This document shows positions 1-29,236 of a stretch of DNA of 29,236 nucleotides, piece after piece; position 1 is the stretch's first letter; every line of letters starts with the position of its first letter. Both the position numbers and the translations under genes were made by a program. Source of the DNA: a virus; the IMG/VR virus record IMGVR_UViG_3300035698_016830, positions 1 through 29,236 of that record; one strand, 5' to 3'. Under the pieces are notes generated by a model. That model was not told where the DNA came from. It did no database searches and worked only from the letters and a program-made list of their open reading frames with translations.

Positions 1-1125
1 GAAAATGCTTACGAGTACGATCGAGGCACTCAGCAGCATAATTTTAAAGGTGACGTTACAACTACCGGCACAAGCTTTCTCGGAGACGCCGAATTTGCAG
101 GGAAGGCATATAGCCCATCAAATGCTCCACTATCAAATCACCCGTTCCCCGGTTCATTCGCTACTCTAGATTATGTGCATACACAATCACATAATGAGAT
201 TTCTAATGGCATACTAACCCACATCGACTCTAATGATCCAGGTGAACTGGCTTATTATGCCTGGGGTGATGGTAAGTTTATTTACCTCGCTAATGGTGCC
301 GGCGGCTTACACACGTACTCAGTTAGTGACGCAGGTGTATTAACTCACGTTAATTTTGATGATCAGGGCGATTCGGCTCGTAATGTCTGGGGCGACGGTA
401 AATTTATCTACCTCGCTAATGATGATGGTGGTTTACACGTGTACTCAGTAAGTGACGCAGGTGTATTAACTCACGTTGATTTTGATGATCAAGGTAACCT
501 GGCTTATTGCGTCTGGGGTGACGGTAAGTTTATTTACCTCGCTAATCATGATGGTGGTTTACACGTGTACTCAGTTAGTGACGCAGGTGTATTAACTCAC
601 GTTAATTTTGATGATCAAGGTGACAAGGCACTCGGTGTATGGGGTGACGGTAAATTTATCTACCTCGCTAATCATGAGGGTGGTTTACACACGTACTCAG
701 TTAGTGACGCGGGCGTATTAACTCACGTTAATTTTGATGATCAAGGTGACAAGGCATTCGGTGTCTGGGGTGACGGTAAGTTTATTTACCTCGCTAGTGG
801 TGCCGTCGGCTTACACACGTACTCAGTGAGTGACGCAGGCGTATTAACTCACATCGACTCTGATGATCAGAGCGGTACTGCTTTCGGTGTTTGGGGCGAC
901 GGTAAATTTATTTACCTCGCTAACTATGCTGGTGGTTTACACACTTATTCTACAGAAAATGCTTACGAGTACGATCGAGGCACTCAGCAGCATAATTTTA
1001 AAGGTGTTATAAAACTTCCCTATATTACGGATGCCCCAGCAAGCCCAGAAAACGGAATGATGTGGATGGAAGCTGATGGACTGCATATCCAGTATAACGA
1101 CCAAGAAGATACATTAACTCAATAA
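1..1125 (+). CDS. Tail fibre / receptor-binding protein with LVIVD-like beta-propeller repeats (5' truncated by the window)
   Basis: Frame is open from base 1 (ENAYEYDRGTQQ...). Six 42-aa repeats WGDGKFIYLAxxxxGLHxYS. C-terminal PASPENGMMW motif is typical of phage fibres. Lies next to tail-tip genes. Confidence 0.7.
   Translation, partial: ENAYEYDRGTQQHNFKGDVTTTGTSFLGDAEFAGKAYSPSNAPLSNHPFPGSFATLDYVHTQSHNEISNGILTHIDSNDPGELAYYAWGDGKFIYLANGAGGLHTYSVSDAGVLTHVNFDDQGDSARNVWGDGKFIYLANDDGGLHVYSVSDAGVLTHVDFDDQGNLAYCVWGDGKFIYLANHDGGLHVYSVSDAGVLTHVNFDDQGDKALGVWGDGKFIYLANHEGGLHTYSVSDAGVLTHVNFDDQGDKAFGVWGDGKFIYLASGAVGLHTYSVSDAGVLTHIDSDDQSGTAFGVWGDGKFIYLANYAGGLHTYSTENAYEYDRGTQQHNFKGVIKLPYITDAPASPENGMMWMEADGLHIQYNDQEDTLTQ
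205..950 (+). repeat. Six tandem 126-bp coding repeats
   Basis: tgggg(t/c)ga(t/c)ggtaa(g/a)tttat recurs at 262, 388, 514, 640, 766 and 892. Confidence 0.95.
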
Positions 1126-1138
1126 AAGGAGATTTATA

Positions 1139-1279
1139 ATGGCAACAAGACGAAGTAATCCAAGTCGCAGTTCAGGACGAGGAAGAGGTGGACAAGGATC
1201 ATGTGGTGGAACGCCACGTAGAGATGGAAGTGGTGGTGGTCGTGGTAATAGAAGTACGACAAGACAGCCTAAAAAGTAA
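1139..1279 (+). CDS. Small Arg/Gly/Ser-rich basic protein (46 aa), missed by the ORF track
   Basis: AAGGAG RBS, then MATRRSNPSRSSGRGRGGQGSCGGTPRRDGSGGGRGNRSTTRQPKK*. Fills the gap between co-oriented genes. Confidence 0.7.
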   Translation: MATRRSNPSRSSGRGRGGQGSCGGTPRRDGSGGGRGNRSTTRQPKK

Positions 1280-1288
1280 GAGATAAAA

Positions 1289-2137
1289 ATGCCAAATACA
1301 TTAACACTAAACCAGATAGCCGAAAAAAACAAACAGCATGCATCTAGTAGATGGGTGGTGCTGTTTGTCCTTCGGCCACCTGCTAGTTTAACCACTGTGG
1401 ATGCTATTTATATGGCACAAAGCAATACTACGGTAACATATGATGGAACAGATTATACACCCTTTAATTTATCTTTAGGTACCTTAACAGAGACCTCAGA
1501 AGGTGACTTCCCTAGTATGGGGATAACAATAAATAATCCTGTTCATATTCTGGATTCTTTTATCGAAGATACTGATGGACTGGATCAATGCACATTAGAA
1601 ATGTTTACTATCAATACTGGCTATTTAAGTGCTCCTCCTCCTGTAACCTATACATGGGATGTCGATAGCATGGAGCAGGATGACGAATACATTTCTTTTA
1701 CCCTTATGATGCCATCAGCTTTACGTAGACAAATTCCTGATGAATCTTTTAGGTCAAGAACTTGCCAATTCAGTTACAGCACATCTTATCCATGTCATGT
1801 AACTTATTTTGATATTGAAGCTGTCACTTTAACTGGAACTGATCCCGTTCTTATTACCTTAACAGACCATACTTTTGAGACTGATGATGATATTATCATT
1901 TCTTCAGTAACAGATATCGCTGATTTGAATGGTAGTTATGAAGCAACAAAAGTAGGTGCAGATACTTTTAGTTTACAGAGTACAGATAGCAGCGATTTTT
2001 CAGGAGTTTATAGTTCTGGTGGTAAAGTTGGGTTTCTTTATTGTGATGGTACCGTACCAGAATGTATAGCAAGAAATAATATTAACAGGGGTAAGTTTTT
2101 TCCTGGTTTAAGGTCAAGAACTGCGAGGTATTTATGA
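1289..2137 (+). CDS. Minor tail / tail-tip protein, lambda gpL-like, with an inserted FCCH-like beta domain
   Basis: N-terminal 'TYDGTDYTPFNL' pattern. Four Cys (TCQFSY..PC...YCDGTVPEC) and C-terminal FFPG, as in the gpL Fe-S region. Precedes the NlpC and gpJ-like genes. Confidence 0.75.
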   Translation: MPNTLTLNQIAEKNKQHASSRWVVLFVLRPPASLTTVDAIYMAQSNTTVTYDGTDYTPFNLSLGTLTETSEGDFPSMGITINNPVHILDSFIEDTDGLDQCTLEMFTINTGYLSAPPPVTYTWDVDSMEQDDEYISFTLMMPSALRRQIPDESFRSRTCQFSYSTSYPCHVTYFDIEAVTLTGTDPVLITLTDHTFETDDDIIISSVTDIADLNGSYEATKVGADTFSLQSTDSSDFSGVYSSGGKVGFLYCDGTVPECIARNNINRGKFFPGLRSRTARYL

Positions 2138-2553
2138 GTCTTATTATTGATACTTCAGATCTTATAGGAAAGCCTTTTGGTTGGGGTGGTCGTGGCCCTG
2201 ATTTTTATGATTGTTTTGGTATCTGTAAAAAAGTAGCTGAAAGAGCTGGTATTGCTTACCCTGAATACCCTGTTAACATGAGAACAGAAGAATTAGTTAC
2301 TGGCGCTTTTAAAAGTGTTTTGAAAGAATATGAAGAAGGAGAAGGAAGATGGACAAAATTAAAAGTAGTGGGTCTACCACAACCATTAACAACCATACTT
2401 ATGAAATCCCGTGGTAAGTGGCACATGGGAATAACGCTTTCAAATTATGGTGAATTTATTCATTGTATAATTAGGCACAAAGTTAATGTAACGACTATTT
2501 CTAACCCATTATGGAATGGCCTCATAAAAGGATATTATGTCTACACAGAATAG
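2134..2553 (+). CDS. NlpC/P60 tail-tip assembly protein (gpK-like)
   Basis: DLIGKPFGWGGRGPDFYDCFG (catalytic Cys), HMGI, FIH. Sits between the gpL- and gpJ-like genes. Confidence 0.85.
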   Translation: MSLIIDTSDLIGKPFGWGGRGPDFYDCFGICKKVAERAGIAYPEYPVNMRTEELVTGAFKSVLKEYEEGEGRWTKLKVVGLPQPLTTILMKSRGKWHMGITLSNYGEFIHCIIRHKVNVTTISNPLWNGLIKGYYVYTE

Positions 2554-5500
2554 ACAAGATGGTTTTGATTTTGAGATAAAAGTATTTACTTTTTCTGGCC
2601 CTATGGATGCTGGTCCACCTGAAGAAATTAATATACCTGTTCTTAGAACAAACACTATTAAAGATGTTGCTGATGCTTTCGCTCCCAATGAAGATGAGCA
2701 TATTATCATTCTCAAAAATGGCTTAGCTATACCGACAGAAGAATGGCAAGCAGTCACACTTCATGAAAATGATCAATTAGTTATAAGACCTTCTGTTGAA
2801 GCCGGCGCGCTGGTAACAGCTGGTATCACTGCTCTTGGCGGTGTTATCATGAAGTGGACTTTGACTCAGATTTTTTGGATGACCGTAGTGTCTGTTGCTG
2901 GTGGGTATCTTATAAAAGCTTTAACCCCATCACCAAAGATGGGGGAGATAGGAGAAGCTGATTTTAAAGATTCTCAAGTGCACTCTAGAAAGCCTACTTC
3001 ACTGCAAGCTGAGGGACTTCCTATACCTATTTATTTTGGAAGAAATAGAGTATATGGGAATGTGATTTCTCAGTATTCAATTGTAGATCCAGCAAATTCA
3101 GAAAAGAGAAGAATTAATACTCTTATAGGTTTAACAGCAGGTCCAATTGAAGAAGTAGAGATAACAGATACTTTACGTATTGCTGATCGCCCATGCCATG
3201 TAGCTCAGTTTGATATTGAAGATATCACTTTAACTGGGACTGATCCAGTTCTTATTACCGTAACAGACCATACTTTTGAGACTGATGATGGTATTATCAT
3301 TTATTCAGTAATAGGAATCGCTAATTTGAATGGTTGGTATGAAGCAACAAAAGTAGATGCAAATACTTTTAGTTTACAGTATACAAGTAGTATCAATTTT
3401 TCAGGAGTTTATAGTTCTGGTGGTAGAGTAGGAAAACCATCGAGTGATTTTGATACAGGAGCGATTTATTCGAATTTAGGTCAATATGAACAAGCCTCAT
3501 TACCAGGTCATGATGAATTGCGTCCTGAATATATTTATAACAGACTAGTAAAATATCTAGAACCTGTAGAATATACGTTACCTGATAATGACTATACAAA
3601 GCTAAAGATCATAATCGCTTATCCTTCGGGTGTCTATTGGTTGGATAATCTAGGTACATTGTGGCCACATTCAGTTGGTACAAAAATTGAAATTAAGGAA
3701 GTTGGAGGAGCTTATCAAACACTTTTAAATTGGTACGCATCTGAAAAGATTACTAATGTTATAAGATTAGAGGTCATATCAAGTGGAACTTATTTAGGTG
3801 GCGCCCCTGTAACAATAGAAACTGGAAAGTCCTATGTTGTAAAAGTCACCAAAACTACTCCTGAGCAAAGTGCTCTTAGATTTGGAGATAAATTAGTTCT
3901 TGAATCTATACAAGAGTATTTAGAACATGATTTATCTTATCCAGGTTTGGCTTGTTTGGCAGTTAATAATGTAGATACTGATGAAATTGCTAATTCATTG
4001 GATTTCTCAGTTATTATTAAAGGTAACATTATAGGCCATTATACGGGGGCAACTTGGTTATATGGTTACTATAATAATCCGGCTGATGTTTTATATTGGC
4101 TAGCGGCAATGCCTGTAATTATTGGTGATGGTTCTGGTACTCCTTATTATGTTTCTCATAACAGAGGATTGGCAGAAAATAGAATAGATTTAGCAAAACT
4201 ATTAGAGTTACATGATTACCTTGCTGAATTAGTTCCTGCTTATGATGGTGGCACAGAACCAAGAATGACCCTTAATAGGGGCTTTGATGTAAGGACAACT
4301 ATATGGGATGCCATTTTGGAAGTATGTGAAGTGGCTAGATGTATGCCTGTATTAATAGGGACTAAACTTTCTTTTGCAATTAATAAGCCTAAAACGCCAT
4401 CACAGATATTCACTATTGATAATCAATTAATGAAAGGCTTTAAAAGAGCTAGGATTCCTTCAAACGGAAGGGTGACTGAATTAGAAATTCAGTACAAAGA
4501 TAAAAACGTGGACTTTGAAACAACCACAGTAAAAAGACAAGACGTTTCTGCTCCTTCAAGTGCGTATAATAAAGCTACTCTAAATTTAACAGGCGTTACA
4601 AGTGAATCTGAAGTTTGGAGATATGCATTAAATGATTTGGAGCAAACAAGGCAGCAAAAATGGATAATTGAACTAAAAGTAGATATTGAATCTTTGGCTT
4701 GTACTATTGGTGATGCTATTAAAGTTCAAACCCCTGTTTGTGTTTGGGGAGATGAAATAAGAGTAAGTCAAGTTTTATCTACTACTGGTATTGTAGTCAG
4801 CACAGGTTTAGAGGCTTCATCAGCTGATAAAATAGCTTTACGAACAACTGATATTGGTGGTGTGGAAGAAAGAATTGATGTTTATAGTATTAGTGGAGTT
4901 ACTGTAGCCATAGGTGGGGAAGAGACTACATTAGTAGTTGGTTCCGCTTTTGCTAATACACCTGTAATAGGCGATATCGGAATGTTTGGGCCTGATTCAA
5001 TTGTTGAAAATAATTATGCCATAACTCGTATTGAAAGAAACTCTGATGGTTTTGCTACAATTTCAGCTGTTGACTGGTATGATGATATGTTTATTGATGG
5101 CACGACTACCCCAGTGCTGACCATTGTACCAGATCAAGTGCCTATTACCTCTGATTCTACGATACTTCCTATTAATTGGGATAATATAAATAATAGAATT
5201 CCTTCATCTGTTTGGGCGGAACCCTTGAATCTTGATATGCCCTTTACAAAAGGAGCTACTTGGCTTGATGACACTCCTGCTGGGTCCATTTCTTGGAATG
5301 CCCATACTTTCTTCTTAAATGGCACTTCCTATTCTATCGCTGCTTCTAACACGGCATTGGCTTATGTTTATCTTGATACTGATATTTCCACAGCGGCTTA
5401 TCAAAAATCAGCTAGTCAAACAGATATAATAGGAGCAAATAAATATCCTATAGCTGCACAAGATAGTGTTACACACATAGCTTATCCTTTAGCACTTACT

Positions 5501-6040
5501 CAACCACAGCATGCTCTGACTTTACAAAATGGAACTATTGTTGCATCTAACATAAAAGCATCAACTATTACAGCTTCTCTAATGGCCGTTGATAGTATTG
5601 TTGCTGATAGTATTGTTGCCAGTAACATTACAACTATCAAACTAAATGATGCTGCGGTAATAACAACAAAGATTTTGGATGACAATGTAACTAAAATGGC
5701 AAGTAGCTTTACGGCTGGCCCCATTAATTATACTTCCTTAGCCATAACAACTTTAGGGGCTGCTGCTATCACATTAACTGGATCACCTGTTCTTATTACA
5801 GCGGCATTCACACATTCTGTTGTAAATAGTGGATTTACGTGGTGGATATATCGAGGTGCCGCACTTTTGGCTGCTGCTACAACAGTAACATACTATGCAA
5901 GCGATACAGTTGCATATTCATTTGTAGAGCAGCCGGCAGCAGGGAGTTACACCTATTATATATATGTTACCGCTACTGTGCCTGGGACTATTAATAGTGC
6001 CATATGGAGCAGCTTAGCGGTTCTTGAAGTTAAAAAATAG
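2537..6040 (+). CDS. Central tail-tip / host-specificity protein (gpJ-like, N-terminal gpI-like ubiquitin-fold fusion)
   Basis: 1167 aa. GLPIPIYFGRNRVYGNVIS, GPIE, YPGLA, NNPA and IGD motifs of gpJ-type proteins. N-terminal ...LHENDQLVIRPSVEAG followed by a hydrophobic helix. Confidence 0.85.
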   Translation: MSTQNRQDGFDFEIKVFTFSGPMDAGPPEEINIPVLRTNTIKDVADAFAPNEDEHIIILKNGLAIPTEEWQAVTLHENDQLVIRPSVEAGALVTAGITALGGVIMKWTLTQIFWMTVVSVAGGYLIKALTPSPKMGEIGEADFKDSQVHSRKPTSLQAEGLPIPIYFGRNRVYGNVISQYSIVDPANSEKRRINTLIGLTAGPIEEVEITDTLRIADRPCHVAQFDIEDITLTGTDPVLITVTDHTFETDDGIIIYSVIGIANLNGWYEATKVDANTFSLQYTSSINFSGVYSSGGRVGKPSSDFDTGAIYSNLGQYEQASLPGHDELRPEYIYNRLVKYLEPVEYTLPDNDYTKLKIIIAYPSGVYWLDNLGTLWPHSVGTKIEIKEVGGAYQTLLNWYASEKITNVIRLEVISSGTYLGGAPVTIETGKSYVVKVTKTTPEQSALRFGDKLVLESIQEYLEHDLSYPGLACLAVNNVDTDEIANSLDFSVIIKGNIIGHYTGATWLYGYYNNPADVLYWLAAMPVIIGDGSGTPYYVSHNRGLAENRIDLAKLLELHDYLAELVPAYDGGTEPRMTLNRGFDVRTTIWDAILEVCEVARCMPVLIGTKLSFAINKPKTPSQIFTIDNQLMKGFKRARIPSNGRVTELEIQYKDKNVDFETTTVKRQDVSAPSSAYNKATLNLTGVTSESEVWRYALNDLEQTRQQKWIIELKVDIESLACTIGDAIKVQTPVCVWGDEIRVSQVLSTTGIVVSTGLEASSADKIALRTTDIGGVEERIDVYSISGVTVAIGGEETTLVVGSAFANTPVIGDIGMFGPDSIVENNYAITRIERNSDGFATISAVDWYDDMFIDGTTTPVLTIVPDQVPITSDSTILPINWDNINNRIPSSVWAEPLNLDMPFTKGATWLDDTPAGSISWNAHTFFLNGTSYSIAASNTALAYVYLDTDISTAAYQKSASQTDIIGANKYPIAAQDSVTHIAYPLALTQPQHALTLQNGTIVASNIKASTITASLMAVDSIVADSIVASNITTIKLNDAAVITTKILDDNVTKMASSFTAGPINYTSLAITTLGAAAITLTGSPVLITAAFTHSVVNSGFTWWIYRGAALLAAATTVTYYASDTVAYSFVEQPAAGSYTYYIYVTATVPGTINSAIWSSLAVLEVKK

Positions 6041-6052
6041 AAAGATTTTATA

Positions 6053-6388
6053 ATGAGTATTCCATATTCTGTTATAGACCAATCAGGTAAAATTCTTAGG
6101 GGAGGAAGCTGCTCAGAAATGGATTTGGAGCTTCAAGCTGGTCCAGGGGAGCATAGTCTTAAAATACAAAGTTCTGATGTAGAAGATGTTTTTAAAAAAG
6201 AGAAAGATGGTACATGGAAAAAGCATAAAAAATCTGCTCTTGATATTGCTAAGCGAAAAGAAGAATTAAAAATAAAAGAAGTACCACATGACAAGCAATC
6301 AGCCAACATAACAAATGGGCAATTAGAATCGTTGATGAATAGAATAGAAGCGTTGGAAACGCAGCTAACAGAAATGAACAATAAATAA
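6053..6388 (+). CDS. Hypothetical tail-associated protein
   Basis: ORF co-oriented directly after the gpJ-like gene; C-terminal coiled coil. Confidence 0.6.
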   Translation: MSIPYSVIDQSGKILRGGSCSEMDLELQAGPGEHSLKIQSSDVEDVFKKEKDGTWKKHKKSALDIAKRKEELKIKEVPHDKQSANITNGQLESLMNRIEALETQLTEMNNK

Positions 6389-6407
6389 ATTCAGCAAAGA
6401 TTTTAAA

Positions 6408-6788
6408 ATGGAGCTCAGTATGATGAAAACAACTTTGACTTACTACGGAATAAGAACTCTATGGACAGGTACAGGATTAACAGCAGTAGCCTTAGGCGTA
6501 GCAACTCCAGGTGAATGGGAGGCAAAAGCAATTCTAATTTTATCAGGTATGCTTGCTACTTTGATGTCGATACTATTTGGAGGGTTTGTAAAACACCTAG
6601 CTGGCCATCAGAATGACAGGACTTTGATATTTGCTGATTTGGATAAAAAGCATGAAGTTATGTTGCAAAGATTAGATAAAATGCAATCTAAAGAAGGCTG
6701 TGATTCAATAAGTGAAAATAATAAGAAATTGGTGGATTTACAATTTAAGACTTTGGATGATAAGCTAACAATATTACTTGAAAAATAA
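6408..6788 (+). CDS. Membrane protein, possibly holin-like
   Basis: Two hydrophobic segments then a charged coiled-coil tail; last gene of the structural operon. Confidence 0.5.
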   Translation: MELSMMKTTLTYYGIRTLWTGTGLTAVALGVATPGEWEAKAILILSGMLATLMSILFGGFVKHLAGHQNDRTLIFADLDKKHEVMLQRLDKMQSKEGCDSISENNKKLVDLQFKTLDDKLTILLEK

Positions 6789-6815
6789 CAAGCATCTTAT
6801 CTCTCCTCACCGGCT

Positions 6816-6860
6816 AGGCCGGCCCTTAGATTGTTTCTTTGGGCCGGTCTTGTTTTTGTT
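6816..6860 (+). terminator. Intrinsic terminator at the convergence of two gene blocks
   Basis: AGGCCGGCCC / GGGCCGGTCT stem followed by TGTTTTTGTT. Confidence 0.75.
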
Positions 6861-6890
6861 TCTATTCCTCATATCAATACAGGAAACATG

Positions 6891-7076
6891 TTACCACTTT
6901 CCTTCATTCATTATCCACTCAGCAGTCAGGCCTTTAGATAAGGCGTTGTTTGGATCAGGCTTTGATCCTGCAAGTGGCTTGGCGGGTAGATGCAGATCAA
7001 CGTATTGATAGGCTGTTTTAATTTCATGGTCACAATTAGTAGTTCTCTTTGTATGCTCAGAAATATTATCTTTCAT
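6891..7076 (-). CDS. Hypothetical protein (start probably MKDNISEH)
   Basis: ATG overlaps the stop of the upstream ORF. Confidence 0.45.
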   Translation of the reverse strand: MKDNISEHTKRTTNCDHEIKTAYQYVDLHLPAKPLAGSKPDPNNALSKGLTAEWIMNEGKW

Positions 7077-7396
7077 TTTGATCTTTCCCAAGCTATAACA
7101 GCAGCGCAAACCCATTGAACCGGATCAGATAACATTAGATTATAGCTATCATCATTGCCTGTTATTTTTCCTAGTTCGTTGGTCCAATCAGTTTTTTGTC
7201 CACCAATATCTCTACTAATACACACATCACGCATATAAAATGCAAGACTTTCAATAGATAAAAGAATTGCTCTATTACTACTACTATCCCAGTGGTGATA
7301 CAAGCAGACATGATCCATACTTATAAAAGCATTTATAACTCTTGAATGATGCCTAATATCATTTCTCTGTTTGACCCATTCCAGTAATTCTTTCAT
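7073..7396 (-). CDS. Hypothetical protein
   Basis: Tightly packed ORF in the leftward operon. Confidence 0.6.
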   Translation of the reverse strand: MKELLEWVKQRNDIRHHSRVINAFISMDHVCLYHHWDSSSNRAILLSIESLAFYMRDVCISRDIGGQKTDWTNELGKITGNDDSYNLMLSDPVQWVCAAVIAWERSK

Positions 7397-7397
7397 A

Positions 7398-7598
7398 TCA
7401 TATTATCCTATTAACAATTGCTCTGAAACTTGCTTCTTCCCATTCAGCTTTATAGTTCTGTTTTGATTTAACTTGGATCTCAATATCTTTTGCTTCTAAA
7501 GGTACATCTCCAAGACTGTCTTTGAGATGCTTATACACAAGCGCCTTAAGTGTGCGTTCATCAATTTTAATTACTAATGTACTCATAATATCACTCAC
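7398..7598 (-). CDS. Hypothetical protein
   Basis: Overlaps the queE stop; tight packing. Confidence 0.6.
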   Translation of the reverse strand: MSDIMSTLVIKIDERTLKALVYKHLKDSLGDVPLEAKDIEIQVKSKQNYKAEWEEASFRAIVNRII

Positions 7599-8250
7599 AT
7601 CCTATTATTTTCTGAATCTGGATTGATAGACAATATCCATGCTGGAGACAAGAGGCTATGGCAGCTTGGAGGTTAGCAGCGTTTTTATCGTGGCTCTGCT
7701 CGTCCATAGGCTGGAGATAGACCTGTTTGGGTATAATCCACTGGCCCGCATAGTTAAGGGCGTTAAACACGCCTATAGGCAGTCCTGAGCCTTCATGGAG
7801 ATCACCAGCTTTGACCACATATTTGAAAGCCTCTACATAAGGCACCATCTGCTTCGCGACATCCATATTTTTGGGAGAACAGACAATAGAAATATGGGCC
7901 TGCCTTAGTTTTGCTATATCGTGATACCAGTTTGGTAGAATGGTACCATTGGTTTCTATTTGAATAATTTTATCATAAAGGAATAGTTTTGAGCACAGAA
8001 CTGAGAAGTCCTGCATAAATGGCTCACCACCTGTAATTACCACAAGGTCAGTTTGGGGCCACCTTAGCACTTCCTTTACGATATCATCGTCTTCCCATTC
8101 TTTTGCTCCTGTGATATGATCCGTGTCACAAAAGGAGCAATTAAGAGAGCACCCAGATAAACGAATGAAGACTGCTGGTCGCCCTGAGTATAGTGCTTCA
8201 CCTTGGAGGCTAAAAAAGATGGAGTGGATATTTAATTTTTTGTCTGTCAT
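7591..8250 (-). CDS. queE: 7-carboxy-7-deazaguanine synthase (radical SAM)
   Basis: IFFSLQGEA..GRPAVFIRLSGCSLNCSFCDT, VVITGGEP, IETNG, SPK, YLQP, LSIQIQK. Confidence 0.93.
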   Translation of the reverse strand: MTDKKLNIHSIFFSLQGEALYSGRPAVFIRLSGCSLNCSFCDTDHITGAKEWEDDDIVKEVLRWPQTDLVVITGGEPFMQDFSVLCSKLFLYDKIIQIETNGTILPNWYHDIAKLRQAHISIVCSPKNMDVAKQMVPYVEAFKYVVKAGDLHEGSGLPIGVFNALNYAGQWIIPKQVYLQPMDEQSHDKNAANLQAAIASCLQHGYCLSIQIQKIIGCE

Positions 8251-8278
8251 GTTAATCCTTATAAATAAATAATAGCTG

Positions 8279-8671
8279 TTATCTACTTATACGGTTTGAG
8301 TGCGGAAAGTACCTATCATACCTTGATCTAGGATCAATCTTATTTTGCTGGCTAGCAATTCTTTCTTGCAATTCGACCTTTTCTTGAATTGAAAGTTCTC
8401 TCTTCTTATTTTTAGGTTTCTTTCTTCTTTTAGGATTGAAAACATAACCTTTGTGATCGTGAACGTCTTGATGACACTTCCTACAAACCACTACTAGATC
8501 TTTCTTAGGATCTGCATTGTACCAATCACCATACTTTCTGTGATGAACTTCAACGCATTTAGTAGTGTTGCATTCAATACAGCGGTATTTTGCTAATCTT
8601 AAAGCAATAGCTTGTTTAAGTTTCCAGTCACTACTTTGTAAATAGATTTGATAAGCTTGTTTCTTGTTCAT
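8279..8671 (-). CDS. HNH endonuclease (Zn-binding type)
   Basis: YLQSSDW...CIEC...EVHHRKY...DLVVVCRKCHQDVH. Confidence 0.85.
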   Translation of the reverse strand: MNKKQAYQIYLQSSDWKLKQAIALRLAKYRCIECNTTKCVEVHHRKYGDWYNADPKKDLVVVCRKCHQDVHDHKGYVFNPKRRKKPKNKKRELSIQEKVELQERIASQQNKIDPRSRYDRYFPHSNRISR

Positions 8672-9052
8672 AAACTTACTTTCTTCAGCTTTTACCTTGG
8701 CATACTTATAACGGTGTTTTCTTGGTATTACCTACTTCTAGCTTGAAACCTATAATCTTAATTATAATCTTAATTATCAACATAATCTTAACAAGTAAGA
8801 ATAACAATGTAATTATAGAGTTATGAAAGAAGTACTTAATACAAGATCATCATCAAAGGAGAAAGCTTTTGTTATCTTAACCTTATGCTTCTGCTTATTA
8901 CTCACTTCTGATCCAAAGTTAATACCAAGTTGGACCGCCTCAGGACTGAGCATTACTACTATTATTTCTCCAGTCACCACCGTTAGGAAGCTTTTAACCG
9001 TGAGTTCATCATATTCTTTTTCTTGATGTAGAGCATTAACTTATTTAAAGGT

Positions 9053-9084
9053 AAAAGAAAAGGCCTTAGCGTTAACTAAGACCT
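9053..9084 (-). terminator. Intrinsic terminator
   Basis: Minus strand AGGTCTTAG-ttaacg-CTAAGGCCT-TTTCTTTT. Confidence 0.7.
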
Positions 9085-9167
9085 AATCTGATATGTACCA
9101 CTCTCTACCAAAAGAGTTGTGTGCTGATTATTGAATTGTATTTGGTAGCTACAGTACATAATATTAG

Positions 9168-9196
9168 AATATAAAGGATTTATTTTACGTAATCAA
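9168..9196 (-). promoter_or_regulatory. Sigma70-like promoter
   Basis: TTGATT-17 nt-TATATT on the minus strand. Confidence 0.5.
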
Positions 9197-9431
9197 GAGA
9201 AATCTTTTTATTTCTTTTTCTCCCATTCTCATTATGTAGATTAATAGAGGGTGTTAGACAGGCTCCATTGTTCTTTATATCAGCCCAAGACCACTTTTCT
9301 GCTCCTTCTACATGCAAAGAGAAGCTAATTTCACCCCTACTAGGTAGTTCCGGATGGTTAGTTCCGGCTAGAATTTGTTGTATTGATTCTGCTATTTCTC
9401 TTTTCTGTTGTACTGAAAACATCTTATTCAT
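9180..9431 (-). CDS. Hypothetical protein
   Basis: ORF in the packed leftward block. Confidence 0.6.
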   Translation of the reverse strand: MNKMFSVQQKREIAESIQQILAGTNHPELPSRGEISFSLHVEGAEKWSWADIKNNGACLTPSINLHNENGRKRNKKISLDYVK

Positions 9432-9633
9432 TCTCCAATTCTTTTAAGAGTTTCTCAAATGCCTTTATACTGGCTTCAGTTCTTCTCACAAGGCCAACAG
9501 AGCCTTCCATAATGTAATCTCTATTATTTGGCTCTCTCCTTATCCAGTAAGCATCTATCAATGCTTTTTCAGAGTCTATGGCAAGGTGTAGGGCCTGTAT
9601 TAATCTTAGTCGTTTTCTTTTTGTTATTTTCAT
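9424..9633 (-). CDS. Hypothetical protein
   Basis: ORF in the packed leftward block. Confidence 0.6.
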   Translation of the reverse strand: MKITKRKRLRLIQALHLAIDSEKALIDAYWIRREPNNRDYIMEGSVGLVRRTEASIKAFEKLLKELENE

Positions 9634-9638
9634 TTCTT

Positions 9639-9806
9639 TTAATCTTTAAGACAATGGTTAATAGCGAGTAAAGCGAGACCAGCACCCCATAGTCCGGTGT
9701 AAATTAATACTGAGACTGGATGTAGAGGCTATACTAATGCAAGTCCTACTGCTATGCTTTGAAACCCTAGTTGGTATATGAGTAATTTATTTTTATTGAT
9801 ATTCAT
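9639..9806 (-). pseudogene. Small membrane-protein ORF interrupted by an in-frame TAG
   Basis: MNINKNKLLIYQLGFQSIAVGLALV*PLHPVSVLIYTGLWGAGLALLAINHCLKD*. Upstream GAGATTGAATAAAATG context is identical to that of the def gene. Confidence 0.5.
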
Positions 9807-9821
9807 TTTATTCAATCTCTT

Positions 9822-10058
9822 TTAATCAAATGGGTTTGGGACAATTGGTATATCTTTGGCTTTCATTGTTTTTAGTTTAGTAAGGTAGTCTCGGTGCTCT
9901 TTAAGGAGTTTTTCTTTTAATTTTATCTCACGCTTAACATTAACTACCATAACCTCTTTAGCTTTTTTAAATTGTTTGTATATTTCATCATTGTGGTTAT
10001 GTAATTTTTTTGAGATAAAGGCTGTTAATTTATTACCAAGGGTATCATAGAGTTTCAT
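9822..10058 (-). CDS. Hypothetical protein
   Basis: ORF with GAAGGAG RBS. Confidence 0.6.
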   Translation of the reverse strand: MKLYDTLGNKLTAFISKKLHNHNDEIYKQFKKAKEVMVVNVKREIKLKEKLLKEHRDYLTKLKTMKAKDIPIVPNPFD

Positions 10059-10063
10059 CTTAT

Positions 10064-10285
10064 TTAATCTCCTTCAATTTTATTAATAAGTTGTTGGGCA
10101 TCTTTACCTATTTGAGCCTCTGGAGCGATGACAATAATACGTTTTGCTATCATAATCAGGCTATAGATATGCTTCTGCTGCTCTTTTGCATACCAACTGT
10201 TCTGTGCGGGGCATTTAATCTCTTTACAGGCTTTAAGATTTCCTCGTAGCGTGCAGTGTTTACATTCATCTAGTTTTTCGAGCAT
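10064..10285 (-). CDS. Hypothetical Cys-rich protein
   Basis: CKHC...C...C; packed ORF. Confidence 0.6.
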   Translation of the reverse strand: MLEKLDECKHCTLRGNLKACKEIKCPAQNSWYAKEQQKHIYSLIMIAKRIIVIAPEAQIGKDAQQLINKIEGD

Positions 10286-10290
10286 TGATC

Positions 10291-10758
10291 TTACCCTTTC
10301 TCACCTACAATACAAATTCCATTAAGATGATCAACTTCGTGTTGATAAATTCGGGCTGACATATAAGATAGCGTTCCTGTGACAAGTTCATTATTCTCAG
10401 TTTCGTAGGAGACATTAATCTTTCTATGCCTTGCCACCTCTACATACTTGCCAGGATAAGACAGACACCCCTCTACCTGTTTGCTTGGTAGTATATTGGG
10501 TAGGGCATCTGAGAATTCAGGGTTAATCATCACAGTGTAAACAGCCCCAGGAATTTCTTTGACTACGATGATTCGTTTAGCGTAGCCCGCTTGGTTGGCC
10601 GATAGACCTACCCCATGCTTGCTATTAGCCAAGATGTAGATCATATCACGGGTTATATGTCTGATGTCTTCATCAGGGCTTATAGGCTCACATATGGCTT
10701 TTAAAATGGGGTCACCATCAAGCCTTACTTTTGCTGTTGGTCTTTGTTTTCGTTTCAT
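10291..10758 (-). CDS. def: Peptide deformylase
   Basis: All three PDF motifs: GVGLSANQ, EGCLS, QHEVDHLNG. ATG at 10758 follows GAAGGAG. Confidence 0.95.
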   Translation of the reverse strand: MKRKQRPTAKVRLDGDPILKAICEPISPDEDIRHITRDMIYILANSKHGVGLSANQAGYAKRIIVVKEIPGAVYTVMINPEFSDALPNILPSKQVEGCLSYPGKYVEVARHRKINVSYETENNELVTGTLSYMSARIYQHEVDHLNGICIVGEKG

Positions 10759-10814
10759 TTTATTCAATCTCCTTCAATTGTTGCTCTTTTGCAGAGGGCG
10801 TGATGTATCATGGG

Positions 10815-11432
10815 TTATTCCTTAATCCATCTCTGAGTATTGATACAGATTGCTTGGATCGGGTCTTTCCATATTTTCCACCATCTTAGGCCACTTTTCC
10901 CATCCATAGCTAAAATTGCCTTGTCAGAAAAAGCAAACCAGTCGTCCATAGAATGGAATTCACACCCAATTCTTATGTGCTTATCCCAGACAAAAACAAA
11001 ATAATCAGAGCAATCAAGTTGATACGGGGTTAGTAAAATCTCTATGCCATTTTGAATTTTTGCCCCACGCAGGTTTGCCCAACTCAGATTTGCCCAACTC
11101 AGATTTGCCTCACTCAGATTTGCCCCACGCAGGTTTGCTCCACGCAGGTTTGCTCCATGCAGGTTTGCCCAACTCAGATTTGCCCCACGCAGGTTTGCTC
11201 CACGCAGGTTTGCCCAATTCAGATTTGCCCCACTCAGATTTGCCTCACTCAGATTTGCCTCACGCAGGTTTGCCTCACTCAGATTTGCCCCACTCAGGTT
11301 TGCTCCACGCAGGTTTGCCCCACTCAGATTTGTCCCAGTTCTCAATGCCTCAAGAACGGTATTCTGAGTTGTTTCATAATCGCCCTCAAATAAGATGGCA
11401 TCCGTTACTCTGTGTTTGATCGTGATTTTCAT
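10815..11432 (-). CDS. Pentapeptide-repeat protein
   Basis: About 18 tandem ANL(S/R/N/H)(G/E/W) repeats. C-terminal 'IRIGCEFH...W' domain is common in phage pentapeptide proteins. Confidence 0.92.
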
Positions 11433-11473
11433 AGTTCTTATCCTTTCAAAATATCTTGTAAAGGTGGCTAAGT

Positions 11474-11761
11474 CTATTTATGGCAGGCACCACAGCGACC
11501 GCGAGCTTCGATGATAAATACGCCAGTGCTACCGGGAGGACCCTCTCGTTTGATTTCTGCTAGCTTTCCTCCGTGGTTTTTGTGTATGTGCATTATAGCA
11601 GTATGCATTGCTGCATTTCCACCAGAGTGATCTTCTCTTGTGATTTTAGAATGTATTTCTTCCCACCACATACAAGCAGAACCCAAACAAAAGCTATGGC
11701 ACACGTCTTTATCTCGTATTGGGCATATTTTAGTCATTGCTTCTTTTTCTGTGTGTAACAT
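11474..11761 (-). CDS. Hypothetical Cys-rich phage protein
   Basis: TEKEA..KICP...CLGSACMWW...GRCG; GAAAGGACAAG RBS. Confidence 0.65.
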
Positions 11762-12104
11762 TTTCTTGTCCTTTCATTTTTTTCATTGCTATACAAATAG
11801 GGCAGGTTTCTTTGTCAGGGTCAGGTTGTCTATCAGTTATTATCTTCTTGGCTTCATCAAGATTAGCAGGAATGAAAATGGAATTGCTGGTTGCTATGTT
11901 TTTGTGGAATGGTGATAGTAAACCAAAACACAAGGCAATGGCATCACAATAGCCGCTATGATCAAATTCAAGTCCATCAAGGAATGGGTGAAAAAGTACG
12001 ATGGAATGATCACGACAATCATATACATTAAGTTTGGTTATATTTCTGTAATGATCAACTTCAGTTGAAACATTCCAATCTGATTTTGCATCTATGGTCA
12101 GCAT
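11730..12104 (-). CDS. Hypothetical protein
   Basis: TTTGAAAGGATAAGAATC-ATG start context. Confidence 0.65.
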   Translation of the reverse strand: MLTIDAKSDWNVSTEVDHYRNITKLNVYDCRDHSIVLFHPFLDGLEFDHSGYCDAIALCFGLLSPFHKNIATSNSIFIPANLDEAKKIITDRQPDPDKETCPICIAMKKMKGQENVTHRKRSND

Positions 12105-12164
12105 GATTCTTATCCTTTCAAATCCTCCTGGCTGATTCCAGGAGGAGGTATTAGTTGCTGGATA

Positions 12165-12317
12165 TTAAATCGGATAGGTTTCCATTTCTAGTCTCAAGGT
12201 TTCTTTGAGCTGCTCTAAGTTGAGGTTTTTGAAATGCTTGGTTGTTGCAAAAACCTCATTGATGGGCATTCTTCTTACCATGTTCATTCTGATTCTTTTT
12301 GCTATTGTGGTCTTCAT
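12165..12317 (-). CDS. Hypothetical 50-aa protein (start re-called to MKTTIAKR)
   Basis: TTTGAAAGGACAAGAGTT-ATG. The track's TTG start at 12392 is the -35 box of a promoter. Confidence 0.65.
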   Translation of the reverse strand: MKTTIAKRIRMNMVRRMPINEVFATTKHFKNLNLEQLKETLRLEMETYPI

Positions 12318-12363
12318 AACTCTTGTCCTTTCAAATGTAGTACCTATTAACTTTATTGACCCT

Positions 12364-12443
12364 ATTGTAATGTCTATCGGGTTATTAGTCAAGGTAATTA
12401 TTGTAAAAATTATGTAATATCTATAATTTATGTAAGAATCTGC
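12364..12443 (-). promoter_or_regulatory. Repeated promoter cassette, copy A
   Basis: GCAGATTCTTACATAAATTATAGATATTACATAATTTTTACAA box, then TTGACT-17-TACAAT with CCGATAG in the spacer. Confidence 0.85.
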
Positions 12444-12514
12444 ATTATTACTTCAAAACAAAGGTTTATTTTCTTGTCCTTTCAATAAATGATTAACTTG
12501 TAAAAGTTATGTAT

Positions 12515-12570
12515 AATATATAGTCTATCGGGTAGATAGTCAAGCGAAATAATGTAAAAATTATAATATA
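12515..12570 (-). promoter_or_regulatory. Repeated promoter cassette, partial copy B
   Basis: ATAATTTTTACA...TTGACT-17-TATATT with CCCGATAGAC in the spacer. Confidence 0.75.
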
Positions 12571-12581
12571 TATAAAAGTTC

Positions 12582-12610
12582 TTGATTTTCTATGTACAAT
12601 GTATTATAAT
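12582..12610 (+). promoter_or_regulatory. Divergent sigma70-like promoter of the rightward block
   Basis: TTGATT-17 nt-TATAAT. Confidence 0.75.
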
Positions 12611-12655
12611 AGTATATCAGTAAAAAATACGAAATGACAACTTTGGAGTGATAAG

Positions 12656-12919
12656 ATGCAAAGGCAGATGACAACTTTGGAAAATTGCATAACGATCAAT
12701 CAAGCAAAACAACTGTTTCGGCGAACAGAGATGACTATCTATTTATGGCGTCGGGATAAAGGTATGCCTTATATTCAGCTGCCAGGCGGTAAACTAAAGA
12801 GTGTTAGATTTGATGTAGATAAGATATTAAAGTGGGCAAAAACCCTTAACATTAGATACGAACAGGATCAGCTAGATGTTATTCGAAAAAATAATAACCA
12901 GTTTACCTCAATTAACTGA
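12656..12919 (+). CDS. Excisionase/MerR-like helix-turn-helix protein
   Basis: ITINQAKQLFRRTEMTIYLWRRDKGMPY...VRFD...ILKW. Confidence 0.75.
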   Translation: MQRQMTTLENCITINQAKQLFRRTEMTIYLWRRDKGMPYIQLPGGKLKSVRFDVDKILKWAKTLNIRYEQDQLDVIRKNNNQFTSIN

Positions 12920-13358
12920 TGCAGAGCGTCAGAAGGTTAAAGCGGTAGTGGACAGCCTCTTTACGGAGAAGCCTGCTGTTCGGTCTTCCTCTGTGCCAGT
13001 AACAGTGACTTATTCTGCTATGAAAACAAGCTTTGATTGTTGTGGTTTATCGGTGATGGTACCGCAGGGCATTCTGTTTAAGAGGAAAAAAGATAAGGAA
13101 GCAGCAGCTTGGTTATTTACCTGGGCACAGGAAAAGTTTGAAATTAAAGATCGTAGGGAAACGTTAGCAATAATGACTTTTTTGGTAAGCTGCCTAATTA
13201 ATTATTTACGTGATATAGATGTTCCGGTTTCGGTTGGAATTGTGCTAAACAATTTACGAAATACGCCGCGAGCCGTAGATTTTAATTTTCCAGGATACCT
13301 AGAGGCAGGACTAGGTTCTGCAATTGTTCAAGGAGTTTTAAATGGAAACTCAAAATAA
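12876..13358 (+). CDS. Hypothetical protein
   Basis: 160-aa ORF in operon. Confidence 0.6.
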   Translation: MLFEKIITSLPQLTDAERQKVKAVVDSLFTEKPAVRSSSVPVTVTYSAMKTSFDCCGLSVMVPQGILFKRKKDKEAAAWLFTWAQEKFEIKDRRETLAIMTFLVSCLINYLRDIDVPVSVGIVLNNLRNTPRAVDFNFPGYLEAGLGSAIVQGVLNGNSK

Positions 13359-13623
13359 TATCAATGGAGAAATGTTTTTTCTAACTACCTCAATATCTTT
13401 CTGTGAGCATGAAAATGATCTTGTAGAAGCCCGTGTTGGGATCTGCTTTGGATCAAGGTCGAGTATGGATATTATGGAGATGGCTAACTGTGAGTATAAT
13501 CCTTTTCATAAGGACTTTACTGATCATTATATGAAATCAATGGGAAAGAATAAAGAAGAGGCTTCTGAAAACCTAATGGAAGCTCTTTATGGTCTACCTG
13601 AAAACGAAGCTTGTTTAGTATAG
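13342..13623 (+). CDS. Hypothetical protein
   Basis: AAGGAG RBS; overlaps the upstream stop. Confidence 0.6.
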   Translation: METQNNINGEMFFLTTSISFCEHENDLVEARVGICFGSRSSMDIMEMANCEYNPFHKDFTDHYMKSMGKNKEEASENLMEALYGLPENEACLV

Positions 13624-13650
13624 TATAATAGTAGTTGGTAAATAGTGTTC

Positions 13651-13782
13651 TTGATAAGTTCTTTGATAATTTATATTATAGGTTTATATATTCGACCAAA
13701 ACTAGATTACTAAGCTGTAACGTGAGGCATCATTTCTTGGTCGAACTCTGTCCCACGTACAGCTTCTTTTGGAGTTCGACCT
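13651..13782 (+). promoter_or_regulatory. Promoter plus structured leader RNA of HNH-AP2 gene, copy 1
   Basis: TTGATA-17-TATTAT. Pairings covary with copy 2 (see findings). Confidence 0.75.
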
Positions 13783-14313
13783 ATGAAGAAAATAATACTA
13801 ACGCAAGGTCAATATGCATTGGTAGATGACGAAGATTACGAATGGCTGAATCAATGGAAATGGTATGCACACTGGTTTTCGTGTACCAAATCATTTTATG
13901 CTGATAGGGCTGAGACCAAACCTGGAGGAGGGCAGCGACATGTTCGGATGCATAGACAAATTTTGGGTTTGAAGCATGGTGATAGACGGCAAGTTGATCA
14001 TGTAGAACACAACACTTTAGATAATCGTAAAAATAAGCTTCGTATTGTCACTCACCAACAGAACAGTTTTAACATGTACGAGGTAAAAGGATATTATTTT
14101 AATAAATCTTCTGGTAAGTTCCATGCTCAGATAGGTGTTGGTGGTGAAAACAAGTTTCTAGGACGATATAACACTACCAAAGAAGCCCGTACTGCCTATC
14201 TCGAAGCGAAAAAGAAATACCATACCATTTCAGATGACAGTAGTACAGCAAGAAGACCAAGACTAAAACTAATAGAGAAGGAACCAAGGTACATATTGAA
14301 GGGTCTTTACTAG
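13783..14313 (+). CDS. HNH-AP2 homing-type endonuclease
   Basis: LTQGQYALVDDEDYEWLNQWKW, MHRQI, VDH..HNTLDNRKNKLR..T..QN, AP2-like AQI...KFLGRY.T..EA..AY. Confidence 0.88.
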   Translation: MKKIILTQGQYALVDDEDYEWLNQWKWYAHWFSCTKSFYADRAETKPGGGQRHVRMHRQILGLKHGDRRQVDHVEHNTLDNRKNKLRIVTHQQNSFNMYEVKGYYFNKSSGKFHAQIGVGGENKFLGRYNTTKEARTAYLEAKKKYHTISDDSSTARRPRLKLIEKEPRYILKGLY

Positions 14314-14349
14314 TGTTTGAATGTGATAAACTGCTTCAGACTGTATAGT

Positions 14350-14432
14350 AATATATCTGATACCGATACCAGTAAGACGGTTGGATTCCGGTATCTTGGT
14401 AACAAGCTGGTAATCGGTATTATATATTTTTT
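14350..14432 (+). other. Long stem-loop element 1 with T-tract
   Basis: TGATACCGATACCAG pairs with CTGGT(A)ATCGGTATTA, followed by TATATTTTTT. Confidence 0.6.
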
Positions 14433-14463
14433 AAACGAGTTATTAATTAAGAAGGAAAGTAAA

Positions 14464-15096
14464 ATGAAAAAAGATTTAACAGATTTGACAGTAGTACTTG
14501 ATAGAAGTGGTTCCATGCAAATGTGTAAAGAAGACGCAGAGGGTGGGGTCAATCAGTTTATTGAGGACCAAAAGAAGCAAGAAGGAGAATGTCTTTTAAC
14601 TCTAGTTCAGTTCGATACTGATTATGAGTTTGTGCATAATGGCGTACCTATAAAGGATGTCCCCAAATATAAGTTAGTTCCAAGGGGAATGACGGCACTT
14701 CTTGATGCTGTTGGCAAAGCCATTAATGAAACTGGTGAGCGTTTAGCAAAGATGAATGAGGATGATCGCCCTGGTCTGGTTGTTTTTGTGATTGTGACTG
14801 ACGGAGGCGAGAACTCAAGTATGGAGTTTAAAAGAGCTCAAATTAAGGAAATGATTGAGAAGCAAACTGATGAGTATAAATGGGAATTTACCTTCATTGG
14901 GGCTAATCAGGATGCTTTTGCTGAGGCAGGTAGTATTGGTATTAGTATTGGTAAGACGGCTAATTTTAATGTTAGCAAATCCAAGCAAGCTTATGCGGGT
15001 CTGTCTCGTAATGTAAGCAGCATGCGAGGTCAGTCTGCTGGTGGTCAAAGTGTGAAGTGTTGTTATAGTGATAAAGAGCGAAAAGACATGGAATAG
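14464..15096 (+). CDS. von Willebrand factor type A domain protein (start re-called)
   Basis: MIDAS DRSGSM, PRGMTALLDA, VIVTDG.EN.S, FIGANQDA. GAAGGA RBS before ATG 14464. Confidence 0.9.
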   Translation: MKKDLTDLTVVLDRSGSMQMCKEDAEGGVNQFIEDQKKQEGECLLTLVQFDTDYEFVHNGVPIKDVPKYKLVPRGMTALLDAVGKAINETGERLAKMNEDDRPGLVVFVIVTDGGENSSMEFKRAQIKEMIEKQTDEYKWEFTFIGANQDAFAEAGSIGISIGKTANFNVSKSKQAYAGLSRNVSSMRGQSAGGQSVKCCYSDKERKDME

Positions 15097-15104
15097 TATA
15101 AGTT

Positions 15105-15219
15105 AGATATCTGATACTGATATGGTGCAGATGGCCGTCACGGCAAAAGAAGATCAACTTTTGTACACCGTACTTATTGATAAAGTTAGGTCGACGTGAC
15201 TCAGTATCAGATATTTTTT
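15105..15219 (+). other. Long stem-loop element 2 with T-tract
   Basis: Perfect 14-bp inverted repeat ATATCTGATACTGA / TCAGTATCAGATAT enclosing 80 nt. Confidence 0.6.
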
Positions 15220-15245
15220 AATTTAAAGGAAGAAAGGATAAGAAT

Positions 15246-15461
15246 ATGTATTATGTAATTCATCAGAACACGGTTGATCAGGTGACTAAGGAACAGCTTG
15301 AATCCCGTATAAATGAAAAGTATTATGGTGATGGTTTAGTTTTTGATAGTATGCCAAAGGATAAGGATACTAATTATTGGGGTGATGGTATCTTAATTAT
15401 AAAAGGAGATTTGATTTCTCCTATAGCGGTAACGACAGTTACAAAGTATGAAGTTGAATAA
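15246..15461 (+). CDS. Hypothetical protein
   Basis: GAAAGGATAAG RBS. Confidence 0.65.
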   Translation: MYYVIHQNTVDQVTKEQLESRINEKYYGDGLVFDSMPKDKDTNYWGDGILIIKGDLISPIAVTTVTKYEVE

Positions 15462-15469
15462 GGTAATAA

Positions 15470-15553
15470 GCCTGGATGATGGAATTGGCAGACATGGGAG
15501 GCTTAAAATCTCCTGCTCAATAGAGTATATGGGTTCGAGTCCCATTCTGGGCA
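15470..15553 (+). tRNA. tRNA-Leu (anticodon TAA)
   Basis: Acceptor GCCTGGA/TCTGGGC-A, D-loop GGAATTGGCAGAC, anticodon arm GGAGG-CTTAAAA-TCTCC, long variable arm, ATGGG-TTCGAGT-CCCAT. Confidence 0.92.
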
Positions 15554-15575
15554 ATTAATGGTTGATTTTTGTAAA

Positions 15576-15661
15576 GCTGGTATAGATTGTTAAGGAGGCA
15601 ACTCAGACTGTAAATCTGAATCTCGAAAGAGGCCGAGTGGGTTCGATACCCTCAACCAGCA
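15576..15661 (+). tRNA. tRNA-Tyr (anticodon GTA)
   Basis: Acceptor GCTGGT/ACCAGC-A, anticodon arm TCAGA-CTGTAAA-TCTGA, variable arm TCTC-GAAA-GAGG, GGG-TTCGATA-CCC. Slightly irregular D and T arms. Confidence 0.85.
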
Positions 15662-15683
15662 TTATTAAATTAGGAGTATAAAG

Positions 15684-15830
15684 ATGACAGGAATTCAAGA
15701 GACGGTTAGATTAGGCTTAAAAGCTATGATGGAGTATGTTGAAGAAGGAAGATATGGCAAAGATGATGACTTTGATGAAGAATCTTTCATTAATGATCTT
15801 GATGATTATGTTACCAATGTTACGCAGTAG
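15684..15830 (+). CDS. Small acidic protein (48 aa), missed by the ORF track
   Basis: AGGAG RBS; MTGIQETVRLGLKAMMEYVEEGRYGKDDDFDEESFINDLDDYVTNVTQ*. Confidence 0.6.
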   Translation: MTGIQETVRLGLKAMMEYVEEGRYGKDDDFDEESFINDLDDYVTNVTQ

Positions 15831-15849
15831 CAAATTAAAGGACAATAAA

Positions 15850-16425
15850 ATGAGAACGAAGGAAGAACAAGAACGGAACAAACAAAATCCTATTTACGGC
15901 ACTGACTTCAGTAAACCAATAAGCGTTCTGCTTCAAGACGTCAGAAATGATCTTGTCAGGCTTAGAGGAAGGCTTGGTGATATTGAGCGTGGTAGTGTAC
16001 ATGAAGAAAGAATTCAATATATCAGTGGTTTACTTACTGGTGGGGTAGTATCATTGGGGGTTGAGCTTGAGAAAATATCAAAAATTGAAATAGTATTGGA
16101 TGATTATAAGTTTGGTCAATCATATCATTTTGCCTCAAGAGGTATTGGTATTGCATGGATATCATGTTTTGTTTGTGGGGGAAAGCCTGACATGAAATCC
16201 AATCTAGCCTCTTTTGTTAATTCTAAAGAAGACGGTGAGATCATTACAAGTTGGTTCTCCCATGGAGCAGTGTTGGATTTTAGAGAGCATGAGCCTAATT
16301 GGATACAGGTAAAAATAGGAGCTTGTCAGGGTCATTTAGAAGCTTTGAAAAAGTTAGAGGAAAAGACTCTAATCCATAAGGTAATAAGAGAAGCAGACGT
16401 TGTGAGTATTCTTGACTCAGAATAA
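15850..16425 (+). CDS. Hypothetical protein with CxxC (start re-called to MRTKEEQ)
   Basis: AAAGGA RBS; CFVCGG...C..H possible Zn site. Confidence 0.65.
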   Translation: MRTKEEQERNKQNPIYGTDFSKPISVLLQDVRNDLVRLRGRLGDIERGSVHEERIQYISGLLTGGVVSLGVELEKISKIEIVLDDYKFGQSYHFASRGIGIAWISCFVCGGKPDMKSNLASFVNSKEDGEIITSWFSHGAVLDFREHEPNWIQVKIGACQGHLEALKKLEEKTLIHKVIREADVVSILDSE

Positions 16426-16438
16426 AAGGGGCTAATAT

Positions 16439-17878
16439 ATGCAATTATCTACAGGGATTCAAGAAGGTTTGCTGTCATTACTTTGTTACGATGACTCTCC
16501 TGGTGGTGGTAAGTTTGTAGCAGGCCTTCTTGAGCACGCTGATTATGATCCATATTATAGAGACATAGCAAAAGTTTCATTAAGATATATTTCTAAATAT
16601 GATAAGGTGCCCGGTGAGCACACGATAGACCTAGTTGAGCAGCTGCAAAGAAGGTTCCCAGAACAAAGTTCACTATTCAACCAAATTTACGAAGTCATCA
16701 CAGAATTACAGGAAACATCGAATAGGGAATTCATCTTATCACAAGCCTCAGCATTTTGTAGATACCAAGCTTTAAAGCAGGGTATTTCCTCTGCTATTGA
16801 CCATCTAGACGCTGATACAGAAGAAGGGGTAGAACAAGCTAGCTTAGCCCTTGCGAGCAGCCTAGATAGATCCTTTGACCTATTTGATACTGGTACGCTA
16901 CTAAGCGATACTTCTAAATCATTAAGATTCTTAGACGCTTCCAATATGCCATTTCTGTGTGGTATAAAAGAGCTGGATGATGCAAGATTAGGGCCAGCAA
17001 GGAAAAGGCTTCATTTAATGGTGGCTCCATCAGGTAGGGGTAAAAGTTGGTGGTTGGTACATCTTGCCAAGCTGGCTTTGCTGCAAAGGAAGAAGGTGCT
17101 ATACGTCACTCTGGAATTGAGTGAAGAGGAGGTGTGCGGTAGGTTTATGCAATCTTTGTTTTCGATTAGAAAAAGAGAACAAGAAATAGCAACTCAAATA
17201 TTCAAACAAGATGATAGGGGTAGGTTTTCCTCTATGTCCAGTGTTGTCATTAAGGGTAGGCCCCATTTAGAGCAGCCTGGAATAAGGCAGCACCTTATAG
17301 CAAAAGTTGGATCAGTATTAGAGGGTAGGCGACCACCATTAATTGTAAAAGAGTTCCCAACAAAATTTCTTACAATTAAGGCATTGGAATCTTTTATTGA
17401 AATGCTGCAAGCAAGTGTTAATTTCATTCCCGATATGATTTGTATAGATTATCCTGATCTTATGGCCTTGCCTACTATTGGCGAATATAGGCATAGCATA
17501 GGGTCTTTGTATGGGCAGCTAAGAGGTATAGGAGTCAAGCAGAATATAGCCATCTGTGCCGTGACACAAACGAATAAAGCAGGGGCAACAGCACGCTTGG
17601 TAACAGAAGTTGATAGTGCTGAATCTTATGAAAAGATAGGTATATCTGATACCGTATTTACATATTCACAAACCAAGGCAGAGAAAGCTTTGAATTTATC
17701 ACGTATATATGTAGATAAGGGCAGAACTGATATTTCCAAGTTTGAAGTTTTGATTTCACAGGCTTATGGTATAGGCCAGTTTTGTTTACATAGTGTTTTG
17801 AAATCAACTAGTTATGAGCGTTTTCTTGACGGACCACAAGGTAATAATGAAGAGGACTTTGATGATGATGATATATAG
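16439..17878 (+). CDS. DnaB-like (SF4) replicative helicase
   Basis: Walker A APSGRGKS, VLYVTLELSE, ICIDYPDLM, VTQTNK, KGR, acidic tail. Confidence 0.9.
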   Translation: MQLSTGIQEGLLSLLCYDDSPGGGKFVAGLLEHADYDPYYRDIAKVSLRYISKYDKVPGEHTIDLVEQLQRRFPEQSSLFNQIYEVITELQETSNREFILSQASAFCRYQALKQGISSAIDHLDADTEEGVEQASLALASSLDRSFDLFDTGTLLSDTSKSLRFLDASNMPFLCGIKELDDARLGPARKRLHLMVAPSGRGKSWWLVHLAKLALLQRKKVLYVTLELSEEEVCGRFMQSLFSIRKREQEIATQIFKQDDRGRFSSMSSVVIKGRPHLEQPGIRQHLIAKVGSVLEGRRPPLIVKEFPTKFLTIKALESFIEMLQASVNFIPDMICIDYPDLMALPTIGEYRHSIGSLYGQLRGIGVKQNIAICAVTQTNKAGATARLVTEVDSAESYEKIGISDTVFTYSQTKAEKALNLSRIYVDKGRTDISKFEVLISQAYGIGQFCLHSVLKSTSYERFLDGPQGNNEEDFDDDDI

Positions 17879-17889
17879 AAGGAATACTT

Positions 17890-18081
17890 ATGTGTGACAT
17901 ATTAAAATTTTCAGATAATGAAATAGTAAGCCAAGCTTTAGATCAATGGGCTAATTTTATAGAAACGGGATCTATACTTACTTCTGCCGTTGATTTGGTG
18001 GCTATGTCGGATTCAAATAAATCTTTATTTATAGATAAGAGGGGGCTTAAAGTAAAAGCCTTAACTAGTCATCAAATGTAG
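17890..18081 (+). CDS. Hypothetical protein (frame continues past TAG to TAA at 18126)
   Basis: GAAGGA RBS; located between the two helicases. Confidence 0.55.
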   Translation: MCDILKFSDNEIVSQALDQWANFIETGSILTSAVDLVAMSDSNKSLFIDKRGLKVKALTSHQM

Positions 18082-18125
18082 GTTATTGTTAGGCTTCGCA
18101 AGTTGAGTAAGAAAGTAACCAAATA

Positions 18126-19703
18126 ATGGTAATATCTAAAAAAGCAATGACGGAGTATACCACGCGGGATTTTTGTGATTCAACAAAGGCCAAGCGAGTA
18201 TCTAATACAAATCTTGATAGATTGTTAGATATGCTTCACCCTAAACCAGTATTTATTACAGAGCCATATAAACATCAGAAGGTTGTTTTCTTGCTCTGTA
18301 TAAAGTACAGAGGATACTATGTCCAGGTGGATATGGGCGGAGGAAAAAGTAAGTCAATGCTTGATCTATTCCGGTATCAGTTAATGCAGAATCCAAAAGC
18401 AAGAATGGTAGTGCAAGTTCCCTGCGTAACGAATGTAGATTCATGGCTGGACGAGTGTGATATTCATGCTCCTGATATAAGGAGAATAGGCATAACACCA
18501 GATCTTAAAGGAAACCAAAGATTAGAAGCTTTGGAAGAGGAAGAAAATCAAATAGTGATTGTAACCTACGCTGGCTGGCTGAGGATGGTTAGGAGCAAAA
18601 ATAAGAAGGGCGCTTATAGCTATGGTGGAAAGGGTGCAAAATATGAAAGAATGTTCACCACATCTGTATATGATGAATCAACACATCTTGGAGGCCCAAC
18701 TTCAAAGTTTTTTATTGCATGCAGAAGGTTATCAAAAAACACAGAACAGCATTATTCATTAACTGGTACTGCGTTTGGTAAAGACCCTCTTATCGTTTAT
18801 TCTCAATCTTTCGTAAGTGACTTGGGAGAAACATTCCAAACAGTAGGCCGCTTTCGGTCAGCTTTATACATCAAGAAAAAGAACTACTTCACTGGATGGG
18901 ATGAATGGCATTTTGATAAAAGAAAAAAGGGGTTGCTCAGTAGGATGCTAAAGCATCGTTCTATAAGGTATAATGAAAATGAATTTGAAGATTTACCTGA
19001 TAAAGTGGAGGTAGCTTTACGAGTAAGGTTTGATCCTGATGTTATAGCGTATTATGATAAGTTGTTGGTAGAGTTCAGGGATAAGGAAAGCTCTTTAGCT
19101 TTGCTTGGAAATGCCTATGTACGTTTGAGACGTTTGTGTTCAGGTTATTTAGAATTAGATGATGGACAAGAAGGAAAACATCAGATTGAGTTTGAAAAGA
19201 ATCCGAAATTTGATGAACTGGTGGAACGTTTAAAACAAGTTCCTGAAACAAGCAAGATTTGCCTATTTCATAGCTATGTAAAAACAGGTGAGTACTTACA
19301 AAAGAGGCTGAAAAAGGAAGGGTTTAAAAGCGAGCGTCTTTGGTCAGGGCAGAAAGATAAGTCTGGCGTTCAGAGAAGATTTAAAACATCACCTAAACAT
19401 AGGATACTGATTGCTAATGAAGCCGCAGCGTTCGGTTTGAATTTACAAGTAGCAAATTATGGGTTCTTCTACGAGCTGCATGACTCTCCAATTATTTATC
19501 GCCAGATGATGAAGCGTTTGCATCGGGGAAAGAAAACAGAAGATCGGCACACTGTATACTTGTATGTTCTTATGTACAAGAATTCAATAGAAGAGAGTAT
19601 ATATAAAGGCCTGCTTGAAGGTAAGAGCTTTTTCGAGAAGGTTGTGGAGTCACGTAAAGTAGGATTTAAGAAGAAAAGCAAGCGGATAAAGTTGAAAAGG
19701 TGA
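18126..19703 (+). CDS. SNF2-like SF2 helicase
   Basis: PYKHQ, DMGGGKS, VYDEST, LTGT, GLNLQVAN, QMMKRLHRG, SIEE. Confidence 0.88.
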   Translation: MVISKKAMTEYTTRDFCDSTKAKRVSNTNLDRLLDMLHPKPVFITEPYKHQKVVFLLCIKYRGYYVQVDMGGGKSKSMLDLFRYQLMQNPKARMVVQVPCVTNVDSWLDECDIHAPDIRRIGITPDLKGNQRLEALEEEENQIVIVTYAGWLRMVRSKNKKGAYSYGGKGAKYERMFTTSVYDESTHLGGPTSKFFIACRRLSKNTEQHYSLTGTAFGKDPLIVYSQSFVSDLGETFQTVGRFRSALYIKKKNYFTGWDEWHFDKRKKGLLSRMLKHRSIRYNENEFEDLPDKVEVALRVRFDPDVIAYYDKLLVEFRDKESSLALLGNAYVRLRRLCSGYLELDDGQEGKHQIEFEKNPKFDELVERLKQVPETSKICLFHSYVKTGEYLQKRLKKEGFKSERLWSGQKDKSGVQRRFKTSPKHRILIANEAAAFGLNLQVANYGFFYELHDSPIIYRQMMKRLHRGKKTEDRHTVYLYVLMYKNSIEESIYKGLLEGKSFFEKVVESRKVGFKKKSKRIKLKR

Positions 19704-19712
19704 ATTTTACTC

Positions 19713-19844
19713 TTGACCTGTTCTTTGATAACCTATATTATAGGCTTATGATCTTGTCCAAAACTAAATCATTAAGCTGCTGTGCGGGAAACATTTCTTT
19801 GGACAGGGTCGATCTCGCACACAGCTTTATTTGGAGCCTGTCCC
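19713..19844 (+). promoter_or_regulatory. Promoter plus structured leader RNA of HNH-AP2 gene, copy 2
   Basis: TTGACC-17-TATTAT. Same architecture as 13651-13782, with compensatory changes. Confidence 0.75.
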
Positions 19845-20387
19845 ATGAAAGTAATATATTTAACACAAGGTCAATTTGCGTTAGTAGATGATGAAGATTA
19901 TGAATGGCTGAATCAGTGGAAATGGTATGCAGCTTGGTATCCATGTACTAAGTCGTATTATGCTCAGAGAGCTGAGTCCAAACCTGGAGGTGGTGAGTGT
20001 ACGGTTAGGATGCATAGGCTAATACTCGGCTTAAGACACGGTGATAAACGGGAAGTTGATCATATTCACCATGACACACTAGATAATCGCAGGAGTCAGC
20101 TTCGGATTGTAACCCATCAGCAGAATGCATTTAACCTGCGGGACGTAAAAGGTTACATTCTCCGCAAAACTTCTGGTAAGTTTCAGGCACAGATAAGACT
20201 CAATGGTAAGTATAGACACCTGGGTTCTTACGATACAGCCAAACAAGCGAGTACGGCATATCTAGAGGCGAAAAAGAAACGAGACGTGTTTTTAGAGGAC
20301 AAGAGCGTGGTAAGAAGACCAAGGCTTATTTTGTTAAAGAATCAAAATATAAATAGAGCTAGAAAAGGGCACAAACCCATTTATTGA
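19845..20387 (+). CDS. HNH-AP2 homing-type endonuclease, paralogue of 13783-14313 (start re-called)
   Basis: GGAG RBS before MKVIYLTQGQFALVDDEDYEWLNQWKW; VDH...TLDNRRSQLR; AP2-like C-terminus. Confidence 0.88.
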   Translation: MKVIYLTQGQFALVDDEDYEWLNQWKWYAAWYPCTKSYYAQRAESKPGGGECTVRMHRLILGLRHGDKREVDHIHHDTLDNRRSQLRIVTHQQNAFNLRDVKGYILRKTSGKFQAQIRLNGKYRHLGSYDTAKQASTAYLEAKKKRDVFLEDKSVVRRPRLILLKNQNINRARKGHKPIY

Positions 20388-20400
20388 AAGGAAAAATAGC

Positions 20401-20745
20401 ATGAGAATTGTAAAACGAGAAGAATTTTATAAGTTGCCAGCAGGTATGCTCTATGCAGAATACTCTCCTCAAGTGTTCACAGGTTTAATGCGTAAGGGCG
20501 AGACTATATACGATAATGAAGTTCCTGTAGACTACGTAGAAATATCTTTGATAGATGAGATAGAGTGTACTGGTGATGTTGATATGATGGGGCAACTGGA
20601 TATCGCTATGGATGGAGAAACTAATATACCTATGGCTTTTGGCATGTCTCGTAGAAATGGGTTGTATACAGATGCACCTGAGTACTATGCGGTATGGGAC
20701 CATGATGACATCAACGGTTTGGTAAAGGTGTTAGCTACTTGTTAA
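20401..20745 (+). CDS. Hypothetical protein
   Basis: GAAAGGA RBS; packed ORF. Confidence 0.65.
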   Translation: MRIVKREEFYKLPAGMLYAEYSPQVFTGLMRKGETIYDNEVPVDYVEISLIDEIECTGDVDMMGQLDIAMDGETNIPMAFGMSRRNGLYTDAPEYYAVWDHDDINGLVKVLATC

Positions 20746-20758
20746 AAGGAAGAATAGT

Positions 20759-21040
20759 ATGAGTGAGATATTTAAAGACTGGAAAGACCTTGATATTGAC
20801 AAAGTAGATTTTGACAAAGTAGATTTTGAGGATGGTAGTGGTTGGACTTGGGGTATGATGTCCCAAGGAAACTATAGAATAATTCATCTAGAAAACCTTC
20901 CTGATCATGATCTACAAGAGACGATATATCCAGTACCAGCATGTATAGGATATATGCTGGATTTGAAAGAAAAATGGGGCAAGCAGGAGTTGCAGAGAGA
21001 TTGTGCTCATTTCTTTCATTCGGTATTAGGTATAAAATAA
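20759..21040 (+). CDS. Hypothetical protein
   Basis: AAAGGA RBS. Confidence 0.6.
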   Translation: MSEIFKDWKDLDIDKVDFDKVDFEDGSGWTWGMMSQGNYRIIHLENLPDHDLQETIYPVPACIGYMLDLKEKWGKQELQRDCAHFFHSVLGIK

Positions 21041-21210
21041 TGAAAAGAACTCAGATAAAGAGTGTTAGTACAGCAAAATGTCAGGAATGTGATTGGGAAT
21101 ACAATAGCAGTCAGGGAGTAAAGCAGATCGCTAGATTGCATGCACAGCAAGCAAAACATCTTGTTCGTGTTGATGTGGTAGAGATTATTACGTTTGATGG
21201 AAATGGTTAA
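21040..21210 (+). CDS. Small C2H2-like Zn-finger protein (start MKRTQIK)
   Basis: TAATG coupling to the upstream gene; CQEC...H....H. Confidence 0.55.
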   Translation: MKRTQIKSVSTAKCQECDWEYNSSQGVKQIARLHAQQAKHLVRVDVVEIITFDGNG

Positions 21211-21233
21211 AATGACTGTTTTGGCTTAATAAC

Positions 21234-21336
21234 GCAGATTCTTACATAAATTATAGATATTACATAATTTTTACAAAATGGTTGTTGACAATGCAGCCGA
21301 TAGTTGTTATTATATGTATAGTAAATAAGTTAATAA
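21234..21336 (+). promoter_or_regulatory. Repeated promoter cassette, copy C
   Basis: Same 43-bp box; TTGACA(21285)-17-TATTAT; CCGATAG in the spacer. Confidence 0.85.
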
Positions 21337-21427
21337 GTACCACTCTATTTCAAAGGATAGGAAGAGAACAAGACCAAGACTAAAACTCATAGAGAATCCA
21401 AGGTACATATTGAAGGGGCTATTTTGA
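21335..21427 (+). pseudogene. 3' remnant of a third HNH-AP2 gene
   Basis: KYHSISKDRKRTRPRLKLIENPRYILKGLF* versus KYHTISDDSSTARRPRLKLIEKEPRYILKGLY* at the end of 13783-14313; no start codon. Confidence 0.8.
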
Positions 21428-22407
21428 TGCCATTCACAGATTGGGAAGCAGTTTTCAGAAACTACCGAATAGAATGGATCACAAAAGGTAGAAATGTAAA
21501 GAGGGGCAACATTAACATCTGTTGCCCGTTCTGTGGTAGGGGAGATGTAGGCTTCCATATGGGAATAGACCTTACCACGGGCTATTATGGATGCTGGCGT
21601 GATAAGAAGCATAGGGGCAGGGGAGCCCACAGGTTGCTGATTCAGCTACTTGGTATTTCTTACGCTGACGCAGATGAAATTGTAAATGATTCTTCCAAAG
21701 TCACTGCCACAATGAATGATTTAAAAAGCAGGGCACAGGAAGTATTAGGAAAAAAAGTAAAAGTCAAACAGGTAATAGAGAAATTCCCATCCTGCTTTAC
21801 TTCTGTTAATGATTGCCCAAGAGCAAGAAGATACCTAGTTGACAGAGGATTCAGGAAACAGGATTTAAGGGCAATCACAAAACTCTATTCTCTGAAGTTT
21901 GCTAATGATGGGGATTGGAAGAGTCGGTTGATTTTACCAGTTATTTCTATCAACAATAAATTGATTGGGTGGACAGGCAGGGCAGTAGGTAAAAGCACTT
22001 TGCGTTATTTAGCTTACCCAAAAGGAAACTTGGTAAAAGGTCATGTATTCAATGGTCAAAACGTCTTAGAGGGAGGTAAGGTGCTTGTGATAGTGGAAGG
22101 TCCACTAGATGTACTCAAGATTGATTTTTATGGTCAGAAGCATGCTGTACGAGCCGTAGGATTGATGTCTACGTCAATGAAGCCAGCACAGGCGGCGGCC
22201 ATTATTAAATTGGCAAAGAAGTTTGCTAGAGTCAGAATCATGTTTGATTCTGGGGTAGCAGCTCAGCAACTTGGGATACCATCACAACTTCCAGGGTTGT
22301 CTGTTAAAAGGGCGACACTACTTAACAAACCAAGGGCTTTTGATGATCCTGGAGCCATCCCATACTCAGTTATTTATAGGCAAATATCCTTGATTCTAGG
22401 CTCTTAG
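21427..22407 (+). CDS. DNA primase (Zn finger + TOPRIM)
   Basis: CCPFC...H...CWR, YL..RG, RLILP, GR, VIVEGPLDV. Confidence 0.85.
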   Translation: MPFTDWEAVFRNYRIEWITKGRNVKRGNINICCPFCGRGDVGFHMGIDLTTGYYGCWRDKKHRGRGAHRLLIQLLGISYADADEIVNDSSKVTATMNDLKSRAQEVLGKKVKVKQVIEKFPSCFTSVNDCPRARRYLVDRGFRKQDLRAITKLYSLKFANDGDWKSRLILPVISINNKLIGWTGRAVGKSTLRYLAYPKGNLVKGHVFNGQNVLEGGKVLVIVEGPLDVLKIDFYGQKHAVRAVGLMSTSMKPAQAAAIIKLAKKFARVRIMFDSGVAAQQLGIPSQLPGLSVKRATLLNKPRAFDDPGAIPYSVIYRQISLILGS

Positions 22408-22408
22408 G

Positions 22409-22511
22409 GCAGATTCTTACATAAATTATAGATATTATATAATTTTTACAATAATTATGTTGACAATGTAGCCGATATTCATTATTATATGTATAGTAAA
22501 TAAGTTAATAA
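22409..22511 (+). promoter_or_regulatory. Repeated promoter cassette, copy D
   Basis: About 100-bp near-repeat of 21234-21336; TTGACA(22460)-17-TATTAT. Confidence 0.85.
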
Positions 22512-22533
22512 CGTTTTTGAAAGGACAAGAATC

Positions 22534-22833
22534 ATGGCTAAGAAAATAACACTCGCAACAATAAAATCATTAATCAGGAAAAACATGGGCAATCTGTACA
22601 TCTCGTGTAAAACATCTTTTGATGGTATGGTGGATGGCTGTACGTCTTGTTCTGATAAGGGTTTTAAGCCTGTTACTATGATAGATTCTAATCTATCAAG
22701 TACACTTGGAATTAGTGGTGCTTGGTTTGTGGGTGGATCACGGAATTTATTCAATACCTATGAGGATGAAAACTTTACAGGCATTGAAGTTTATAATTGC
22801 TGTGGATCATTCGTTCTTGCGGTTAAAAAATAA
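22534..22833 (+). CDS. Hypothetical early-type protein
   Basis: TTTGAAAGGACAAG RBS directly after the promoter. Confidence 0.7.
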   Translation: MAKKITLATIKSLIRKNMGNLYISCKTSFDGMVDGCTSCSDKGFKPVTMIDSNLSSTLGISGAWFVGGSRNLFNTYEDENFTGIEVYNCCGSFVLAVKK

Positions 22834-22886
22834 ATAGAAAAGACAGTCTCCTACAATTGGGTAGGAGGATTTGAAATGGCAGTATA

Positions 22887-23102
22887 ATGTCCAGGCGTGA
22901 AACGCAAAAACAGATGTGTTATAATGGTTTTGTTAGTGCAACAGAATCAGTTTTGTTGAAAAAGATAAAAGAATTAGAATATCAAAGATACAAGTTAGCT
23001 AAGTCTGGAAAATGGGAAGAAATGGAAGTGTTGGATATTATTTTAGATTTACAAGAAGCAGCATTAGATGAAGTATCTAAACATAGAGATCTAGTTATTT
23101 AA
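22887..23102 (+). CDS. Hypothetical protein
   Basis: ORF in operon. Confidence 0.55.
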   Translation: MSRRETQKQMCYNGFVSATESVLLKKIKELEYQRYKLAKSGKWEEMEVLDIILDLQEAALDEVSKHRDLVI

Positions 23103-23138
23103 GGTAGCAAAATAAATAAACTTTGAAATGGCAGAAAA

Positions 23139-23294
23139 ATGGATAAGCTAACACTTATAGAAAGAAAAGCTCTTTTGACTGTGTTGTCATTAGATACTAA
23201 TGAAGATGATATTATGGAAATTATGGGTGACTATGATTATGGTGAGGAGTATGTTAGAGCTTTTTTCTCAGCAATTGAAAAATTAAAAGTATAA
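23139..23294 (+). CDS. Small acidic protein (51 aa), missed by the ORF track
   Basis: MDKLTLIERKALL...IEKLKV*. Upstream TTTGAAATGGCAG is shared with the 22887 gene. Confidence 0.55.
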   Translation: MDKLTLIERKALLTVLSLDTNEDDIMEIMGDYDYGEEYVRAFFSAIEKLKV

Positions 23295-23309
23295 GAAAGG
23301 AAAGATAAG

Positions 23310-24233
23310 ATGGCAACAAGACAAACTGTATATCCATGGGCAGGGTTAGGATTCAATTTATCACCTGAAGGAACTGCTGATACTTGGGCAAAGGAATCCA
23401 AATTAGACTGGACAGCAGAAAAAGCACCAGTATTATTTAATGCTGATGGTCAAAGGAGTTGGCCTCACCAGAACGTATTGTTCCGGTCAGATACGAAAAG
23501 GCCGTTAGCCCATGTATCAGATAGGTATAAGACAGTACAGCCTAAAACCATCCTGAATTTCTTCAAAGATATCGCAGAGGCTTACGATGGATTTAGTATT
23601 CAGGTGGCGGGTAAGATTCACGGTGGTGAGCGAATTTGGGCTATCGCAAAATCAGAGACAATGCCTATAGATCTTGTTGGGGATAAGATCAACAGGTACC
23701 TTCTTATGGCTACCAGCTACGATAAGTCCTGGCCCACATTTGTGAAGCAAACTTCTATGCGGCCCATTTGTGCGAATGTATTGGCGTCCGCAGAAGGAAG
23801 AATAAGCTTCAAGCATATCAGTGCGGTTAGCCTGACTTCTATCCGCGAAAAGATGGATATGGATACAGCCTGGAATTCATTTAATGAGTTGATACATAAG
23901 GCCGTTGATACGAAAATGACTGAGGTTGAGTCACGTAGATTCTTTGATACTATCCTTTTTCCAAAGACGACAAAGGATAAAGAGTTCTATTCACAGAAGG
24001 CAGCTGACAAAACTTTGGATAATATCATATCCATCCTACACGCTGCCCCCGGTCAGAATACTAAGGCCGCTAAAGGCAGTCTATTTGGTACACTGAACGC
24101 CTTGTCTTATTGGACTACGCATAGTGGTAGCCCACGATCTAATTCAGGGCGATTTCTAAGAGCATTCGGTGACGAAACTGTTAGTATTCAGCGTATAGCT
24201 TTGTTAGCAGCTGCTGAAAGGGTAGCAGCATAA
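23310..24233 (+). CDS. DUF932/DUF945-family phage/plasmid protein
   Basis: PWAGLG, LDWT, RSDT..PL..VSDRYK.VQP, AG.I.GG..IW, Y.L...SYD, R.IC.N, G.L.G..NA. Confidence 0.8.
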   Translation: MATRQTVYPWAGLGFNLSPEGTADTWAKESKLDWTAEKAPVLFNADGQRSWPHQNVLFRSDTKRPLAHVSDRYKTVQPKTILNFFKDIAEAYDGFSIQVAGKIHGGERIWAIAKSETMPIDLVGDKINRYLLMATSYDKSWPTFVKQTSMRPICANVLASAEGRISFKHISAVSLTSIREKMDMDTAWNSFNELIHKAVDTKMTEVESRRFFDTILFPKTTKDKEFYSQKAADKTLDNIISILHAAPGQNTKAAKGSLFGTLNALSYWTTHSGSPRSNSGRFLRAFGDETVSIQRIALLAAAERVAA

Positions 24234-24262
24234 ACTTTGAGGTTTTTTGAAAGGGCAGTAAG

Positions 24263-24547
24263 ATGAGTAAGAATTATTTTCCACAAGCAATTGATGTTTT
24301 GATTAATCAGTGTCAGGGCGTCGAGGGGTCTGCCCTATATGCTATTTTGGTAGAGATTGCTAAAAGCAAACCATCAGAAGTTGTAAAGGCGGCAGAGCGA
24401 GTTCGTAGGCTAAAGGGCATTTTAACTTGGGAGAATAAATGTCGTATTCTTTTGGCTTCTGGACATAAGATTGACGCTATCAAGGAATGCTGTGCTCTTA
24501 CGGGTTGGGGATTGAGGGAGGCAAAAGAAGCGGTCGAACGTCTTTGA
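24263..24547 (+). CDS. Protein with a ribosomal bL12 (L7/L12) C-terminal-like domain
   Basis: KIDAIKECCALTGWGLREAKEAVE matches KIxxIKxxRxxTGxGLKEAKxxVE. Confidence 0.75.
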   Translation: MSKNYFPQAIDVLINQCQGVEGSALYAILVEIAKSKPSEVVKAAERVRRLKGILTWENKCRILLASGHKIDAIKECCALTGWGLREAKEAVERL

Positions 24548-24568
24548 TTTATTAAAACTTTGAGGTAT

Positions 24569-24630
24569 TCGGGGCTAGGCACGATCAGCCGAATTGGTGG
24601 GACGTCCTGCCACCTTGCCCCGATCTTTTT
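24569..24630 (+). terminator. GC-rich structured element / terminator upstream of the RAMP gene
   Basis: TCGGGGC(T)AGG / CCT(T)GCCCCGA stem followed by TCTTTTT. Confidence 0.6.
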
Positions 24631-24705
24631 GAATCAGGACCATCATTAAGGACAGTGATTTTGATAGCAGTATAAATATTAAACTATTTTGAAAGGACAG
24701 TTAAG

Positions 24706-25395
24706 ATGAAAGTAAAATTTGAATTTGTAGCTCCCTTGTTGGGAACAATATCAGGCAACAAAGATGTTGCGACTGAGTTTATTGTTGCCAAGGCAGCAGA
24801 AAACAGGAATTTGGATGTGGAGGAAATAGTAACAATAAAGAAGGAGGAATTGTCTACTTTGCCCGCTGAAGATATAGACAAGTCATCTACTTTATTTCAT
24901 AGGGATGAGGAAGGTAGACCATTTCTTTATTCTTATATGATTAATGGTTTCTTCAAAGCTGCTTGTGATGCTATGATTGATGGTGACGGTGAGAATGATA
25001 TTTTCAAGAAGCACACAAAGAAAGAATTGAAGGATATGAAGCTTACACGTTGGTCTTACAAAAGCACAATAAATAAATTGATCAGAGTAAAGGAAAGGAG
25101 ATTGTATTTAGCTTTGTCTGGACCAATAGATGTGGAAGAAAGGTCTATGCGAGTTACTACTATGCAAGGGGATAGGGTCTGCTTAGCAAGATCTGAATCA
25201 GCTCCAGAAGGAACAACAATTGAACTAACTATAGAATGTCTTAATTCAAAATTATGGCCTTATATTGAGGAATGGTTGGGCTATGGTATATTTGGTGGGT
25301 TGGGTCAATGGAGATCTAGTTACTTTGGATCTTTTACGTGGGAGCGTCTTGATGCTCCGGTAAAGAAAACAAGAACAAAGCTTGCTGTATCATGA
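24706..25395 (+). CDS. Stand-alone Cas7-group RAMP-like protein
   Basis: Beta1 KVKFEFVAPLLG; FHRDEEGRPFLYSYMINGFFKAA (compare Csm3/Cmr4 GxPxIPGSSxKGxxR); E.APEGT.IEL.I; terminal Gly-rich loop GGLGQWRSSYFGSF (compare GLGGxRSRGYGxF). Confidence 0.75.
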   Translation: MKVKFEFVAPLLGTISGNKDVATEFIVAKAAENRNLDVEEIVTIKKEELSTLPAEDIDKSSTLFHRDEEGRPFLYSYMINGFFKAACDAMIDGDGENDIFKKHTKKELKDMKLTRWSYKSTINKLIRVKERRLYLALSGPIDVEERSMRVTTMQGDRVCLARSESAPEGTTIELTIECLNSKLWPYIEEWLGYGIFGGLGQWRSSYFGSFTWERLDAPVKKTRTKLAVS

Positions 25396-25410
25396 ATACC
25401 TACCAAATTT

Positions 25411-25564
25411 GTTTGGTATAAAAGTAAAAGTATGGTCAGGTATCGTTTTGTTTGGGTATTGTTTTGTGATGGTATAGTATAGTAGAGTTGGGTGGAGTTG
25501 AGTATCGTAAAGTATTGGTTTAGTGATGTCCTGTCAAGTAACGGTTATGTATTGGTTTAGTAAG
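25411..25564 (+). repeat. Non-coding array of 29 GT-NNN units (5-nt period, occasional 6-nt unit); candidate guide RNA
   Basis: GTTTG GTATA(AAA) GTAAAA GTATG GTCAG GTATC GTTTT GTTTGG GTATT GTTTT GTGATG GTATA GTATA GTAGA GTTGG GTGGA GTTGA GTATC GTAAA GTATTG GTTTA GTGAT GTCCT GTCAA GTAACG GTTAT GTATTG GTTTA GTAAG. Confidence 0.9.
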
Positions 25565-25607
25565 GATTATTTGCAAAAAGTAGTATTTATCTAGAAAGGA
25601 CAGTAAG

Positions 25608-26441
25608 ATGATAACCGAACAGATTGTATTCAAAAGAAGGCATTATCTTACACGCAAAGGTATACGTAGGAAAATTTTAAAGGAAAGGGAAGACAGCAAA
25701 CTTAGAAAAGAATGCTATATTGAGCGTATTGAATTAGTTAGGGTAGCAAAGAAAAGAAAGATTCTTAATTTTGTACCCAAATGGAATGCAAGCGTTGAAG
25801 GCTATGTGATTAACCAAATTAGAAAACATGCATGGCGTATGAGAAACAGGTATACGTCAGAGGATTTGTATCAGGAAGCTTATCTAGTTTTTGATAGAGT
25901 GAAGAAAAGGTACCCGTATATAAGAGAACCACAACATTTCATGTCATTATTCAAAACGAGTTTGTATAATACCTTTGTTGATCTGATGAACAAAACTAGA
26001 AGGATACCAGTATTTTCCTGTGAATTGATAGATGATGAGGAGCAAGGCAGTTTTGAAAATACATTAGAGGCTCATTCATTTTGTGAATCTGATGTAGAGT
26101 TAATGCTGCAAATGCAGGATGCGCCAGCTTTATTAATTCCAATATTTCAGCATTTTTGTGATGTTAATGAGATCAAATCCTTGCTATTATTAAGAGATGA
26201 TCAGGAAGAACTGCACGTAGCTAAGAAGCCAAGGGAGAATTCTAAGGCTATAAGGAAGCATAAAATCACGTTACAGGGCAATGAGTTATTTTGGGAAATT
26301 ATAAGAAGATACATTTGTAAGATGAAAAAGCAGGATTATCTTTCTCCCGATAGTTTCCAAATTCCTGTTTCTGTTCAGAAACGTATAAATATAAAACAAA
26401 TACTAATGCAGTGGTACAATGGGGACCAGAGTTCAAAATAA
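25608..26441 (+). CDS. Sigma-factor-like protein (region 2)
   Basis: EDLYQEAYLVF...YP....F..LF...L.N.F.DL pattern; GAAAGGACAG RBS. Confidence 0.65.
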   Translation: MITEQIVFKRRHYLTRKGIRRKILKEREDSKLRKECYIERIELVRVAKKRKILNFVPKWNASVEGYVINQIRKHAWRMRNRYTSEDLYQEAYLVFDRVKKRYPYIREPQHFMSLFKTSLYNTFVDLMNKTRRIPVFSCELIDDEEQGSFENTLEAHSFCESDVELMLQMQDAPALLIPIFQHFCDVNEIKSLLLLRDDQEELHVAKKPRENSKAIRKHKITLQGNELFWEIIRRYICKMKKQDYLSPDSFQIPVSVQKRINIKQILMQWYNGDQSSK

Positions 26442-26495
26442 ACTTAAACTGTATAACTGAATTGGTAAGGTAAGAATCTTAATAAGGACAATATC

Positions 26496-27038
26496 ATGGC
26501 AATTAAAACATACACAGTAAGAAAAGAGATGTTTGTTGATTATGCTCATCACATAGCTAAGCATCCTGGGGCCTGCATGAATATTCATGGGCATACTTGG
26601 TGTTGGCAAGTATCCTTATCTGCTACAGAGTTGGATGAGTTAGGGATGGTGATGGATTTTTCAGTAATTAAGAAACACCTTTTAACCACTGTGCATGAAT
26701 TGTTTGATCATAGTTTGGTTTTGGGGGCTGCTGAGTATAACGATATCCATAGTAATTTTGCAGCAATAGGAAAGTTGTTTCGGGCTGGTAGCCCTGCAAG
26801 GAAAAAGATGCTTCCTGGATTTTTATTTATGGGGGTTTCGAATTATCCTAGAGGGAGTTTGAAAGTAGTGACCACAGAGTTTGTACCAACTTGTGAAACG
26901 TTAGCAGGGTGGTTTTTTGATTATGCAGAAAATGAATTGGAGCGGCTAGATTTGCATAGAAGAGTGAAAGTCGCTTCAGTCTGTATATATGAATGTCTTC
27001 ATCCTACAACTTCGTGTTGTACGGTGAGTAAATTGTAA
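26496..27038 (+). CDS. queD: 6-carboxy-5,6,7,8-tetrahydropterin synthase
   Basis: DYAH, CMNIHGHTW, GMVMDFSVIK, FDH, PTCETLA. Confidence 0.92.
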   Translation: MAIKTYTVRKEMFVDYAHHIAKHPGACMNIHGHTWCWQVSLSATELDELGMVMDFSVIKKHLLTTVHELFDHSLVLGAAEYNDIHSNFAAIGKLFRAGSPARKKMLPGFLFMGVSNYPRGSLKVVTTEFVPTCETLAGWFFDYAENELERLDLHRRVKVASVCIYECLHPTTSCCTVSKL

Positions 27039-27070
27039 AAAGTTTATAATTAGTAAAGGAAGTAAAAAAC

Positions 27071-27895
27071 ATGGCTAGTAAACTAGAGAAGGAAATTCTG
27101 AAAGCAACAGGTGCGAAGAAGCAAGGTAAGAAGGAACAGGAACAAATTTATCTTGGACGGCTTGTTCATGCAGCACAAGCTGTTGATGAGGAATCTTGGG
27201 ATGAGCTAAGTGAGAAGGCCCAGGATTGGTTAAATGAGGGTGTTGAGGCCTTGAATGATGGTGATGATGTTAAATCTCTTGGTGAAGAGAAACCAAAGAA
27301 ACCAAAGGAGGAGCTTAAGAAACGAAAGACGAAGAAGAAGGCAAAGAAGGAACCAGAGCCAGAGCCAGAGCCCGATGATTCAGACGATGACGATGACTCA
27401 GACGATGACTCAGACGATGACGATGACTCAGACGATGACTCAGACGATGACTCAGACGATGACTCAGACGATGACTCAGACGATGATTCAGACGATGATT
27501 CAGACGATGACGATGACTCAGACGATGATTCAGACGAAGACGATGATTCAGACGAAGACGATGATGATGATTCTGACGATGATTCAGATAATGACGATGA
27601 TTCAGATAATGACGATGATTCAGACGAAGATGAAGAACCTGCTCCTGGGAAACACAAAAAGGTTGAGAAGGAAGCTAGTAAGAAAACAGAGGAGGATAAA
27701 CCTAAACCCAAGAAACGTGGGGCCCTCAATGAGGCACGCAAGGTAATACTTACCAACCCGAAATTGTCTGTTGATGAAGTGGTAGCAAAGATGGAAGAAG
27801 CTGGTTTTACTACTTCTCCAGCTTCGGTGGCCAGCGTTCAGTACGAAATTAAAAACACGTTAAAGGTTATGAAAGATCTTGATATGTTGAAGTAG
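27071..27895 (+). CDS. Protein with a long Asp/Ser acidic tract flanked by Lys-rich segments
   Basis: About 88-aa (DDDS)n-type tract; AAAGGA RBS; folded-looking N- and C-termini. Confidence 0.85.
   Translation: MASKLEKEILKATGAKKQGKKEQEQIYLGRLVHAAQAVDEESWDELSEKAQDWLNEGVEALNDGDDVKSLGEEKPKKPKEELKKRKTKKKAKKEPEPEPEPDDSDDDDDSDDDSDDDDDSDDDSDDDSDDDSDDDSDDDSDDDSDDDDDSDDDSDEDDDSDEDDDDDSDDDSDNDDDSDNDDDSDEDEEPAPGKHKKVEKEASKKTEEDKPKPKKRGALNEARKVILTNPKLSVDEVVAKMEEAGFTTSPASVASVQYEIKNTLKVMKDLDMLK
27374..27636 (+). repeat. Coding tandem repeat, unit GACGATGA(C/T)TCA
   Basis: 12-bp units with 6-bp expansions. Confidence 0.95.
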
Positions 27896-27927
27896 GATCT
27901 GAAGCTCACGGCCCAGATCTTACAATT

Positions 27928-27973
27928 AGCCAGCGGAACGTTCCTTGTCCTTTCTTTCCGCTGGCTTTTATTT
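27928..27973 (+). terminator. 11-bp hairpin with T-tract and pyrimidine-rich loop
   Basis: AGCCAGCGGAA-cgttccttgtcctttct-TTCCGCTGGCT-TTTATTT. Confidence 0.75.
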
Positions 27974-27992
27974 AATTTATAGGAGTAACACT

Positions 27993-28691
27993 ATGCCAAG
28001 TGCCTTGGTAGTTTTTTCTGGGGGACAAGATTCCACCACCTGTCTATATGCAGCTAAAAAGGCCCATGATGAAGTGACAGCTTTATGTTTTGATTATGGT
28101 CAAAAGCATATTATTGAGCTTGAGTCTGCTAGTAGAATAGCTGATATGGTTGAGTGCAAATTGATTAAGATGCCAATTCCTGGAGTTCTTAGTGGAACAA
28201 GCCCTCTTATTTATCATGAGAATCAGGTTCATACTTATGAGTCAGCTGATGTTCTTCCAGGGGGTTTGGAGAATACTTTTGTTCCGGCACGTAATTTGTT
28301 GTTTTTAACTATAGCTGCTTCAGTGGCCTATGCTATTGGAGCTGATTATTTATATACTGGAGTGTGTCAAGCTGATTTTGGTGGTTATCCTGATTGTAGG
28401 CAGTCTTTTATTGACGTAGCAGAAAAGGCGATAAACCAAGCTTTGTTCTTGCCTGAAGATGAAAGACATTTGAGTATCGAAACTCCTTTGATGAATTTTA
28501 CAAAGGCTGAATCTGTTTTGTTTGCTAAGGGTTTACCGGGATGTTTCGACGCTTTGGCTTATTCTCACACTTGCTATCAAGGGGTTTGCCCTCCTTGTGG
28601 TAAATGCCATTCATGTCTGTTGCGTTCTCGTGGTTTTGGCGAGGCTGGTATTGAAGATCCATTGTTGACTAGATTAAGAGGTGAGTTATGA
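27993..28691 (+). CDS. queC: 7-cyano-7-deazaguanine (preQ0) synthase (start re-called)
   Basis: FSGGQDSTTC, FDYGQKH, TFVPARN, GYPDCR, TPLM...K, TCY...CGKCHSC. AGGAG RBS before ATG 27993. Confidence 0.96.
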   Translation: MPSALVVFSGGQDSTTCLYAAKKAHDEVTALCFDYGQKHIIELESASRIADMVECKLIKMPIPGVLSGTSPLIYHENQVHTYESADVLPGGLENTFVPARNLLFLTIAASVAYAIGADYLYTGVCQADFGGYPDCRQSFIDVAEKAINQALFLPEDERHLSIETPLMNFTKAESVLFAKGLPGCFDALAYSHTCYQGVCPPCGKCHSCLLRSRGFGEAGIEDPLLTRLRGEL

Positions 28692-29236
28692 GTTTGCCTG
28701 ATGTGCAAAATAGTACAGATAGTCGGGGTATTTCAATAAATGAAGTTGGAATTACTGGGGTCAAGGTCCCTATATCATTTCCAGGAAAAGATGGAAGTCA
28801 GCACCATTCAGTAGCTGATATTGATATGGGTGTGTATTTGCCTGCTGATCAAAAAGGAACCCACATGTCCAGGTTCCAGACCATTCTTTCTGATTCAGAG
28901 CTTCATTTACCGCAGACAGGGGATTATTTGAAAAGGATAACCACTGAATTGGGATCACGAAAGGCATTCATGCGTCTTGAATTTCCTTTATTTACATCTG
29001 TATGTTCCCCTGTTTCTGGGTTGAGTGGTTCTCTTGACTACCATTGTTATTATAGAGCTTATTATGACGCTAGGGCTGACTCATTATGTGAGCTTATAGG
29101 AGTTAAGGCCCCTGTTACTACCCTTTGTCCTTGTTCTAAGGAAATAGCAGTAGAAGGGGCTCATAATCAGCGAGCCTATGTGAGTGCCCTGATGATGTCT
29201 TTGGTTTTTCATGATAGGGTGTGGTTTGAAGATCTT
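28688..29236 (+). CDS. folE2: GTP cyclohydrolase IB (3' truncated by the window), absent from the ORF track
   Basis: ATGA overlap with queC; MSLPDVQ...VGITGVKVP...KGTHMSRF...SPVSG...VTTLCPCSKEI...GAHNQR. Confidence 0.93.
   Translation, partial: MSLPDVQNSTDSRGISINEVGITGVKVPISFPGKDGSQHHSVADIDMGVYLPADQKGTHMSRFQTILSDSELHLPQTGDYLKRITTELGSRKAFMRLEFPLFTSVCSPVSGLSGSLDYHCYYRAYYDARADSLCELIGVKAPVTTLCPCSKEIAVEGAHNQRAYVSALMMSLVFHDRVWFEDL

What the first reader, a model, noticed from the sequence alone, without database searches (positions are those of the whole stretch)
24706..25564. Solo Cas7-like RAMP gene coupled to a 5-nt-periodic GT-NNN array: candidate CRISPR-independent RNA-guided system
Seen: a 229-aa ORF with RAMP hallmarks (N-terminal beta strand plus 'PLLG', a 'G.P.L...I.G.FK.A' helix, a C-terminal Gly-rich loop). 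Fifteen nt after its stop begin 29 consecutive units that all start with GT and vary in the next 3 nt. No CRISPR repeats, cas1/2, cas5/6/8 or nuclease are in the window. Known: Cas7-group RAMPs polymerise on guide RNA with a fixed footprint per subunit (6 nt in class 1 effectors). Inference: each subunit grips the constant GT of one 5-nt unit and displays the variable bases, giving a discontinuous guide that could bind DNA/RNA of competing phages or the host and act by repression. From memory, and unverified, this resembles the recently reported phage VIPR systems (RAMP plus GGY/NN RNA). Here the constant part is only GT (NGT-NN or GT-NNN), so it may be a divergent code.
Basis: partly seen in the sequence, partly recalled or inferred. 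Interest (0 to 1): 0.95.

Follow-up and report, generated by a model that had tools for sequence, protein, structure and literature searches.

The report
Phage VIPR system, GU-NNN guide array

Summary
Both parts of the observation are real. ORF 24706-25395 folds with high confidence (pLDDT 91.9) as a single-domain Cas7-type RAMP; the best structural matches are Csm3, type VII Cas7 and Cmr4. Sixteen bases after its stop lie 29 GT-initiated units (25411-25564). Of the 28 spacings, 22 are 5 nt, five are 6 nt and one is 8 nt, far beyond chance.

The protein family is large: 1,287 clusters at 50% identity. In 233 of 240 related loci the gene is flanked on its own strand by a long G-Y-NNN array.

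The system matches VIPR (Vipr RAMP plus vrRNA; bioRxiv 10.64898/2026.04.26.720920). That paper already lists YNNNG repeats and staggered arrays with 1-nt offsets. Homology to the characterised SUSP1 Vipr is distant but colinear (hhalign 77%, E 2e-5), with shared NGxxxxAC and GxG(D/Q)WR motifs.

No CRISPR repeats, Cas1 or Cas6 were found in the 105.9-kb phage record. No target was found under four decoding rules, so the code of this GY-NNN form stays open.

This scan has found such systems before on other DNA, including GY-NNN forms. Verdict: new member of a known kind; moderate-low interest.

The parts
24569..24634 (+). Terminator-like GC-rich hairpin followed by CUUUUU, upstream of the locus; it probably ends the preceding operon
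   Evidence: RNA fold: stem 24569-24623, MFE -30.5 kcal/mol, z only -0.79. The consensus terminator scan did not call it. Inferred.
24661..24690 (+). Promoter-like site TTGATA-18-TATTTT just upstream of vipr (weak candidate)
   Evidence: 9 of 12 matches. The number of such sites in the region is no higher than in shuffles, so this is only a candidate.
24706..25395 (+). vipr-like gene: 229-aa single-RRM Cas7-type RAMP with helical insertion (residues 19-50), thumb hairpin (142-166) and G-loop (194-208)
   Evidence: AF2 pLDDT 91.9, pTM 0.86. Foldseek top hits are type VII Cas7, Csm3 and Cas7-11, E 1.6e-7 and weaker. VIA: Csm3 9g9a_D Z 12.0, rmsd 3.8 over 153 residues. Family profile hits the PDB Cas7/Csm4 G-loop, E 3.2e-6. 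hhalign to the SUSP1 Vipr family 77%, E 2e-5.
25401..25418 (+). 7-bp hairpin (TACCAAA / TTTGGTA, loop TTTG) at the 5' edge of the array; it contains the first two GTs
   Evidence: Read from the sequence and present in the fold. Not seen in the relatives inspected.
25424..25564 (+). Candidate vrRNA array: 27 GU-NNN units on the gene strand. 6-nt units ending in an extra G cut it into blocks of 5, 3, 9, 5, 2 and 2 units
   Evidence: No + strand reading frame longer than 37 codons. No excess RNA structure (z +0.54). No Rfam match.
25608..26441 (+). Downstream 277-aa ORF, sub-threshold ECF sigma-70-like; possible accessory (vap-like) gene or simply the next phage gene
   Evidence: NCBIfam TIGR02937 E 1.4e-4, 21.6 bits against a cut-off of 42.9. 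PHROG sigma factor E 0.0036. Atlas neighbours 'putative sigma factor'. Only 3 homologues. Not found beside vipr in 160 related loci.

Best explanation
This is a phage-encoded VIPR-type system. The 229-aa RAMP (Vipr) is transcribed together with, or just before, the downstream array. The array RNA is bound by Vipr protomers, one per 5-nt unit, which grip the constant G-U and present the variable bases. The resulting filament recognises double-stranded DNA of a competing phage, satellite or prophage through a gapped, non-contiguous pairing code and silences it by blocking transcription. The extra-G 6-nt units break the register and probably mark the borders of separate short guides, as in the published 'staggered' arrays.

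Shown here: the RAMP fold; the statistical reality of the array; the conserved gene-array linkage across the family; conservation of G with fast turnover of the other positions; the absence of CRISPR parts. Inferred from the SUSP1 work: transcription, RNP assembly, DNA targeting and repression.
For: - Fold: pLDDT 91.9, with all top PDB matches Cas7-type RAMPs. A profile match to the Cas7/Csm4 G-loop.
- Array: 27-29 GT units against a maximum of 8 in shuffles.
- Family size: 1,287 clusters at 50% identity; more than 560 IMG/VR loci and more than 540 metagenome loci.
- Linkage: an adjacent gene-strand G-Y array of at least 12 units in 155 of 160 loci and 78 of 80 loci. The median is 66-72 units, against 7 in control segments.
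- Second position: C or T in relatives (for example 69% T in L105), so GT here is the Y=U case.
- Substitution rates among loci whose vipr is at least 97% identical: 0.9% at G against 4-6% at positions 2-5.
- Arrays are only 60-90% identical where vipr is at least 99% identical.
- Published VIPR: Vipr plus GGY/NN vrRNA, alternative YNNNG repeats and staggered arrays; one protomer per repeat.
- SUSP1 Vipr was located (KT454805.2 28474-29061) with 9 of the 10 residues cited in the paper matching.
- Homology to it: hhalign 77%, E 2e-5, full length; reciprocal HMM hits of 19-20 bits. Shared motifs NG..(I/K)(E/A)AC and GxG(D/Q)WR...G.F.
Against: - Homology to the characterised Vipr clade is weak (77% probability). 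Pfam, PADLOC and NCBIfam do not recognise the protein.
- There is no evidence of transcription or RNA binding.
- No target was found under any of four decoding rules: in the phage's own genome, in 720 kb of related loci, in IMG/VR (exact patterns) or in GenBank phages.
- There is no conserved 3' tail or pseudoknot like that of the SUSP1 vrRNAs.
- There is no conserved accessory gene.
- The array is short, and its blocks are irregular (2-9 units) compared with the relatives' 5-7-unit modules.
Confidence: 0.85

Rival explanations
1. It is a VIPR relative with a different job or code. The RAMP-RNA filament reads three bases per protomer, or targets RNA rather than DNA (as type III and type VII Cas7 complexes do), so the published 1-nt-skip DNA rule does not apply.
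For: - Only G (and loosely Y) is constant. The base that corresponds to SUSP1's G1 is as variable as the guide bases.
- The two residues that read G1 in SUSP1 (H17, D177) align to T14 and Q201 here.
- The closest solved folds are RNA-targeting Csm3, type VII Cas7 and Cmr4.
- No DNA target was found with the published rule.
Against: - The W-R pair that holds G2 and Y3 in SUSP1 is kept (W202, R203).
- The paper treats YNNNG arrays as part of the same tandem-repeat code.
- The target searches were exact-match only and covered few guides, so the negative results are weak.
- The contiguous-NNN and NNN+1 rules also found nothing.
Confidence: 0.1
2. It is an orphan Cas7 left over from a CRISPR-Cas system, lying by coincidence beside an unrelated simple repeat.
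For: The Cas7 fold, and a G-loop match to Cas7/Csm4.
Against: - No CRISPR-like repeats, Cas1, Cas6 or Pfam RAMP hit in the 105.9-kb record.
- The array accompanies the gene in 233 of 240 loci across phages and MAGs of several phyla.
- The protein lacks the additions of CRISPR Cas7s and clusters with a viral family.
Confidence: 0.02
3. The periodic tract works at the DNA level (iterons, bent DNA, a binding-site array for a DNA-binding protein) or as an RNA sponge for a host protein, and the RAMP link is indirect.
For: A 5-bp period is half a DNA helical turn. No transcription data exist. No terminator or clear promoter was found.
Against: - The signal is strand-specific (G-Y on the gene strand; G far more conserved than its partner).
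- Arrays lie upstream or downstream but always on the gene strand.
- For SUSP1 the equivalent tract is a Vipr-bound RNA.
Confidence: 0.03

Closest known systems
VIPR systems (Viral Interference Programmable Repeat): Vipr protein plus vrRNA. bioRxiv 10.64898/2026.04.26.720920, 10.64898/2026.04.26.720927 and 10.64898/2026.10.15.759431. The characterised example is type II of Escherichia phage SUSP1 (KT454805.2 28474-29061, with flanking GGYNN arrays).
   Same: - A phage-borne, minimal single-RRM RAMP with G-loop, thumb and helical insertion.
- No CRISPR array or cas genes.
- A tandem pentanucleotide array on the gene strand next to the gene, with a constant scaffold and hypervariable bases.
- The G-loop W-R pair is conserved.
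- The paper itself reports YNNNG and NNNNG repeat variants and staggered arrays offset by 1 nt.
   Different: - The constant part is G-U (G-Y in the family), not GGY.
- The residues that read the first G in SUSP1 (H17, D177) are T14 and Q201 here.
- There is no conserved 3' tail or pseudoknot and no recognisable vap1.
- Guides are short blocks of 2-9 units instead of 9-16.
- Sequence similarity to the SUSP1 clade is marginal (hhalign 77%).
- The VIPR type number cannot be assigned from the text available.
Class 1 CRISPR-Cas backbone subunits: Csm3/Cmr4 (type III), type VII Cas7, Csf2 (type IV)
   Same: RRM core, G-loop and thumb (Z 10-12). They polymerise on guide RNA with a fixed footprint per subunit.
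   Different: The footprint is 6 nt on a contiguous spacer, and they need CRISPR repeats, Cas6/Cas5 and partner subunits. None of these is present here. The Pfam RAMP model does not match.
Earlier findings of this scan on other genomes (e1-5739050, e1-3308816): phage VIPR loci with staggered GY-NNN / YNNNG arrays
   Same: Same protein kind and the same two-letter scaffold with 1-nt register shifts.
   Different: Those arrays are much longer (about 600-800 nt). Here there are only about 140 nt, with a pure GU scaffold, in an AT-rich (37.5% GC) salt-lake phage.

Membership tests
VIPR | Vipr protein: small stand-alone RAMP (single RRM, G-loop, thumb, helical bundle) | tested here: met
   AF2 pLDDT 91.9. 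Order of elements: beta1, two-helix insertion, helix-1, thumb hairpin, helix-2, G-loop, last strand. Cas7-type matches at Z 10-12.
VIPR | Sequence homology to an experimentally characterised Vipr (SUSP1) | tested here: inconclusive
   hhalign profile-profile 77%, E 2e-5, colinear over 181 columns. Profile against the single sequence 71%. Reciprocal HMM hits of only 19-20 bits. A direct profile search of the SUSP1 genome found nothing. Shared motifs support homology but fall below usual certainty.
VIPR | Adjacent tandem pentanucleotide array with a constant scaffold and hypervariable bases, on the gene strand | tested here: met
   Window. Family: 155/160 and 78/80 loci against controls. Per-position substitution rates.
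VIPR | Canonical GGY/NN repeat | tested here: not met
   Units are GU-NNN. GGU appears only at the 6-nt register shifts. The published family definition also admits YNNNG and NNNNG repeats, and this array fits those.
VIPR | No CRISPR array and no cas adaptation or processing genes; phage-borne | tested here: met
   Virus record of 105,936 bp. No CRISPR-like repeats. No Cas1, Cas6 or Pfam RAMPs.
VIPR | Accessory vap gene beside vipr | tested here: inconclusive
   The downstream ORF is weakly sigma-70/ECF-like, which would fit a DNA-interacting vap. It has only 3 homologues, and none lies next to vipr in 160 relatives.
VIPR | vrRNA is expressed and co-purifies with Vipr | not testable with these tools
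   Needs small-RNA sequencing and a pull-down.
VIPR | Non-contiguous DNA recognition (NN plus 1 skipped base) with natural targets in competing elements | tested here: inconclusive
   No target above chance for the rules NNx, xNN, NNN or NNNx. The searches were exact-match or limited to small databases.
Class 1 CRISPR-Cas Cas7 | Encoded with CRISPR repeat-spacer array and other cas genes | tested here: not met
   PADLOC and NCBIfam give no Cas model hit for the protein.

The most novel reading that the evidence does not exclude
The G-Y-NNN branch of VIPR, to which this locus belongs, may read DNA (or RNA) with a code different from the published GGY/NN 1-nt-skip rule. One possibility is three displayed bases per protomer. 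The argument is that the pocket for the first G has been lost (H17 to T, D177 to Q) and that position is as hypervariable as the guide bases. The 6-nt units would then delimit very short guides of about one helical turn.
Probability: 0.25. Interest if true: 0.7.

Novelty: new member of a known kind. Interest (0 to 1): 0.35.

Why it matters
It adds a compact, clean example of the little-studied two-letter-scaffold (GY-NNN, staggered) form of VIPR, from an AT-rich salt-lake phage. It also shows that this branch is very large: more than 1,200 clusters at 50% identity, found in phages and in MAGs of Clostridia, Planctomycetota and other groups, with arrays that turn over much faster than the protein gene. 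The decoding rule and processing of this branch have not been shown experimentally. The small size of this locus, about 0.9 kb for gene plus array, makes it a convenient test case. It does not reveal a new kind of system.

Tried and rejected
1. The tract as a translated peptide: no + strand frame exceeds 37 codons, and a 5-nt period cannot be kept by a codon code.
2. The tract as a structured RNA, a ribozyme-punctuated array or a known RNA family: z +0.54 against shuffles, and no Rfam hit even at E 1.
3. A second array in the same phage: the chains at G000 56849-57205 are a 6-nt coding repeat, not a VIPR array.
4. The strongest period-5 signal in the window (11051-11350) is a pentapeptide-repeat gene.
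5. Self-targeting: none under five rules.
6. Cross-targeting among 720 kb of related loci: no different from shuffled guides.
7. IMG/VR exact scans:
   - window block of 9 units under NNx: 2 hits, at the chance level, whose skipped bases do not match the guide's fifth base;
   - the same block under xNN and NNNx: 0 hits;
   - a 10-unit guide of relative L120 under NNx and xNN: 0 hits.
8. blastn of the contiguous-NNN decoding against GenBank phages: nothing below E 0.6.
9. A conserved neighbour gene shared with relatives: none. Clustering of flanking ORFs gave no universal partner.
10. Avoidance of off-register GY holds in the window (P about 0.006) but not across relatives: 1,175 observed against 1,157 expected.
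The nearest locus obtained is 47% identical.
12. VIPR cryo-EM structures are not in the PDB copy searched, so no direct structural comparison with a solved Vipr was possible.

Full report
**Observation**

The window has a 229-aa ORF at 24706-25395 on the + strand. The 212-nt gap before the next gene (25608) holds a tract in which every GT between 25411 and 25560 falls on one chain. There are 29 GTs with 28 spacings: 22 of 5 nt, five of 6 nt and one of 8 nt.

The 6-nt units each carry an extra G before the next GT (25455, 25471, 25517, 25543, 25554). They divide the tract into blocks of 5, 3, 9, 5, 2 and 2 units. The first two GTs lie inside a 7-bp hairpin (25401-25418), so the clean array is 27 units, 25424-25564.

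Shuffles of the same intergenic sequence give chains of at most 8 units. The rest of the + strand gives at most 4. No off-register GT occurs, where about four are expected (P about 0.006). A sliding period-5 score picks out only two regions of the window. The stronger one (11051-11350) is the coding sequence of a pentapeptide-repeat protein on the minus strand, so the tract at 25424-25564 is the only non-coding one.

**The protein**

Pfam, PHROGs, PADLOC and NCBIfam give nothing for it, and a single-sequence PDB search gives nothing. It belongs to a large family: 1,287 clusters at 50% identity with E of 0.001 or better, more than 560 IMG/VR loci and more than 540 metagenome loci.

With a 79-sequence alignment, AlphaFold2 gives pLDDT 91.9 and pTM 0.86. 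The order of elements is: beta-1, a two-helix insertion (residues 19-50), helix-1 (77-92), a long beta-hairpin (142-166), helix-2 (181-195), a Gly-rich loop, and a last strand.

- Foldseek against the PDB returns only Cas7-type RAMPs at the top: type VII Cas7, Csm3, Cmr4 and Cas7-11, from E 1.6e-7.
- The Foldseek-independent aligner gives Csm3 9g9a_D at Z 12.0 (rmsd 3.8, 153 residues), followed by Csm3, Cmr4 and type VII Cas7 at Z 10-11.7.
- The family profile matches the G-loop of a 200-aa Cas7 and of Csm4 in the PDB, at E 3.2e-6 and 1e-3.

The RAMP fold is therefore confirmed.

**The gene-array link**

I parsed G-Y-anchored 5/6-nt units on the gene strand within 700 nt of the gene.

| Set of loci | Loci with an array of at least 12 units | Median units |
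|---|---|---|
| IMG/VR and metagenome loci | 155 of 160 | 66 |
| Contigs of prokaryote MAGs | 78 of 80 | 72 |
| Control 700-nt segments more than 2 kb away | 19.6% | 7 |

- Arrays lie downstream in the nearest relatives and upstream in many gut-phage relatives.
- The first position is G in 94% of units. The second is C in 62%, with T common in some loci (69% in L105, 46% in L092). The window's pure GT is therefore the Y=U end of a G-Y scaffold.
- In relatives the arrays are built of modules of mostly 5-7 units, closed by a 6-nt unit of consensus GCAANG. This is the same +1 register shift as in the window.
- Among loci whose vipr genes are at least 97% identical, the substitution rate per unit position is 0.9% at G and 3.8, 4.3, 5.3 and 6.0% at positions 2-5. 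These pairs are not independent.
- Whole array flanks are only 60-90% identical where the gene is at least 99% identical.

This is the pattern expected of a constant protein-binding scaffold carrying fast-changing guide bases.

**What is known**

The library holds three 2026 preprints on VIPR. The first (10.64898/2026.04.26.720920) describes Vipr, a minimal phage-borne RAMP, and vrRNAs of 9-16 YNNGG repeats. It shows co-purification, a rule in which the NN of each repeat pairs with target DNA while every third target base is skipped, repression of reporters and phages, and natural targets in satellites and prophages. Its methods state that loci lacking YNNGG repeats carry 'NNNGG, YNNNG, and NNNNG repeats'. 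It also describes 'staggered arrays' whose vrRNAs are derived from positions offset by 1 nt. The structure paper shows one protomer per repeat. G1 is read by H17 and D177, G2 by R138 and W178, and Y3 sits in a pocket made by E71, M72 and R179.

The window's G-U-NNN units with +1 shifts therefore fit a published variant.

**Membership test against the characterised system**

I located the SUSP1 Vipr in KT454805.2. It is a 195-aa ORF at 28474-29061 on the minus strand, flanked by GGTNN arrays, and 9 of the 10 residues cited in the paper are at the stated positions.

- A profile of its family against the profile of the window's family gives hhalign probability 77%, E 2e-5, colinear over 181 columns.
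- Profile against the single SUSP1 sequence gives 71%.
- Reciprocal HMM searches give best scores of 19-20 bits.
- A direct profile scan of the SUSP1 genome found nothing.

Homology is therefore distant and not certain from sequence alone. The shared motifs line up: NGEMIEAC against NGFFKAAC in helix-1, and GVGDWRPRFGRF against GLGQWRSSYFGSF in the G-loop. In that alignment W178 and R179 are kept (W202, R203). The two residues that read the first G are replaced (H17 to T14, D177 to Q201). This agrees with the loss of the first constant G in the repeat. That last link is my inference, not a test.

**Context**

- The window is the first 29 kb of a 105,936-bp virus record, about 80% complete. Earlier notes of this scan call it an uncultured salt-lake phage.
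- The record has no CRISPR-like repeats and no Cas1, Cas6 or Pfam RAMP match.
- A GC-rich hairpin followed by a U-run (24569-24634) precedes the gene, with a weak promoter-like site at 24661-24690. No terminator follows the array, so read-through into the next gene is possible.
- That next gene (25608-26441) is weakly ECF-sigma-like. It has three homologues, and none lies beside vipr in 160 relatives. It cannot be called a vap.
- The tract is not more structured than shuffles (z +0.54), has no Rfam match and no + strand frame above 37 codons.

**Targets**

I decoded the blocks under several rules:

- two bases after G-Y plus one skipped base;
- one skipped base plus the last two bases;
- three contiguous bases;
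- three bases plus one or two skipped bases.

The results were all negative or at the chance level.

- The phage's own genome gave nothing above shuffled guides.
- 120 modules of relatives searched against 720 kb of related loci gave nothing above shuffled guides.
- Exact IMG/VR scans with the 9-unit block gave 2 hits under the first rule. That is about what chance predicts for 18 specified bases. Their skipped bases matched the guide's fifth base in only 3 of 8 positions, and the matches did not extend into neighbouring blocks.
- The other rules gave no hits.
- A 10-unit guide of relative L120 gave no hits.
- blastn of the contiguous decoding against GenBank phages gave nothing below E 0.6.

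These searches required exact matches or used small databases, so they do not decide the code.

**Verdict**

The locus is a VIPR system of the G-Y-NNN, staggered form. The kind is published, and this scan has met it on other DNA 18 times, including GY-NNN forms. It is a new member of a known kind.

What stays open, and is the only route to real novelty, is whether this branch uses the published NN-plus-skip code or another one. I give that about 25%.

Noticed in passing
window 10815-11432 (-): A 205-aa pentapeptide-repeat protein (ANLxG-type repeats). Its 15-nt coding period gives the strongest period-5 signal in the window and served as a control.
   Followed up: partly
window 10291-10767 (-): A 158-aa ORF with the EGCLSYPG and HEVDHLNG motifs typical of peptide deformylase. 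Read from the translation only, not run against a family library.
   Followed up: no
window 24688-24708 and 25590-25610: Nearly the same 17-18-nt leader, GAAAGGACAGT(T)AAGATG, precedes both the vipr start and the start of the downstream sigma-like ORF. This suggests a duplicated or shared translation-initiation region.
   Followed up: no
window 27071-27895 (+): A 274-aa protein with a long, extremely acidic Asp/Ser repeat (DDSDDD...) that dominates the period-3 and period-6 scores. PHROG 38529, unknown function.
   Followed up: no
window 26496-27038 (+) and 23310-24233 (+): A QueD-like 6-pyruvoyl-tetrahydropterin synthase (Pfam PTPS, E 9e-24) and a DUF932 protein (E 3e-30) flank the locus. A 94-aa ORF at 24263-24547 has a sub-threshold L7/L12 C-terminal match.
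   Followed up: partly
window 15470-15553 (+): A tRNA gene (Rfam RF00005, 46 bits).
   Followed up: no
G000:C1:56849-57205 (L084 2350-2706), outside the window: Two tandem copies of a hexamer repeat, (GGTCTN) x18 and x32, each behind the same leader. My 5/6-spacing chain search picked them up, but the period is 6 and only one position varies, so it is a coding low-complexity repeat and not a VIPR array. Already noted by the scan as e1-5360500.
   Followed up: partly
L001, L004, L089 and other related loci, arrays next to vipr: In relatives the arrays are built from modules of mostly 5-7 units closed by a 6-nt unit GCAANG followed by GCA. That is about 31 nt, or six protomers, close to the six-subunit turn reported for the Vipr binary filament. 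Whether these are processing sites is unknown.
   Followed up: partly
L167-L169 (MAG contigs of Sedimentisphaerales, Pirellulales, Anaerolineales): The nearest cellular-genome relatives of the window's protein (43-44% identity) are in Planctomycetota and Anaerolineales MAGs, while the bulk of the family is in gut Clostridia. This may hint at the host range of the subgroup.
   Followed up: no
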